Positions 1 to 53,196 of a stretch of 53,196 nt of DNA are shown in pieces. This DNA is from Candidatus Bathyarchaeia archaeon. GTDB lineage: Archaea; Thermoproteota; Bathyarchaeia; Bathyarchaeales; Bathycorpusculaceae. Numbering within the stretch: the stretch's first letter is position 1; every line of letters begins with the position of its first letter. The notes under the pieces are model-generated. The model made no database searches. It saw nothing but the letters and a program-made list of their open reading frames with translations, and was not told the origin of the DNA. The position numbers and the translations under genes were made by a program. The stretch spans positions 1-53,196 of the forward strand of contig JBMFOB010000009.1 of NCBI GenBank assembly GCA_049969855.1, written 5' to 3'.

Positions 1-249
1 CCATTGTTTTTTGTTCCATTGGGCAGATTGAAAGATAGAGAATGGTTTAAAGGAGCCCAAATGACCCCACTACATGAAGAATTATTGATTAAATGCCTAA
101 AACATGACTTTTACTGGATAGAAAACCTAATTGACTTGGCTTTTGCCGGAAAATGGTACTCAAGCCTACTTCACTCCTTTTACAGAGGCTTCGTAAAAAT
201 CGTTAAGCATAAAACCCAAAAGGCTAGAATACCAATAAAGACCAGTTAA
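1..249 (+). CDS. C-terminal fragment of a gene cut by the window edge, possibly an archaeal radical SAM protein
   Basis: Frame open from the window start to TAA at 247-249; PLFFVPLG resembles tails of archaeal B12-binding radical SAM proteins (weak). Confidence 0.4.
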   Translation, partial: PLFFVPLGRLKDREWFKGAQMTPLHEELLIKCLKHDFYWIENLIDLAFAGKWYSSLLHSFYRGFVKIVKHKTQKARIPIKTS

Positions 250-296
250 TAACTAAACTTAAATATCACCCAAAACTCGTAAAACGTTAGAATGGA

Positions 297-370
297 GCCG
301 CCGTAGCTCAGTTCGGTAGAGCGGCTGGCTGTTAACCAGTCGGTCGTAGGTTCAAGTCCTACCGGCGGCG
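297..370 (+). tRNA. tRNA-Asn(GTT)
   Basis: Acceptor GCCGCCG/CGGCGGC, anticodon arm GCTGG-CTGTTAA-CCAGT, T arm GTAGG-TTCAAGT-CCTAC. Confidence 0.97.
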
Positions 371-393
371 CCTCTATGCTACTGTTACATATT

Positions 394-819
394 TTATGTT
401 GTGTGTTTTATTATTGTTTCAAGCATTTTATGATGTTTCCTTTCTTCTTCAAGAATATATTGCAGAAGCATCTTTAACGCTTTGTCTTTGGTTCTTTGAA
501 TTTCCTTTTCCACATGTACTATCATCTGTGCTTCTCGTTCCATATGCCTTTGAAGGTCCCTTTTTACAACAAGAGGGTCAACATAACTTTCAATTTTATA
601 CTTCCAGAGATTTTCGGATGGGGGAATTTTTCCAACAACATTGAGGATTCCGCTTAAGACTTCGGCGTGTTTTTGGGAATCTAATTCTATTATACGCAAA
701 TACATTTTTGCCGCTGCATTTCCAACTTTAGTTTCGCTTTCAGCAACTTCCTTAACATTCAAATTTTCAACTTCAATTTGTTTTTTGACTAGTTTAATCC
801 ATTCATCAGTAACATCCAT
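394..819 (-). CDS. Ferritin-like / rubrerythrin-family four-helix protein
   Basis: Two E/DxxxH-type motifs (LDSQKHA, EEERKHH) in a duplicated helical pattern. Confidence 0.75.
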   Translation of the reverse strand: MDVTDEWIKLVKKQIEVENLNVKEVAESETKVGNAAAKMYLRIIELDSQKHAEVLSGILNVVGKIPPSENLWKYKIESYVDPLVVKRDLQRHMEREAQMIVHVEKEIQRTKDKALKMLLQYILEEERKHHKMLETIIKHTT

Positions 820-908
820 TTCATATTCCTCTTTAATTTATTACAAGCTTCAACTTGACTTATTAAAACTTGTGATAAAAGGAAAGTATAAGGAAGTTTG
901 CCAAAAAG

Positions 909-1262
909 CTATGGAGTCTTGTCGATTTTTGCTTCTTTTCTAATAATCGAGAATTGCGAGGATGTAGGAAGCTCTGGTGGACTAGCTATTATTGGGCGCT
1001 TTTGTATGTGCTTATATCCGCATTCACATTTGAAGCCTACTATTTTGCCTCCTCGTTTTATTATTTGCCATTTCTTTCCATTACACCCAATGTTTTGTTT
1101 GTGAATTTTCCACAAAATTTTTGCCTCATAAGTGGTTAGGGGGGCATAGTCCTTTGCTGATGTGAAATACCATGTTGCATAAACTATGAAAGTTGTCCAC
1201 GAGGCGAAGGCGAACATTTCTAATGGTTCGAATATTTCTAATAGTGCGAACATTTTTATCAC
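909..1262 (-). CDS. Hypothetical membrane-anchored protein with putative Zn ribbon
   Basis: N-terminal hydrophobic segment; HK...C and CECG motifs. Confidence 0.6.
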   Translation of the reverse strand: MIKMFALLEIFEPLEMFAFASWTTFIVYATWYFTSAKDYAPLTTYEAKILWKIHKQNIGCNGKKWQIIKRGGKIVGFKCECGYKHIQKRPIIASPPELPTSSQFSIIRKEAKIDKTP

Positions 1263-1377
1263 GTGTTTTTTTGTTCTACACGTATACGATATGTCTTTTA
1301 TTTGACATATCTACCTTCAGAATATTATTTCTTACGATATAAGCATTATGTAAAATTCCGAATACCAACGCTAAACT

Positions 1378-1848
1378 CTAAAACTGTTGGAGAACATCCC
1401 TCTTCTCCATAATATAACCACAATAATGACACTTCAAAACCAACGGATCTTCACTCTCAACATAAAACTTAGTCCGCACAGGCTCATTACTGTTGCTTAT
1501 GCAAGCAGGATTAGCACATTTGATAATGTCCTCAATAACCTTTGGCAACTGAACCCTCTGTTTAGCTACAACATTGTAATCACGGATGATGTTAATTGTG
1601 GCGTGAGGAGCCAACAAGGCAATTTTATGCACCTCTTGAGGGTTCAATTCCCTGCCTTCAATTTTGACAATATCCTTAACTTTAAAACGCTTGCTTGGCA
1701 CGTTAATGGCAATTGTGATTATGCCTTTCTCTCGCCCCGTTATTCCTAAAATTCTAGCAACATCCAAGGCGTGACCACCAGTTATGTGGTCTATAACGGT
1801 GCCATCTTTAATTTTTGAAACATGCAACATAGGCTCACTCATGCGCAA
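1378..1848 (-). CDS. pyrI: Aspartate carbamoyltransferase regulatory subunit
   Basis: GTVIDHI, KDIVKIEG, CANPACIS and CHYC Zn motifs. Confidence 0.97.
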   Translation of the reverse strand: MRMSEPMLHVSKIKDGTVIDHITGGHALDVARILGITGREKGIITIAINVPSKRFKVKDIVKIEGRELNPQEVHKIALLAPHATINIIRDYNVVAKQRVQLPKVIEDIIKCANPACISNSNEPVRTKFYVESEDPLVLKCHYCGYIMEKRDVLQQF

Positions 1849-1934
1849 TCACTCTCTCTGTGAAGAGGCTATAACCTAAACAAGCATAAAAGATTTTAAC
1901 CGTTAAGCAACTGCTGATAAAAGTTATTTAGTAG

Positions 1935-2882
<948 letters not shown>

Positions 2883-2892
2883 CATTCCCAAC

Positions 2893-5106
2893 TTAAACTA
2901 ATGCAAACCTGTCAAACGACGTTAAAGTATCCATAGCCCCACAAGATGGACATTTATGTAAAACGCCAAACCAACTTCTTTTGCAATTAAAACAATAAGT
3001 CAGCTTGCGGTCATAAGTGAAAAACTCAATGCTATAGTCATTGAAAAGTTGTTGGGTTAAGGAGATAAGCTCTTCTGGCTTATGTTCAGCTTCTCCAAGC
3101 TCTATCACTGTTAGGCTTCCGCCAGAATAAAGCCCTTCCATTTCCTGTTCAAACTTTACAGATTCTGGAACAATTTTCCCATCCTTAAAAGTTAGTTTAC
3201 TAACCGTTGAATAGTATGGTTTTTCCCTTGTTCCCAAAAATCGAACCTTCGCCACACCAAACCTTTCAATATCCAACCTTGCCAACCTTTCAGAAGCCTC
3301 AAAATCGGGCAATTTTGCCGTAACCAAACGTTTTCCACACCTTCTGCCAACTTTATGCGTATAATCCAAAATGCTCTTCATAACTTCTCTAGCAAACTCC
3401 AATGCTTTTTCACTCTCACAAACTTGTGTTCCGCAAAATGCTCCAACAGCCTCTCTTAACCCCGCCAAATTTATTATGCAAGAACAATTCTCATTTCTAA
3501 AATACCTGTCACCATTAACATCTTGCATAAGAAACGGAAGCAAACCCTTACCATGCTGTTTGATGGATTTATACTTGATTTCCAACGCACGTGACGCTAC
3601 ATCAAGCCGCTCTTTTAGTATCTGAAAGAATTTCGCCTTATCCCCCTCACACTCACATGTAATCCGCGGCAAATTAAGAGTTACATGGGCTAAATTGCCA
3701 GTTCGCAAAGTGTCTATTTCCCAGTCTCCATTCAAGTTCGCCATAAGCCTAAATCCAGATGTGGAGAAAACACTTTGCCTTTCATCCTTTTTTAAGAGAT
3801 TAGCAAAGCTTAGCATGCCCTTTTCTGAAGCCAGCTGATGCGCCTTAAAAAGTATAGCCTTAACTTTCTCATCTGTAAAGGTTTCTGGACGCATTTTAAA
3901 AATGAGTTTTGGATTAAGCAATGGCTTACATGCGCTTTCTTCCATGAATATGTCTAGAAGAATTGAAGCCAAATTTCGGCTTTCTTCAATGAAATCTCCA
4001 TAATTGCCATCTATTCTTCCAAAAATCCCAACCGCTGGTTTATCTGCAATAAAATCTGGAACTGCAGGCTCCAAGCTTATGGAAGCATCCACATGCTGAT
4101 TTACATTAAGAATGAACAAGCGTAAAGCTTCTTTAACCTCTGAAGCGCTTAAGCCCTTTACAAAAGGGGCGAGAAAAACATTAAAATACTCAAGCAACTG
4201 CGTTTCGCATATTTCCCTAGAGGAATGTAAAAGAACGTTAAAAATGATGGACAAGGCTGATTGTAAATCTTTAGGAGGAGGAAAAGAAGACTGAGAAGCA
4301 GTTATTTTCTCCAATTTCAAACCATTCTGAAAGAAAAACCTTAGATCATGCACTATTCCGCTTGGCTTCAAAATCCAAGAACCTAATCCGCCAATGTGCA
4401 TTGAACCAGACAAGTGAGCATCAGCAATATCCCTTGAAAAAACATTCAGAAGCGTAAACTCTTTCAAAACAATTTCTCCAGCCGTCTCATGAATGTAAAC
4501 TGGCCACTGGGGAGTTTTACTCTTCAAATCCACAAGAGCTGCCACATCATAAACTGGAAGACCCAACCGCGTAAGCTTATGCCGATAATCCTCTAAGCCT
4601 TTTTCAATCAAAATTGCGTTTACAACCTCTCTCACAAGCGGAGCCGTTATATATTTAGGTTTTGACTTAAGCAGTCGTTTTTCTGCTTCTTTAGCTACTT
4701 TTTGCGCCAAATCTGCGGGCATTTTCGTCTCTCTTATAAGCGAATTTGCTATTTTGCTAACATCAAACTCCTCAAGCGTGAATTTGGAGGTTCGGACAAG
4801 CATGCCTTTCGGCTTGAAGGCCTTCTTCTCAATGCGTTCCGCAACTTCAATAACCATCTCACCCAAATCGGTTAAACAATACTTCTTTGTCTCCACATCA
4901 GCCTCGATTAAATCTGCCTTCAACAAAAACTTCAAGTGATAAGCAAACCTTCCAGCATCCCTCGTAGGATTCATCTTCAAAGAACCCATCAACTCAGTAT
5001 AGGAAAGAGGACCCCTATCAAAAAGCAAATTCAAAATCTGCAGCCTAAGAGGTGAAGAAACAGCCTTAAGTATCCTAACTCCCCGCACACGATGTGGAAC
5101 AGACAA
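2893..5106 (-). CDS. ArsR-type wHTH + ATP-cone + class III ribonucleotide reductase (NrdD)-like fusion, catalytically degenerate
   Basis: N-terminal wHTH (SSPLRLQILNLL...YHLKFL), ATP-cone (VRTS...EEFDVSKIANSL...LVREVVNAIL), NrdD-like ADAHLSGSMHI, TGNLAHVTLNLPR, C-terminal CxxC..CPSCG; no RxxGY. Confidence 0.85.
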   Translation of the reverse strand: MSVPHRVRGVRILKAVSSPLRLQILNLLFDRGPLSYTELMGSLKMNPTRDAGRFAYHLKFLLKADLIEADVETKKYCLTDLGEMVIEVAERIEKKAFKPKGMLVRTSKFTLEEFDVSKIANSLIRETKMPADLAQKVAKEAEKRLLKSKPKYITAPLVREVVNAILIEKGLEDYRHKLTRLGLPVYDVAALVDLKSKTPQWPVYIHETAGEIVLKEFTLLNVFSRDIADAHLSGSMHIGGLGSWILKPSGIVHDLRFFFQNGLKLEKITASQSSFPPPKDLQSALSIIFNVLLHSSREICETQLLEYFNVFLAPFVKGLSASEVKEALRLFILNVNQHVDASISLEPAVPDFIADKPAVGIFGRIDGNYGDFIEESRNLASILLDIFMEESACKPLLNPKLIFKMRPETFTDEKVKAILFKAHQLASEKGMLSFANLLKKDERQSVFSTSGFRLMANLNGDWEIDTLRTGNLAHVTLNLPRITCECEGDKAKFFQILKERLDVASRALEIKYKSIKQHGKGLLPFLMQDVNGDRYFRNENCSCIINLAGLREAVGAFCGTQVCESEKALEFAREVMKSILDYTHKVGRRCGKRLVTAKLPDFEASERLARLDIERFGVAKVRFLGTREKPYYSTVSKLTFKDGKIVPESVKFEQEMEGLYSGGSLTVIELGEAEHKPEELISLTQQLFNDYSIEFFTYDRKLTYCFNCKRSWFGVLHKCPSCGAMDTLTSFDRFALV

Positions 5107-5205
5107 AGGCTCACCTCCAGCCTTGGTAAAGGCAATTAACGGAATAAGGGTTTAAAGGTTAAGAACACTTTATCCTTATATGCTTTTCAATCAACTATTC
5201 AAAAA

Positions 5206-5280
5206 GGGGCTGTCGGCTAGCTTGGTCTAGGCTTGGAGACTCGGGCTCTCTAGACCCCGGTTCAAATCCGGGCAGCCCCA
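5206..5280 (+). tRNA. tRNA-Pro(CGG)
   Basis: Acceptor GGGGCTG/CAGCCCC, anticodon arm GGAGA-CTCGGGC-TCTCT, T arm CCCGG-TTCAAAT-CCGGG. Confidence 0.95.
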
Positions 5281-5302
5281 CTAGATTTTGGGTTTAAGTC
5301 TC

Positions 5303-7240
5303 TTAAAATGTGATTAGGGTTAAAATTCTAAGGGTTATTCCGCCTAATAGGATTGCAAAGGTTATTTCGAAAATTGTTATGTATAATGCTTTTTTCCAGC
5401 CGAACTCTTTGGTTAAGGCTGCAATTGTTGCTATGCATGGTATGTAAAACATGGCTACAAGTGTGAAGACAACCATTTGGACTGGGCTAAGAATTTCGGC
5501 AAAATTCGTTGTTCCAAAAAGCGTTGCAAGCATGATTAGTGTTAGCTCTTTTCTTAAAACGCCAAAGATTAAGGTTATTCCTGTTATTGCTGGCAGTCCA
5601 AGCCATGCTACTGTTATGGGGCTTAGCGCCATTGCGATTGGCTCGAGTAAGCCAAGAATTTCGGCAAGCTTTATGGTGAAGCTTCCAACAATTATTAGTG
5701 GAAAGGCTATTTTTATGAATTCAGCCAACCTAAACCACGTTTGTTTTAAAACTGTTTTTATATGGGGCCATCTGTAATCGGACATTTCCATAATTAGGGC
5801 TGTTGGTTCGCCTGGAAGAGCCTTAAAGGCTAGTCTTCCAAGGATGAAAATTACTGCTAGGTCGAATATGTAAAGCGTTAATGCCCATTGTATGCCTAAA
5901 TATTTGCCCACCAAGCCAAGGATTATGACTGTGCGGGCGGCGCAGGGCACGAGTGTTGTTACGAATGCGGCGAGAAGCCTTTCCCTTTGAGTTTCCATTA
6001 TTCTGCATCCTAAGCAGGCTGGAACGTTGCATCCATATCCCAAAATTAGAGGGATGAAGGCTTTTCCATGTAATCCAATTTTGTGCATGACATTGTCCAT
6101 TAAAAAGGCGATTCGGCTTAGGTAGCCTGAATCTTCTAGAAAGTATAGTATAATGTAAAATGGGGCAATGTAAGGCAATGCAATTGTAACACCTGCAATA
6201 ACGCCTTCAAGAATGCTCCAAATCAGTTTTCCAAAGATTTCTGTTCCAAAAAGGCTTAAAAAACTGGGTTCCCATCCATAAAACAAATTGTTTAATAAGT
6301 CTGAAAGGTATCCTCCGAAGGTGAAGATGGAATAGAATATTAAAAGCAGCACAAAAGCCATTATTGGGTATCCCATGATTTTATGGGTTGTAATGTTGTG
6401 GAGGCTTTCTCCTAACTTTGGCTTTATTGGAGACACCAGTTTTTGGGCTTCTCTGGCGATGCAGCCGGCAATTTCATATCTTTCAGAAGTTATCACGGTT
6501 GAGCAGGAATGTCCGTGAAGCTTTTCGATTTCGCTTGCAAGTTTTTTGGCTATAGAGATTATTTGTGGGTTAAGCTTTTTGATTTCCCTTTCTATTTCTT
6601 CATCTCCTTCTAACAGTTTGATTGCAACATACCTTGGCGGATACCAAAATTGGACGCCCTCAACCATTTTTGTGAGTTTGTCGATTCTTTCTTCAACTTC
6701 TTCTCCATACCTAACTGAAACATACTTTGCCGCTTGTCCCTTTTCAACAACTTCAATTGCTTTTTCTAAAAGTTGGAAAATGCCAACTCCTTTTATGGCG
6801 ACTGTGGGTATGACGGGTATTCCCAAAAGCTTTTCCAATTTTTCAACATCTATTTGGATTCCCTTTCTCTTCGCCATATCCATCTGATTTAACGCTATAA
6901 CCATGGGGGTTTCCAATTCCATGAGTTGCAATGTAAAATAGAGGTTTCTCTCAAGGACAGAAGCGTCCACAACATTTATTACAACGTCTGGTTTTTCAAC
7001 GGCAATATATTTTCTAGAAATCAACTCTTCTAAGGAGTAGGTGGAGAGGGAGTATATTCCTGGCAAATCGATAATGTCAATTGTGTAGCCCTTAAAGTAA
7101 AGCGTACCCTCTGCTTTTTCCACGGTTTTTCCAGGCCAGTTGCCAATGTGCTGATGTAAGCCAGTTAAGTGGTTGAAGATGACGGATTTTCCAACGTTGG
7201 CGTTTCCTGCTAGGGCGATTAGCAGTTTCTTTTTAGCCAT
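5303..7240 (-). CDS. feoB: Ferrous iron transport protein B
   Basis: GNANVGKS, NWPGKTVE, DLPG GTPase motifs followed by membrane domain with GYGCNVPA. Confidence 0.97.
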   Translation of the reverse strand: MAKKKLLIALAGNANVGKSVIFNHLTGLHQHIGNWPGKTVEKAEGTLYFKGYTIDIIDLPGIYSLSTYSLEELISRKYIAVEKPDVVINVVDASVLERNLYFTLQLMELETPMVIALNQMDMAKRKGIQIDVEKLEKLLGIPVIPTVAIKGVGIFQLLEKAIEVVEKGQAAKYVSVRYGEEVEERIDKLTKMVEGVQFWYPPRYVAIKLLEGDEEIEREIKKLNPQIISIAKKLASEIEKLHGHSCSTVITSERYEIAGCIAREAQKLVSPIKPKLGESLHNITTHKIMGYPIMAFVLLLIFYSIFTFGGYLSDLLNNLFYGWEPSFLSLFGTEIFGKLIWSILEGVIAGVTIALPYIAPFYIILYFLEDSGYLSRIAFLMDNVMHKIGLHGKAFIPLILGYGCNVPACLGCRIMETQRERLLAAFVTTLVPCAARTVIILGLVGKYLGIQWALTLYIFDLAVIFILGRLAFKALPGEPTALIMEMSDYRWPHIKTVLKQTWFRLAEFIKIAFPLIIVGSFTIKLAEILGLLEPIAMALSPITVAWLGLPAITGITLIFGVLRKELTLIMLATLFGTTNFAEILSPVQMVVFTLVAMFYIPCIATIAALTKEFGWKKALYITIFEITFAILLGGITLRILTLITF

Positions 7241-7516
7241 TTACCTTTCTATCTCCACGAAAATTTTTTCAGCCATGCCTCTGCCGATGGCGAGCCTTGA
7301 GCCTCGCACGAGAATTTCTAAGGGTCCATGGAAGGGGGCTGATTTTACAACGGTTACTTTTGTTCCTGGAGTTAAACCCATGTCCATTAGTCTCTTTTCA
7401 AATCCCCACATTCCTCGTCTTCTTCCTCTTCCCCTGCCATGTCCAGTTTTTACGGAAATGACTATTCCAGTTTCTCCATCCTTTAATGTGGTCAGCGGAA
7501 CTTCCCGTTTTTCCAT
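7241..7516 (-). CDS. feoA: Ferrous iron transport protein A
   Basis: RLMDMGLTPG...APFHGP...LAIGRGMA; abuts feoB. Confidence 0.95.
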   Translation of the reverse strand: MEKREVPLTTLKDGETGIVISVKTGHGRGRGRRRGMWGFEKRLMDMGLTPGTKVTVVKSAPFHGPLEILVRGSRLAIGRGMAEKIFVEIER

Positions 7517-7530
7517 TTAATCACCACTTT

Positions 7531-8208
7531 TCATTTTAATTGTTTAACTTGGATGACTGAGGCTACTTGGCGACTTATGGCATGACGCTTTGAACCTATC
7601 TTCACAGTGATTGGACCGTTAAGGGGAGCTTTCTCCAAAACTTCTATTGAAGCTCCAGGCACAAGTCCAAGTTTGCCCAAGTATTGTAGCAAATCCACTT
7701 GCTCTTCTGTTATTTTCACTATCATGCATCTCTTGCGCGGGGCGAAATCTGTCAGGGGCGTAGATTTTTCTTCGATTATTCCTCCGCATGCTGTTGGGAT
7801 TGGGTTTCCATGGGGGCAGGTTTTTGGATGTTTCAGCGCCTTTTCTAAGGGTTTAATTATTTCTTTGGTTATGCCATGTTCCAACTTGCAGGCTGCTTCA
7901 TGAACTTCCTCCCATTTTACATGCAGAATGTCCACAAGCAAGCGTTCCGATAACCTGTGCCTTCTTATCACTTGTAATGCTATTTTTCTGCCCTTTTCTG
8001 TAAGCTTAACACCCTTGTAGGGCACATGCGTTAAAAATCCATCCTTCTCTAGACGCTCTACAGTATTCGTAACTGTTCCGGGAACAACCCCGAGCATTTT
8101 GACGATGTCGCTGGTTCTGGCGGCTCCGCTCTTTTCTTGCAGCCTATAAATGCATTCGAGATACTCCTCTGTTACTGCCGTGATTTGTTGGCTTTGACTT
8201 TGGGACAT
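7531..8208 (-). CDS. DtxR/MntR-family metal-dependent regulator with C-terminal FeoA domain
   Basis: EEYLECIY, RRHRLSERLL, EACKLEH-like segment, CPHGNPIP; first gene of the feo operon. Confidence 0.95.
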   Translation of the reverse strand: MSQSQSQQITAVTEEYLECIYRLQEKSGAARTSDIVKMLGVVPGTVTNTVERLEKDGFLTHVPYKGVKLTEKGRKIALQVIRRHRLSERLLVDILHVKWEEVHEAACKLEHGITKEIIKPLEKALKHPKTCPHGNPIPTACGGIIEEKSTPLTDFAPRKRCMIVKITEEQVDLLQYLGKLGLVPGASIEVLEKAPLNGPITVKIGSKRHAISRQVASVIQVKQLK

Positions 8209-8336
8209 TCTACGAACGCTCCAAATCTAAATTACGGTGACTCGTATATTTAACATTTCTCAAAGCAATAACATAAATATTGTAATATGTATTATTATGT
8301 AGCTGCAAACAGAATGTTAAATTTGGAGAAGTCTTT

Positions 8337-9314
8337 ATGGATGAAATGCATGTTCCACTCAAAGAGGTTGATGGTGTAGAGATAATAAGTTTGATGGACA
8401 ACTCCATAGATGTTCTATCCACAATAAAAAAGGTTGAGGTTCGACAGGTAAGAGATTGGATAAAAGAGAGAAAAGAACAGAAATGGGTGAGAGAACATTT
8501 CCGTTTACCAATAGCTGAGCATGGACTTTCAATTTTAATTCGCATATTCCACGGCAAAAGCTCGCACACAATCTTATTTGATACTGGAAGAAACCCCGAA
8601 GGCGTTGTGACAAACGCCGAGCGCATTGGAATAGACCTTTCAGAAATAGAGGCTATAGTCATATCTCATGGACATGATGACCACTTCGGCGGATTACTGG
8701 CAGTTTTGAAAGCCATCAACAAGAAAAATTTGCCCATAATAGTGCATGAAGACATGTTCAAAACCAGAGGAACGGCTGAAAAGGACGGAACAGTTAAGAA
8801 GGATACGCCTTTCCCATCAGAGGATATGGTTAAACCAGCCAAATATGTCAAAACTAAACATCCATATCTTATAGCAGATGAAACTGTGCTTGTTACAGGC
8901 GAAATCCCACCTAAAACGGACTTTGAGAAGGGTTCTCAGCGAGACAGAGTTTTAATTGATGGAGAATGGAAGCCTTACCCTTGGATGCGGGATGACAGGG
9001 CAGTTGCCATCAACATTAAACAGAAAGGTCTTGTGATATTATCTGGTTGCGCTCATGCAGGCATAATAAACACAATACAACATGCCCAGCGCATAACCGG
9101 AGTTAAAAAGGTTCACGCTGTCATAGGCGGTTTCCATTTGGCTGGAAAAGAGTATGAGCCGAGAATAAGCCAGACGGTTGAGAAACTGAAACTCATGAAA
9201 CCATACTTGATAGCGCCATCCCACTGCACTGGTTGGAGAGGAATCTACGCCATAGCCCAAGCCATGCCAGAAGCCTTTGTCTGGAACAGTGTTGGAAACC
9301 TTTACAAGTTTTGA
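8337..9314 (+). CDS. MBL-fold metallo-hydrolase
   Basis: AEHGLS, LFDTG, SHGHDDHFGG, GCAHAG, GGFHL, HCTG. Confidence 0.92.
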   Translation: MDEMHVPLKEVDGVEIISLMDNSIDVLSTIKKVEVRQVRDWIKERKEQKWVREHFRLPIAEHGLSILIRIFHGKSSHTILFDTGRNPEGVVTNAERIGIDLSEIEAIVISHGHDDHFGGLLAVLKAINKKNLPIIVHEDMFKTRGTAEKDGTVKKDTPFPSEDMVKPAKYVKTKHPYLIADETVLVTGEIPPKTDFEKGSQRDRVLIDGEWKPYPWMRDDRAVAINIKQKGLVILSGCAHAGIINTIQHAQRITGVKKVHAVIGGFHLAGKEYEPRISQTVEKLKLMKPYLIAPSHCTGWRGIYAIAQAMPEAFVWNSVGNLYKF

Positions 9315-9405
9315 AGATAAGTTTTATAAGAGACAATACCGTGAAATAAGTGCATTGTGCAAACCGATTTTTGCACAATAAAAAGTTAAGGAGATGAAAG
9401 AGTAA

Positions 9406-9546
9406 ATGTCAGAAAAAGAAATGTATAAGGCAGTTTGTGCTGATTGTGGAAAGGAATGTGAAGTTCCCTTCAAGCCTGACCCAAATAGGCCTGTTTACTG
9501 CCGAGAATGCTGGGCAAAAAGAAGAAATCAAAGAAGGAGATATTAG
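9406..9546 (+). CDS. CxxC-x17-CxxC zinc-finger mini-protein (46 aa, absent from the ORF track)
   Basis: MSEKEMYKAVCADCGKECEVPFKPDPNRPVYCRECWAKRRNQRRRY; AGGAGA upstream. Confidence 0.9.
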   Translation: MSEKEMYKAVCADCGKECEVPFKPDPNRPVYCRECWAKRRNQRRRY

Positions 9547-9669
9547 TCCAAACTAACAGTTCTTCTTATTAAACCATAATTTTCTAAATTTTTAGTATAC
9601 ATTATGCAAATTAATAACATAACTCTTAAGAATGGGCTCATTGATTGTTAAACTTTCGGTGTCTTAAAA

Positions 9670-10401
9670 TTGAGCTTCGCTGTGGAAACAAGAGATGTCG
9701 TTAAAGTCTTCGGCACCATTCACGCATTGGATGGATTAACATTCCACGTTAATCAGGTGGAAATTTTTGGTCTCATCGGTCCGAACGGGGCTGGAAAAAC
9801 CACAGCTCTCCGCATCGTTTCCACCCTGCTTTTGCCAACATCTGGCACAGTTAAAGTTTTCGATTTGGATGTCGTTCACCAAGCCGATGAGGTTCGCAAG
9901 ATAATAGCCTATCTCCCCGAAGAGGCAGGAGCATACAGGTATCTCTCAGGCTGGGAGTATCTGGAGTTTATGGCAAAATTTAACGCCAAAAACAAGGATG
10001 ATGCCCGCGCAATGGTTAATGAAGCGGCTCAAATATCTGGTTTGGGCGAACGCCTTAAGGACAAAACTAAAACCTACAGTAAGGGAATGAAGCGACGGCT
10101 TTTGGTGGCAAGGGCGCTTATGCTTAAGCCTAAACTAGCAATTTTAGATGAACCCACAAGCGGTTTAGACGTCATCCACTCTTACCATGTTAGAGAAATA
10201 ATAAGGAATTATGTTAAGCAACACGGTGTAACAGTGCTTCTTTCAAGCCACAACATGCTGGAAGTGGAACACCTATGCGACAGAGTCGCCCTCATAAACA
10301 AGGGCAAACTCGTGGCTGAGGGCGCCCCCCAAGAGCTTAAGGAAAAGTTTGGATGCACAAACCTGGAAGAGGTTTTCGCAAAGGTGGTTAAAATTGCTTA
10401 A
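9670..10401 (+). CDS. ABC transporter ATP-binding protein (ABC-2/NatA-like)
   Basis: GPNGAGKTT, YSKGMKRR, ILDEPT, SSH. Confidence 0.95.
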   Translation: MSFAVETRDVVKVFGTIHALDGLTFHVNQVEIFGLIGPNGAGKTTALRIVSTLLLPTSGTVKVFDLDVVHQADEVRKIIAYLPEEAGAYRYLSGWEYLEFMAKFNAKNKDDARAMVNEAAQISGLGERLKDKTKTYSKGMKRRLLVARALMLKPKLAILDEPTSGLDVIHSYHVREIIRNYVKQHGVTVLLSSHNMLEVEHLCDRVALINKGKLVAEGAPQELKEKFGCTNLEEVFAKVVKIA

Positions 10402-11689
10402 AGGTTTTGGCAACTTCCTCCTAAAAGAGCTTAAAGAACTGGCAAGAGACCCTAAAATCTTGTTGGGAATGGTTATCGTCCCGCTAGTCATGTTTCCAGT
10501 CCTCGGCGGAATCATGGGCTACGCGGTGCAAACAGCCAAAGAACAAGCCCTAAAAGCCGCAATAGTTCTCGTGGATAACGATGGAGGATACTGGGCTCAC
10601 AATTTTACAGTTACTATTCAGAATTTGGGCGTTCAATTGTTTATTGAAAATGATGTGGAGTTGGATAACGAAAATGTTTCAAGGCTCTTGTCAAAATATA
10701 ATATCACACAGATTTTGGAAATCCCAAAAGGCTTTAATGAAACGGTCAACGAACACTTTAGCAATTCAAGCGTGACAGCTTCCGTGAGGTTTTACGGCGC
10801 CTTAATGGGCACAAGCGTCTTCGAAGGTGTTGGCTCTTCAGTGGTTGACGCTTTGGTTAACCAGTTTAATAGAGCCATAGCCCCAGACGTTTTGTACGCT
10901 GAAAAATCAGCAATTGTAAAGGGTGAAATTAAGTATGGTGTTGACCCAGCCATGCTTTCTGGATTGTTAATGTCCCAGTCCATTGCTTTGCCTATTACAA
11001 TAATCATTTTGCTCATGTATGCCGTGCAAATTGCCGCCACTTCGGTAGCCATGGAAAAAGAGGAGAAAACCCTTGAGACACTTTTAACTTTGCCCATGGA
11101 CCGCCTTGCAATACTCTTGGGAAAGCTTTCTAGCTCCATTATTGTTGCGGCTGTGGGGGCTGTTGCCTACATGACTGGCTACAGCTATATGCTGGGCTCC
11201 GTCATGTCTGGACTTCCAACTGGCGTGAGTTTAGATTTGGCTGCTTTGGGGCTTGTTCCATCACTTTTCGGCTATTTGCTTTTGGGTTTAACGCTTTTTG
11301 TCACTATGCTTTCAGTATTGGCTTTAGCCGTCATAATATCGGCTTTTGCAGAAGATGTTAGAAGCGCCCAGTCCCTCGTCAGTTACATTTATCCGCTTGT
11401 TTTCATCCCATCCATCGCTCTAATATACTTGGACATTAACACCCTGCCATATGCCCTAAGACTGGTTTTATTTGCCATTCCCTTCAGCCACCCAGTCATA
11501 GCCTCAAAAGCCGTTTTGATGGGAGACTACTGGACTGTTGTTTTTGGCATAATCTATGTTTCAGCCTTCACACTGATTGTCATGTACGCAGCCTCAAGGC
11601 TCTTTGCAACAGAGAAAATCCTAACAGCAAAACTAAAGTTTAGAGGTTTAGGGCGACGCAGAAAAGCAGTGGCTGAGGAGATTTCGTAA
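10394..11689 (+). CDS. ABC-2 transporter permease (NatB-like)
   Basis: KELKELARD, EKEEKTLETLLTLP, multiple TM helices; likely TTG start overlapping the ATPase stop. Confidence 0.9.
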   Translation: MLKGFGNFLLKELKELARDPKILLGMVIVPLVMFPVLGGIMGYAVQTAKEQALKAAIVLVDNDGGYWAHNFTVTIQNLGVQLFIENDVELDNENVSRLLSKYNITQILEIPKGFNETVNEHFSNSSVTASVRFYGALMGTSVFEGVGSSVVDALVNQFNRAIAPDVLYAEKSAIVKGEIKYGVDPAMLSGLLMSQSIALPITIIILLMYAVQIAATSVAMEKEEKTLETLLTLPMDRLAILLGKLSSSIIVAAVGAVAYMTGYSYMLGSVMSGLPTGVSLDLAALGLVPSLFGYLLLGLTLFVTMLSVLALAVIISAFAEDVRSAQSLVSYIYPLVFIPSIALIYLDINTLPYALRLVLFAIPFSHPVIASKAVLMGDYWTVVFGIIYVSAFTLIVMYAASRLFATEKILTAKLKFRGLGRRRKAVAEEIS

Positions 11690-11735
11690 AGCTTTTCCAT
11701 TAAACCGCACTAATTTGCAATTAGGCGACTAAAAC

Positions 11736-12839
11736 ATGGGTATCCAACAAATTGAAGTTTATCTTGTAACCCTACGCTATAGGGAACCTTTTAGAATTGC
11801 TCCAGAAGCCCACACAGAAAGCCAAAACATAATCGTAAAAATAGTTACAGATTACAATGTAATCGGTTGGGGAGAATCTTCACCATCAAAGAGAGTAACC
11901 GGCGAAACAGCGGAAACCGTTATAAACGTTATTGATAAAATTGCGCCAAAACTTATCGGAATGTGCCCCTTAAGAATTGAGCAAACAGTCGAAGCTATGG
12001 ATTCAATTGTAAAGGATAATCCAGCCGCAAAAGCAGCCATAGACATAGCCTTACATGACATTATAGGAAAAACAGCCCGCAAACCCCTCTTCATGCTGAT
12101 GGGCGGATACCGCACACAAGTATTAACAGACATCACGCTGGGAATAAAATCTCCAAAAGAAATGGCTAAAGACGCCGAAAAAGCCATTAAAAGAGGCTTT
12201 AAAGCCTTAAAAGTGAAAGTAGGCGTCAACCTAACCGAAGATGTTGAAAGAATTAGACTTATCCGAGAGGCGGTTAGCGAAGACGCTCAAATAAGAATTG
12301 ATGCAAACCAAGGGTGGACGCCAAAACAAGCCATAGAAGCCCTAAACAAAATGGAAAAGTTCAACATCCAATTCGCCGAACAACCAGTCCCAGCAGAAAA
12401 CCTGAAGGGCTTAATAGAGGTTAAGCGAAACTCGCCCATACCAATAATGGCAGACGAAAGCATCCACTCGCCACAAGACGCCATACGCCTAATAAAAGCA
12501 GAAGCAGTAGACCTAATAAACATAAAACTAATGAAAAGCGGAGGAATACTGAAAGGAAGAAAAATAGCAGAAATCGCCGAAGCCGCAAGCATACCATGCA
12601 TGATAGGATGCATGGGAGAATCAGAAATAGGCATAGCCGCAGGAGCCCACTTAGCTGCAGCAGTCAAGAACATACAATACGCAGACTTGGACTCAGACCT
12701 TCTATTGAAGGATAAACTTGTCAAAAAGGGCGGAACAAAAATAAAAAATTCCATGCGCACATTTCCAAGACAGAACGGGTTAGGCATAAAAGAAATTGAT
12801 GAAAAACTTTTGGGAAAGCCGAAAAAGATTTACAAATAA
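11736..12839 (+). CDS. Dipeptide (L-Ala-D/L-Glu) epimerase, enolase superfamily
   Basis: KVKVG, DANQG, EQP, DES, KLMKSGG, DLD. Confidence 0.9.
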   Translation: MGIQQIEVYLVTLRYREPFRIAPEAHTESQNIIVKIVTDYNVIGWGESSPSKRVTGETAETVINVIDKIAPKLIGMCPLRIEQTVEAMDSIVKDNPAAKAAIDIALHDIIGKTARKPLFMLMGGYRTQVLTDITLGIKSPKEMAKDAEKAIKRGFKALKVKVGVNLTEDVERIRLIREAVSEDAQIRIDANQGWTPKQAIEALNKMEKFNIQFAEQPVPAENLKGLIEVKRNSPIPIMADESIHSPQDAIRLIKAEAVDLINIKLMKSGGILKGRKIAEIAEAASIPCMIGCMGESEIGIAAGAHLAAAVKNIQYADLDSDLLLKDKLVKKGGTKIKNSMRTFPRQNGLGIKEIDEKLLGKPKKIYK

Positions 12840-12874
12840 CTAAAAGCTATTAAAATGCAAGGAGCAAAAACCAT

Positions 12875-13864
12875 TTGGTTTCCCTTAGGGCTTTAGCGCC
12901 CTCTTTAACACGCATCACAGTCGCCGCAGCCGTGGGAGCCGCATTGCACATTGGACAAGGCGACACAGACCTAATAGATGCAAAAGCTGTTGAATTTTCA
13001 AGAGCCGTTCTAGCCCAAACAGACGTGGACGGCGAAGTAATCGCATGCGAAGGACCAAAAGATAATGCACCAGCCTTTATGCACAGAGAAAAAGTTGGAA
13101 CCGGAAAAGGTCCAAAAGTGGAGTTTGTCATAGACCCAGTTGACGGAAGCACAGCCGCATCAAAAGGCAGAAAAGACGCCATTTCCGCCCTCGCTTGTGC
13201 GCCAGCTGGCTGTTTTCAGGTTCTTCCAGATGACGGATACTATTTCAAAGTGGCAACCGATTACCATTCTATTGGCAAAATTTCCCTCGACATGCCCATA
13301 GAAGAAATTGTGCGCACAGTTGCCAAAGAAAAAAGTTTACCCCTCGAAAACTTCACAGTCATAATGTTGGAACGAGAAAGACACTTAGAAATCCTAAAAA
13401 CCCTCAGAAAATTGGGAGTAAGAATAATTTTGATTCCAGACGGCGACATAGCCGCAGCCGTCGCCACATGCATCCCAAGCTCAGGCGTCGACCTCCTCAT
13501 AGGCGCAGGCGCCGGACCAGAAGCCACAATCGCAGCAACAGCCGTAAAATGCTTAGGCGGAACAATGCTTGTAAAAGTTTGGAAAGACAAAAAAGACGAC
13601 CAAAAAAGACTGGAAAGACTAAAAAGCGAAGGCGTTGACACAGAAAAAGTTTACAACCAAGAAGAGTTAGCGAAAGGAAACGAACTGGTTTTTGCAGCTT
13701 CAGGCGTAACAAAAGGCGAACTCTTAGACGGAGTCCGCTTCACTCCAAACGGAGCCATAGTAAACTCCCTATGCATGAGATTGCCAAGCGGAACAGTGGA
13801 AAAATCAGAAACAACCCTAAAATTTAAAGCCCACCCAATCTACAAACACTTCATAATAAAATAA
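12875..13864 (+). CDS. glpX: Class II fructose-1,6-bisphosphatase-like protein (divergent)
   Basis: DPVDGST, RERH, DGDIAAA, GPEATIAA, FAASGVTKGELLDGV. Confidence 0.85.
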   Translation: MVSLRALAPSLTRITVAAAVGAALHIGQGDTDLIDAKAVEFSRAVLAQTDVDGEVIACEGPKDNAPAFMHREKVGTGKGPKVEFVIDPVDGSTAASKGRKDAISALACAPAGCFQVLPDDGYYFKVATDYHSIGKISLDMPIEEIVRTVAKEKSLPLENFTVIMLERERHLEILKTLRKLGVRIILIPDGDIAAAVATCIPSSGVDLLIGAGAGPEATIAATAVKCLGGTMLVKVWKDKKDDQKRLERLKSEGVDTEKVYNQEELAKGNELVFAASGVTKGELLDGVRFTPNGAIVNSLCMRLPSGTVEKSETTLKFKAHPIYKHFIIK

Positions 13865-13906
13865 CTTAGAAATAGTGGGACGAGATAAAGGAAGGCATTT
13901 TATGGT

Positions 13907-15646
13907 TTATAGTCTTCTTTTATGAAGCTTTTTGCGAACAATGTAAAGTACGAATGTTATGGTTATTGCAATCGCAATCAGAACTGCAATCAGTATTAGG
14001 AATCCAATTGTTGACCATATTGATGGCGGGTAATCCGCTAAAATTATATTTTTGGAGGTGGTCGCTGTAACGGAAACTGGTTCTGTTGCACTGGCTTTGA
14101 CAACTGTGAGCCAGTAGTCGGAAACGTAGTGTGCCTCTATCTTGTAATCTCCTGGCGGTAGTTTAAAAAGCGCTTTACCCGTGGCATCAGTTGTGTCCAA
14201 ACCAAATCCGACACCCGATTGTGTATAAACAATCACGTATGCTCCGTGAATTGGTATTCCATTGTTTCCAAAAACCTGCACTGTAAGTTGATACACTTGT
14301 GTTTTTATCGTGTATGGACCATTCGTGTCTACATGCATTGTTGTTTGTGCAACTACTATATCTTTCCATAGAACGGTAAAGCCGTAGTTTCCAGACAGGA
14401 CATGTGTGAGGTTAATGAAACCGCTTGTTGAGGTGTATTGAGGAATAGTTTCGGTTGTGCCGTTCGGCCATGTTATGTAAACCTGCGCCTCAGGCAGAGG
14501 GGCGTCTGTGTCGTCGGTTACCAGGAAAGTCGGGTCGTAATATACGATAATACCTATGGCAAACGTGTACGTATCTTCTTCGATGAATGGGTCAAATGTG
14601 CCTGTGTCGATATTGTTGTAATATCCATTATTATCGATGACTGTTACGATTACCGTGTAATTGCCTAAATTGGCGCTTGAGGGGTAAGACCAGTTAGCCT
14701 CATAAATGTGTGCGTAGTTTACAGCCCATTGCCCATCAGATGTTCTCACCATATCCATATTGTTAATTACATGTGTGCCTGTTGGATCTATGACGGTTAG
14801 GTTAACTTTGTATACGTCGTATCCTCCAAAGGGATCTGTAACATTAGTTCGGATAATTACATTGCGTTGGCTCTCACTCCAATTGTAGTAAAACAATGTT
14901 GTCTCCGAGTTGTCAACAGTATACGTTTTTATAGAGGATGGTCTGGCATAATCTTCCGCTGGTAGAATCACTTTACTTGGATAAAGCGGAGAATCGTACC
15001 ATATCCTTGTGTCTGTTGAAGAACCAGCATTAACCTCCACATGAACATGAACTGTTGTTCCAGCGGTGAATGTGTGCGTAAGCGATGTTGAAAGGTTGTA
15101 ATTGTACACTGGCACATCTACGTATGAGCCTATGCTGCTCGTCACTGTCGGGTTGAGGGCTCCTGAATCCCAAAGAACTACTCCACCAACCGTAATTTCT
15201 CTAAATTGAACTGTGAAAATTGTTGGTTTGTAGGCGGAGGCGTTAGCCCATATGAAAACTTGCCATGTGCCATTCAACGTAACAGATCCTGCAAGATTTG
15301 GATATAAGTAGAAGTCAACAGCAATTTTTGGCAGACCAACTTCCTTATAAAATGAGTTTGCATAAGCTTCCTCTTGACTCATGAATCGGAACGCTCTTGT
15401 CGTGTTAACAATATACTTCGTCTCTAAGCCCGCCACAGTTACTGGCACATCAGAATAGTGAAAGTAGAATTCCATTGGTTTAGCCACACTGGAATAAGCT
15501 GACTTAACAGGTGCAACATTGCTGGCGAATAGAACTGCCAGAAGAACTGCAACTAATACACATACACCAGTCAAAGCTTTACCTTTTTTCGCTACCTCTA
15601 TTCTCAACATAACATCTCCTTTAAAGTAACATTTAAAATGATTCAT
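13907..15646 (-). CDS. Cell-surface protein with beta-rich/carboxypeptidase-regulatory-like repeats
   Basis: Signal peptide, T/V/Y/N-rich beta domains (TTDATGKALFKLPPGDY), C-terminal TM plus basic tail. Confidence 0.8.
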   Translation of the reverse strand: MNHFKCYFKGDVMLRIEVAKKGKALTGVCVLVAVLLAVLFASNVAPVKSAYSSVAKPMEFYFHYSDVPVTVAGLETKYIVNTTRAFRFMSQEEAYANSFYKEVGLPKIAVDFYLYPNLAGSVTLNGTWQVFIWANASAYKPTIFTVQFREITVGGVVLWDSGALNPTVTSSIGSYVDVPVYNYNLSTSLTHTFTAGTTVHVHVEVNAGSSTDTRIWYDSPLYPSKVILPAEDYARPSSIKTYTVDNSETTLFYYNWSESQRNVIIRTNVTDPFGGYDVYKVNLTVIDPTGTHVINNMDMVRTSDGQWAVNYAHIYEANWSYPSSANLGNYTVIVTVIDNNGYYNNIDTGTFDPFIEEDTYTFAIGIIVYYDPTFLVTDDTDAPLPEAQVYITWPNGTTETIPQYTSTSGFINLTHVLSGNYGFTVLWKDIVVAQTTMHVDTNGPYTIKTQVYQLTVQVFGNNGIPIHGAYVIVYTQSGVGFGLDTTDATGKALFKLPPGDYKIEAHYVSDYWLTVVKASATEPVSVTATTSKNIILADYPPSIWSTIGFLILIAVLIAIAITITFVLYIVRKKLHKRRL

Positions 15647-15747
15647 ACATCAACTGTTAAACATTGTTAACATCAAATTCTGATTCAAATTCAGAATTCT
15701 CAATTCACAACGAAAACTTACATTTAAATCTTACAATTTTAAGATGC

Positions 15748-16031
15748 CTATTTTCTCTTTCGCACAACGTGCGCGTGATAAATGAGAACTTGTTGGGGTT
15801 GCCATTTTATCTTAATTTGAACTGTTATCGGCTTTGTTCCTTCATAGACTATTGCATATATTTGAAGTGGTTTGGTTTGTCGTGTTCGCTTATCCATTTG
15901 CCATATCTTACTTGTCCTTCAATCCATTCTCTGCTTGCAAAGCTTCTATGCACCCTTATCCATCTGATTGGTTGGGAAGCAAGTTTTATTGGACCGAGGT
16001 AGCATCGTTTTCGTGGCTGGAATCGGAACAT
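15748..16031 (-). pseudogene. Small basic hypothetical protein split by a 1-nt frameshift
   Basis: ORF 15849-16031 continues as IYAIVYEGTKPITVQIKIKWQPQQVLIYHAHVVRKRK* if one A is added to TTCAAATATATG near 15861; 94 aa when joined. Confidence 0.45.
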
Positions 16032-16155
16032 AGATACTATTTAGTGTGGCTTATGGCATTTGTGTTTAATGATAAAGAATATTGGAATATTCCAAAATTT
16101 AAATATCCCAACAACAACATAAGAGAGTAAGAGACGGAGAGACTGTGAGTAAATT

Positions 16156-16716
16156 ATGATTGAAAGAACGGAGATAAGAAAGAACCGAAGAGGCGAAGAA
16201 TCAGACGAAATTCTACTGGAGACTATAAAACAGTTTCCAGGGCTTTCTCAATATGAATTGGGGAAAAAGCTGGGATGGAAGACTGGCCGCATTGATGGTT
16301 CAATAAGGAGGCTTTTGAACGAAGAGAAAATTGTAATTAAAGTTTTGGAAAGGAATGGTAGACGAGTAAATCTTGTTTATCCAAAGGAGGAAAAGCCTAA
16401 AGACGTAATAGAAGTATCAGTCGAACTACTGGAAGCAGCCAACCCTGCATGGAATGAATATGCTTACGTTTATGCATTAGACAGTTCTACAATAGGGATT
16501 TCTGGCAGCGAAATGCCAGAATGGGAAGAAATCTCTTGTTTTCTGGAAAAGATTCCGATACAAAAAGCTGAGAACAAAATACTGCTGAAAATTCCAGAAA
16601 AGTTCTGGCGCTTCTACAATATGGAAAGAAAACATAGCGTAATATCAATAAACGGAAACAACATCTTAATAACTGTCGCAGGAAATATTATTGAAGAAAA
16701 AAGATATCCAGCCTAA
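16156..16716 (+). CDS. wHTH-domain hypothetical protein
   Basis: ILLETIKQFPGLSQYELGKKLGWKTGRIDGSIRRL helix-turn-helix. Confidence 0.75.
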   Translation: MIERTEIRKNRRGEESDEILLETIKQFPGLSQYELGKKLGWKTGRIDGSIRRLLNEEKIVIKVLERNGRRVNLVYPKEEKPKDVIEVSVELLEAANPAWNEYAYVYALDSSTIGISGSEMPEWEEISCFLEKIPIQKAENKILLKIPEKFWRFYNMERKHSVISINGNNILITVAGNIIEEKRYPA

Positions 16717-16849
16717 CTATTTGTAAAATTTAAACAACAAGACTATTTCTCAGTTCCTTGTATTGATTGCCGAATTGAAAAAAGCTTGCCTTTTGCTCCA
16801 TTTTTGCGAAACCGCTACTTAAACAGCGCTTTGAAATTGCCTAAAAATG

Positions 16850-17019
16850 TGGGGCCGGTCGGATTTGAACCGACGACCTTTCCCCGGAAACAGCGCTTGG
16901 CTATTCCTACGGGTTTCTTCTTTGACCGCTCCAGAACTTCTTCATTCCGCATTGCGGTCCGCAAACCCGTTTTGTTGCATTCTGGAGCCCGTCGTCATAC
17001 CTTCCTAGACTACGGCCCC
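16850..17019 (-). tRNA. tRNA-Trp(CCA) with two introns (37/38 at 16915-16981; about 43/44 at 16880-16908)
   Basis: Acceptor GGGGCCG/CGGCCCC, ACGGG-CTCCAG|A-CCCGT, T arm GTCGG-TTCAAAT-CCGAC; removing 67 and 29 nt leaves a 74-nt cloverleaf. Confidence 0.9.
16915..16981 (-). ncRNA. Intron-encoded box C/D-type guide RNA in pre-tRNA-Trp
   Basis: Guides ACGGGTTT and TTCTGGAGC are complementary to the host anticodon arm; D'-like CGGA and C'-like ATGAAGA; outer C/D boxes degenerate. Confidence 0.7.
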
Positions 17020-17101
17020 TGCTGTCTTTTGAAGCATTAGATTTACTGGAAGGATAAAATATATGCGTTATTCTTTTTTATAGGAAAGTTGGGGATCGGC
17101 G

Positions 17102-18031
17102 ATGGCTTGGCTTTTGAAGAAGGAAATTAGGCGAGAACTGCCGGAAGAGTGGGGCGGGATAGTTCCAACAGAGATTTTCTTGCGGGAGTCTGAAGAAATT
17201 GTTGAACGGGCTAAGCAAGAGGGCTTGATTCTGAGGATTTTGGGTGGTCTTGGCATAGCCATGCATTGTCGAGAATATAGAGATTTTGCGCAGAAATTGG
17301 GCAGGATTGGCACTGGAGTTTTGGAGGGACAAGAGTATAGTGATATTGATTTTGTTTCTTACAGCAGTTATAGGGAAAAGGTGAAGAATTTCTTTGATAA
17401 AATTGGGTATGTGAAGAGGAAGGCAACACTTTCTACAGCTGCGTCTCAAAGGCAAATCTATTATCATCCAAAGGGCTGGTTTTATGTGGATGTCTTCTTT
17501 GACAAGTTGTTGGTTGCAAATCACCCCATTGATTTTAGGGGAAGATTGGAGCTTGATTATCCCACAATCGCTGTGACGGATATGCTTTTGGAAAAGTTGC
17601 AGATTTGGGAAGCCTTCAGCATAAAAGACCTAAAAGACTGTTTGCTTCTGCTAAAAGCTCATGACATAAGAGAAGAAAGCGCAAAAGAAAGCGTAGACGC
17701 CTCATACATTGCAAAACTCTTAGCCCAAGACTGGGGATTCTATTACACAGCCACAATGAACCTTAAAAAAATCAAAACATTCCTTTCAGAAATAGAAAAG
17801 CTTGGCCAAGAAGCAAAAATAGACCCAAAACAAGTCAAAAAGGAAGATAGGGAAGAGATAACTCAAAAAATAAACAAGTTATTGGAGATTGTAGAGAAAG
17901 AGCCGAAATCTTTAGGGTGGAAAATGCGAGCGAAAATAGGGACAAAGAAAAGATGGTATAACCATGTGGAACGCCCAGAAACGGTTGGCGGCTTCGGAAT
18001 ATGGGAAGTCATACTCAAAGAAAAAGGCTAA
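17102..18031 (+). CDS. Nucleotidyltransferase-fold hypothetical protein
   Basis: LGGLGIAMH...YSDIDF...VDVF...KDLKD pattern. Confidence 0.7.
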   Translation: MAWLLKKEIRRELPEEWGGIVPTEIFLRESEEIVERAKQEGLILRILGGLGIAMHCREYRDFAQKLGRIGTGVLEGQEYSDIDFVSYSSYREKVKNFFDKIGYVKRKATLSTAASQRQIYYHPKGWFYVDVFFDKLLVANHPIDFRGRLELDYPTIAVTDMLLEKLQIWEAFSIKDLKDCLLLLKAHDIREESAKESVDASYIAKLLAQDWGFYYTATMNLKKIKTFLSEIEKLGQEAKIDPKQVKKEDREEITQKINKLLEIVEKEPKSLGWKMRAKIGTKKRWYNHVERPETVGGFGIWEVILKEKG

Positions 18032-18081
18032 AAGGCTTTTTGAAGCGAAAAGTTAATGAGCAAAGGCTTAACGTGTATTCT

Positions 18082-18207
18082 GGGGTTTGCCGGCCATAGG
18101 GCACGGGACCCACCTGATCCCATTCCGAACTCAGAAGTTAAACCGTGCTCCGTTTCCGGTTGTAGTGTGGTCTTCGGCCACGCGAACCCGGGAAAGCTGG
18201 CAGCCCC
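18082..18207 (+). rRNA. rrf: 5S rRNA (stand-alone)
   Basis: CGGCCATAG, CACCTGATCCCATTCCGAACTCAGAAGTTAAAC, terminal GGGG/CCCC stem. Confidence 0.95.
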
Positions 18208-18287
18208 ACTTAAAATTGGTGTTTAAATTTGGAGGGGAATTACCTAAAATTTATAACTAAGCGTTTGATAGTTTTTGGAAAGGTGAG

Positions 18288-19421
18288 TTGGTAGTAGTGT
18301 TTGAGTTGATGTTGGTCTTGGGAATAGTGTTGCTGCAGATTGATTTATCCCAGATTATAAGCCTACTTTACATCATTTTCTTCGTAGTTTTCATATTTTA
18401 TGGACAGAGAATCCAACTGCAGGTTACGCTTAGGGAAGTTGAAGGCTCCCTTTATAAACTGAAATACATAAAGGATGAAGGAAGAAAAATAGCCATAGAA
18501 ACAATCAAGGAAATAGGCAAACCGCAGACGGAACCAACCAGCAGAGTTGACAGATTCTTGGAATACTTCACAATATCACCACAAAGCCTTGACCCAGCCG
18601 GCGTTGTGTGGAAGCTTGAACACATCCTTGATGTTAGAGATACACGCTTTAAGGATGAAGTAAAGCTTATGGCTCCAGCAGCGGATGAAACGCAAGCAAA
18701 CAATTTAGAAAACACTTTAGAGGCGGCAATGGCGTTAAACTATATTTACAAGGTGATTAGGCATTATTATTTGCTTGGCAAGAAAACATTAAGCCTCTAT
18801 GTTATAATGCAGTTGCAAATGATTTTACCCCTAGTCATGCGGGAAGCAGAAGCCTACGCCAGCGCATTAAAAGCCTTCGCTTATGGTCAACCAATAGGCG
18901 ACGGTGCAGGAGCCATGGTGGCAGCAAAACTTATGCATGGACATGAATTAAGAAAACTGCCAAAAGACTGTGTTGTCGCAACAGTGCCAATAGAGGGACG
19001 CACAGCTTATGTTGTCAAAGCCGAAGGACCAGGAGGAAACGTTGGCAAAATTGGAGACGCCATTAAAACGCTGATAGAGGAAAATGAGGGAAAAATCGCC
19101 ACAATAGTTATGGTTGACGCTGCCTTGAAGCTTGAAGGCGAAAGTGTCGGCGAAGTTGCTGAGGGTGTTGGAACAGCCATAGGCGGACCAGGAGTTGACC
19201 AATTCAAAATTGAAGAATCAATTTTAAAGTATCGCATACCAATAAACGCCGTAATAATAAAAGAGGACATTGGCGATGCGGTTTCACCGATGCGCAAAGA
19301 AATTTTTGACTCTGTTGACAATGCCATTGAAAGGATAAAGCATGTTATCTTGGAAAGAACTAAAGAGGGAGATAAAGTGATAATTGCTGGGGTGGGCAAT
19401 ACTATTGGTATTGGACAGTAG
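18288..19421 (+). CDS. DUF1512-family protein
   Basis: DPAGVVWKLEH, PIGDGAG, VDAALKLEGE, GVGNTIGIGQ; N-terminal TM. Confidence 0.85.
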   Translation: MVVVFELMLVLGIVLLQIDLSQIISLLYIIFFVVFIFYGQRIQLQVTLREVEGSLYKLKYIKDEGRKIAIETIKEIGKPQTEPTSRVDRFLEYFTISPQSLDPAGVVWKLEHILDVRDTRFKDEVKLMAPAADETQANNLENTLEAAMALNYIYKVIRHYYLLGKKTLSLYVIMQLQMILPLVMREAEAYASALKAFAYGQPIGDGAGAMVAAKLMHGHELRKLPKDCVVATVPIEGRTAYVVKAEGPGGNVGKIGDAIKTLIEENEGKIATIVMVDAALKLEGESVGEVAEGVGTAIGGPGVDQFKIEESILKYRIPINAVIIKEDIGDAVSPMRKEIFDSVDNAIERIKHVILERTKEGDKVIIAGVGNTIGIGQ

Positions 19422-19427
19422 GGGGAG

Positions 19428-19847
19428 ATGAAAATGGGTAAGGCTTCAGCGTCTACGGCAACAAAAATTTCTTCATTCGTGTTGATGATAATTTTTGTAA
19501 CTTTGGCATTGTCTCTAACAGTTCTGATAGTAGCCATAAACGCTTTTGTCACTGAACAAGAAGTTTTCGCAGGATACCTATTGCTGATAGGGTTCTTAGG
19601 CGTAGCCTTTTCCACATATTTACTGTTTCAAACAAGAAGGCGGATAATGAGTTTAAGAATTGAAGTTCCATCGATAACAACTACGATTGAGTGCAGAAAA
19701 TGCGGCTTTAAGAGCGTTAGAGAGTTCCAGCGGGGCGATTACATTTTTAAGGAAGTTGACCCATGCCAAAAATGCAACGAGAAAATGTTGATAACAGCAA
19801 TTTACAGAGAAGTCAGAGAAAAGGAAAGGGAACACTTCCCCTTCTAA
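19428..19847 (+). CDS. Two-TM protein with C-terminal Zn ribbon
   Basis: Two hydrophobic helices then CRKC...REFQRGDY...CQKC...ITAIY. Confidence 0.8.
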   Translation: MKMGKASASTATKISSFVLMIIFVTLALSLTVLIVAINAFVTEQEVFAGYLLLIGFLGVAFSTYLLFQTRRRIMSLRIEVPSITTTIECRKCGFKSVREFQRGDYIFKEVDPCQKCNEKMLITAIYREVREKEREHFPF

Positions 19848-20758
19848 GTTAGGACAACGCATCCATCTTCAACTATTAAAACCGTGTGTTCAGCTTGAGC
19901 AACTGGTTTATTGCTGGCTTCAATGAATACTGGATATTCCATTACAGATTTGGAAGCCAACAATTCTTTGAAGGCTTCATGAAAATGTGCTTGTGGAACA
20001 ACATTTTTTAGCCAGCGTTCGGCAAAAGGCAGAGTTCTAAAGTTTTCCTCAATGTATTTTAAAAGTTTTTTTGAGTGTTGATTTTTCATTGACCTAGACT
20101 TGAGAAAGCGGAAAATTGTGGCTAATTCGCTGTCTCTTACTCGTCCAATGGCGTCTGGAAGAGTTACGAAGGGTTCGATGGCGTAAACTTCGCCAAGTTT
20201 AATTTTTGAAAAGGATAATTGCGAAACGTTTGGTATGGAGGTGCCGGCGTGCACAAGATATCTGCCAACCTGATGCCCTGTTAGGTTTGAAATTGGTTTG
20301 AAGCCGTGGGATTTTATGGTTTTTTCAATGATGGCGCCAAGTTTTGACGTGGAAATTTCTGGGCGGATGTTTTCTATTGCTTTTTTTAAGGCTTGCTCCG
20401 CCGCTTCAACAAGGCTTTCATATTCTGGGTTAAAACATAATGTGACTGCCGTGTCTGTTACATAACCGTCTACGTGGACGCCTATGTCCACTTTGACCAG
20501 GGAGTTTTTTGGAATTTTACTTTTGTCATTTGGAGGCGAAGTATAATGTGCTGCAATTTCGTTTATTGAAACGTTGCATGGGAAAGCGGGTTTTCCGCCT
20601 TTCTTTCGTATTAGGTTTTCTGCTTTTTCGCATACTTCAATTATTGGCATTTCTTCGTGCACAAAATTTCTCATTTCTTCCCGTGTTTCGCGGAGAATTT
20701 TTCCAGACAGCTTAAATTTTTTTAGGGCTTCCTCATCGTAAACGCTCATTAACTTCAC
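19844..20758 (-). CDS. map: Type II methionyl aminopeptidase
   Basis: AFPCNVS...AAHY, DIGVHVDG, NLTGH, AIEPF, QAEHT. Confidence 0.97.
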   Translation of the reverse strand: MKLMSVYDEEALKKFKLSGKILRETREEMRNFVHEEMPIIEVCEKAENLIRKKGGKPAFPCNVSINEIAAHYTSPPNDKSKIPKNSLVKVDIGVHVDGYVTDTAVTLCFNPEYESLVEAAEQALKKAIENIRPEISTSKLGAIIEKTIKSHGFKPISNLTGHQVGRYLVHAGTSIPNVSQLSFSKIKLGEVYAIEPFVTLPDAIGRVRDSELATIFRFLKSRSMKNQHSKKLLKYIEENFRTLPFAERWLKNVVPQAHFHEAFKELLASKSVMEYPVFIEASNKPVAQAEHTVLIVEDGCVVLT

Positions 20759-20820
20759 ACTTACTTTTATTAACGCTTACAATGTTATAGTTTAAAAGTT
20801 TAATGATGAGGTGAAAATGG

Positions 20821-21492
20821 TTGGTTAAAATAACATGGTTTGGACATGCAGCCTTCAAAATTGAAACTGCCAATAAAATTGTCTTGGTTGACCCGTGGCT
20901 TGATGGAAATCCAACATCGCCAGTGAAGGCTTCAGAAATAAGCAAGGCGGACATAGTTTTTGTTACCCACGACCATGGAGACCACTTAGGCGAAGCCTTC
21001 GCCATTTGCAAAAGGACGGGCGCAACCTTTGCAGCTGTGGTGGAGCTTGCCCACTACGCTCAAGAGAACGGCGTAAAAAAGGCTGTTGGATTAAACTTTG
21101 GCGGAAGCATAGAAATCGAAGGAGTGAAGCTTTCCATTATTCCAGCAGTTCACACATGCTCCAGAGGCGCACCAACAGGCATAATAATTCAAGGCGAAGG
21201 CAAAACCGTTTACCATGCTGGAGACACAGCGTTTTTTGGAGACATGCAGTTCATAGGCGAGTTTTACAAGCCTGACGTTGCTTTGATTCCCATGGGAGGC
21301 TACTACACCATGGACGCTAAAGAAGCGGTTGAAGCAATAAAATTGTTAAAGCCAAAAGCGGTTATTCCAATGCATTACAAAACCTTCCCAGTTCTAGCAC
21401 AGTCAGCAGACGAATTTGTGAAAATTGCCAAAGAAAAAGTGCCGAAAGTGAAAGTTGTAGCGCTGAAGCCAGGCGAAAGCTACCAGTTTTAG
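20821..21492 (+). CDS. UPF0173 metal-dependent hydrolase (MBL fold)
   Basis: WFGHA, VDPW, THDHGDH, YHAGDT, IPMHY. Confidence 0.93.
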   Translation: MVKITWFGHAAFKIETANKIVLVDPWLDGNPTSPVKASEISKADIVFVTHDHGDHLGEAFAICKRTGATFAAVVELAHYAQENGVKKAVGLNFGGSIEIEGVKLSIIPAVHTCSRGAPTGIIIQGEGKTVYHAGDTAFFGDMQFIGEFYKPDVALIPMGGYYTMDAKEAVEAIKLLKPKAVIPMHYKTFPVLAQSADEFVKIAKEKVPKVKVVALKPGESYQF

Positions 21493-22055
21493 AGTGTAGG
21501 CTTGAAAACTTTGGGTTTGAGGGTTGCAAATTCGTCTCCGCCAATGTGAAAAATCATCTTTGCTTTTTCTAAATTGTAAACGTCAGTAAAGGCTTCTTTT
21601 TCAGCATAGGCTTCAACTATTTCGCCAACGAAAATTGTGTGGTCTCCTGTTGTAAATTGGCTGTGAAGTTTGCATTCTAGATGGGCTATGCACTCTTTTA
21701 TTATTGGAGGCTTCACCTTTCTGGCTGGTGCTGGTGTTAAGCCAGTTTCCTTAAATTTGTCATGTTCTCTGCCGCTTCTTCTGCCGCAAAACAAGGTTTC
21801 CTTCAATATTTCCATTGTTGGAATGTTCACCACAAACTCTTTCGTTTCTTCAATGAGCCCATGCGAATATCTTCGCGGAGCGATGCTTATGGCGACAAGA
21901 GGCGGATTTATGGATGTCGGCATAGCCCAAGCCAAAGTGATAATGTTTGGTTTTCCAGCATTGCCAACACATGAGACAAGCACAGTGTGCATTGGATGCA
22001 AAAGCCTTGAGGCAGAAGACAGGTCAACATTAACCGTTTCATTTTCGGAATTCAT
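21489..22055 (-). CDS. Flavin reductase-like FMN-binding protein
   Basis: PPLVAISI, EFVVNIP, HLECKL, GDHTIFVGEI. Confidence 0.92.
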   Translation of the reverse strand: MNSENETVNVDLSSASRLLHPMHTVLVSCVGNAGKPNIITLAWAMPTSINPPLVAISIAPRRYSHGLIEETKEFVVNIPTMEILKETLFCGRRSGREHDKFKETGLTPAPARKVKPPIIKECIAHLECKLHSQFTTGDHTIFVGEIVEAYAEKEAFTDVYNLEKAKMIFHIGGDEFATLKPKVFKPTL

Positions 22056-22270
22056 AATTCTATTCCCGCCTGAATTTTCACATTTAAGGACTGTTGTTTA
22101 AAATGTTTTTCCAAAAAGTTTAAACATTCTGAATCCATTTTTGATTAGGGAACGAGTTGGACTGGCATTAACCTATCCCGAAATTCTCCTGCTTTTTGCA
22201 GTGGACGCACTTAAGTTTAAAAACCTTGCAAATGTATATTTCCCTTCAAACTTGACTGGAGAGGAAAAGT

Positions 22271-23380
22271 TTGCAGTTTGAAGGTGACAAGAAGACGGTT
22301 TTAGATCCCTTCGGAACAAGCGTAGTTGCAGACTACGAGCGGTTGTATAAGGAGTTTGGAATTGAGCCATTTCAGCCTCTGCTTTCACAAGTGCCAAATC
22401 CCTCTGTTTACATGAGGCGCGGAGTAGTTTTTGGGCATAGAGATTTTGGCAGAATATTGAATGCCATGTTAAAGCATGAGGACTTCGCTGTTTTGAGTGG
22501 TATAAAGCCTACAGGCGAATTTCATTTAGGCACTTTAATGACCGCTAAGGAAATAATCTATTTCCAGCAGCATGGCGCCCAAACTTTTTACTGCATTGCT
22601 GACATAGAAGCTTACGAAGACAACAAAATTCCATTCGAAAAAAGCGAGAAAATAGCCGTTGACAATGTTGCCGACCTACTTGCTTTAGGTTTTAACCCAA
22701 AAAGAGGATACATTTACTGTCAATCGAAGGAGAACAATGTAAAGGATTTAGCCATAATCTTCGGAAGAGCCGTAACTTTGGCTACGATGAAAGCAATTTA
22801 TGGAGAACGCAACATTGGGCTTTACCTATCAGCCTTGATTCAAGCTGGAGATATTCTCTTGCCTCAGCTGGAAGAGTTCGGCGGACCCAAACCTACAGTT
22901 GTCCCAGTTGGGGTTGACCAAGACCCTCATATTCGCTTCACAAGGGATCTCGCTCAAATATTCCAGAAAAAGTATGGTTTTATCCTTCCATCTTCAACTT
23001 ATCACAAACTTATGAAGGGGTTGGATGGGTCTCCAAAAATGAGTAAGCGCTTGATGAACTATTTCACCTTACACGATAAGCCTGAAACAATTGCTGAAAG
23101 AATTTCTAACGCCTTTACTGGCGGACGAGCCACAATAAAAGAACAACGCGAACTCGGCGGGGTTCCAGAAATTTGCCCCGTTTACGAAATCTGCTTATTC
23201 CATTTTGTTGAAAATGATGATGAAATAATCAAGACTTATCATGAGTGCAGAACTGGAAAACTATTATGCGGGGAACATAAAAAGCAGACAATCGACACAG
23301 TCTTAAGGTTTGTAAAGGAACACCAGCATAAAAAGCGGAAATTTATTGATAAAGCACGGGAAATTCTACAAGTTGAATAG
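22271..23380 (+). CDS. trpS: Tryptophan--tRNA ligase
   Basis: MRRGVVFGHRD, HLGT, PVGVDQDPHIRFTRD, KMSK, AFTGG. Confidence 0.95.
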   Translation: MQFEGDKKTVLDPFGTSVVADYERLYKEFGIEPFQPLLSQVPNPSVYMRRGVVFGHRDFGRILNAMLKHEDFAVLSGIKPTGEFHLGTLMTAKEIIYFQQHGAQTFYCIADIEAYEDNKIPFEKSEKIAVDNVADLLALGFNPKRGYIYCQSKENNVKDLAIIFGRAVTLATMKAIYGERNIGLYLSALIQAGDILLPQLEEFGGPKPTVVPVGVDQDPHIRFTRDLAQIFQKKYGFILPSSTYHKLMKGLDGSPKMSKRLMNYFTLHDKPETIAERISNAFTGGRATIKEQRELGGVPEICPVYEICLFHFVENDDEIIKTYHECRTGKLLCGEHKKQTIDTVLRFVKEHQHKKRKFIDKAREILQVE

Positions 23381-23565
23381 CAAAATGAAATAAGTCATAA
23401 ATAGTCTTTATGCATTTTTTAATACGGTGAAGTGATGCCCCGCCAATTTACTTGAAAAACAAAAAGTTTTCTGGTCAAAAGCCATTGAGGGGCATGCATA
23501 CTTTTATTAAAACTGAAACAACTACATTACGGAAAAAGCACACACATCCACGAAGGGAAAAAGTC

Positions 23566-25077
23566 ATGGTTAAGCTTAGAGAACAGGAATCCAAAATACT
23601 TTTAAGCCTAGAAAAACTTGGCGGAAAGGCTTCTGTGGAAAAATTGACAATTGAAAGTGGGCTTTCCGATGCGGCTGTAATGCGTGCAGCCTTGACATTG
23701 CAAGAGAAGAGACTGTTAAAAATTCATGAAGAGAAACAAATGGTAGTCAAGCTTAATGAGGAGGGAAAAATTCACGCCAAAGAAGGCTTGCCGGAAAGGC
23801 GTTTAATAAACGCTCTAGAAGAATTCGGCGGAAAAGCAACCATTGAAAAAGCTGCTGAAAAAGCCAATTTAGAAAAACATTTCATACCCATAGCCTTGGG
23901 CTGGATTCAGAAAAAGAAGTGGGCAAAACTTGACACTAAAACGAACACGTTGCAGATGCTGGAAAAGCCAAGGGAAGGAGAAGATGAAAGGCTTTTGAGA
24001 CTTCTAAACGAAAAAGGACAAATGGCAACTGAGGATTTAAGCCTAGAACTTCAGAAAACCATTCAAATTTTGAAAAGGAGAAAACTTCTTGAGGCTGAGG
24101 AAAAAGCAAAGAGAATAATAGCTTTAGAAGAGGCTGGATGGAAAGCAATAAAAAAGGGAATCAGCATTGCCGCAGAAATAACCCAAATCACGCCAGAACT
24201 CATAATTAGCGGAAAATGGAGAAAAACAAAGCTCCAAAAATACAACATAGAAGCCCCAGTGGCGAAAACTTGGCCTGGCAAGAAGCATCCTTACCTACAA
24301 TTTTTAGACGAAGTTAAACAGAAGCTTGTCACTTTAGGGTTTAAGGAAATGACTGGTCCAACAGTTGAAACGTCATTCTTCAACTTTGACGCCCTTTATA
24401 CGCCGCAGGACCATCCAGCCCGAGAAATCTTCGGCATATACTTCGTTAAATCTCCAAAGTATGGAAACATAAATATTGGTAGGCATGTTTTAGAAAATGT
24501 TAAGGAAACACATGAAAACGGTTGGAAAACTGGTTCAACTGGATGGAGATATCGCTACTCTTTAAAGGAGGCTAGGCGCCTAATTCTTCGCGGTCACGGA
24601 ACATGCCTAAGCGCTAGAACATTGTTAAGCAGGGATTTGGAGGTTCCGGGGCGGTATTTTTCGATTGTGCGGTGTTATAGACCTGAAGTTGTGGATAAGA
24701 CGCATCTTACAGAATTCAATCAGGTGGAAGGCATAGTTGTGGATGAGGATTTGACGCTTAGAGACCTTTTGGGAGTGCTGGAAAAGTTTGCCATTGAAAT
24801 TGCTGGGGCTGACGAAGTTAAATTTAAACCTGACTATTTCCCCTTCACAGAGCCAAGCGTTGAACTGAGCGCATACAAAAAAGGTTATGGATGGATTGAG
24901 TTTGGGGGTTCTGGCATATTTAGACCAGAAGTTACTTTGCCATTAGGCATTGACGTGCCCGTCATCGCTTGGGGTTTAGGCATTGACCGTCTTTTCATGA
25001 TGAAGGCTGGAATAGATGACATTCGCCAGATTTTCACGTATGATTTGGATTGGATTAGGAGGAAAAAGGTGGTTTAG
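23566..25077 (+). CDS. pheS: Phenylalanine--tRNA ligase alpha subunit
   Basis: NFDALYTPQDHPARE, THLTEFNQVEG, YFPFTEPS, GIFRPEV, WGLGIDRL; ATG at 23566 preferred. Confidence 0.97.
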   Translation: MVKLREQESKILLSLEKLGGKASVEKLTIESGLSDAAVMRAALTLQEKRLLKIHEEKQMVVKLNEEGKIHAKEGLPERRLINALEEFGGKATIEKAAEKANLEKHFIPIALGWIQKKKWAKLDTKTNTLQMLEKPREGEDERLLRLLNEKGQMATEDLSLELQKTIQILKRRKLLEAEEKAKRIIALEEAGWKAIKKGISIAAEITQITPELIISGKWRKTKLQKYNIEAPVAKTWPGKKHPYLQFLDEVKQKLVTLGFKEMTGPTVETSFFNFDALYTPQDHPAREIFGIYFVKSPKYGNINIGRHVLENVKETHENGWKTGSTGWRYRYSLKEARRLILRGHGTCLSARTLLSRDLEVPGRYFSIVRCYRPEVVDKTHLTEFNQVEGIVVDEDLTLRDLLGVLEKFAIEIAGADEVKFKPDYFPFTEPSVELSAYKKGYGWIEFGGSGIFRPEVTLPLGIDVPVIAWGLGIDRLFMMKAGIDDIRQIFTYDLDWIRRKKVV

Positions 25078-25078
25078 G

Positions 25079-26767
25079 ATGCCGACAATAGATGTTGATT
25101 ATGCAGAATTTGAGAGAATGCTCGGCGTAGAACTGCACGGGGACATGGAAAGGCTTAATGAGATTCTAGCTTACGTTAAGGGCGAAGTGAAAATTTTCGA
25201 CGAAAAAGAAGGCGTGATGAGCATTGAAATTAAAGACACAAACCGCCCAGACATATGGAACATTGAAGGCTTAACCCGCGCCCTACGGGGTTTTCTTGGA
25301 ATAGAAGAGGGACTAAAACCCTACGCGGTTGACAAACCAATAGTTGAGGTCCACGTTGACCCAGAATTGAGGAATATTAGACCGTTCATAGGCTGCTCAA
25401 TAGTTAAGGACGTGAAGCTAAATGACACAATAATTCGTGGACTAATGCATTTGCAGGACAAACTTGACCAAACCTATGGAAGGAATAGGCAACGCACTTC
25501 AATTGGATTGTATGACTTCAGCCTCATAACACAACCGCTCTATTATGGGGTTGCCAAACCAACCGAAGTTAGTTTTGTCCCTCTTGGTTTTGGAGAAAAG
25601 CTGAGCTTGGCTGAGATTTTGGAGCGGCATCCAAAGGGCATAGAGTATGGGCATATCGTGAAAAAGCATAAGGTTTATCCCATACTCAAAGATTCAAAAC
25701 AGAAAGTGTTATCCTTCCCACCCATAATAAATTCGAACGATTTGGGAAAAGTTACAGAAGAAACCAAACACGTTCTCGTTGAAGTGACGGGTACAGCGCA
25801 TGAAACCGTGCTTAACACTTTGAAAATCGTTACGTTATCATTGGTTGACCGTGGAGGAAAAGCCTACTCAGCAACAATCCATTATCCACATGAGAACTTG
25901 AAGGTTGTTACGCCTAAGCTTGACACTTGGCTTATGGAATTGGATGTTGAATATGTAAACAAAGTTTTAGGCTTAAAGTTAACAGCCCAAAAAATCGCCC
26001 AACTTCTTGCAAAAGCAAAATTCGGCATCGAAAAACTTGGACGCAACAAGGTAAGCGTGCAAATTCCATGTTACAGAATTGACGTAATGCATCCCATAGA
26101 CTTGGTTGAGGACATAGCAATAGCCTACGGATACAACAAAATTAAGCCCTTGTGGCGCAAACTCCCAACTATTGGAGGCGTTAATCCAAAACAGGGTTTG
26201 TTGAATGTTGCAAGAGAGCTTATGATTGGCATGGGTTTTCAAGAAGTCCTAACCTACACGATGACGAATCCAGAAAACCTATTCACAAAAATGAACCGCA
26301 GAAAAACGCGGACAGTTGAGGTTGCAAATCCAAAGGTTCAAACCTTCACTTGCCTAAGAAGTTGGCTTCTGCCAAGCCTCATGGAGTTTTTAAGCAACAA
26401 CCTCCATGTTGAGTATCCGCAGAAAATCTTCGAGTTGGGCATTGTTACGCTTTTAGACGAGAAGAGGGAGACAAAAACAAGGGATGAAGATAGACTTGCA
26501 GCGGTTATTTCTCACGCAAACGCAAGCTTCAGCGAAATAAAATCAGCTTTAGACGCCTTCTTCCTAAACCTTGGCTTAAAATGGCAGATAAAAGAGACGA
26601 AGCATCCAAGCTTCATAAATGGAAGAGTAGGCACAGCAATAGTAAACGGCAAAAACGTCGGCGTCATAGGCGAAATTCACCCAAAAGTTTTGGAAGCATG
26701 GAAACTTGAAAATCCAACAGCAGCCTTCGAAATAAACATGGAAACAATAATTTGGAGAAAAACCTAG
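25079..26767 (+). CDS. pheT: Phenylalanine--tRNA ligase beta subunit
   Basis: MPTI start, NRPD, QDKLDQTYGRNR, SFPPIINS, RIDVMHPIDLVEDIAIAYGY. Confidence 0.97.
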   Translation: MPTIDVDYAEFERMLGVELHGDMERLNEILAYVKGEVKIFDEKEGVMSIEIKDTNRPDIWNIEGLTRALRGFLGIEEGLKPYAVDKPIVEVHVDPELRNIRPFIGCSIVKDVKLNDTIIRGLMHLQDKLDQTYGRNRQRTSIGLYDFSLITQPLYYGVAKPTEVSFVPLGFGEKLSLAEILERHPKGIEYGHIVKKHKVYPILKDSKQKVLSFPPIINSNDLGKVTEETKHVLVEVTGTAHETVLNTLKIVTLSLVDRGGKAYSATIHYPHENLKVVTPKLDTWLMELDVEYVNKVLGLKLTAQKIAQLLAKAKFGIEKLGRNKVSVQIPCYRIDVMHPIDLVEDIAIAYGYNKIKPLWRKLPTIGGVNPKQGLLNVARELMIGMGFQEVLTYTMTNPENLFTKMNRRKTRTVEVANPKVQTFTCLRSWLLPSLMEFLSNNLHVEYPQKIFELGIVTLLDEKRETKTRDEDRLAAVISHANASFSEIKSALDAFFLNLGLKWQIKETKHPSFINGRVGTAIVNGKNVGVIGEIHPKVLEAWKLENPTAAFEINMETIIWRKT

Positions 26768-26844
26768 AGAGGGTAGGTCCGTATTGGTTAATTTCACAGT
26801 CAAAAATACATGAAATAGTAACATTTAACTTACCGAAAAATAAA

Positions 26845-27070
26845 CCTACAATTTGGCAATGACTTGTAGAGCCTCCTAATCCCACCGATAAATTCATGCA
26901 GACGGACACAACAGAGGCGAAAAGCCATTGAAGACGGGTTTACCCAAGCATGAGACACGGTGGGCGCGGGCGCAAAGCTCCCACACTGGAGAGAGCTTAA
27001 CCAAGAGGAGCGCAAGACTCCACAATGAAGTTAAGTGATAGGTTGGGTGGGAAACAAACGCCCGCGAAAC
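26845..27070 (+). ncRNA. Unassigned structured RNA candidate (two long stem-loop domains, K-turn)
   Basis: GC-rich island with paired segments 26881-87/26958-64, 26894-99/26948-53, 26965-72/27059-66, 26979-84/27047-52, 26995-27001/27030-36; A-rich loops on the + strand. Confidence 0.65.
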
Positions 27071-27118
27071 AACTTTTAAGTCTGGCTTTGCATAAAATGA
27101 AGGAAGGCTTGATAAGAT

Positions 27119-28195
27119 TTGGATATAGAAACAAAAATTGAACTAATCAAGAAACCGCCAACAGAAGAAATCCTAGTGGAAGAGGAATTAAGAGAACTTT
27201 TAGAAACAAACGAGCATCCAGGACATTACATAGGCTTCGAAATTTCAGGCTTGCTGCACCTTGGAAACCTCGTCATCTCGGGATTTAAAATAAACGACTT
27301 CATTAAGGCGGGAATAAGATGCCAAGCTTACATGGCTGATTGGCACAGTTTCATCAATGACAAGTTTGGCGGAGACTGGGACAAGATTCTGAAAGCGGCA
27401 AAATATTATGAGAAAGCCTTCAAATTCTTCTGTTCAGGAGTGAAAGTTGTCTCAGGTTCAGAATTATACAGCAAAAACCTCGAATACTGGAGGAACGTCA
27501 TCAAATTCGCCAAGCACATGACAATAGCCCGAAGCCTAAGATGCATGACAATAATGGGAAGAAGCGAATCAGAAAAACTTGACCTTTCACAATATTTCTA
27601 CCCACCAATGCAAGCAGTAGACATAAAAGAAATAGGCGCTGATATACCGCACGGCGGAATGGACCAAAGAAAAGCCCATGTCTTAGCAAGAGAAGTTTTT
27701 CCAAAAATGGGATGGAAAAAACCAGTGGCAGTCCACCACCACCTCCTAATGGGAATTGCAAAACCAGTAGAGCTAAAATCAAAGGATAAACTGGAACAGG
27801 TTATAGCAAGCAAAATGAGCAAGTCAAAACCTTGGACAGCCATATTCATCCACGACACAGAAGAAGAGATAAGGGCAAAACTGCAAAAAGCATGGTGTCC
27901 AGAAAAACAAACAGAGGCAAACCCAATTTTGGAAATAGTGAAATACATAATATTCCACGAAACAGAAGCCTTCCAAATAGAGAGACCAGCAAAATTCGGC
28001 GGCACAATACAATTCGAAAGCTATGAAATGTTAGAAAAGGCTTACAGAAACGGCGAAGTGCACCCTCAAGACCTAAAAAATGCTGTGGCAAAAGAAATAG
28101 CAAAAATCCTAGAACCAGTCAGAAAATATTTTGAAACAGACAAAGAAGCAAAACAATGTCTAGAAATCGTTAAAAAGGCTGAAGTGACAAGGTAA
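27119..28195 (+). CDS. tyrS: Tyrosine--tRNA ligase
   Basis: YIGFEISGLLHLG, YPPMQAVD, GGMDQRKAH, KMSKS, HPQDLK. Confidence 0.97.
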   Translation: MDIETKIELIKKPPTEEILVEEELRELLETNEHPGHYIGFEISGLLHLGNLVISGFKINDFIKAGIRCQAYMADWHSFINDKFGGDWDKILKAAKYYEKAFKFFCSGVKVVSGSELYSKNLEYWRNVIKFAKHMTIARSLRCMTIMGRSESEKLDLSQYFYPPMQAVDIKEIGADIPHGGMDQRKAHVLAREVFPKMGWKKPVAVHHHLLMGIAKPVELKSKDKLEQVIASKMSKSKPWTAIFIHDTEEEIRAKLQKAWCPEKQTEANPILEIVKYIIFHETEAFQIERPAKFGGTIQFESYEMLEKAYRNGEVHPQDLKNAVAKEIAKILEPVRKYFETDKEAKQCLEIVKKAEVTR

Positions 28196-28200
28196 AAATT

Positions 28201-28617
28201 TTGTCCACGCACCTAAAAGAGAAAGAAGAAAAAATTCTGCAAATTCTGGAACAATTAGCCGAAGAAACCCGAAAGGGAACACCAATAATCGTAGAAGGCA
28301 AAAAAGACATAGAAACACTAAAAACGCTTAATATTGAAGGCAAGATAATATCTGCAAAAACTGGCGGCAAAACCCTCCTAGACACGATTTCGGAACTGGA
28401 AAAAACCCATTCCCAAAAAGTTGTTTTATTATTGGATTTTGACAGAAGGGGAAAAGAATTAACAAAAAACTTGGAGAAACATTTTGAAATAATGGGAATA
28501 GAGGTTAACCTGAAATTTTGGCGTGAACTTTTAGGGCTTTTGGGCAAAGAGTTGAAGGATGTTGAGGGTTTAGCCACATACATAGAAACCTTAAAGAAGA
28601 AGATTTGTAATTCATAA
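28201..28617 (+). CDS. Small Toprim-domain protein
   Basis: IIVEGKKD and LLDFDRRG Toprim motifs. Confidence 0.92.
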   Translation: MSTHLKEKEEKILQILEQLAEETRKGTPIIVEGKKDIETLKTLNIEGKIISAKTGGKTLLDTISELEKTHSQKVVLLLDFDRRGKELTKNLEKHFEIMGIEVNLKFWRELLGLLGKELKDVEGLATYIETLKKKICNS

Positions 28618-28727
28618 AAGTAATAAAGAGTCTAAGTTAACAATCTCGTGTATAGAGAGTCAAAATCACTCTCGTCACGTGATTAAAACTAACCCTTAAA
28701 AATCAAATCAGTTGGAGGTGGACGCTT

Positions 28728-29876
28728 ACGGGTTCATCACAAACGTTTACCATAAAGTATGTTATCCACGCAAAATTCGAAATAGAAGGAGTAGTTGAAA
28801 AACCAGACGTTATAGGCGCAGTTTTCGGACAAACAGAAGGCCTCTTCGGACCAGAACTAGACTTGAGGGAACTGCAAAAATCGGGAAGAATTGGAAGAAT
28901 AGAAATTGAATTGCATTCTAAAAATGATAGGACTACTGGCACAATAACGATACCAACAAGCCTCGACAGAGTCTCCACAGCATTAATCGCAGCAAGCATA
29001 GAAAGCATAAACCGAGTTGGACCATGCGCATCAAAAGTAACCCTAGAAAAAATTGAAGACGTAAGAGAAGCCAGAAGAAAAGTGATAATTGACAGGGCAA
29101 AGGAGATTCTCCACAAATGGACAATTGAAACCATGCCATCCGTAGACGAAGTCTTCAAGGAAGTTGCGGAAACACTAAAAGCCGTAAAAGTCGAAAAATA
29201 TGGGCCAGAAGAATTATCCGCCGGACCAGAAGTTGACAGTTCCAAAGAGATAATCATTGTTGAGGGAAGGGCAGACGTAATAAACCTCATGCGCTGCGGA
29301 ATGCTCAATGTAATAGCCCTTGAAGGAGCAAAGGTTCCAGAAACAATAAAGAGATTAACAAAAGAGAAAGAAGCAACAGCCCTTCTGGATGGAGACAGAG
29401 GCGGAGACCTAATCTTAAAAGAGCTAATGCAAGTAACAAACGTGAAATATGTTGCCAGAGCTCCCAGAGGAAAAGAGGTTGAAGAGTTAAACTGCAAAGA
29501 AATTTTTGAGGCTTTAGAGGCGAAGGTTTCAATAGAAGAATCGCTTAAGCCGCCCAGAAGAGAGAAACATAAAATAGAGATTCCAAAGGAAATCGCTCAA
29601 GTAATGAAAGGTTTGGAAGGAACATTGGAGGCTATTCTCTTAAATGATAAGTTGGAGCAGATAGAGCGACTGCCAGTAAGCCAACTCGCCGAAAAACTTC
29701 AACAAATAGAAGGCGTCAACACAATCATATTCGACGGAGTCATAACCCAAAGAATTGTTGACGTGGCAAGCGAGAAAAACATAAAAAACATTATTGCTTC
29801 ACGAATATCAGACGCTGTTAAACCACCATTAAACGTTCAACTACTAACATTCTCGGATGTTCTTAGCGATGGCTGA
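28728..29876 (+). CDS. dnaG: Archaeal DnaG (Toprim primase-like, exosome-associated); probable ACG start
   Basis: Conserved KYVIHAKFEIEGVVEKPDVIGAVFGQTEGL lies upstream of the ORF-track start; VEGRADV, DGDRGG; GGAGGTG at 28714-28720. Confidence 0.93.
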   Translation, partial: TGSSQTFTIKYVIHAKFEIEGVVEKPDVIGAVFGQTEGLFGPELDLRELQKSGRIGRIEIELHSKNDRTTGTITIPTSLDRVSTALIAASIESINRVGPCASKVTLEKIEDVREARRKVIIDRAKEILHKWTIETMPSVDEVFKEVAETLKAVKVEKYGPEELSAGPEVDSSKEIIIVEGRADVINLMRCGMLNVIALEGAKVPETIKRLTKEKEATALLDGDRGGDLILKELMQVTNVKYVARAPRGKEVEELNCKEIFEALEAKVSIEESLKPPRREKHKIEIPKEIAQVMKGLEGTLEAILLNDKLEQIERLPVSQLAEKLQQIEGVNTIIFDGVITQRIVDVASEKNIKNIIASRISDAVKPPLNVQLLTFSDVLSDG

Positions 29877-30013
29877 GCAAATTCGTTGTAACTTGAAAAA
29901 TATTATGTGCAATAAATATTAACTATAGATTCACATAAAATAAATATTGACAATTTCTTTTAATCATGGATTAAAGTTTAAATAAGTAAAAATAAACTCT
30001 AACTTATATCTGT

Positions 30014-30892
30014 GTGGTGGAGATGCTATCAATTCCGGATACAAAGAGTAGTTCTTTAAGAAGGATTGTTCGTGATGATACTTCCCCTAGCTTACAATTT
30101 GACACCGTTAATGAGGCGTTTAAGGATTTTAAATCAGGCGTTTCAACTGTTGTAGAAAGCAATTTGAATCTACTCAAAGAGGTTCCATTACATTACAAGC
30201 TACGTTTTGAGGATTTAAAAGAGTATTTAGAGAGTCAGATAATAGCAGATTTAAGTAAGGATTTGCTGTTTGAGCAAGCGATTGAAATAAGCAGATATGC
30301 ACGAAACATGTACGAATTAATGGACTCTTATTTTCATAAAATCTTTAATTTTCATCAAGAGCTGAAGAAGCAATTGTATTCAGAGATGTTCAGCACCTCT
30401 AAGATGTTCCTTAACTCTGACTTACCCATATCATTTGTGAATACTATAGGGGAATCTTTACTAACCGAGATAGACTATCTTGACATATTTGACAAAGAGA
30501 TACGGAAGGAGAGATTTGATTTAATCAGATACCGTAGTAATCGTCCTAAGTTTAAGAGAGTGTGTGAAAAGCACAACCTTTGGGTTAAAAGATTTGATGA
30601 AATAAGAGAAAAAATGGAACGCGAACGAGTGAAGCTGGTCTGGTATGTAGATTTTAACAATTCGCAAGGTCTCAGTGAAGTATTCAAAGAGAAAACGATT
30701 AAAGTGAACTTGTTAAATAAATCAACGTTATATCAGCTTATTCTCAGATTGCAGGAGCAAACTCGAAGAATGGAAGAGTTGAATAGTTCTAAAATAGAGT
30801 TTCTTTCATTTCTGAAGCAAGAAACAGACGAAGGAACAAAAGCATTGCTTAGGATGATACAGATTCTTAATCAACAAGAAGGAACGACATGA
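30014..30892 (+). CDS. Hypothetical helical protein in AT-rich islet
   Basis: 292-aa ORF, no recognisable motif, lower GC than flanks. Confidence 0.65.
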   Translation: MVEMLSIPDTKSSSLRRIVRDDTSPSLQFDTVNEAFKDFKSGVSTVVESNLNLLKEVPLHYKLRFEDLKEYLESQIIADLSKDLLFEQAIEISRYARNMYELMDSYFHKIFNFHQELKKQLYSEMFSTSKMFLNSDLPISFVNTIGESLLTEIDYLDIFDKEIRKERFDLIRYRSNRPKFKRVCEKHNLWVKRFDEIREKMERERVKLVWYVDFNNSQGLSEVFKEKTIKVNLLNKSTLYQLILRLQEQTRRMEELNSSKIEFLSFLKQETDEGTKALLRMIQILNQQEGTT

Positions 30893-30895
30893 GAT

Positions 30896-31733
30896 TTGTC
30901 ATTTAGCCAAGTTGAAGGCTTTTTTGTAGATGCATGCGTTCTATTCCCTCAAGCGTCGGAAACTATGACTCAATCATGCCTCTCTTTTCTGAAAGAAAAA
31001 TGCTACACGTTGCATTCTATCTTCTTCGGTGAAGAATGAAGCTATTGATTTGATTGAGAAGTCTTATGCATTTATTGTTTCGAGCATACATTCGGAATTG
31101 AAACCGTTTTTGGAAAAGCAAGGAATTAAGGAGTTAAGTAACAAGCACGGTAAGTTTATGGCACAATTCTTTATGGAGAGAAGGCGAGAACTGAAGAAGA
31201 AGTTCAAATCAAACGTTCCAAGAGAGATGATTGGAGCTCTCGAAAATTATGTAGCAGCTCGTCTTCACTCTTTGAAAAGTGGACAAAAAATATCAGTTGA
31301 TAATTTTTTGGCGGTGCTAACAACAGAATTAGGTATTAGCAAGCATAACTTGAAAGCTCCCTTCATGGGAATTAGAGATGTCGAAATCGTACCAGATGAT
31401 TCGATAGTTTCTCAGATTGTATTAGGAGCCTTTCTCTTAAATCAGAACGATGCAAAACATCTTGCATCTGCATTGATTTATCAGTTTAAACAGAACAAAT
31501 GGGTGATATTTGTTACAACTGACGAAACAGAAATATTAAGTAAAACACAAGAATTATTCAACATATTTGCTTTACAGTGTTCAAGCCCTGAATGGGCATC
31601 AGATTATTACGATGAAATGACTAGATTGAATGCTCCAATAGAGTATTTTAAAACACTCAATACTTATTCAAGTATACAGAAAGAATTTGCAAATAACATT
31701 GAGCGAATCATAGGAAAGAAAATTACCCCATAA
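30896..31733 (+). pseudogene. PIN-domain protein interrupted by a 1-nt frameshift
   Basis: FFVDACVL in one frame (TTG 30896); CILSSSVKNE...DAKHLASAL...FVTTD in the +1 frame; junction in the A-run at 30996-31000. Confidence 0.7.
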
Positions 31734-31848
31734 GGAAGGAATATGTCAATCAATTTGTTAATTCATTTCATTAATTAGTTCCAAAAAATGTCACAAAATC
31801 TTTTCACCATTCACTGATTAACCAATGACGCTTCCAAACATCGAAGGT

Positions 31849-34230
31849 TTAGCTTCCGAAAAAGTCTGTTAGTTTTGTTCCCTTTTCTTCAACTTGCGAA
31901 GTCATCAGTTGCTCTTCTGTTATGCCAAAACTTTCGAGAACTCTGGCTGCTGCTGGAACAATCTGCTTTGACACGTAATATTCCATATCCACCTCATCGT
32001 AAGAAGCAAACATGTAGGGTTTAACCCTCTCGTAAAGGCGTCCAGCGCCAGCAACAACCACAAACCCAATTTTGTCGCCGACAGAAAGTTTCCATCCCTT
32101 CTCCATCAACATTTTTGCAGCCTCCACATGGGAAGCTTTAACCTCGTACTCTTCTGGAGCTTTTGTTAATGTTTTCCATATTATTAGGTCTCTGTATGGA
32201 ATGCGCTTCTGCCTCAACTCATAAATGGTTTGCTGCACATATTTAGCAGCCTTTTTAGGAGACTGCTCCTTCAAAACTATTTCCAAAACCCGCTCCTGCA
32301 CTTTCTTGGCTATAGACGCCCAATCACCCCGAATAACCTCTAAACCAACAATGTCAAGTTGTCCATCTGGCAAGAGCCCCGCATAACGCTTTTTGGCTTC
32401 TGTGAAGAAAATGCGCACATAAACCTTGTCTGGCTTAACCTCTAAACCTAACTTTTCTTCAATTTCCCTTGATAGTTTGTCAATTTTTTCTGGCTCATGT
32501 TTTATGAAAATGCTGTCAGTGTCGCCATAAACCACTTTTAAACCAGCTTCTTCAGCCATTTTAATAGCGTTCAAAATCGTATGTCTTCCCCATGCTGTTG
32601 CTGCTTCTGCCACGGGTTTTATGTACCATCTTGCGCCTATCCAACCAGCATAACCATAAGAAGCATTAGTAATAACCTTCACAGCCTTTTGACGAGCATC
32701 CAAAACACGATATTCAACACTTCCAGCCGCTGTCTTCTTCATTTTTGAGCGAATTTCATCCCGCACTTTTATGAGATAGGATAAGACTTCTTTGTAGAAG
32801 CCTACGGGTTCTTTTCGGAATTTATGTTTAACTTCTGGGGCTTCGTAGAATCCGCTTTTGGGCAGTGGTTCTTTAGGCGATATATAAGTGTCTGGGGATA
32901 GGTTGTAGGTTATCATGAGGTTTGGGTACATGGATTTAAAGTCTAAAACGGCGATGTTTTCATGCAAGCCCGGCTCTGGCTTGAGCACTATGGCGCCCAC
33001 GTATGGTCTGTAGGGTTGTTCGATTCTTTTTGGCACGAGTTCGCCTATTTTTTGTGCATGTTTTATTAGAAACCATTCTACTCGGAAGCCGACGGCTGCC
33101 GTGCCAACATGGTCTATTGGTAAGCCTACAAGGTTTGAAAGTTGCATGGCAAAATCTAAAATGGCTTGGGCTATGCCCATTATGCATTTTGTGTTTTCCA
33201 TGGAAAACTTCTTTAAAGTTTCACGTTTTGTTTTGTCGTCCCAGTAATCGGCAAAATTCACATCCTCAATTAATGTTCGTTCCTCAATTTTCATAACGCC
33301 CAAATAATCAGCCATGTTCTCCAAAGTTTTAACTTTGATTTCTGGAAATTCATCGGCATAATCCAACAAGTCAATGTTGGCTCTTCCAGTTATTGAAACA
33401 TGCCCATAAACGCTTGTGTGCGGTTCTGTTCCAGCCCTATCAACATGCAACCGCAATCCAACCTTCTTGCACCTTTCGTTGAGATATTGCCAATCCAGCC
33501 CGTTTACGCCAAAACCAACAATAATGTCTGGGTCAAATTTTCGAACATAACTTATGAAAGCTTCTAAAATTGGCTTGTCATTTCGGTTTTCATCTGCAAC
33601 AAACTGTTTTTCTTCGCCATTATTTGTTGCTGCAGAAATTATTATCACAGGGTTTCTGTCTGGTTTTGGTGAACCTTCACGGCTATAGCATATTGTTGAG
33701 AAGCCCAGAATTCGCAGCGGTGGAACTTCGGTTTTTTCAACAAGTTTTGGGTAAGATTTTGCTTCGTAAACTTTGTCAACTTGAATTGGCGATGTGCTTT
33801 TTTCTTCAGTCACTTCGATTTCGTGCCATCCGCAAGGCGCCACATCATTGTCTATTAAGTATCGCATGGAATATCGAATGTCATCTTCGAGGCATTCTTT
33901 GACGCCTTCGACTTTTCGAAAAGCCTTGGCATATTTTGGTATAACATCCGGATTTTTACAATAAACTTTTATGGCTTTCACTGGCTTTCCAAAAAACTTG
34001 CGTTCAACAACTTCCAACTGCTCCACAAGGGGATAATGCGCCTTCCCAACTTCTTTAGCAACTTCCCCAGCGTCTGCACCTTCTTCAACAACAATGTAAA
34101 AGTAGTCAAGAAAATTTCTGTCAATAACGAGGATTCGCCTTCCAGAATCGTCTATGCCCCAAAGCCAAATTTCAGGCGTATCATTTTTCACTTCATAATT
34201 CACGTCTAAAAGCCAAAAAGTAACCGTCAT
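31849..34230 (-). CDS. polB: Family B DNA polymerase (PolB3-like) with degenerate 3'-5' exonuclease motifs
   Basis: DFKSMYP, KVITNASYGY, YGDTDS, KKRY, C-terminal PIP-like TKLTDFF. Confidence 0.96.
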   Translation of the reverse strand: MTVTFWLLDVNYEVKNDTPEIWLWGIDDSGRRILVIDRNFLDYFYIVVEEGADAGEVAKEVGKAHYPLVEQLEVVERKFFGKPVKAIKVYCKNPDVIPKYAKAFRKVEGVKECLEDDIRYSMRYLIDNDVAPCGWHEIEVTEEKSTSPIQVDKVYEAKSYPKLVEKTEVPPLRILGFSTICYSREGSPKPDRNPVIIISAATNNGEEKQFVADENRNDKPILEAFISYVRKFDPDIIVGFGVNGLDWQYLNERCKKVGLRLHVDRAGTEPHTSVYGHVSITGRANIDLLDYADEFPEIKVKTLENMADYLGVMKIEERTLIEDVNFADYWDDKTKRETLKKFSMENTKCIMGIAQAILDFAMQLSNLVGLPIDHVGTAAVGFRVEWFLIKHAQKIGELVPKRIEQPYRPYVGAIVLKPEPGLHENIAVLDFKSMYPNLMITYNLSPDTYISPKEPLPKSGFYEAPEVKHKFRKEPVGFYKEVLSYLIKVRDEIRSKMKKTAAGSVEYRVLDARQKAVKVITNASYGYAGWIGARWYIKPVAEAATAWGRHTILNAIKMAEEAGLKVVYGDTDSIFIKHEPEKIDKLSREIEEKLGLEVKPDKVYVRIFFTEAKKRYAGLLPDGQLDIVGLEVIRGDWASIAKKVQERVLEIVLKEQSPKKAAKYVQQTIYELRQKRIPYRDLIIWKTLTKAPEEYEVKASHVEAAKMLMEKGWKLSVGDKIGFVVVAGAGRLYERVKPYMFASYDEVDMEYYVSKQIVPAAARVLESFGITEEQLMTSQVEEKGTKLTDFFGS

Positions 34231-34308
34231 GCTTATCGCCTTCATAAATGAAAAGTGGAGAAAAGTTTCTTTTAACACTTTTTAATAGTCACCAACACTA
34301 TTTCATAA

Positions 34309-35415
34309 GTGCATGCAAAAGAGGATAGAGCAGTTTTGAAAATCTTAGAGATGAACCTAAAAAAGGGCATTGTTAAGGTAGTGCCCGAAACGTTTGATGA
34401 CCTATGGCACTTATACAACATAATCTACGAAAAAGACGAAGTTCACGCTCGCACATCAAGAGAAATAAAGCCAGAAGAAGGCGGATACGCAAGACCAAAA
34501 CGCGGCAAAAGAGTGCCAGTCTTCTTAGGAATTAAAGTTGAAAGCGTAAAATGGGACAAGCTTCTTGGCAGACTCAGAGTTCACGGAAAAATCTGCGAAG
34601 CGCCAGAAATTGTTCCAACAGGCGCCAGCCACACGCTTAACATTGCTCTAGACACGCCAGTAACCATCGTGAAGAAAGAGTGGGCTAGGCATCACCTTGA
34701 AAGGTTGGAGTGGGCACGCAAAACAACAGAAAAACCAGTGATAATCATCGCCATAGACGATGACGGTTACGCAATAGCCACAACAGCCCAATACGGCGTC
34801 GAAGTTAGGGCAGAAGAGAGCATAAGGCTTCCAGGAAAGTTGGAGGCAGATAAAAGAGATAATGCAACAAAAGAATACTTCAGAAAGGCACTGAACAGTT
34901 TACGCCAAATTTGGGCTGCCACTCAAAGTCCAATAGCAATCATTGGAGTTGGCTTTGTGAAAAATGATTTTGCAAAATTCATAGAAAACGAAGCCTCAGA
35001 CATAGCCAAGATGGTTGTGGATGTTAAAAGCGTCAACAACAGCGGCGTGGCTGGAATATATGAGGCCTTACGTTCAGGCGTGTTGTTAAAAGCCATGAAG
35101 CAACAGCGAATCGCCCAAGAAACAGAAATAGTGGAGGAAATTTTAAAAAGAATTGGAAAAGGCGAAACAAATGTTGCCTACGGGTTTGAGGAAGTTAAAA
35201 AAGCCGCAGAGTTAGGCGCTGTCGAAAAACTCGTCTTAACGGATGTAACCTTACGCGAATCCTCAGACGAAAAAAGGCTAATAATAGAAGATTTAATGAA
35301 AAATGTTGAGAAGAAAGGCGGAAACATAACAGTCATAAGCACAGAACACGAAGCCGGCGTAAAGCTCATGGCTTTGGGAGGCATAGTCGCTCTTCTTCGC
35401 TTCGCATTACATTAG
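34309..35415 (+). CDS. pelA: mRNA surveillance protein Pelota
   Basis: PETFDDLWHLYNII, RLRVHG, SHTL, LGGIVALLRF. Confidence 0.96.
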   Translation: MHAKEDRAVLKILEMNLKKGIVKVVPETFDDLWHLYNIIYEKDEVHARTSREIKPEEGGYARPKRGKRVPVFLGIKVESVKWDKLLGRLRVHGKICEAPEIVPTGASHTLNIALDTPVTIVKKEWARHHLERLEWARKTTEKPVIIIAIDDDGYAIATTAQYGVEVRAEESIRLPGKLEADKRDNATKEYFRKALNSLRQIWAATQSPIAIIGVGFVKNDFAKFIENEASDIAKMVVDVKSVNNSGVAGIYEALRSGVLLKAMKQQRIAQETEIVEEILKRIGKGETNVAYGFEEVKKAAELGAVEKLVLTDVTLRESSDEKRLIIEDLMKNVEKKGGNITVISTEHEAGVKLMALGGIVALLRFALH

Positions 35416-35417
35416 GC

Positions 35418-36125
35418 TCATACAGTTTTTAATCTCCTACGCACTGCTGGATTCTGGTCAGCAAGCCTCTTCAAAGCCAACTCAAAAGTTTCATCACCCG
35501 AAAGCTCTTTCTGAATGAAAACTCCAGTTCTGCCAACCTCGTCTCTTCTTAAAAGCGCATGAACACGGTCCAAAACGGTTTCAACAGATATCCCCAAAAG
35601 CTTAGCAACATGCTCTTCCCGACCCACAATTGTGCTTTCTTTATGTCCTTCCTTTGTAGGTTCAATTAGCATCAACCGTTTATCCACTCCGCAAACGCGC
35701 ACTTTATCCCTTAAATTTTTGAGTGTTGCCTCGCCGCCGAAACGGTAGAATTCCCGCTCCACCTTGCGCATTTTCATCAAAAGAAAAGAAATAGCCGTAT
35801 TCGCGTCTATTTCGATGTAGGCTTTCATGGCATATGATGGCGTTGCCTGCACAATCAAACGTCTATCAGCCTTTACTCCAGCCTTTTCTAAAGCCGATTC
35901 CACAATGAAAGAAGAGGCTTGAAAGGGTATGAAAATGTCTATGTCGCTTTTCTCGTTCACATCGCCTCTTGCAATGCTCCCATGAATTATGGATTCCAAA
36001 TTAAAAATTTCCAAAGCCTCCATTATCCGCATGGCTTTACATCTAAAATTTTCAAGCAAACTCCAACGCTTAGCGTCATACACAACTTCTCGATATTCCA
36101 AACGTCTCTCAGGCTTTGCAGCCAT
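35418..36125 (-). CDS. Archaeal nucleotidyltransferase-domain protein (COG2413-like)
   Basis: HGSIARGDVNEKSDIDI, QATP, EFYRFGG, GVDKRL, GRTGVF. Confidence 0.88.
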   Translation of the reverse strand: MAAKPERRLEYREVVYDAKRWSLLENFRCKAMRIMEALEIFNLESIIHGSIARGDVNEKSDIDIFIPFQASSFIVESALEKAGVKADRRLIVQATPSYAMKAYIEIDANTAISFLLMKMRKVEREFYRFGGEATLKNLRDKVRVCGVDKRLMLIEPTKEGHKESTIVGREEHVAKLLGISVETVLDRVHALLRRDEVGRTGVFIQKELSGDETFELALKRLADQNPAVRRRLKTV

Positions 36126-36201
36126 GATTCTGCCTCTTCTTCAAAAGACTATTGTATTTGATTTATTTTTAGTAATTGGTAATAAAACAGAATGTGAAGC
36201 G

Positions 36202-37149
36202 ATGATGAGAAAAACTACCATAGTATGCAGCGTTTGTAAGCGCAGAGAACCATTTTTTTATAGGCAATATTCTGGAGAAAGACTCTGCAAAAAATGTTTC
36301 ACAGAATCAATTGAAGCGAAGGCTAAGGCTACCATAGCAAAGTATAGAATGCTCGAATTTGACGATAGAATAGCTGTTGCAGTTTCTGGCGGAAAAGACA
36401 GTGTCAGCCTTCTCCACATTTTAGCAAAAATTGAGCGCAATTATCCGAAAGCTTCGCTTGTTGCGGTTACTGTGGATGAGGGAATTAAGGGCTACCGTGA
36501 CGAAGCCTTAAAAATAGCAGAGGAAAACTGCAAAAAACTCGGAATAGAACATCACATAGTCTCCTTCAAAGAACTTTACGGACATAGACTTGATGAAGTG
36601 GTTAGGAAGTTAAAAGAGAAAGGAGATTCGGAGCTTACGCCATGCGCATACTGCGGCGTAATGAGAAGAAAAGCATTAAACATAGCCGCCAGAAAACTTG
36701 AAGCAAACAAAATTGCAACAGCCCACACATTAGACGATGAAACCCAAACGATTCTCCTAAACATTCTTCACGGCGACGCCTTACGAATAGCAAGAGAAAA
36801 ACCAGTAACAGACGAAAAACATCCAAAACTCGTGCAGAGAATAAAGCCCTTCTGTGAAATTCCAGAAAAGGAAACAGCCCTCTATGCTTATGTTAAAAAA
36901 ATAAAGTTTCAAAGCACACCATGCCCCTACGCTTCAGAAGCATTAAGAAACGACATCCGCACAATGCTCAACCGCATGGAAGAGAAACATGCAGGAATAA
37001 AATTCACAATTTTTAAATCAATAGAAAAAATCCGTCCAGCACTGGAAAAAATTGCCAAGAAAGAAGGCTTAAGAGAATGCAGCGAATGCGGAGAACCAAC
37101 AACAGAGAGAATATGTAAAACTTGCCAAATGCTCAAAGAAATAGGATAG
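36202..37149 (+). CDS. tRNA 2-thiolation protein, TtuA/Ncs6/NcsA family (TIGR00269-like)
   Basis: N- and C-terminal Zn fingers, SGGKDS PP-loop, CAYCGVMRR, CPY. Confidence 0.92.
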   Translation: MMRKTTIVCSVCKRREPFFYRQYSGERLCKKCFTESIEAKAKATIAKYRMLEFDDRIAVAVSGGKDSVSLLHILAKIERNYPKASLVAVTVDEGIKGYRDEALKIAEENCKKLGIEHHIVSFKELYGHRLDEVVRKLKEKGDSELTPCAYCGVMRRKALNIAARKLEANKIATAHTLDDETQTILLNILHGDALRIAREKPVTDEKHPKLVQRIKPFCEIPEKETALYAYVKKIKFQSTPCPYASEALRNDIRTMLNRMEEKHAGIKFTIFKSIEKIRPALEKIAKKEGLRECSECGEPTTERICKTCQMLKEIG

Positions 37150-37199
37150 GCATAGCCAACCGCTATTCATATAAAGACGAAAAATTGAACAAAAAGCAT

Positions 37200-37955
37200 A
37201 TGAATGATTTGATTGCAACATTGGTTTCAGTTACAACAGTTAGCCTCATATCATTAATCGGAGTTGCTTTCATAGGCTTAAAGGAGGATCTGTTAAAGCG
37301 AATTTTAATGATTTTTGTAGGCTTCTCTTCAGGCACTCTGTTGGGCAGTGCTTTTCTTGATTTGCTGCCAGAAGCCATAAATTCAGAATTTGGAGAAGCA
37401 GCCTTATATTACGTTATAATAGGCATAGTTTCCTTTTTCGCCCTAGAAAAGTTCCTTTATTGGCGCCACTGCCACGAAGAAGAATGCCCAGTCCACATGT
37501 TTGTTTACCTCAACCTTGTTGGGGATGGAATCCACAACTTCATCGATGGAATGATAATCGCAGCCACCTACATTCTTTCCTTTGCAATTGGAAACTACTA
37601 CTTAGGTTTTGCAACTACACTAGCGGTAATTTTCCATGAAATCCCCCAAGAAATTGGAGACTTCGGAGTTCTAATATATGGCGGTCTCACAAAAAAGAAG
37701 GCTTTAGCCTACAACTTCATTTCAGCCATAACCGCAATCTTGGGCGCAATAACAACCTATTTTCTCACATACATCCAGAGCATAGCAATTTTACTCGTCG
37801 CCTTCGCCGCTGGCGGTTTTATTTACATAGCAGCAACAGACCTCATGCCCGAACTTCACAAAAGAACTCGTGCAAGCACTTCAATCACCCAGTTTCTAAC
37901 AATCGTTTTAGGAATAGGATTGATGGCTTACCTCAAAACTGTTACCGGAGCTTAA
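37200..37955 (+). CDS. ZIP-family metal transporter
   Basis: LDLLPEA, GDGIHNFIDG, HEIPQEIGD, DLMPELH. Confidence 0.94.
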   Translation: MNDLIATLVSVTTVSLISLIGVAFIGLKEDLLKRILMIFVGFSSGTLLGSAFLDLLPEAINSEFGEAALYYVIIGIVSFFALEKFLYWRHCHEEECPVHMFVYLNLVGDGIHNFIDGMIIAATYILSFAIGNYYLGFATTLAVIFHEIPQEIGDFGVLIYGGLTKKKALAYNFISAITAILGAITTYFLTYIQSIAILLVAFAAGGFIYIAATDLMPELHKRTRASTSITQFLTIVLGIGLMAYLKTVTGA

Positions 37956-38160
37956 CGTCCTTCCGCTTTGAAACGGCATCACTTTTAAATTTACGCATAA
38001 TCATGGACGCTTCATGAACACTGCTTGCTGAAGCCACCTTCTTCGCCTTTTCCACGAAAACCTTAGAGCCACAGTATGGACAAGTCCTTGTTTTCTGCCC
38101 AGACTCAGCTAACAAGAAACCACCACATTTATGGCAAACAACCACGAGAAAAGATTTCAT
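37942..38160 (-). CDS. DUF1922-like Zn-ribbon protein
   Basis: CHKCG...KTRTCPYCG. Confidence 0.8.
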   Translation of the reverse strand: MKSFLVVVCHKCGGFLLAESGQKTRTCPYCGSKVFVEKAKKVASASSVHEASMIMRKFKSDAVSKRKDVKLR

Positions 38161-38226
38161 GGCTTATTCTATCCGAAAACCTTTTCCACGAACCACTAAA
38201 TAACCCTTAATATCAGAGGAGGAGAA

Positions 38227-38595
38227 ATGAACAGCGAAAACAATGCAGAGAAAAAGCCAACATCTCCCTTAAGGGAGTTGGCTATACAATACTTCAAAAA
38301 AGACGGCTACAAAGTGGAACAAGAAAATACCACCCTTGAAGGTTATAGCGGAATTTTAAGGAAATTTGATTTAATAGTTCAGAAGGGACGTGTAACCCAA
38401 GGAGTTTGGATAAGAGAATGGAACAGAACAATAGGCATAAACGTCATAATAAACCTTGACAAGGCTTCCGAAGACGTGGGGCTCTCAAACCCAATAATAA
38501 TAGGAGAAAAATTCAGCGACCACGCAAAGGCTTATGCAAACAGAAGAAAAATCATCCTACTAACAAAAAGACAAGTTTCCCCAAAACTTAGATAA
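38227..38595 (+). CDS. Mrr-like / restriction-endonuclease-fold small protein
   Basis: YFKKDGYKV, GYSG...FDL, FSDHAKAYA...IILL; second catalytic motif (ExK) not evident. Confidence 0.7.
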   Translation: MNSENNAEKKPTSPLRELAIQYFKKDGYKVEQENTTLEGYSGILRKFDLIVQKGRVTQGVWIREWNRTIGINVIINLDKASEDVGLSNPIIIGEKFSDHAKAYANRRKIILLTKRQVSPKLR

Positions 38596-38600
38596 ACCAC

Positions 38601-39185
38601 TCATATTTTTAAAAACTCATCCAACAAACCTTCCCTTTCCAACTTCCCAATCCAATCCACAACACCAACACGACACTTTCCACGTCCATTAAGAACATCT
38701 AAAATTTCGTTAACAACCTCCTCCACACGCTTACCAGTAACATTTAACTCGCAAACCTTTTCTTTCCCATGAACTTTTAATGCGTCAACCAAACAAACAT
38801 CAAGAATTTCAGAAGCCAAATTCTCCCACAACTTGCGCTCGGAAAAACCAGCCTTTTCCATAAACCCTTTTAATTCAACAGGATCTCGCCTCAAAACAAA
38901 GACGTAAGTTACAAGTTTTTTAGGAACAACATTGACAGCATAATGTCCATCAACAATAACGTCCTTGCTGGATTTCTTAATAATATCAGAGATTTTGCGG
39001 CGCATCCGCCTTTCATCAACAATAATGGAGTTTCTCTCCAAATCTCTACCAGAAACAAGATTTTCACGCAAAGCCAGTTCAGTTAAATTCACATAAAAAG
39101 CATCAATTTTAACGTATAACAATTGAGCCACAGAAGATTTTCCAACACAAGGCGTTCCAGTCAACAAAATAACACGTTTAGGCAT
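38601..39185 (-). CDS. Adenylate kinase, AK6/Fap7 family
   Basis: TGTPCVGKS, IVDGH, VFVLR, ENLASEILD, VDW. Confidence 0.92.
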   Translation of the reverse strand: MPKRVILLTGTPCVGKSSVAQLLYVKIDAFYVNLTELALRENLVSGRDLERNSIIVDERRMRRKISDIIKKSSKDVIVDGHYAVNVVPKKLVTYVFVLRRDPVELKGFMEKAGFSERKLWENLASEILDVCLVDALKVHGKEKVCELNVTGKRVEEVVNEILDVLNGRGKCRVGVVDWIGKLEREGLLDEFLKI

Positions 39186-39277
39186 AGGCTAACCATCCAT
39201 TACCATCCATAATAAAGCCTTACCGCAAAATAAGGTTTCCAAAATTCTTATTGCCAACGCTTACGCCAATATATTTT

Positions 39278-39597
39278 GGGCTGGCGAAGTTGGCGGGTGG
39301 CTTCCGAGCTTCCATGTGAAGCTTGAGGAAACTCCGCCCACAAGTAGAATTGCAACACCCGCAAGGGTGTAAGGCGAAAGCCTTGGCAACGGAGCAGAAA
39401 CGAAACGTCCATCCAGCAGTTGCCAATGATGCATGCTAAGTTGTTGAGAATGCTGGACTGGAAGCGGTGAAACGGCTGTCCTGCAAGTGGAAAGGGCAAA
39501 CAGACGCCTGTGAGGAATCTACCCAGAGGCGCGGGTAGCCCGATTAGTCGAATGCCACCTAAAACAAAAGGCGGGTTACAGCCAACATCGCCAGCCT
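39278..39597 (+). ncRNA. rnpB: RNase P RNA
   Basis: GAGGAAACTCCGCCC (CR-I), AAACAAAAGGCGGGTTA (CR-V), CAGAAAC, TGAAAC, terminal GGCTGGCGA/TCGCCAGCC stem. Confidence 0.95.
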
Positions 39598-39749
39598 TTT
39601 TAAAATAACGCCAGATTTTGCAAGCGTGTTTAAATAATTTTAAATGTAAAGTTTAAGCAAAAGGTTCTTGTTGCGGAGTACTGTTATCGCATCAAGAAAC
39701 AAGGCATATATGAATCTCTGCAATTACAATTTTAGGGAGGAGAGATTGG

Positions 39750-40928
39750 ATGAAGATTAAACAAGCATGTGTATTAGTGTTAGTGAGTGTTGTGATCTTG
39801 GCGGTTAGCCAACATGCTCCGCTTGTGTTTGCGTCGAAAAATTCTAGGGCTTCATGGACTTTCATGGTTTACTTGGATGCTGATAATAACTTGGATGAGT
39901 ATGGCCAAATTAATTTGGAGCAGATGCAAGAGGGCTTGGCATCCAATGCTGCGGTCAACGTGATAGTGTTAATGGATAGACTGAATCTTCCAGCATATGT
40001 TTACGAGGTTACACATGAAAATATCAAGACAGTTCAGTCCTTAGGCGAAGTAGACATGGGCAACCAACAAACTTTAAGCTATTTTGTAACATTTGCTATG
40101 AAAAAATATCCGGCTAACTACTTCTTCCTTGACCTTTGGGATCATGGTGGAGGCTACAGGGGTATCTGCTGGGATGAGTCAAGCGGCAACCACTTATCAC
40201 CTCATGACATAGAAATGGCTGTTGCCTTAGCTGAAAGTCAAACGAAAAAGTTCGTTAATGTCATTGGTTTTGACGCTTGCTTGATGGGCATGATTGAAAT
40301 CTGCTACGAACTAAAAGATGTAACAAACATTGTTATCGGTTCTGAAGTGCTTATTCCAGGACTAGGCTGGCCTTATACACAGCTTATGGCTTATCTTTCT
40401 AGCAATCCTCAAACGGACCCACCTGCGCTCAGCACTTATCTTGTCAACGAATATGTAGCGTATTACCCAAAATACACCGTGCAACTGTCGGCTATAAACG
40501 AAGAATTAATCCCAGAAGTGACTATAAGCCTCAACAACTTTACAGATGCATTAATGACAAACATCAGCGAATATAAAGGAGTTGTCTCTGGCGCCAGAAG
40601 CGATGCACAACAAAAGTTTATACTCGGAACAATGGGCTCCTACTTCTACGTTGATCTCTACAAGTTTACAATGCTAGTAAGCGAAAGAACATGCGACGGC
40701 AAAATCACGGAATTAGCCTCTAACCTTATGAGCAAATTGGATCTCGTAGTTTTCGCCGAAGCACACACTGCACAAATTGGTAATCTTGATGCTAAACAGT
40801 TTGGGCTCACAGTTAACTTTCCACCAAACATTCAAACATACAACAGTAACTATGAAAAATATGTGCCATGCTTTGTGCAAGAAACGCTATGGCAGTCATT
40901 CCTGATGAGCTATTACGCAGCAATCTAA
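39750..40928 (+). CDS. Secreted clostripain-family (C11) cysteine peptidase
   Basis: Signal peptide, WTFMVYLDADNNL, WDHGGG (catalytic His), FDACLM (catalytic Cys). Confidence 0.93.
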   Translation: MKIKQACVLVLVSVVILAVSQHAPLVFASKNSRASWTFMVYLDADNNLDEYGQINLEQMQEGLASNAAVNVIVLMDRLNLPAYVYEVTHENIKTVQSLGEVDMGNQQTLSYFVTFAMKKYPANYFFLDLWDHGGGYRGICWDESSGNHLSPHDIEMAVALAESQTKKFVNVIGFDACLMGMIEICYELKDVTNIVIGSEVLIPGLGWPYTQLMAYLSSNPQTDPPALSTYLVNEYVAYYPKYTVQLSAINEELIPEVTISLNNFTDALMTNISEYKGVVSGARSDAQQKFILGTMGSYFYVDLYKFTMLVSERTCDGKITELASNLMSKLDLVVFAEAHTAQIGNLDAKQFGLTVNFPPNIQTYNSNYEKYVPCFVQETLWQSFLMSYYAAI

Positions 40929-40934
40929 AAATCC

Positions 40935-40970
40935 GTATCAGTAAGCGTGCCTACCGATACCATGTTTTTC
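40935..40970 (+). terminator. Hairpin plus T-run after the peptidase gene
   Basis: GTATC...GATAC stem followed by GTTTTTC. Confidence 0.35.
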
Positions 40971-41005
40971 TGTTGTGCATTACTAAACCTTTTTATAATT
41001 GAATC

Positions 41006-42232
41006 GTGTTTTATGTTGCTGTCACATTAATTCATGTAGTTAACGAGGCTTCTGAAAGCTTTTGGAAAATGCATGAAAATTTTGTGGCAGGAGAAATGAA
41101 ATATATGCAAATACAATACTTTAGAGATTTACCCTTAAGCGTCGAGGTTATGAAAGGCATTGAAGAGCTTGGGTTCAGTAATCTTTTTCCAATTCAAGCT
41201 CAAGCCATAACCCCATTACTTGAAGGAAAAGACGTTATTGGACAGGCGCAGACTGGAACGGGAAAAACTGCTGCCTTTGGAATTCCAATGATTGAAAGAT
41301 TAAACCCAGAAATTGACAAAGTTCAAGGCTTGGTTTTGGTGCCAACCCGTGAACTTGCTGTCCAAGTTGCAGAACACATCAGCCGATTTGGAAAATATAC
41401 AAATCTCAGAGTCTTAGCGGTTTATGGAGGAGAACCCATCGGAAAACAAATACATGCGCTCAAAAATGGCATTCAAATAGTTGTCGGCACGCCAGGCCGC
41501 ATAATTGACCTGCTTGAAAGGCACATCTTAGATTTGGCACTGGTAAGGATTGTTGTTTTAGACGAAGCAGATAGAATGCTAGACATGGGCTTCATAGACG
41601 ACATTGAATACATACTTTCAAAAGTGCCAGCCAATAGGCAGACAAGCCTTTTCTCAGCGACAATAGACCAAACAGTGATGAAAATTTGTAAAAAATACAT
41701 GAAGAATCCGGAAAAGATACTTGTAAGCAAAGACGAAATAGCCCTTTCACAAATAACCCAATATTACATGGTTGTAAACCCCTACAACAAATTCGAAATT
41801 CTATGCAACATTTTGGACGAGAACCACATAGAGCGAGCCATAATATTCTGTAAAACACGACTGGAAACAAGCATGCTTGCAGACAAGCTGAGAAAAAGAG
41901 GATATGACGCAAAACCGTTACATGCTGGTTTCACCCAACCGCAAAGAGATTTCGTAACAAACTCTTTCAGAAAGGGAAAACTGAAATTGCTTGTTGCAAC
42001 AGATGTCGCCGCAAGAGGCTTAGACATTCAAGGAATAACCCACATAATTAACTACGACGTCCCATTGGACGCCCTAGTCTATTTTCACAGAATAGGCAGA
42101 ACAGCCAGAAAGGGAGAGAGCGGAACAGCCATAACCCTTGTGGGCTACGGGGAACTTACAAACTTCAACAACATAAAAGCCCTAACCAAAACAACAATAG
42201 AAGAAATAAGTGAAACGCCTTTCTTCCCATAA
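41006..42232 (+). CDS. DEAD-box RNA helicase (true start probably near 41096-41105)
   Basis: AQTGTGKT, PTRELA, DEAD, SAT, ARGLD, HRIGRTAR. Confidence 0.96.
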   Translation: MFYVAVTLIHVVNEASESFWKMHENFVAGEMKYMQIQYFRDLPLSVEVMKGIEELGFSNLFPIQAQAITPLLEGKDVIGQAQTGTGKTAAFGIPMIERLNPEIDKVQGLVLVPTRELAVQVAEHISRFGKYTNLRVLAVYGGEPIGKQIHALKNGIQIVVGTPGRIIDLLERHILDLALVRIVVLDEADRMLDMGFIDDIEYILSKVPANRQTSLFSATIDQTVMKICKKYMKNPEKILVSKDEIALSQITQYYMVVNPYNKFEILCNILDENHIERAIIFCKTRLETSMLADKLRKRGYDAKPLHAGFTQPQRDFVTNSFRKGKLKLLVATDVAARGLDIQGITHIINYDVPLDALVYFHRIGRTARKGESGTAITLVGYGELTNFNNIKALTKTTIEEISETPFFP

Positions 42233-42277
42233 CCATAATAGGCAGAATCTACATTCTTACATGAGGTTAAGAACCAA

Positions 42278-42421
42278 ATGCCTAAAGACCCAGTTTGCGG
42301 AATAATTCTCGACGAAAGAACAGCTAAATTCAAAATCACATATGAAGGCGAAACTTACTATTTCTGTTCGTTAACTTGCAAGAAAAAATTCAAAAGACAC
42401 CCGATGAAATTTGTTAAATAA
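42278..42421 (+). CDS. YHS/TRASH-domain mini-protein (47 aa, absent from the ORF track)
   Basis: MPKDPVCG...YEGETYYFCSLTCKKKF. Confidence 0.88.
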   Translation: MPKDPVCGIILDERTAKFKITYEGETYYFCSLTCKKKFKRHPMKFVK

Positions 42422-42535
42422 CCCCAATTTTCAATTGCCTTTATAAGGAAGGTTGAAGATTATTTATCAGTAACGTTCTACCATTGGAACACGCCATACA
42501 AGGCAACGTTACACACAACAAATAACATAAAAGGA

Positions 42536-42832
42536 GTGAAAAAAATGGCAGAAAATAGAGATGTTATCTTCATTGGAAACAAACCACCAATGGCCTATGT
42601 TCTAGCAATAATTACAAGCCTCTCCGCAAGCAACGCCAAAGAAATAACGCTGAAAGCACGCGGACAAGCAATAACAACAGCAGTTGACGCAGCTGAAATA
42701 GCTAGAAGACGCTTCATGAAAGATTTGCAGATAAGCAAAGTATCAATTGGCACTGAAGAAATGCCGCCGAGAGAGGGTGAAAATAGGTCAAGGATGGTTT
42801 CGACAATGGAAATAACACTTAAAAAAGAGTAG
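42536..42832 (+). CDS. albA: DNA/RNA-binding protein Alba
   Basis: IFIGNKPPMAYVLA, LKARGQAITTAVDAAE, IGTEE, VSTMEI. Confidence 0.96.
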   Translation: MKKMAENRDVIFIGNKPPMAYVLAIITSLSASNAKEITLKARGQAITTAVDAAEIARRRFMKDLQISKVSIGTEEMPPREGENRSRMVSTMEITLKKE

Positions 42833-42837
42833 GAAAA

Positions 42838-43446
42838 ATGCGAAACAAAGCATCACCCAGCGAATACCTCGCTTTTCTTTCTATAAAATATGAGGTTAAC
42901 CCAGACAACTTTTTCCATGCAATAATCTCAGCGTGCGAAAAGGGAAAATCCACATGCGGAAACCTATCCGTTGAATGCCGTGGCAAACAAAAGAACAAGA
43001 TAATCCTTCTAATAACAAAAGGTGAAAAAGTCGTGGCTCAGTTCCCAATACTTGAAGAATTTCTAACGGAAAAGAACAATCCAATAAAAGAAATTAGAAA
43101 AACAAACTTGTTCCACAGGTACCCAATCACAAAAGACGATAAGCCACATTCTTTTCAGATAGGAGAATTAAGAATGGGAATGAAAAAGATTAACGTGAAG
43201 GCTAGGGTTCTTGAAATCGCGAAACCAACCCTTGTTTTTACAAGATTTGGAAACTATGCCAGCGTAACAAACGCTTTGATAGCAGACGAAACTGGAACAA
43301 TCAAACTTTGTTTATGGAACGAACAGATAGGCTCCATAGCCATAGGAGACACAGTTCAAATTGAGAACGGAAGCACATCAGCGTTCAGAGGAGAGAAACA
43401 ATTAAGAATTGGAAGAAAAGGAGTTCTCCGCAACATAGAAACCTAA
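42838..43446 (+). CDS. OB-fold SSB-like protein with an extra N-terminal domain
   Basis: C-terminal INVKARVLE...IADETGTIKLCLWNEQ...LRIGRKG. Confidence 0.85.
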   Translation: MRNKASPSEYLAFLSIKYEVNPDNFFHAIISACEKGKSTCGNLSVECRGKQKNKIILLITKGEKVVAQFPILEEFLTEKNNPIKEIRKTNLFHRYPITKDDKPHSFQIGELRMGMKKINVKARVLEIAKPTLVFTRFGNYASVTNALIADETGTIKLCLWNEQIGSIAIGDTVQIENGSTSAFRGEKQLRIGRKGVLRNIET

Positions 43447-43632
43447 TCTCCACCTCAAACACGCCAGCCTCTAATTAAAAGCCTAACCCTCCTAGGACCC
43501 CCTACGTTTTCTATACCCCATCCCCTCTAGGTTTTCTGCTGTAGATGCCGCCACAACGCCAAAGCCACATGAGTTGTTTTCATAACTTAAAGCAAGCGAA
43601 GTGTGTAAATAAAATAAATCGGTTTTCTCAGC

Positions 43633-44055
43633 TTGGCTGAAACTATTAAATATCCGTCAAGGTTAGTTATTTTTGTGCATAAAGAATTTAAAAAATTAAT
43701 AGAAAAAACCGAAAAGGATCGTGATGCCTTAGCCGTGGTGCTTTTTGGTAGTTACGTTAGAAAAGAAAGTTTCTCTGATGTGGACGTTTGCATTGTGCTG
43801 AAACCAAAAAGGTTCACTCATCTATATTTATCAAGTAAAAGGTTGAGATATTCAATTGCTTTCCCAAACTTGGACATACAAATTTTTCAGCAACTTCCTT
43901 TACCTATAAAAATGCGAATTTTAAAGGAGGGCAAGGTTATTTTTTGCAAAGACGAAGATGCACTGTACGATTTAGCTTTTTCCACAATTAGAGAGTTTGA
44001 ACTTTTTAAACCAAGATATCTTTCCTATTTAGAAGGTGTTTTACATGCTGGATAA
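43633..44055 (+). CDS. Minimal nucleotidyltransferase (MntA-type antitoxin)
   Basis: LFGSYVRKESFSDVDV; overlaps the HEPN gene. Confidence 0.9.
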   Translation: MAETIKYPSRLVIFVHKEFKKLIEKTEKDRDALAVVLFGSYVRKESFSDVDVCIVLKPKRFTHLYLSSKRLRYSIAFPNLDIQIFQQLPLPIKMRILKEGKVIFCKDEDALYDLAFSTIREFELFKPRYLSYLEGVLHAG

Positions 44056-44461
44056 AAGTAGAATATTGTCAAAACTGGATGAAATGGACATTTACCTAAA
44101 CGAGCTTGAAAGCATCATGCCAACAAGCTATGAAGAATATACAAGTTCTATAGAAAAAAGGAGAGCTTGTGAAAGGCTTTTACACATATTAATAGAATGC
44201 ACTATAGACATATGCACTTTGATAGTGAAAGGTTTAAGGCTGGGTCTACCAACAGAAGAAGAAGATGTATTTGAAAAGTTAAGGCGAAAAGAGATTATTT
44301 CCAAACAAATGGAAAGAAAATTAAAAGCTATGAGAGGCCTCAGAAACATTCTTGTTCACAGGTACGGCGGAGTTGACGATAAACTTGTTTTCGAAAATTT
44401 AAAGAAAATCAACGATTTTAAAGATTTTAGGAAAGAAATAAGTCAATTACTTAAAAAATGA
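44045..44461 (+). CDS. HEPN/DUF86 RNase toxin (HepT-type)
   Basis: ERLLHILIE, RNILVHRY (RX4HXY). Confidence 0.92.
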   Translation: MLDKSRILSKLDEMDIYLNELESIMPTSYEEYTSSIEKRRACERLLHILIECTIDICTLIVKGLRLGLPTEEEDVFEKLRRKEIISKQMERKLKAMRGLRNILVHRYGGVDDKLVFENLKKINDFKDFRKEISQLLKK

Positions 44462-44482
44462 GAATACCACTCTCTTTGACGG

Positions 44483-45040
44483 TTACAGGATTCCTTCTGC
44501 AGCTTTTCTGTAAATTTCAAAGTCGCTTTTTGAAAATAACACGAACACCACCTTATCGAGGTTATCTTCCTTTTCCAAAAACTCTTTAACCGTAAATATG
44601 GCTATTTTGCTTGCCTTTTCTATTGGGTATCCATATGCGCCTGTGCTTATGGCTGGAAACGCTATGGTTTTCAGTCCCTTGGAAACTGCTAGTTTGAGTG
44701 AGTTGCGGTAGGCTTCGGCTAAAAGTTCTGGTTCACCGCTGGAACCGCCACGCCAAACAGGTCCAACGGTGTGGATGACATATTTAGTCTTTAAATTTCC
44801 TCCAGAAGTGATGACTGCCTTTCCTGTTGGTAACCCATCTGGATATTCTGCTGCCCTTATGCGTTTGCATTCTTCAAGGATTTTAGGTCCGCCTTTACGG
44901 TGGATAGCTCCGTCTACGCCTCCGCCTCCCATAAGAGAGGGATTTGCAGCATTCACTATGGCATCAGCATCTATTTCTGTTATGTCACCTTGAATTAGAA
45001 GAATTTTTGCTTTGCCAACTCTAAATTCCACATCACTCAT
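44483..45040 (-). CDS. Macrodomain O-acetyl-ADP-ribose deacetylase (YmdB-like)
   Basis: GDIT, IVNAAN, GGGGVDGAIH, IHTVGP, PAISTGAYGYP. Confidence 0.95.
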   Translation of the reverse strand: MSDVEFRVGKAKILLIQGDITEIDADAIVNAANPSLMGGGGVDGAIHRKGGPKILEECKRIRAAEYPDGLPTGKAVITSGGNLKTKYVIHTVGPVWRGGSSGEPELLAEAYRNSLKLAVSKGLKTIAFPAISTGAYGYPIEKASKIAIFTVKEFLEKEDNLDKVVFVLFSKSDFEIYRKAAEGIL

Positions 45041-45066
45041 CCCTTTTTCAATCCATTAATGAAATT

Positions 45067-45696
45067 CTAAATTAAAGCGGAAATAATAAACCATACGCCA
45101 AAACCCGCCAAAATAGCAAAACAAAAACCGAAAACAATTTCATGCACCCTTTTCGTCCAAAAACATCTCGACTTAAAAACTGTTGGCGAAACAAAAGTGT
45201 TCCAAACGAGGTCGCAAGACCAATGAGCTATGGTGAATATTAAAAAGCCCGCAAGCCCAAAAATGGCAGAGTTCGTGACTAAAAAAGCTCCAATTGTAGC
45301 CCACCACAAAAGGAAGTATGGATTACCAACCGTGGCAAAGATTCCAGAAGCCATAGAGCCATACTTGAAATATGATGATTTTTCCTCAGTTTCTCTTCGA
45401 GTTTTCAGCATCCTAAACCCCAAATAAATCATCAATACGCCGCCCACAAGACCTATGGCTTTCTGCATAAACGGTGAAGCGAAAATCCAAGCAAAACCAA
45501 AGTAGATGAGAAACATTAGGGGAAATTCTACAACTCCATGACCGAGAGATATTAAGATTCCAGCACTTTTTTCTCTGCTAGCCTTTGCAATAGTAACGGC
45601 AAAAAGGGGACCAGGCGACATAACTCCAGACAAGGATATCAAAATCGCTGAAAACAGAAAGAAATAGAAATCTGTAATCATTTCCATAGTTTTCAC
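45067..45696 (-). CDS. LysE-family translocator
   Basis: SGVMSPGPL, GHGVVE, NPYFLLWW; multiple TM. Confidence 0.9.
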   Translation of the reverse strand: MKTMEMITDFYFFLFSAILISLSGVMSPGPLFAVTIAKASREKSAGILISLGHGVVEFPLMFLIYFGFAWIFASPFMQKAIGLVGGVLMIYLGFRMLKTRRETEEKSSYFKYGSMASGIFATVGNPYFLLWWATIGAFLVTNSAIFGLAGFLIFTIAHWSCDLVWNTFVSPTVFKSRCFWTKRVHEIVFGFCFAILAGFGVWFIISALI

Positions 45697-45713
45697 TAAA
45701 AATGCATGCGTAT

Positions 45714-46871
45714 TTACTGTTTTAGAGAAAGGATTTTGTCTTCAGCTGCTGCCAATCCTGCTCCAAGGTTAAAATTGTATCCTAAGCCTTTCAAAGTTGC
45801 TTCAACGGCTGCTATGGTGGACATTATGTCGTTTTGGCTCACGTTCCCCATGTGGCCTACTCTGAAGCCTTTTCCTTTCAAGGGGCCCAAAGTGGAAGCA
45901 ACAACAATTCCACGCCTTTTCATTTCGCTTCTGAATTTGCCATCATCAATGTTTTCCGGATAATAGACAGCCGTAACCGTTTCAGCAGCATGTCCTCTAT
46001 CCGCAACCAGTTTCATTTTTAAAGCGCTCATTGCCGTCCTAAAAGCTTCAGCCAACACATGGTGCCTTCTAAACCTCTCATTTAATCCTTCACTAAGCAG
46101 TATTTTTAGGGCTTCGGAAAGCGCATAAATCATGTTAACAGGCGGAGTTGCAAAATATTGCGATGGATCTCTCATGACTGGAAGCCAATTCAGGAAGTTT
46201 CCATACCAGAAGCCCATGGGAGTTTTCCGCTTTCCAATATAGTCTAAAACTCTGTTGCTTGCTGAAATTAAAGCTAAACCTGGCGGGACGCCTATACATT
46301 TTTGCGAACCAGAGGCGCAGATGTCTATGTTCCATTCGTCAACTCGGACTTCCATTCCGCCGAGTGAACAAACCGTGTCAACAATGTAGAAGGCATCGCT
46401 GTTTCTCCTAACAATTTCGCCTATTTCTTTGATGGGATTAGCAACGCCCGTGGATGTTTCCACATGGGTAACAGTAACAGCCTTGTAATCATCCTCTTTT
46501 AAAGCATCCCTCACCATTTCTGGCTTTACCGCCTTACCCCATGGCACTTCCAAAACTTTCGATGCTGCCCCATAAGCCTTTGATATTTTAACGAAATACC
46601 CGCCGAAATATCCAGCAACCAAATTTAAGATTTTGTCTCCAAGCTCTATTATGTTGGCTGCAGCCATTTCCAAGGCTAATGTTCCAGAACCAGAAATTAC
46701 GAAAACATCATTTTCAGTCATGAAAACCCTTTTCAAATCGTCAAGAGTTTCTTTGAAGATTTTAACGAATTCTGGGCTTGTGTGGGATATGGTTGGTTTG
46801 CTTAGTGCACGTAAAACTGCTGGGTCAACATTTGTTGGACCTGGAATCATGAGGAGCGCTCTTTCACTCAT
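45714..46871 (-). CDS. Class V PLP aminotransferase (alanine-glyoxylate/serine-pyruvate type)
   Basis: LMIPGPT, HVETSTG, VDTVCS, SQKC, FRVGHMG. Confidence 0.93.
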   Translation of the reverse strand: MSERALLMIPGPTNVDPAVLRALSKPTISHTSPEFVKIFKETLDDLKRVFMTENDVFVISGSGTLALEMAAANIIELGDKILNLVAGYFGGYFVKISKAYGAASKVLEVPWGKAVKPEMVRDALKEDDYKAVTVTHVETSTGVANPIKEIGEIVRRNSDAFYIVDTVCSLGGMEVRVDEWNIDICASGSQKCIGVPPGLALISASNRVLDYIGKRKTPMGFWYGNFLNWLPVMRDPSQYFATPPVNMIYALSEALKILLSEGLNERFRRHHVLAEAFRTAMSALKMKLVADRGHAAETVTAVYYPENIDDGKFRSEMKRRGIVVASTLGPLKGKGFRVGHMGNVSQNDIMSTIAAVEATLKGLGYNFNLGAGLAAAEDKILSLKQ

Positions 46872-46930
46872 CTTTATAAACTCTCCATTTACAATCATTA
46901 GATAGTATTTATTTACGATAATTTCAGAAT

Positions 46931-47458
46931 TCATCTATTATATGTTTTGATAAATTGTTTCTGCAGTTCTACAACCGCCAAGCTATCTTCAGCTTTTGCG
47001 TAACTTTCAAGTTTTTCCCTGTTTATTTCGATGAAAGTGTGTCCCCACTTGAAGATGGATAAAAGTGTTATGGCTTCTTCTTTGAATCCAGCTATGTAGA
47101 GGGCCCCAGCCAAAGCCTCAACAGTGCTCAATTGGGTTGGTTTGCCGAAGTTGACTGGGTTTCCAGCAACCAAAACTGGTAAGCAGCGGGCGGTTCCCCT
47201 AACATGTTTTGACAAAACTTTTTCGGCGTGTTCCCAACTGCAGTCTAAGGCGGCTAATCCAAATTTTTCTATGCGTTGCCTATCCGTTGGAGAGAAGGCT
47301 ATTTCCGAAAAGGGATTAAGCACAACAGCTCTTTTTGGCAGAAACCTCATTTGATTCACTATGCGGATTAGCCCGTGGCGTTTAAGTTTTAGGGCTGTAC
47401 ATTTTTTGGGGTCGCATTGCCCAGCATGATAAACAGTTATCCTAATCCTTTTTTGCAC
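46931..47458 (-). CDS. tsr3: rRNA aminocarboxypropyltransferase (DUF367)
   Basis: QCDPKKCTA, DCSW, LVAGNPVNFG, LSTVEA, FKWG. Confidence 0.94.
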   Translation of the reverse strand: MQKRIRITVYHAGQCDPKKCTALKLKRHGLIRIVNQMRFLPKRAVVLNPFSEIAFSPTDRQRIEKFGLAALDCSWEHAEKVLSKHVRGTARCLPVLVAGNPVNFGKPTQLSTVEALAGALYIAGFKEEAITLLSIFKWGHTFIEINREKLESYAKAEDSLAVVELQKQFIKTYNR

Positions 47459-48989
47459 CGTTTCTGCGCACCTTCAAATGGCTCATGGGGTCGTTCAGAA
47501 TTTGGAGAATTCTATTGATAAGATCTGATGCAACCATGTGATACCCCTTCTCTTCATAAACAAAGTCTCCAGCAGCACCATTAACAAAAGCTCCAGCCAC
47601 AGCCGCCTCAAAAGGATCGCACTGCTGGGCTAAGAAGGCGCCGACAATTCCTGAAAGGACATCTCCTGTTCCGCCAACAGTCATGCCTGGATTCCCAGTA
47701 AAGTTGAGCTTGAACCGTTTTTCGTCGCAGATTATATCAACGGGTCCTTTCAGCAGTAGTACTGCGCCTAATTCTGCAGCTGTCTCCTGCACTTCAGAAA
47801 TCCTTTCCTTCAAATTTTCTGAAAGCTTCTTTCCAGTTAGTATGGAGTATTCGCCAGCATGAGGCGTCAAAACCAAGGGAACATTTAATTTTCTCTTAAA
47901 CTCTGAAAAAGCCTTAAGCCCATCAGCATCCAAAAGCAAGGGTTTCCCAGCCGTTTCCACAGCCTCAACCACAGCCTTTACAGCCTCACGGGTTTCCACA
48001 TGCAAACCAAGACCAGGTCCTAAAACAACGGCGTTGGCGATTTCTATATAGGTTTTCAACGCTGGTATGTTGCTCACGTTTAAGTGACTTCTTTCAAGCT
48101 TAATTGTGATTAAATCCGGCGACATGGAAGATATGGTGTAAGCGGTTTTTTCTGGCGCAGCAATATAGGCTAAATCAACGCCAGTCCGTAGAGCGGCTAA
48201 AGCCACAAAGGCTGGGGCTCCTGAAAAGCTTTCGCTTCCACCAATAACGAGCAAACGTCCAAAATCTCCTTTATGAGATTCTGATGGGCGGGGTTTGGCA
48301 ACTAGTGAAACATCTCCTGGGCCGGCGAAGTTTTCAAAATCTTTTGGCAAGCCTATGTCTTTCACTTTTAATTCGCCGACATACTCTTTTGCTTTTTCAA
48401 GCCCCTTTTTGGTTTTGTGAAACGTTATTGTCAGGTTGGCTTTGACGGCTTCGCCTAAAACTTCTCCAGTGTCTGAATCTATTCCTGTTGGCACGTCAAC
48501 TGCAACTTTAAAAGCGTTAATTGTGTTAATTCTTTGGACAAGTTGCAAAATTGGCGGTCTCAGTTTTCCTTTCGTGCCTATCCCAAGCAAGGCATCAATT
48601 ACTACATCCGCAGTTATTTCGGGTATAAGCGTACTGTCATAAACTTCGTATATTGGAATTGTTTCCTTCAAAAATTGTAGGGCTTCCAAGTTTTTTAACG
48701 CCGCTTTGTCTGTTATTTCTTTGGCTTTTCCAGCAAGGATAACTGTGACTTTGAAACCAAGCGAAGAGAGATGTCTGGCGGCAACGAAACCGTCGCCACC
48801 ATTTCCGCCTAATCCGCAGAAAATTGCAACACTTTTTTCTGGTTGGAATCGTGAAGCAACTTCTAAAGCCACATTATGCCCAGCATTCTCCATTAACTGA
48901 AACCGGGAAACACCGAAATATTCAGCATTTAACTCAAGAGCACGCATCTCACGACTTGTTATGTAATTTTCTGTCATACTGAAACCCAA
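47442..48989 (-). CDS. nnr: Bifunctional NAD(P)H-hydrate epimerase/dehydratase (YjeF)
   Basis: LMENAG, GNGGDG, VDVPTG, HKGDFG, DADGL, TPHAGE, GGTGDVLSG. Confidence 0.96.
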   Translation of the reverse strand: MGFSMTENYITSREMRALELNAEYFGVSRFQLMENAGHNVALEVASRFQPEKSVAIFCGLGGNGGDGFVAARHLSSLGFKVTVILAGKAKEITDKAALKNLEALQFLKETIPIYEVYDSTLIPEITADVVIDALLGIGTKGKLRPPILQLVQRINTINAFKVAVDVPTGIDSDTGEVLGEAVKANLTITFHKTKKGLEKAKEYVGELKVKDIGLPKDFENFAGPGDVSLVAKPRPSESHKGDFGRLLVIGGSESFSGAPAFVALAALRTGVDLAYIAAPEKTAYTISSMSPDLITIKLERSHLNVSNIPALKTYIEIANAVVLGPGLGLHVETREAVKAVVEAVETAGKPLLLDADGLKAFSEFKRKLNVPLVLTPHAGEYSILTGKKLSENLKERISEVQETAAELGAVLLLKGPVDIICDEKRFKLNFTGNPGMTVGGTGDVLSGIVGAFLAQQCDPFEAAVAGAFVNGAAGDFVYEEKGYHMVASDLINRILQILNDPMSHLKVRRNGAKKD

Positions 48990-49027
48990 ATAGCTAATGC
49001 TTAAAAATAGAAGATAAGCCTATCCGT

Positions 49028-51267
49028 TTAGATTGGAGAAGGTATAATGCGACTTAAGCGAATATCTAATTCAGAGTTTGCGCCCGCATTAGTTTGTGCC
49101 AAGTTCAATTGATCCACATAAAAATAAGCGTATACTATGAATATGTTATCGTTAAGGTTTATATCTCCCAAGATTTCGCTTGTGTATGCTTCTATTTCAT
49201 AGGGTCCAGTGACATCTGGTGTCCATGTAAAGTTTAGCGTTAACATTTCTTCAGGAGCTAAAATTACCACTTGACTTCCGATAGGTGGGTCATAGATAAG
49301 TGTGTAGTTGAGGTGGAGAGTGAAGGTTTCGTTGAAATCACCTTTGTTTTGTAATGTTACATAAATTATGTTTGTCTCGTTTCCCGTTGGATTCTGTTTT
49401 GAAAATGAAATGTTTTGGATAGCTATGTCGTGGACACCTATTATAACAATGCCATATGTGAAATTATTGTTAACTAGGTTGGATTCTCCGTCAACTGGTG
49501 TGGCGCAAACCCTAACTATGTATTTGTCTCTTTGAAAACTTGTTGTATTCCAAAGAAATGTCATAGTTTCAAATGCTCCCCGTGTTAAGTTTTCAATCAT
49601 TTCTGTTTCAACGGCTGTCGAGTTTGCATAAAATGTTACGTTGAAAGTTTCAGTGAAATCTCCATTGTTGGCAACCGTCGCATTAACTTCCAGCGTTTCT
49701 CCATGTTCAATAAGAGTTGCGGAAGGGACAACATCAATTACTGCTACATCATGAGTGAAGCCTAAAAACTTTTGATTAGTCGGCAAGTCTTGAAGTTTTG
49801 AAATATTTAGTATACTGTTCCAGTCGCTTGAAAATTTTATTTCGTAGATGCCGCTTGACGGAAACTCGCAGAGCACAGGAACAGCGCCATAAATAAATTC
49901 CAGTTGTCCACCGGCTATGACGGTGACCCGCAAAGTTGTTGCGTTAAGATTTAAGCTGTACAATTCTGGGTCTATGTCAAAAAAGTATTCGTAGGAATAC
50001 TCCTCCAACGGAAAAACGATAGCGGTTGTTTTTGGCACAATTCCCAGAAAAAGCATTAGTGTCAAAGCATAAGCTGTAGCATCATCCGAAACTGCTCCGT
50101 CGCTAGCCCATTTAAACTTGCCACTAACACTGTCATATAAGTTGGCTTCTGGGCTTTCAAGCAGTTTCCAAGCTGGATCTAACCCACCATATCCTCGTAA
50201 CATTTCTTGCATTGAGTACTGCGACTCATTTTCTAGCATATTATAGAAGGCTAATAGAGTCGTCCACGCACCAATAGTGTTTTGAAGTCTCCTCTGCGGG
50301 TTAGATGGGTAATGATGAACAACCACATATGTTGCTTTGTTTTCGCTGTTGCTGAACCACTGTTTACTGTTCCATTTGTCAACTAAGAAGCGGTTTTGCA
50401 AGTCAATGAAAATTCTTGACCAATTTCCCAAGTCATTTTCATAATACTTTAAGTTTGAGGCTATTTTTGCGAAAAAACCGGCTTCGCATTCGTAATCAGC
50501 CCAGTTCAAAGCATATTTGTAGTGGGTATTCTGATACCAAAGGTTGTTGTTAGTCCAATTCCACCAATATAAGGCATCGTTTAAAGCCTCCATTATGCCA
50601 AATTCGTAAAAAGTTAAGAAGCATTGGATGGTGCTGGCTGATTCATCATAGTAGCGAGGACCATAACTTATTGTCCAAGTGCTTCCGTTTGCGTTTATAA
50701 ATAATGCTGGGCGTCCATTGCTGTATATTGCTGTTTTGAAGAAATTGTAACCATTGGTTTGTTCCATTTATCCAGTCTATATTGGTATTTCTCAGCGTAG
50801 TAATAGCAGAACAAAGCATATTTTTCCTCAACACAGAAATAGTCAACTCCACCATACTTTGTTGTCCAAGGCAGCGGTCCAACCGTTGATAAGCCATCCA
50901 AAGCTGCCTTAATGGCTTCTTCTCGTTCTATCTCCAATTTCTTACAAATAACACTCCACTTTAATACATTTAACCAATCCCCGTTGGCGGCATAATTATC
51001 TATCAGCGTTTCCATATCCGCTTCGGTTTTCTCGCCAAAAAACATTCCCGCATACGTTGCTTTACTCCAACTCACGCTTTCACTAATTGCTTGTATTGCT
51101 TGAGCAAGAGTTGTATTAACCGTTTCACTATCGCTCATTTGTTCCATAACCGACAAATCAGCTGATGACAGATTTACGGTTGCACCATCGGATTGAACAA
51201 AAACTGAGAAATTTAATAAGATAAGTAGAAGAAAAATGCAAGCATCCCTCAAACTGCTCACTATCAT
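49028..51267 (-). pseudogene. Secreted CARDB-domain surface protein split by a 1-nt frameshift
   Basis: ORF 50695-51267 (signal peptide) joins ORF 49028-50767 as DKWNK-TNGYNFF if one base is added at 50758-50760; two HDVAV/HDIAI...NNN CARDB-like repeats. Confidence 0.75.
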
Positions 51268-51560
51268 TTTCCTTCTTAAGCCAAGCTATTTCATTGCTTA
51301 AATGTTAACATAAAGTTTCTGGAAAAATGTTCTATTACATTTAAGAGTTTCTGAAACAAGTTTCTCGTCAAAACCTCCACATCCAACAATAACAACCGAG
51401 CTTCGACAAGAAAACAAACAAATCTTCCACCTTAAACAATCTTCATAAGCTTATCCTTAGGAACAAGAATTGAATAGTAGGCACGAGTTGAAAGTCTCTA
51501 AACAGCCTCAAATGCATCCATCATCTCACACAATCAGAAACATAGACTTGTTAGAAGTGA

Positions 51561-51646
51561 CGCGGGGTGCGGGATTTGAACCCGCGCGGCCGTTACCGAC
51601 CACAGGCTTAGCAGGCCTGCCCCCTACCAGGCTAGGGCAACCCCGC
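51561..51646 (-). tRNA. tRNA-Ser(GCT)
   Basis: Acceptor GCGGGGT/ACCCCGC, CAGGC-CTGCTAA-GCCTG, long variable arm, T arm GCGGG-TTCAAAT-CCCGC, discriminator G. Confidence 0.95.
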
Positions 51647-51690
51647 AAAGGTATCTCTAACTCAGTTTTTGCGTCTTTGCTTTTTCGTTA

Positions 51691-52092
51691 TTAAATGGTT
51701 TGCGTGTTATTTTTGCTTTTCTTTAATAGTAGGTTTGTTATTGCGTCTGCTATTTTTTCTTTTTCTTCGTATTGTATTTGTTCGAAGAGCTCTATTAGTT
51801 TGTTTATGAGTAGTCTGTATCGTTTTGTGTGTTGGTTTAGGAGCCACTCTGCGAAGCCGTGGGCTAGTAGTTCTTTGGCGTGTTTTTCATTGTTTGTGTA
51901 GATTAGTATTGTGTCACCTATTACTTACTCCTCAAGTTGTTTTCCATTTTTGAATTTTATTGCACCGGGAAACCATTTTACTTGAACCTCGTGTCCCATG
52001 CCCATTTCGTTTTTGAGGAGCTCAAGTTCTTCAACTAGTTTCATTTCTACTGAGTTTTTCAAGGCCTCTGGAAGGTTGTTTGATCTTCTCAC
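51691..52092 (-). pseudogene. Hypothetical gene with an in-frame premature stop
   Basis: TAA at 51925-51927; the same frame continues 77 codons (VIGDTILIYTNNEKHAKELLAHGFAEWLL...) to TAA at 51691. Confidence 0.7.
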
Positions 52093-52099
52093 TTGTTTT

Positions 52100-52879
52100 T
52101 CACCTTTTTTCTGGGCAGATGTTTCCGAGGCAGTATCCCAAACGCTGAATTGTTCGGCATTTGAAGGGCTTCGCTGGGTTTTTCTGCGCGTGTTCCACAT
52201 AGTAGCGCGTTTTCAGTGGGCTATAATCTGGCTGGTTTCGGAAAAGTGGCACTATTTCGTCAATGCTGTAGCCGGCTTTCAGATATTCACGGGCTATTGC
52301 CAAACGCATAAGGTGCCCGTTTGCCCCTTCTAAGGGCAGCTGTAAAGCTTTTCGTATGCATGGGCGTATCCCTTTTACAAATGATTTGGATGAATCTGGC
52401 AACCTCGTGGATTTTAGGGCAATTATTTTCTCACGGGTTTTCAAATCCTTGATTACCGGAGACAACAGTTTCGGATCCAAGGTTTTGTAGTTGTCTAGAC
52501 TTTGAGGCGTGTAGGGCTTGCGGTCTAGGGTTATTGGGCAACATAGGCTTCCAGTTTCTTCGTGAATGCTAAAGGGCACGCGGCTTAGCCTTTTGATGTC
52601 TCCTATAACGGAATTGTCAAGCGTCTGTAGGTTTAGTCCCTTCACGAGTCTATTTTGCAGCTCTCTGTATGCTTGTTTTGCAAGATATAACTGCCCTAGG
52701 TCAAAATAGACAAGCTTGTCCAAGAAGGCGTAGACGTGGAACCCCTTGCGTCCGCTGTAAACGATTAATGGTTCAACGTGGTAGAAAGTTTTCAAGGCTT
52801 CAGCGAAAGCTTTCGCTTCTTTCCATGCTTGGTTTAGGTCCTTTTCACAGTCGAAGTCGAAGAACAGACTGGATACTCT
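52100..52879 (-). pseudogene. 5'-truncated archaeo-eukaryotic primase fused to a PriL-like Fe-S C-terminal domain
   Basis: FFDFD upstream of the ORF-track start, YSGRKGFHVY, GDIKRLSRVP; C-terminal RPCI...FKC...GYC...CP; in-frame TAG just upstream of motif I. Confidence 0.75.
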
Positions 52880-53196
52880 CTAAACTTGGTAGGTAGCCAA
52901 AATGGTAAGTAAATGTTAAAATTGTGTATGTTGATGTCGGCGTTTAAAATTCGTAAGCGTCAATACAAGAATTAATTTCATTACGCTAATAAACGCTTTT
53001 AAAAAATTGTTCTGTTAGTCATTGTTAACAGAAAAGAAAACTGGGTTGCGGATTAGATGTTAAACTTTTGTGGTATTGCGCGAGGTGGAAAGGTTGGAAT
53101 ATCAAAGGCTATATTATCCTTGTCTTTGTTCTAAAGAGTAGTTTTAAATGTGTTGATGTCCAACTGGTTTAATTAGGGCGTAGTGAGTTTGCATGC

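Follow-up and report, generated by a model that had tools for sequence, protein, structure and literature searches.

The gene examined here, which lies in a 53,196-nucleotide stretch of Candidatus Bathyarchaeia DNA (the window), encodes a protein that, as judged from its sequence, is a catalytically dead paralogue of NrdD, the class III, glycyl-radical ribonucleotide reductase (RNR), and that has also lost its substrate flap, loop 2, and TPAE motif. Built on this dead paralogue and carrying a fused winged helix, the protein is rather likely to bind DNA, sense nucleotides, and regulate dNTP supply, in a role comparable to that of NrdR.

Domain make-up of the dead-NrdD gene

The gene (positions 2893..5106, minus strand; 737 codons plus stop) starts with a TTG codon and runs in an uninterrupted frame to give a product of 737 amino acids. 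The original prediction for this DNA had described an open reading frame with an ArsR-like winged helix-turn-helix (wHTH), an ATP-cone, an NrdD-like barrel, and a Zn ribbon, and this architecture was confirmed by Pfam searches and a residue check. In Pfam, HTH_5 matched residues 18 to 68 (E = 8.8e-6; 25.9 bits against a cut-off of 22), DUF7347 residues 13 to 87 (E = 9e-7; 29.5 bits against 27.6), the ATP-cone family PF03477 residues 102 to 174 (E = 1.8e-7; 32.1 bits against 25.8), and NRDD (PF13597) residues 204 to 728 (E = 1e-74). The NRDD profile was matched only over positions 11 to 533 of 562, and hence its glycyl-radical end is absent from the window protein; with the NCBIfam NrdD equivalog TIGR02487, the protein scored 271.8 bits, under the cut-off of 326.35. 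The strand had been missing from the earlier description; the reading frame is on the minus strand, and the remaining items of that observation hold.

The gene's own 5′ region (5111..5156, minus strand) holds a TATA-like word, TTTAAAC, at 5150-5156, followed by a Shine-Dalgarno-like word, GGAGGTGA, at 5111-5118, ahead of the TTG start. Of 39 upstream regions from Bathyarchaeia members of the family, 26 contain GTTTAAA/TTTAAAC, and the copy at 5150-5156 may serve as a promoter element of the dead-NrdD gene. A scan with sigma-70 promoter and terminator models, which are not applicable to archaea, stayed at or below the shuffle level, and Rfam scans of the window locus and of three loci from Nitrosopumilaceae returned the tRNA and no other RNA. 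Of the 23 sequencing runs listed as containing the gene, none is recorded as RNA.

Loss of catalytic and substrate-handling features

Catalytic residues were assigned by reference to the genome's own intact NrdD and to the numbering of P. copri NrdD (PMC11226230, in excerpt), and features were counted in 39 dead copies and 11 active NrdDs. In the excerpted text of PMC11226230, Cys171 is the second catalytic Cys, on the first barrel strand; Cys416 is the thiyl-radical Cys at the finger-loop tip; Gly711 is the radical Gly in the C-terminal RxxGY loop; and the NxN substrate flap, loop 2 (residues 304-311), and the TPAE glutamate are elements that handle the substrate. Alignment to the genome's intact NrdD confirmed that the corresponding Cys and Gly residues are missing from the window protein. 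The first-strand segment HIGGLGSWILKPSGIVHDLR (4339..4398, minus strand; residues 237-256), predicted to be devoid of Cys, is present as such and aligns to HIHNLG--VLGPYCVGWD of the intact enzyme, with KPSG opposite GPYC and Gly at the Cys171 equivalent. None of the 39 dead copies has a Cys at this aligned column, and 4 have one within 3 residues.

The finger loop, STSGFRL (3745..3765, minus strand; residues 448-454), had likewise been read as lacking the catalytic Cys; its TSGFRL aligns to SMCCRL of the genome's active NrdD and carries GF where active enzymes have CC, so the window protein has no thiyl-radical Cys. Across the dead copies, the CC pair is replaced by G plus a variable residue, the thiyl column being Cys in 5 of the 39. 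At the C terminus, CPSCG (residues 719-723) precedes the shortened end TLTSFDRFALV (2896..2928, minus strand; residues 727-737), which in the alignment reaches the point where the glycyl-radical loop begins, opposite RVVGYLRPV of intact NrdD, and stops there; the predicted absence of RxxGY is therefore real. The radical Gly is found at the aligned column in 0/39 dead copies, while deeper-branching family members retain the glycyl-radical loop with Ala or Ser for the radical Gly. A G-Y pair one column off the radical-Gly position occurs in 2/39 (L049 and L050). This shifted G-Y and the Cys in the thiyl column count against the proposed reading; no dead copy among the 39 has both.

The elements that handle the substrate have gone too. 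The NxN flap site, DLKSKTPQWPVY (4495..4530, minus strand; residues 193-204), is shortened and has no N-x-N, the ENxN flap being present in all 11 active NrdDs and in none of the 39 dead copies. At the loop 2 deletion site, NVNQHVDAS (4081..4107, minus strand; residues 334-342), whose position was transferred from P. copri 304-311 through the alignment, 8 residues are deleted. At the TPAE site, LPDFEASERLARLD (3271..3312, minus strand; residues 599-612), TPAE(G/S) is lost and RLAxLD is retained, with D612 invariant. Flap, loop 2, and TPAE are all missing in 39/39 dead copies and present in 11/11 active NrdDs. With these elements gone, any nucleotide sensing would more likely proceed via the ATP-cone than via the old active site.

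Predicted fold

The AlphaFold2 model of the window protein had a mean pLDDT of 89.2 and a pTM of 0.79. When the model was searched with Foldseek, the top matches were all class III RNRs (E = 7e-28 to 4e-19; target TM-scores of 0.60 to 0.76), the best being the NrdD structures of S. thermophilus, P. copri, T. maritima, and T4; the structure model that had been proposed as a check thus points to a retained NrdD fold. The catalytically dead barrel (3007..4497, minus strand; residues 204-700) is supported by the NRDD and Foldseek matches and by the selection analysis below. It is followed by the retained Zn ribbon, CFNC...CPSCG (2938..2994, minus strand; C705, C708, C719, and C722), whose four Cys residues are each at least 90% conserved among 74 family members; some Nitrosopumilaceae members (L052 and L053) have lost the Zn ribbon as well.

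An old archaeal family under purifying selection

More than 120 homologues share the architecture of the window protein at 65 to 97% identity to it, and full-length matches from many families of the class and phylum reach approximately 30% identity. Proteins built in this way are spread over Bathyarchaeia, Nitrosopumilaceae, and further Thermoproteota, with database clusters adding Asgard and DPANN archaea; with residues 1 to 200 as the query, 132 clusters (50% identity level) were retrieved at E ≤ 1e-30, mostly of proteins of 560 to 800 amino acids. In a tree built from cone and barrel columns only, the 63 wHTH-bearing copies formed a single clade (SH-aLRT 100), to which 14 active NrdDs were sister (SH-aLRT 92). 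By these sequence comparisons, the dead-NrdD family is ancient, archaeal, and of single origin. In our reading, it arose when an active NrdD of the "VRTS-cone" type was duplicated; a winged helix was added to the copy, after which the radical machinery and substrate-handling loops disappeared.

The loss of all catalytic residues with the frame intact, as originally predicted, thus holds across a large, old family, and the orthologues proved to be under purifying selection, with dN/dS of 0.09 to 0.18 overall, 0.02 to 0.11 in the wHTH, 0.02 to 0.16 in the cone, and 0.07 to 0.21 in the barrel. Recent decay is ruled out by the phylum-wide occurrence of full-length members, their single clade, and the low dN/dS. 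The absent catalytic residues and shortened C terminus might still suggest a decaying pseudogene or an annotation artefact, but the chance of this is negligible given the 737-codon open frame, the full-length orthologues throughout the phylum, the low dN/dS, and the confident structure model, and the conservation data refute it.

Among the 74 family members, 18 columns are invariant, 15 of them in the wHTH and cone (11 in the cone/linker) and 3 in the barrel (P480, R481, and D612); D229, H231, D254, and N478 of the barrel are near-invariant. The barrel dN/dS indicates that a scaffold role alone explains the constraint only partly. Together with these invariant and near-invariant residues, it would agree with a barrel that has taken on a new non-radical enzymatic or nucleotide-processing activity on or near DNA. 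We regard this as very unlikely, however, because the known substrate-handling elements (flap, loop 2, TPAE, and both Cys) are gone or variable, the Zn ribbon is also lost in L052 and L053, and the retained residues are conserved in active NrdDs too (NLPR and RLAxLD) and may be structural.

The winged helix and the ATP-cone

The ArsR-type wHTH (4819..5070, minus strand; residues 13-96) is supported by HTH_5, DUF7347, and the model, in which helices span residues 5-15, 19-31, 36-42, and 51-63, strands residues 67-70 and 75-78, and a last helix residues 80-96; this succession of four helices, a wing of two strands, and one more helix is what we take to be the ArsR/SmtB topology. Within it, RDAGRFAYHLKFL (4924..4962, minus strand; residues 49-61) is presumed to be the recognition helix from its ArsR-type HLxxL pattern. 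Across the 74 family members, its H57 is invariant and conservation is 90% or higher at G52, F54, Y56, and L58, and by analogy the helix may take part in DNA recognition. The ArsR metalloregulator model NF033788 was not reached (27.7 bits against a cut-off of 55).

The ATP-cone-like domain with its linker (4555..4803, minus strand; residues 102-184; PF03477) shows the highest conservation in the family, and its basic residues R105, R159, R175, and R180 are invariant. It starts with VRTSK in the window protein, compared to the canonical V-x-K-R-D-G (Lys7/Arg8 of P. copri), and a VRTS(K/R) start is common to the sister active NrdDs. Because the canonical K-R pair is replaced by R-T-S-K, nucleotide binding by the cone is not assured. 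PF03477 is precomputed in all 120 Nitrosopumilus homologues among the matches listed and in just part of the Bathyarchaeia homologues listed.

We infer DNA binding, the ligand, oligomerization, and the target genes in the window genome. In the mechanism that we propose, the cone would read adenine nucleotides, ATP versus dATP; the dead barrel and Zn ribbon would be the scaffold that holds a dimer or oligomer together, in a geometry that the cone alters; and the winged helices, acting in pairs, would accordingly attach to operators at the target genes or let go of them, the targets being RNR genes and adjoining nucleotide genes.

The window locus and its host genome

The convergent neighbor pyrB (1950..2882, plus strand) ends 10 nt from the dead-NrdD stop, exactly as the original prediction had it. 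Of the predicted siting beside pyrimidine genes, the adjacency to pyrB stands and a shared operon does not, since the two genes are convergent. Upstream of the window gene are tRNA-Pro and feoAB, with feoB, feoA, and a DtxR-like gene on the same strand. The gene has no RNR neighbor in the window, which counts against its being a regulator of dNTP supply.

A separate intact nrdD and nrdG had been proposed as something to look for, and both were found in the same genome in an nrdR-nrdD-nrdG operon on contig C5, with an NrdR of 156 amino acids; a class II RNR is encoded on contig C31. Ribonucleotide reduction in the window genome is covered by these systems. None of the 14 NrdG-like matches in the genome is on the window contig (C9), in agreement with the prediction that the window has no NrdG, and the sole NrdG over the cut-off stands after the intact nrdD on C5. 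The remaining NrdD of this genome is 25 to 28% identical to the dead copy, the sister-type NrdD having been lost.

Gene neighborhoods across the family

Neighborhoods were surveyed at 64 loci, 47 of which were chosen as family representatives alone; the other RNR-linked loci were chosen with the knowledge that a second match was nearby. An NrdD-type gene lies directly downstream on the same strand in 17 of the 64 loci, with the Gly and Cys motifs kept in 14 of the 17, and a class II RNR adjoins in 4/64. This repeated adjacency to RNR genes of two classes strengthens the original reading of a (d)NTP-sensing regulator, which our data support; an RNR neighbor was present in just 5 of the 47 representative-only loci, which counts against it.

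The commonest conserved neighbor at the 64 loci is pyrB, convergent downstream in 32 and within 150 nt in 17 of these. The gene pyrI abuts the dead copy in L056, and a dCTP deaminase gene abuts it in a single locus. These neighbors, together with feoB, feoA, and the DtxR-like gene upstream in the window, raise the alternative of a DNA-binding regulator with non-RNR targets, either pyrB/pyrI or, in the window genome, feoAB-dtxR iron uptake. Such a regulator might respond not to ATP/dATP but, for instance, to a metal bound by the Zn ribbon or to a dNTP in what is left of a specificity site. Metal sensing is frequent in the ArsR family, and the high conservation of the four Zn-ribbon Cys residues would suit a metal ligand. 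We consider this alternative rather unlikely. A convergent pyrB shares no promoter with the dead-NrdD gene, and where an active nrdD is present, it separates the dead copy from pyrB, as would suit a gene order that was inherited; the convergent pyrB looks like a remnant of an older order of dead copy, nrdD, and, on the opposite strand, pyrB. FeoB-like neighbors are unconserved, with weak matches of 40 to 46 bits in 5/64 loci (L046, L049, L082, L104, and the window itself, which was the query), and a metal ligand is disfavored by the low NF033788 score and by the descent of the Zn ribbon from NrdD.

Nitrosopumilaceae and candidate GATC operators

In the Nitrosopumilaceae, which are aerobic, the dead-NrdD gene is carried by 60 of 61 genomes and is located directly upstream of the class II RNR in 29/30 loci. 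Five complete genomes of this family contained no second NRDD match and no NrdG over the curated cut-off. These data bear on the possibility, which the original prediction had raised as an inactive partner subunit of a true NrdD, that the protein acts chiefly through protein contacts, either as a noncatalytic subunit of an active RNR or as its allosteric partner (in an NrdD heterodimer or a class II complex), perhaps tethering dNTP synthesis to DNA. Its tight, co-oriented adjacency to nrdD or nrdJ in many lineages and the purifying selection on the barrel would agree with such a role, and since NrdD is dimeric, mixed dimers of a dead copy with an active one are conceivable. Partnership with NrdD is nonetheless not the general function, because Nitrosopumilaceae retain the gene without NrdD or NrdG, and the wider proposal seems quite unlikely to us: the window genome has no sister-type NrdD and only a distant remaining one, partners from two different RNR classes would be needed, and conservation peaks in the wHTH and cone rather than on the barrel surface.

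Returning to the regulator of dNTP supply, we found GATC in excess at two sites in Nitrosopumilaceae, with counts that come from related genomes and are not independent: the spacer preceding nrdJ had 95 occurrences where 30 ± 5 were expected, and the 220 nt ahead of the regulator gene had 109 where 27 ± 4.5 were expected. Of five control 4-base palindromes, four had no such excess in either region, and CATG was raised twofold (60 versus 31) upstream of the regulator only. The GATC spacings group at 10 to 12 and 18 to 22 nt, and these phased boxes are candidate operators in Nitrosopumilaceae. Triple-GATC clusters are at control level genome-wide, yet the regulator upstream region was matched in 3/3 genomes. 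Another GATC cluster adjoins orc1/cdc6, so such clusters may have another meaning.

In the window genome, GATC is strongly avoided (641 observed versus 4689 expected), and the window gene's upstream region contains none. By eye, no convincing motif was shared upstream of the window gene, the nrdR operon, and nrdJ of this genome, and k-mer enrichment over the 39 Bathyarchaeia upstream regions returned the TATA-like GTTTAAA word only. That these searches yielded no operator for the Bathyarchaeia copies counts against the regulator reading.

A bolder reading, which we hold as a tentative possibility with the balance against it, is that archaea have in this family the NrdR counterpart that had been missing: a master regulator that governs dNTP supply and derives from a disabled copy of the very enzyme under its control, which would sense ATP/dATP via its cone, act through phased short boxes (in Nitrosopumilaceae, TGATC-core repeats in its own promoter and before the class II RNR), and possibly couple to replication initiation through the conserved GATC cluster beside orc1/cdc6.

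Relation to known systems

Like NrdD, the window protein has an ATP-cone, a ten-stranded barrel with a finger loop, and a C-terminal Zn ribbon, and it is sister to an active archaeal clade with the same VRTS cone start. Unlike NrdD, it lacks the thiyl Cys, first-strand Cys, radical Gly, NxN flap, loop 2, and TPAE, has an extra N-terminal winged helix and a shortened tail, has no adjoining NrdG, and falls under the TIGR02487 cut-off.

NrdR, as described in excerpts of PMC12176259 and PMC9110341, is a repressor of RNR operons in bacteria and some archaea, with a Zn ribbon followed by an ATP-cone, and phased boxes are reported for it there. The dead-NrdD family resembles NrdR in joining an ATP-cone to a DNA-binding module (predicted here), in being encoded beside RNR genes, and, in Nitrosopumilaceae, in the helically phased short boxes upstream of the RNR gene and the regulator gene. 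It differs in its N-terminal ArsR-type winged helix, in a Zn ribbon that is the C-terminal one of NrdD, and in a whole dead RNR barrel (737 versus approximately 150 amino acids), with homology limited to the cone; moreover, the window genome has a true nrdR besides, before its intact nrdD. To ArsR/SmtB regulators the protein is related by an HTH_5 match over the cut-off and the helix-wing-helix order of the model, but it misses the NF033788 cut-off and carries 640 further residues of RNR origin.

Enzyme-derived regulators include PyrR, BirA, PutA, and NadR, which as a rule retain either enzymatic activity or binding of the former substrate. The proposed reuse of a pathway's own enzyme fold as the sensing part is similar, whereas here a radical enzyme has been wholly disabled and its substrate loops removed. 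In the open literature searched, we found no example of a regulator built on a glycyl-radical enzyme fold and no description of a winged-helix NrdD-like protein, although supplementary RNR trees may hold such sequences; the excerpts of PMC13450708, PMC3019208, and bioRxiv 10.1101/2022.04.23.489257 make no mention of one. If the proposed function is true, this would be the first known transcription factor on a glycyl-radical-enzyme fold and a new kind of pseudoenzyme regulator, in which a complete radical enzyme was disarmed and is apparently now a DNA-binding sensor.

Such a regulator would account for RNR control in many archaea without NrdR, and hosts of the family include some of Earth's most abundant archaea. 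The hypothesis is directly testable, as nearly all sampled Nitrosopumilaceae, some members of which have been cultured, have the gene just upstream of their sole RNR, with candidate boxes visible. In public databases, the dead copies are named "anaerobic ribonucleoside-triphosphate reductase," some with "(formate)"; by this systematic misannotation, metabolic reconstructions of Bathyarchaeia, ammonia-oxidizing archaea, and others may wrongly credit them with an anaerobic dNTP pathway.

Domain composition and predicted fold

The dead-NrdD gene is a single open frame of 737 codons on the reverse strand (2893-5106), starting at a TTG codon with GGAGGTGA 5-12 nt upstream. Pfam searches placed an ArsR-type winged helix at residues 13-87 (HTH_5 and DUF7347), an ATP-cone at residues 102-174, and the NRDD family, i.e., class III ribonucleotide reductase (RNR), at residues 204-728 (E 1e-74). 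Because the NRDD match ends at position 533 of the 562-position profile, the glycyl-radical end is missing; against the NCBI NrdD equivalog model, the protein scored 271.8 bits, below the cut-off of 326.35. The original prediction had read this product as an NrdD fold repurposed as a pseudoenzyme transcription factor; all the strings it quoted were found in the protein, and pyrB (1950-2882, forward strand) indeed ends 10 nt from the stop codon of the dead-NrdD gene, the two genes being convergent.

Structure modelling upheld the predicted retention of the fold. An AlphaFold2 model built on a 74-member alignment (mean pLDDT 89.2, pTM 0.79) begins with four helices, a two-strand wing and a fifth helix, an order that we take to be the ArsR/SmtB topology, followed by a hairpin-plus-helices cone and then the barrel. 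In the PDB, the top Foldseek matches were solely class III RNRs (E 7e-28 to 4e-19, 16-18% identity), with class I RNRs next at approximately 1e-8.

Around the gene, pyrI (1378-1848, reverse strand) is divergent from pyrB and about 100 nt from it, as opposed to the usual pyrBI operon. Upstream of the dead-NrdD gene is a same-strand run of feoB, feoA, and a gene for a DtxR-type iron repressor with a fused FeoA domain (5303-8208, reverse strand). A tRNA-Pro(CGG) gene (5206-5281, forward strand) lies between feoB and the dead-NrdD gene, restricting the promoter space of the latter to about 100 nt; the identical tRNA sequence is found upstream of orthologues in loci L013-L016, L018, L020, and L034.

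Loss of catalytic and substrate-handling features

Our alignment comprised 11 active NrdDs and 39 dead copies (the window protein and 38 encoded in other Bathyarchaeia genomes), and residue roles were mapped from Prevotella copri NrdD via HMMER alignments (chain numbers are those of the paper plus 4); the roles of the first-strand Cys171, thiyl Cys416, and radical Gly711 come from excerpts of PMC11226230. As predicted, the catalytic residues are missing. Cys171, present in the active NrdDs, occurs at its column in 0/39 dead copies, with a cysteine within 3 residues of it in 4/39. The finger-loop CC of the active enzymes, whose second Cys is Cys416, is replaced by Gly and a variable residue, the thiyl column being Cys in 5/39 copies, and Gly711, again present in the active NrdDs, is at its column in none of the 39; two copies (L049 and L050) have a G-Y offset by one column but lack the finger-loop cysteines. 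The window's family is truncated exactly at the C-terminal glycyl-radical loop, while deep-branching members retain the loop with Gly changed to Ala or Ser (SRSSAKY, GRSSATV, SRVAAKY, SRISARF).

The NxN flap, loop 2, and the TPAE motif, whose Glu is substrate bridging according to the same excerpts of PMC11226230, are each present in 11/11 active NrdDs and 0/39 dead copies; the window protein and those closely related to it lack loop 2 through an outright deletion of 8 residues. The Zn-ribbon cysteines, NLPR, and RLAxLD are retained. The dead copy is unable to act as a ribonucleotide reductase. That it is instead a new enzyme is a rival explanation, against which stands the loss of all the substrate elements.

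Distribution, phylogeny, and selection

More than 120 proteins, labeled as Bathyarchaeia or Bathycorpusculaceae, share the architecture of the window protein at 65-97% identity and are annotated as either 'anaerobic ribonucleoside-triphosphate reductase' or 'ArsR family transcriptional regulator.' Within the class, 187/201 genomes have a match at E≤1e-10, and about two thirds, by our count from the class-wide table, attain E≤1e-100; among the places listed, only full-length winged-helix copies score at that level. The large family f18 has weak matches only. Across the phylum, 136/401 genomes reach E≤1e-60, and many further families contain full-length copies that are 30-39% identical. With residues 1-200 as the query, 132 clusters (50% identity level) were matched at E≤1e-30 and 405 at E≤1e-10, mostly proteins of 560-800 aa. 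An embedding search, treated as a lead only, returned DUF7347 plus NRDD clusters, most commonly from Bathyarchaeota, Nitrososphaerota, Promethearchaeota, and Nanobdellota. In databases, the family carries automatically assigned names and a domain of unknown function, and a full-text literature search, with supplements and subscription journals outside its scope, found no published description.

A maximum-likelihood tree restricted to the cone and barrel (83 rows, 673 columns, quick search, LG+G4; short fragments and rows with more than 5 X left out) united 63/63 winged-helix copies in one clade (SH-aLRT 100). Its sister clade (SH-aLRT 92) comprises 14 active NrdDs whose ATP-cone, like that of the dead copies, starts VRTS(K/R) instead of the canonical V-x-K-R-D-G; the NrdD encoded on contig C5 of the same genome and three phage NrdDs fall outside both.

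Purifying selection, a check suggested with the original prediction, was evident from pairwise dN/dS values of 0.09-0.18 overall among 14 close pairs, wherever dS was unsaturated (winged helix 0.02-0.11, cone 0.02-0.16, barrel 0.07-0.21). Of the 18 invariant columns in the 74-member alignment, 11 belong to the cone and linker, 4 to the winged helix, and the remaining 3 to the barrel. The dead copy is folded, old, and constrained, and is best conserved in its winged helix and cone. Decay, the reading in which the gene is simply eroding, is excluded by this conservation of the family. Two members (G199:C2:424405-426615 and G555:C1:1756007-1758045) are interrupted, by an in-frame TGA or a split into two parts; such breaks are occasional in an otherwise intact family.

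Gene neighborhood

We examined 64 loci with a dead copy, 17 chosen knowing that a second match or RNR was nearby and 47 as family representatives. An NrdD-type gene lies directly downstream on the same strand in 17/64 loci (gaps -90 to 569 nt), and 14 of these 17 genes keep the Gly and Cys-Cys motifs, the other three being N-masked, split, or a second dead copy. Two of the 17 loci (L075 and L076) have a small CxxC redoxin gene between dead copy and nrdD, its product resembling in sequence a thioredoxin or NrdH-like protein. A class II RNR gene adjoins the dead copy in 4/64 loci, including the Bathyarchaeia locus L080, where it is 34 nt downstream. Among the 47 loci chosen purely as family representatives, 5 have an RNR neighbor. 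Spot checks elsewhere found pyrI abutting the gene in L056, a dCTP deaminase gene 20 nt downstream in L103, and unrelated neighbors in L055 and L100. The dead copy accompanies RNR genes of two classes as well as other nucleotide genes.

The surroundings in the window could also point to a regulator of pyrimidine synthesis or iron uptake. Indeed, pyrB is the commonest neighbor, downstream in 32/64 loci and within 150 nt in 17 of these 32, the window included, but it is convergent, and feo is not conserved as a neighbor. In loci with nrdD, that gene separates the dead copy from pyrB. The most parsimonious history starts from a dead copy followed by nrdD, with pyrB on the opposite strand; the window's lineage would since have lost nrdD.

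In L061 (G203; 2680-4602, reverse strand), the downstream NrdD-like gene lacks the winged helix, Cys-Cys, and radical Gly (SRSIAFY), making two consecutive dead copies. In L062 (G331; 5389-7601, forward strand), a frameshift or an assembly error has split the downstream nrdD into 680-aa and 166-aa frames, the second of which has the glycyl motif; next come nrdG and pyrB.

Nitrosopumilaceae

By source protein names, one family with N-terminal matches is the Nitrosopumilaceae, which are aerobic ammonia oxidizers. The gene is present in 60/61 genomes and in 52/52 high-quality ones, and in 29 of the best-scoring 30 loci the very next gene, in the same orientation, is that of a class II RNR, the single exception ending at a contig edge. 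In five complete genomes, this protein (50-72 bits) is alone in exceeding the NRDD cut-off, and nothing scores above the NrdG cut-off; some members have also lost the Zn ribbon. Another rival reading, that the dead copy is a protein-contact partner of an RNR, fits poorly with these genomes, which have no NrdD, and its partners would have to come from two RNR classes.

The spacer before the RNR gene holds 95 GATC against 30 ± 5 in dinucleotide shuffles, and the 220 nt upstream of the dead-copy gene hold 109 against 27 ± 4.5, counts that overstate independence because the genomes are relatives. Of five other four-base palindromes tested, four had no comparable excess in either region, and CATG was raised twofold (60 versus 31) upstream of the dead-copy gene only. 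GATC spacings cluster at 10-12 and 18-22 nt. A triple-GATC pattern matched the region upstream of the gene in 3/3 genomes; genome-wide it was not commoner than its reversed control (13 versus 14, 8 versus 15, 19 versus 10). One conserved triple-GATC cluster (L139 1271-1306 and L140 1257-1292) sits just upstream of a small gene, possibly at a replication origin given an orc1/cdc6-like gene about 0.4 kb away. A second element, ATGAnnnTCAT followed by GGTGT...TTGA, occurs in 16/29 spacers and 0/30 regions upstream of the dead-copy gene.

RNR genes of the genome and proposed function

Contig C9, which is the window, belongs to an assembly of 1.28 Mb with 93% completeness. The search for a separate intact nrdD and nrdG, which the original prediction had called for, found them on contig C5 as consecutive nrdR, nrdD, and nrdG; this NrdD (708 aa, Pfam 667 bits) keeps MCCRLR and RVVGYLRPV and is 25-28% identical to the window protein. 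Contig C31 has the start of a class II RNR gene preceded by a rubredoxin gene.

We propose that the dead copy would bind DNA through paired winged helices, with the cone reading ATP versus dATP, like the cones of NrdR and RNRs. The dead barrel may serve as a frame in which quaternary state or cone docking shifts with ligand; the old active site, having lost the flap, loop 2, and TPAE, is improbable as the sensor. Since the intact nrdD operon has its own nrdR, with sequences upstream of it that resemble NrdR boxes by eye, more plausible targets in this genome would be the gene for the class II RNR or that for the regulator. No operator for the Bathyarchaeia copies was found in their upstream regions, and no RNA run containing the gene was among the sequencing runs listed.

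The nrdR-nrdD-nrdG operon (L001 677-3955) is bacterial style in an archaeal genome, and its NrdD is 51% identical to, and groups in the tree with, that of a phage-labeled gut contig (H1). On C31 (L003), some 60 nt separate the rubredoxin gene from the class II RNR gene that follows it; a superoxide-dismutase-like gene is divergent from both. GATC is about sevenfold rarer in this genome than expected from base composition (641 versus 4689), which suggests avoidance of a restriction system.

Follow-up and report, generated by a model that had tools for sequence, protein, structure and literature searches.

The interval between pheT and tyrS in the window, as we call the whole 53,196-nt stretch of Bathyarchaeia DNA analysed here, holds a structured RNA of ~212 nt (positions 26855-27066, + strand), which is probably an independent double-hairpin box H/ACA guide sRNA with pseudouridine targets in 23S rRNA. 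Judged from its sequence and that of its homologues, the RNA would most likely direct two or three conserved pseudouridines of the large rRNA. An L7Ae-bound, atypical multi-hairpin H/ACA guide was one of two alternatives offered in the preliminary description of this DNA, and it is this alternative that is supported by the anatomy and geometry of the hairpins, their complementarity to rRNA and the H/ACA protein genes of the genome, the binding itself being predicted. The RNA is unusual in the clamp helices that lock each ACA, in its third K-turn site, and in a pheT-RNA-tyrS order that is kept across classes.

The + strand folds better than its shuffles (z = -4.2; 0/200 shuffles equally good). 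A DNA search found homologues in 44 of 61 relatives, mostly as a single copy per genome. Covariance-model searches, which covered the Thermoproteota phylum of the window, were run on two samples of 151 genomes each: in that of the class (Bathyarchaeia, going by record titles) 115 genomes matched, and in the phylum-wide one 41, of which 20 are in families of other classes (one being G318, family f38). The RNA had been described as unassigned, and a search of Rfam 15 returned no family at gathering score or at E <= 10, nor did any family reach the gathering threshold with 15 loci from other classes. Alignments of homologues, along the lines of the covariance check that had been proposed, show a conserved element with covarying stems. 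The parts of the element are listed in Table 1.

Table 1. Features of the pheT-tyrS RNA and its flanks (window positions; pairing and conservation counts refer to homologues)
Feature	Position	Strand	Remarks
Putative BRE/TATA-type promoter of the RNA gene (ATAGTAAC-ATTTAACTT)	26815..26831	+	Conserved block (A/C)AG(T/C)AAYNTTTAAYT
5' K-loop, a mini C/D-like K-turn hairpin, GGC-AAUGA-CUUGUA-GA-GCC	26855..26873	+	Motif matched in 39/55 homologues
Clamp helix P1, 5' strand	26881..26887	+	Pairs with 26958-26964; 7 bp
Hairpin 1 lower stem, 5' strand	26894..26899	+	Pairs with 26948-26953; 6 bp
Hairpin 1 pocket, 5' side (AGACGGAC)	26900..26907	+	GACGG invariant in 27/27
Hairpin 1 upper stem and K-turn	26908..26938	+	GA 26914-26915 (5' strand); AUU-GA 26927-26931 (3' strand)
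Hairpin 1 pocket, 3' side (UUUACCCAA)	26939..26947	+	ACCCA invariant
Hairpin 1 ACA box	26955..26957	+	1 nt past lower stem, in internal loop closed by P1; invariant in 27/27
Clamp helix P1, 3' strand	26958..26964	+	Pairs with 26881-26887
Clamp helix P1', 5' strand	26965..26972	+	Pairs with 27059-27066; 8 bp; abuts P1 without spacer
Hairpin 2 lower stem, 5' strand	26979..26985	+	Pairs with 27046-27052; 7 bp; 6/7 pairs vary on both sides (64 sequences)
Hairpin 2 pocket, 5' side (CUGGAGAGAG)	26986..26995	+	GAGAGAG invariant in 27/27, kept in other classes
Hairpin 2 upper stem CUUAAC/GUUAAG and K-turn	26996..27035	+	5/6 upper-stem pairs vary on both sides (64 sequences)
Hairpin 2 pocket, 3' side (UGAUAGGUUG)	27036..27045	+	G-N-U-A-G-G-U conserved
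Hairpin 2 ACA box	27054..27056	+	2 nt past lower stem, in loop closed by P1'; at least 90% conserved (27 sequences)
Clamp helix P1', 3' strand	27059..27066	+	Likely 3' end region of the RNA
AAACAAC-TTTTAAG, putative BRE/TATA-like element of tyrS	27067..27080	+	tyrS start codon TTG at 27119

The overall layout is a 5' K-loop followed by two hairpins, each with a lower stem, an internal loop, a K-turn upper stem and an ACA. In the alignment of 27 relatives the paired fraction of cells is 96.1%, falling to 38-46% when the partners are slid, and 15 pairs show compensatory change, a count that 0/500 shuffles equalled; among 64 sequences, whose alignment was fitted to the model, both sides vary in 44 of 49 pairs. 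The support extends to the individual helices: P1 has 100% of cells paired and 2 compensatory pairs in the 27 sequences, with 7/7 pairs varying on both sides in the 64; the lower stem of hairpin 1 has 4 compensatory pairs (6/6 varying on both sides), and P1' has 3 (8/8). In other classes P1' has an entirely different sequence, e.g. GACUGCUG/CAGCAGUC.

Most of the stems in the preliminary description lie where it had placed them. Compensatory changes support CCCACCG/CGGTGGG, TCATGC/GCATGA, CGCGGGCG/CGCCCGCG, TCCCAC/GTGGGA and GGAG/CTCC, while GCTTAAC/GTTAAGT is upheld in its core, CTTAAC/GTTAAG; both K-turn-like motifs (GA...NNU-GA) are real and conserved. Two smaller hairpins have to be redrawn. 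In place of GGGT-TT-ACCC, covariation pairs the GGG with an upstream CNC, that of GACGGACNC, and leaves ACCCA unpaired as guide sequence; the three nominal pairs that the edge of the 5' pocket would make with 26939-26941 show hardly any covariation (GU 52, GU 53, AU 47 in the 64 sequences). CTACAA/TTGTAG is unconserved, the conserved element at that place being the K-loop GGC-RAUGA-N3-30-GA-GCC. A regular expression for this K-loop, [R/N]GC-RAUGA-N(2-34)-GA-GC[N], matched 39 of 55 homologues; in those without it the promoter directly precedes P1. As a K-turn motif it would offer L7Ae a third site.

Both hairpins have the H/ACA arrangement of lower stem, pocket and upper stem, with stems backed by compensatory changes, and both carry in the upper stem a tandem G.A K-turn whose GA / NNU-GA motifs are invariant and whose orientation is presumably that of the solved H/ACA RNPs. 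In hairpin 1 the invariant K-turn positions are A64, U78, G79 and A80, below an apical GGC-GAAAA-GCC that is variable, from 11 to ~45 nt. In hairpin 2, with A 27004 and G 27005 on the 5' strand, AAU-GA 27024-27028 on the 3' strand and an apex GGAGC-loop-GCUCC, the invariant positions are A153, G154, C172, U175, G176 and A177. Conservation is highest in the pocket strands (GACGG, ACCCA, GAGAGAG and G-N-UAGGU). Read as sequence, the hairpin 2 pocket could also zip onto itself through tandem G.A and A-U pairs.

The spacings can be compared with rules stated in the guide literature, by which 9-10 layers separate the distal G:A from the base of the upper stem (PMC7075261) and the target U lies 14-16 nt from the ACA (PMC2651775; PMC7075261), activity being reported at spacings up to 17 nt (PMC7075261). 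The distal G:A of hairpin 1 is 9 layers up if C56-G87 (26907/26938) is counted and 8 without this pair, which would be released as guide in the bound state; that of hairpin 2, read from the sequence, is 9-10 layers above the pocket. From ACA to target, hairpin 1 measures 14 nt (to the first pocket base beside the target). Hairpin 2 measures 17 nt along its 3' strand (27037 to the ACA) and 14 nt in other classes, a value it would also have here on the assumption that UUG 27043-27045 bulges and G27041/G27042 pair with C26986/U26987. The ACA boxes, 1-2 nt past the lower stems, are conserved, yet each is enclosed by a clamp helix rather than lying in a free tail. Both hairpins are also found outside the class in a form without clamps, with an ACA after each: hairpin 1 has a free, unclamped ACA at L188, L191, L181, L185, L190 and L189, and the hairpin 2 box is likewise found in other classes.

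Because the genome of the window has no assembled 16S or 23S rRNA, the target search used a relative from its family (G012), all 809 uridines of whose 16S and 23S rRNA were scored in fixed H/ACA registers, the pocket registers and the 5-base gap of hairpin 2 having been fixed after we had seen the matches and read about the Haloferax volcanii guide sR-h45. Hairpin 1 (26894-26957) ranks first, out of the 809, the third U of GGGUUUAG in the peptidyl-transferase ring of 23S, which is most likely its target. The score there is 11/14, at LSU position 2715 (cugggUU-UA-gaccguc), with 8.5 as the next best, and an unclamped hairpin 1 from another class scores 12/14 at the same LSU site, with 9 as the next best. 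The 5' pocket complements the GACCGUC 3' of the target at 6/7 positions, and ACCCA complements the UGGGU 5' of the target U. The weak points are a U.U beside the target and an A.A within the 5'-side duplex. Taken by themselves, the complementarity scores of both hairpins are modest; for hairpin 1, 15 of 300 trials with shuffled pocket strands scored as high. We take this uridine to be E. coli U2586, the equivalent of H. volcanii Psi2605.

Hairpin 2 (26979-27056) ranks first, again out of 809, the first U of the helix 69 loop UCUG of 23S, and most likely targets this loop through an atypical pairing with ~5 target bases left unpaired. With 5 unpaired target bases the score is 10.5, at LSU position 2041 (gaguaac-UCUGA-cucucuc), against 9.0 for the next best. 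GAGAGAG is complementary to the 3' strand of helix 69 (CUCUCUC); the relative has a single TCTCTC in its 23S and none in its 16S. On the other side, the G(A/U)UA of the 3' pocket is complementary to the UAAC that immediately precedes this loop U. This 3'-side pairing amounts to 4 bp, with a mid A.A mismatch here and in 19/27 relatives, position 27038 being A in this RNA and U in 8/27 relatives and in other classes. We take the target to be E. coli U1915, perhaps U1917, equivalents of H. volcanii Psi1940/1942. Pairing on the 3' side matters more, according to PMC7075261. Shuffled pocket strands reached the observed score in 35 of 300 trials, and in G307 the hairpin 2 guide also scores 10.5 at another LSU site, with a gap of 2 or 4. 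The hairpin 2 pocket is altered in some families (for instance GAAGAGU in L188 and L191). With a view to guide-target covariation, an LSU was looked for in genomes of such families (G280, G308, G287, G266) with a query from another part of the LSU; it located the LSU of G307 and none in those four.

These two target regions are those of a known guide. In its published description, sR-h45 of H. volcanii is a ~200-nt double stem-loop. Of the three Us that come after m3U2603 its 5' stem-loop guides the third, Psi2605; its 3' stem-loop, with UNUN left unpaired, guides Psi1940/1942 (PMC7075261). Measured against that description, the RNA of the window would address both of its target regions, with the 5' and 3' hairpins in matching roles, and it too is ~200 nt long with two K-turn-bearing H/ACA hairpins in one RNA, with ANA after the first and ACA after the second. 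The 5' hairpin is in both cases assigned to the peptidyl-transferase ring, to the third U of a UUU located between helices 90 and 93; the 3' hairpin is assigned to the loop of helix 69, where over two target bases stay unpaired (~5 here by prediction, as opposed to the 4 of UNUN). The differences lie in the framing: sR-h45 is described with a 56-nt linker, a single-stranded H box and an ACA tail, whereas in the window two clamp helices join the hairpins directly and place both ACAs in internal loops, and the 5' K-loop is an extra. Since the two predicted target sites are the same, we regard the RNA, likened by those sites and by description, as a functional counterpart of sR-h45 and probably its orthologue. 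Literature on HVO_2651 and HVO_2652, which flank sR-h45, yielded nothing beyond PMC7075261.

The canonical archaeal H/ACA sRNAs with one to three hairpins (Pab and Pf series of Pyrococcus) share the lower stem, the pocket and the 5-6 bp helix leading to the K-turn (PMC2377435, PMC2651775), as well as an ACA 14 nt from the target and encoded L7Ae, Cbf5, Nop10 and Gar1 partners; unlike in those guides, the ACA here is enclosed by clamp helices. H/ACA guides are usually poorly conserved between archaeal orders, as stated in PMC2377435, but the conservation of this one extends across classes within a phylum. A further comparison is with Sso1, Sto1 and Sac1 of the Sulfolobales, in which H/ACA motifs are fused to a C/D-box motif and guide Psi35 of pre-tRNA-Tyr (PMC2651775). 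The RNA of the window likewise combines H/ACA hairpins and a C/D-type K-turn motif in one transcript, and there is a common theme of tyrosine decoding in that its gene adjoins tyrS; unlike in the Sulfolobales RNAs, its K-turn motif is 5', short and without a guide region. ARAGORN found no tRNA-Tyr in the genome, and a multi-intron candidate was located by eye at C18:17919-18083. Following the Sulfolobales precedent, Psi35 of this candidate pre-tRNA-Tyr was considered as a target and set aside, with no obvious pocket complementarity by eye.

The genome encodes the proteins that such a guide would use, all over curated cut-offs: Cbf5 (350 bits), Nop10 (84 bits) and Gar1 (35.5 bits), together with two L7Ae-family proteins. 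In the mechanism we propose, L7Ae would bind the K-turn of each hairpin, and Cbf5-Nop10-Gar1 the lower stem and ACA; each internal loop would then open and pair with 23S on both sides of a uridine, which Cbf5 would convert to pseudouridine. The P1 and P1' clamps and the 5' K-loop are lineage-specific additions that would stabilise the RNA and protect its ends, the 3' end of the transcript falling, by inference, near helix P1'.

An RNA with the H/ACA fold, bound by L7Ae and Cbf5, might instead have no guide role and act as an rRNA-folding chaperone, a processing factor or a store of L7Ae. The eukaryotic snR30/U17 is a precedent to which such an RNA can be likened. Another, from the archaea, is sR666 of Sulfolobus islandicus, described as a hairpin bound by L7Ae and Cbf5-Nop10 yet without guide regions (PMC11077068). 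The imperfect complementarity to rRNA, with mismatches beside the target and a 3' duplex of 4 bp in hairpin 2, the possible self-zipping of the hairpin 2 pocket and the non-canonical, clamped ACA would all suit a role of this kind. We nevertheless consider it unlikely: both best rRNA matches fall on the two sites of a known archaeal double-hairpin guide, in the same order, the spacings agree with the H/ACA rules, and the pocket strands are the best conserved part of the molecule.

Another reading takes the RNA as a cis-acting leader or riboswitch-like element, T-box-like or L7Ae-dependent, that controls transcription or translation of the downstream tyrS; a cis-regulatory tyrS leader was the second alternative of the preliminary description. 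It draws on position: the RNA lies directly upstream of tyrS, on the same strand, at 26 of 30 loci, other classes, too, preserve the pheT-RNA-tyrS order (L178, L179, L181, L182, L186, L187, L190), and a tyrS promoter-like element adjoins the 3' end of the RNA. K-turns are, moreover, known from some riboswitch leaders. Against it stand two promoter-like elements, both recognised by the archaeal BRE/TATA consensus. A conserved promoter-like block precedes the first structural element by ~22-28 nt in the homologue alignment (upstream regions of 55 matches), from which we infer that the RNA gene has its own BRE/TATA promoter, ~25 nt upstream. The tyrS-proximal block after the last helix resembles a separate promoter. 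This block includes the terminal AA-ACA and T-run that had been taken as part of the RNA; it lies outside, reads as the BRE/TATA of the next gene, and is conserved, with a GCATA block ~17 nt downstream, only where that gene immediately follows, just as the sequence past 27066 is conserved only where tyrS directly follows. The conserved ACA triplets are the internal ones. Where another gene or ~0.8 kb intervenes the tyrS-proximal block is lost and the RNA is still conserved, and 4 of the 30 loci (L010, L012, L019, L021) have no tyrS within 1.5 kb downstream. The homologue alignments show no conserved T-box specifier-like or tRNA-acceptor-binding element, that is, no tyrosine codon, anticodon or NCCA-complementary element, and all conserved loops are accounted for by H/ACA features and rRNA complementarity. 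A tyrS leader is thus very improbable; most likely the RNA is transcribed independently and is not a regulator of tyrS. The T-run of AAACAAC-TTTTAAG may also end its transcript.

Other rRNA pairings were sought. Free-register scans of rRNA gave no outstanding match, and canonical scans with the loops AGAC/ACCCAA, GAGAGA/GAUAGGUUAC and the outer loops of CAAAGC/AACAAA type gave none above chance; the CAAAGC/AACAAA pockets put forward in the preliminary description belong to a loop of variable length and sequence and have no rRNA match. The best free-register match of hairpin 1 (14.5; 0/40 shuffled rRNAs as high) falls in upper helix 44 of 16S (UUGGGUGAG-GCGUG-GUC), and there the guide positions just 3' of ACCCA mostly pair with the variable 16S bases, position 96 in 14/15 and position 97 in 13/15 of the genomes with both sequences. 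That hairpin 1 guides a uridine at this 16S site rather than in 23S is scarcely credible, because the 16S changes without a matching change in the guide, to UAGAUGAG in G046, where the guide still reads ACCCA, and to UGGAUGAG in G018 and G047; the region varies as the guide stays invariant across classes, the first unpaired target base is not U, the long match is partly specific to G012, and the covarying guide bases belong to the lower stem too.

For a guide of 23S pseudouridines, the clamps and the genomic position invite one further proposal, namely that the clamped architecture is a distinct H/ACA subclass and that the placement between pheT and tyrS couples transcription or termination of the RNA to expression of the synthetase cluster. 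Across classes of Thermoproteota the gene is fixed between pheT and tyrS, its 3' end overlapping the putative tyrS promoter, and coupling might therefore exist; as a whole, we hold the proposal to be rather unlikely. If a clamped subclass is real, with its two units stacked end to end and a further L7Ae site at the 5' end, Cbf5 might engage it differently through its PUA domain, or assembly might include a gated step. Cbf5 is not known to accept a helix-enclosed ACA, and the RNA provides a natural test case of whether it can use one.

The analysis annotates a predicted guide for Bathyarchaeia and related Thermoproteota known only from metagenomes, and its covariance model can seed a family that Rfam 15 misses. 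Its predicted sites are in two regions of highly conserved ribosomal pseudouridines, helix 69 and the peptidyl-transferase ring, and the comparison with H. volcanii suggests that the double guide is ancient in archaea. A false lead is removed as well, T-box-like control of an archaeal aminoacyl-tRNA synthetase being without support here.

A degenerate DNA pattern for hairpin 2, run on all genomes, gave chance matches in bacteria too. Among the 120 matches listed, 8 were checked, and of these only L234, L223 and L272 were confirmed by the model; L272 comes from a MAG labelled Desulfurococcales.

The structure of the RNA was drawn by hand and tested on a clean alignment of 27 sequences (A2), in which paired cells amounted to 96.1%, against 38–46% with partners slid by 1–3 columns; 15 pairs had changed on both sides, against a shuffle mean of 6.8, and none of 500 shuffles reached 15. 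With 64 sequences aligned to the model, an alignment that leans to that model, both-side change was seen in 44 of 49 pairs. The + strand fold had z = -4.2 relative to shuffles (0 of 200 as good) and the - strand fold z = -3.2. Fold, conservation and covariation thus uphold most of the structure proposed in the preliminary description, but two of its hairpins fall: the GGG of GGGT-TT-ACCC instead pairs with an upstream CNC, with compensatory changes at four loci (L007, L025, L028, L029), and CTACAA/TTGTAG is not conserved. RNA positions used below are window coordinates minus 26851.

Elements of the RNA and the block preceding it, in window coordinates
Feature	Position	Strand	Remark
BRE/TATA-like block	26815-26831	+	~25 nt 5' of first structural element
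5' K-loop, GGC-RAUGA-N-GA-GCC	26855-26873	+	found in 39/55 hits
Clamp helix P1	26881-26887 with 26958-26964	+	second element in order
Hairpin 1	26894-26957	+	between P1 strands
Clamp helix P1'	26965-26972 with 27059-27066	+	abuts P1 directly
Hairpin 2	26979-27056	+	between P1' strands

By DNA search, 44 of the 61 related genomes contain the element (69–96% identity, mostly single copy), and a pattern derived from the alignment had 110 matching stretches in the species collection; among the matches listed (80 of 110), all titles were Bathyarchaeota or Bathyarchaeia, bar one labelled Thermoproteota. Within the class, the covariance model R1 picked it up in 115 of 151 sampled genomes, representing 70 of 80 genera, and 41 of 151 genomes in a phylum-wide sample were positive, including six families outside the class. 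Rfam 15, at gathering score and E <= 10, gave no match at the element in the window, and no Rfam family matched any of the 15 loci examined in other classes; elsewhere in the window it found RNase P RNA, 5S rRNA and four tRNAs, and SRP RNA is located elsewhere in the genome. Two genomes bear a second, diverged full-length copy 4–5 kb from another copy (L325, G025:C6:129000-135000; L326, G021:C2:146000-152400). In the other copy of each, unrelated A-rich sequence stands in place of the first (5') half of hairpin 1; this half is likewise replaced at L016 (genome G013), and a lone hairpin 1 occurs in G025 at L325:552-624.

In each hairpin a covarying lower stem leads into an internal loop, both strands of which are better conserved than any other part of the RNA; above it come an upper stem containing tandem G.A, a bulge of 3 nt whose last base is U, and an apical hairpin that varies. 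An ACA lies 1–2 nt 3' of the lower stem; it does not vary in hairpin 1 and is conserved to at least 90% in hairpin 2 (27 sequences). As stated in passages of the H/ACA literature, the ACA lies 14–16 nt from the target (PMC2651775; PMC7075261) and the distal G:A 9–10 layers above the upper-stem base (PMC7075261). Hairpin 2 has 9–10 layers, and hairpin 1 has 9 when its upper stem is taken to start at C56-G87 (26907/26938). This pair is real in the free RNA, as its covariation shows (CG 52, UA 4, AU 1); upon target binding C56 would be released as a guide base, lowering the count to 8. Three weaker pairs beneath it (G.U, G.U, A-U) are nearly invariant (GU 52, GU 53, AU 47 of ~58), as would be expected for guide bases. 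The ACA-to-target spacing is 14 nt for hairpin 1 and, along the 3' strand of this RNA, 17 nt for hairpin 2, a value that would drop to 14 nt only with UUG 27043-27045 bulged out and G27041/G27042 paired to C26986/U26987; in other classes the hairpin 2 spacing is 14 nt. Genes for Cbf5, Nop10, Gar1 and two L7Ae-family proteins are present in the genome. The Cbf5 match (TIGR00425; contig C25 of the window's genome G000, 11493-12468, -) is split into adjacent open pieces 16 nt apart (profile 5-70 and 70-322), which may reflect a frameshift or intron in cbf5.

Since no assembled 16S or 23S rRNA was found in the window's genome, target rRNAs were taken from G012, a same-family relative whose RNA copy is 88% identical. 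Early scans did not rise above chance, whether registers were left free or the loops were used in their first-drawn form. After redefinition of the hairpin 1 pocket, the 809 uridines of G012 LSU and SSU were scored in a fixed 7 + 7 register with two unpaired bases; the best score, 11/14, fell on the third U of cugggUU-UA-gaccguc, at LSU position 2715 (runner-up 8.5). The unclamped hairpin 1 guide of another class scored 12/14 at the same site (runner-up 9), with A, not U, beside the target. For hairpin 2, the canonical two-base gap gave no outlier; five unpaired bases gave a best score of 10.5 at LSU position 2041 (gaguaac-UCUGA-cucucuc; runner-up 9.0), and TCTCTC occurs once in G012 23S and never in 16S. 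The own guide and LSU of G307, a genome of another class, had the same top hairpin 2 site at gap 5; with a gap of 2 or 4, another site draws level at 10.5. The pairings are imperfect: hairpin 1 has a U.U mismatch adjoining the target and an A.A mismatch in its duplex on the 5' side, and the 3'-side duplex of hairpin 2 is 4 bp, with a central A.A in this RNA and 19 of 27 relatives. A hairpin 1 target in 16S helix 44, promising in four to fifteen genomes, was rejected, as the 16S segment changed with the guide unchanged (genome G046; also the 16S of G018 and G047). At L033 (G029:C3), where the LSU match covers a short stretch (2236 nt, 1790 bits), unrelated sequence stands where helix 69 is expected in 23S, just 5' of the AAGGTAGCC that comes after this helix; an rRNA intron or a broken assembly may account for it, at the predicted target of hairpin 2.

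Guides with shuffled pockets matched the observed score in 15 of 300 cases for hairpin 1 and 35 of 300 for hairpin 2, and pocket registers were settled once the matches had been seen; what chiefly carries the argument is therefore its coincidence with published biology. Passages of one report describe H. volcanii sR-h45 as a double stem-loop H/ACA RNA of ~200 nt, whose 5' stem-loop directs Psi2605, the last in a run of three Us (after m3U2603 and unmodified U2604) that lies between helices 90 and 93, and whose 3' stem-loop directs Psi1940 and Psi1942 in helix 69, leaving a UNUN unpaired (PMC7075261). So far as sR-h45 is described there, the two predicted sites of our RNA are the same, in the same hairpins and the same order. 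We take the E. coli equivalents to be U2586 and U1915/U1917. The RNA is thus probably the sR-h45 counterpart in Bathyarchaeia and the wider Thermoproteota. Of the two readings first offered, an atypical multi-hairpin H/ACA guide is right, going by anatomy, spacing, rRNA sites and proteins encoded. Beside this coincidence, an RNA with the H/ACA fold and no guide role seems rather unlikely.

The other first reading, a leader of tyrS, draws on striking synteny, with tyrS downstream in 26 of 30 loci and the order pheT-RNA-tyrS retained in seven loci from other classes, but lacks support: the RNA is preceded by a promoter block of its own, persists with 0.3–0.9 kb between it and tyrS (L002, L018, L020, L024, L026, L027, L029) or with no tyrS within 1.5 kb (L010, L012, L019, L021), and no conserved part is left unexplained. 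That block, (A/C)AG(T/C)AAYNTTTAAYT, is kept upstream of the RNA in a 30-locus alignment and in the upstream sequences of 55 hits, and reads, by the BRE/TATA consensus, as the promoter of the RNA gene. After the last helix, AAACAAC-TTTTAAG, with GCATA ~17 nt on, is conserved only where the next gene directly adjoins; having the same form as the upstream block, it reads as the tyrS promoter. To this block belongs the terminal ACA noted in the preliminary description, and the block is missing in loci such as L010, L018, L021, L024, L026 and L029.

Both flanking genes, pheT (25016-26767, +) and tyrS (27119-28195, +, TTG start), are Pfam-confirmed, and G+C is 0.55–0.57 in the RNA segment versus 0.32–0.45 in the flanks. 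The position of the H/ACA RNA gene between them is fixed across classes, which merits specialist attention. The conserved cluster (23452-28617) runs pheS, pheT, H/ACA RNA, tyrS and a small Toprim-domain protein, whose ORF comes after tyrS in most relatives. A candidate tRNA-Tyr gene (C1-G72 pair, CTGTAGA anticodon loop, CCA end) lies outside the window on contig C18 (17919-18083, -), broken by at least two long insertions and mistaken by ARAGORN for a Leu(taa) gene carrying an 83-nt intron; no second tRNA-Tyr was found in the genome. Within the window, a tRNA gene at 16849-17019 (-; ARAGORN call Pro(agg), Rfam tRNA 41.7 bits) has an 81-nt insertion at non-canonical position 29/30, and several other tRNAs of this genome likewise have long, oddly placed introns.

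Both hairpins also exist unclamped in other classes of the phylum, where each has an ACA after it and no shared sequence beyond (L188, L191, L181, L185, L190, L189); the clamps have therefore been added to an otherwise ordinary H/ACA unit. Outside the class, a P1' clamp is present as well at L178, L179 and L272. To our knowledge, and within a limited literature search, a clamped ACA has no precedent; the ACA boxes enclosed by covarying clamp helices, and the third K-turn site at the 5' end of the RNA, are worth specialist attention. At L183 (G318:C36:824-992, -), from a family outside the class, hairpin 1 is clamped and keeps the same pocket, but the H/ACA hairpin next to it on the 3' side has another one (UCAGAA / CGAGUCAGA); its partner is therefore exchangeable, and presumably the partner's target too.
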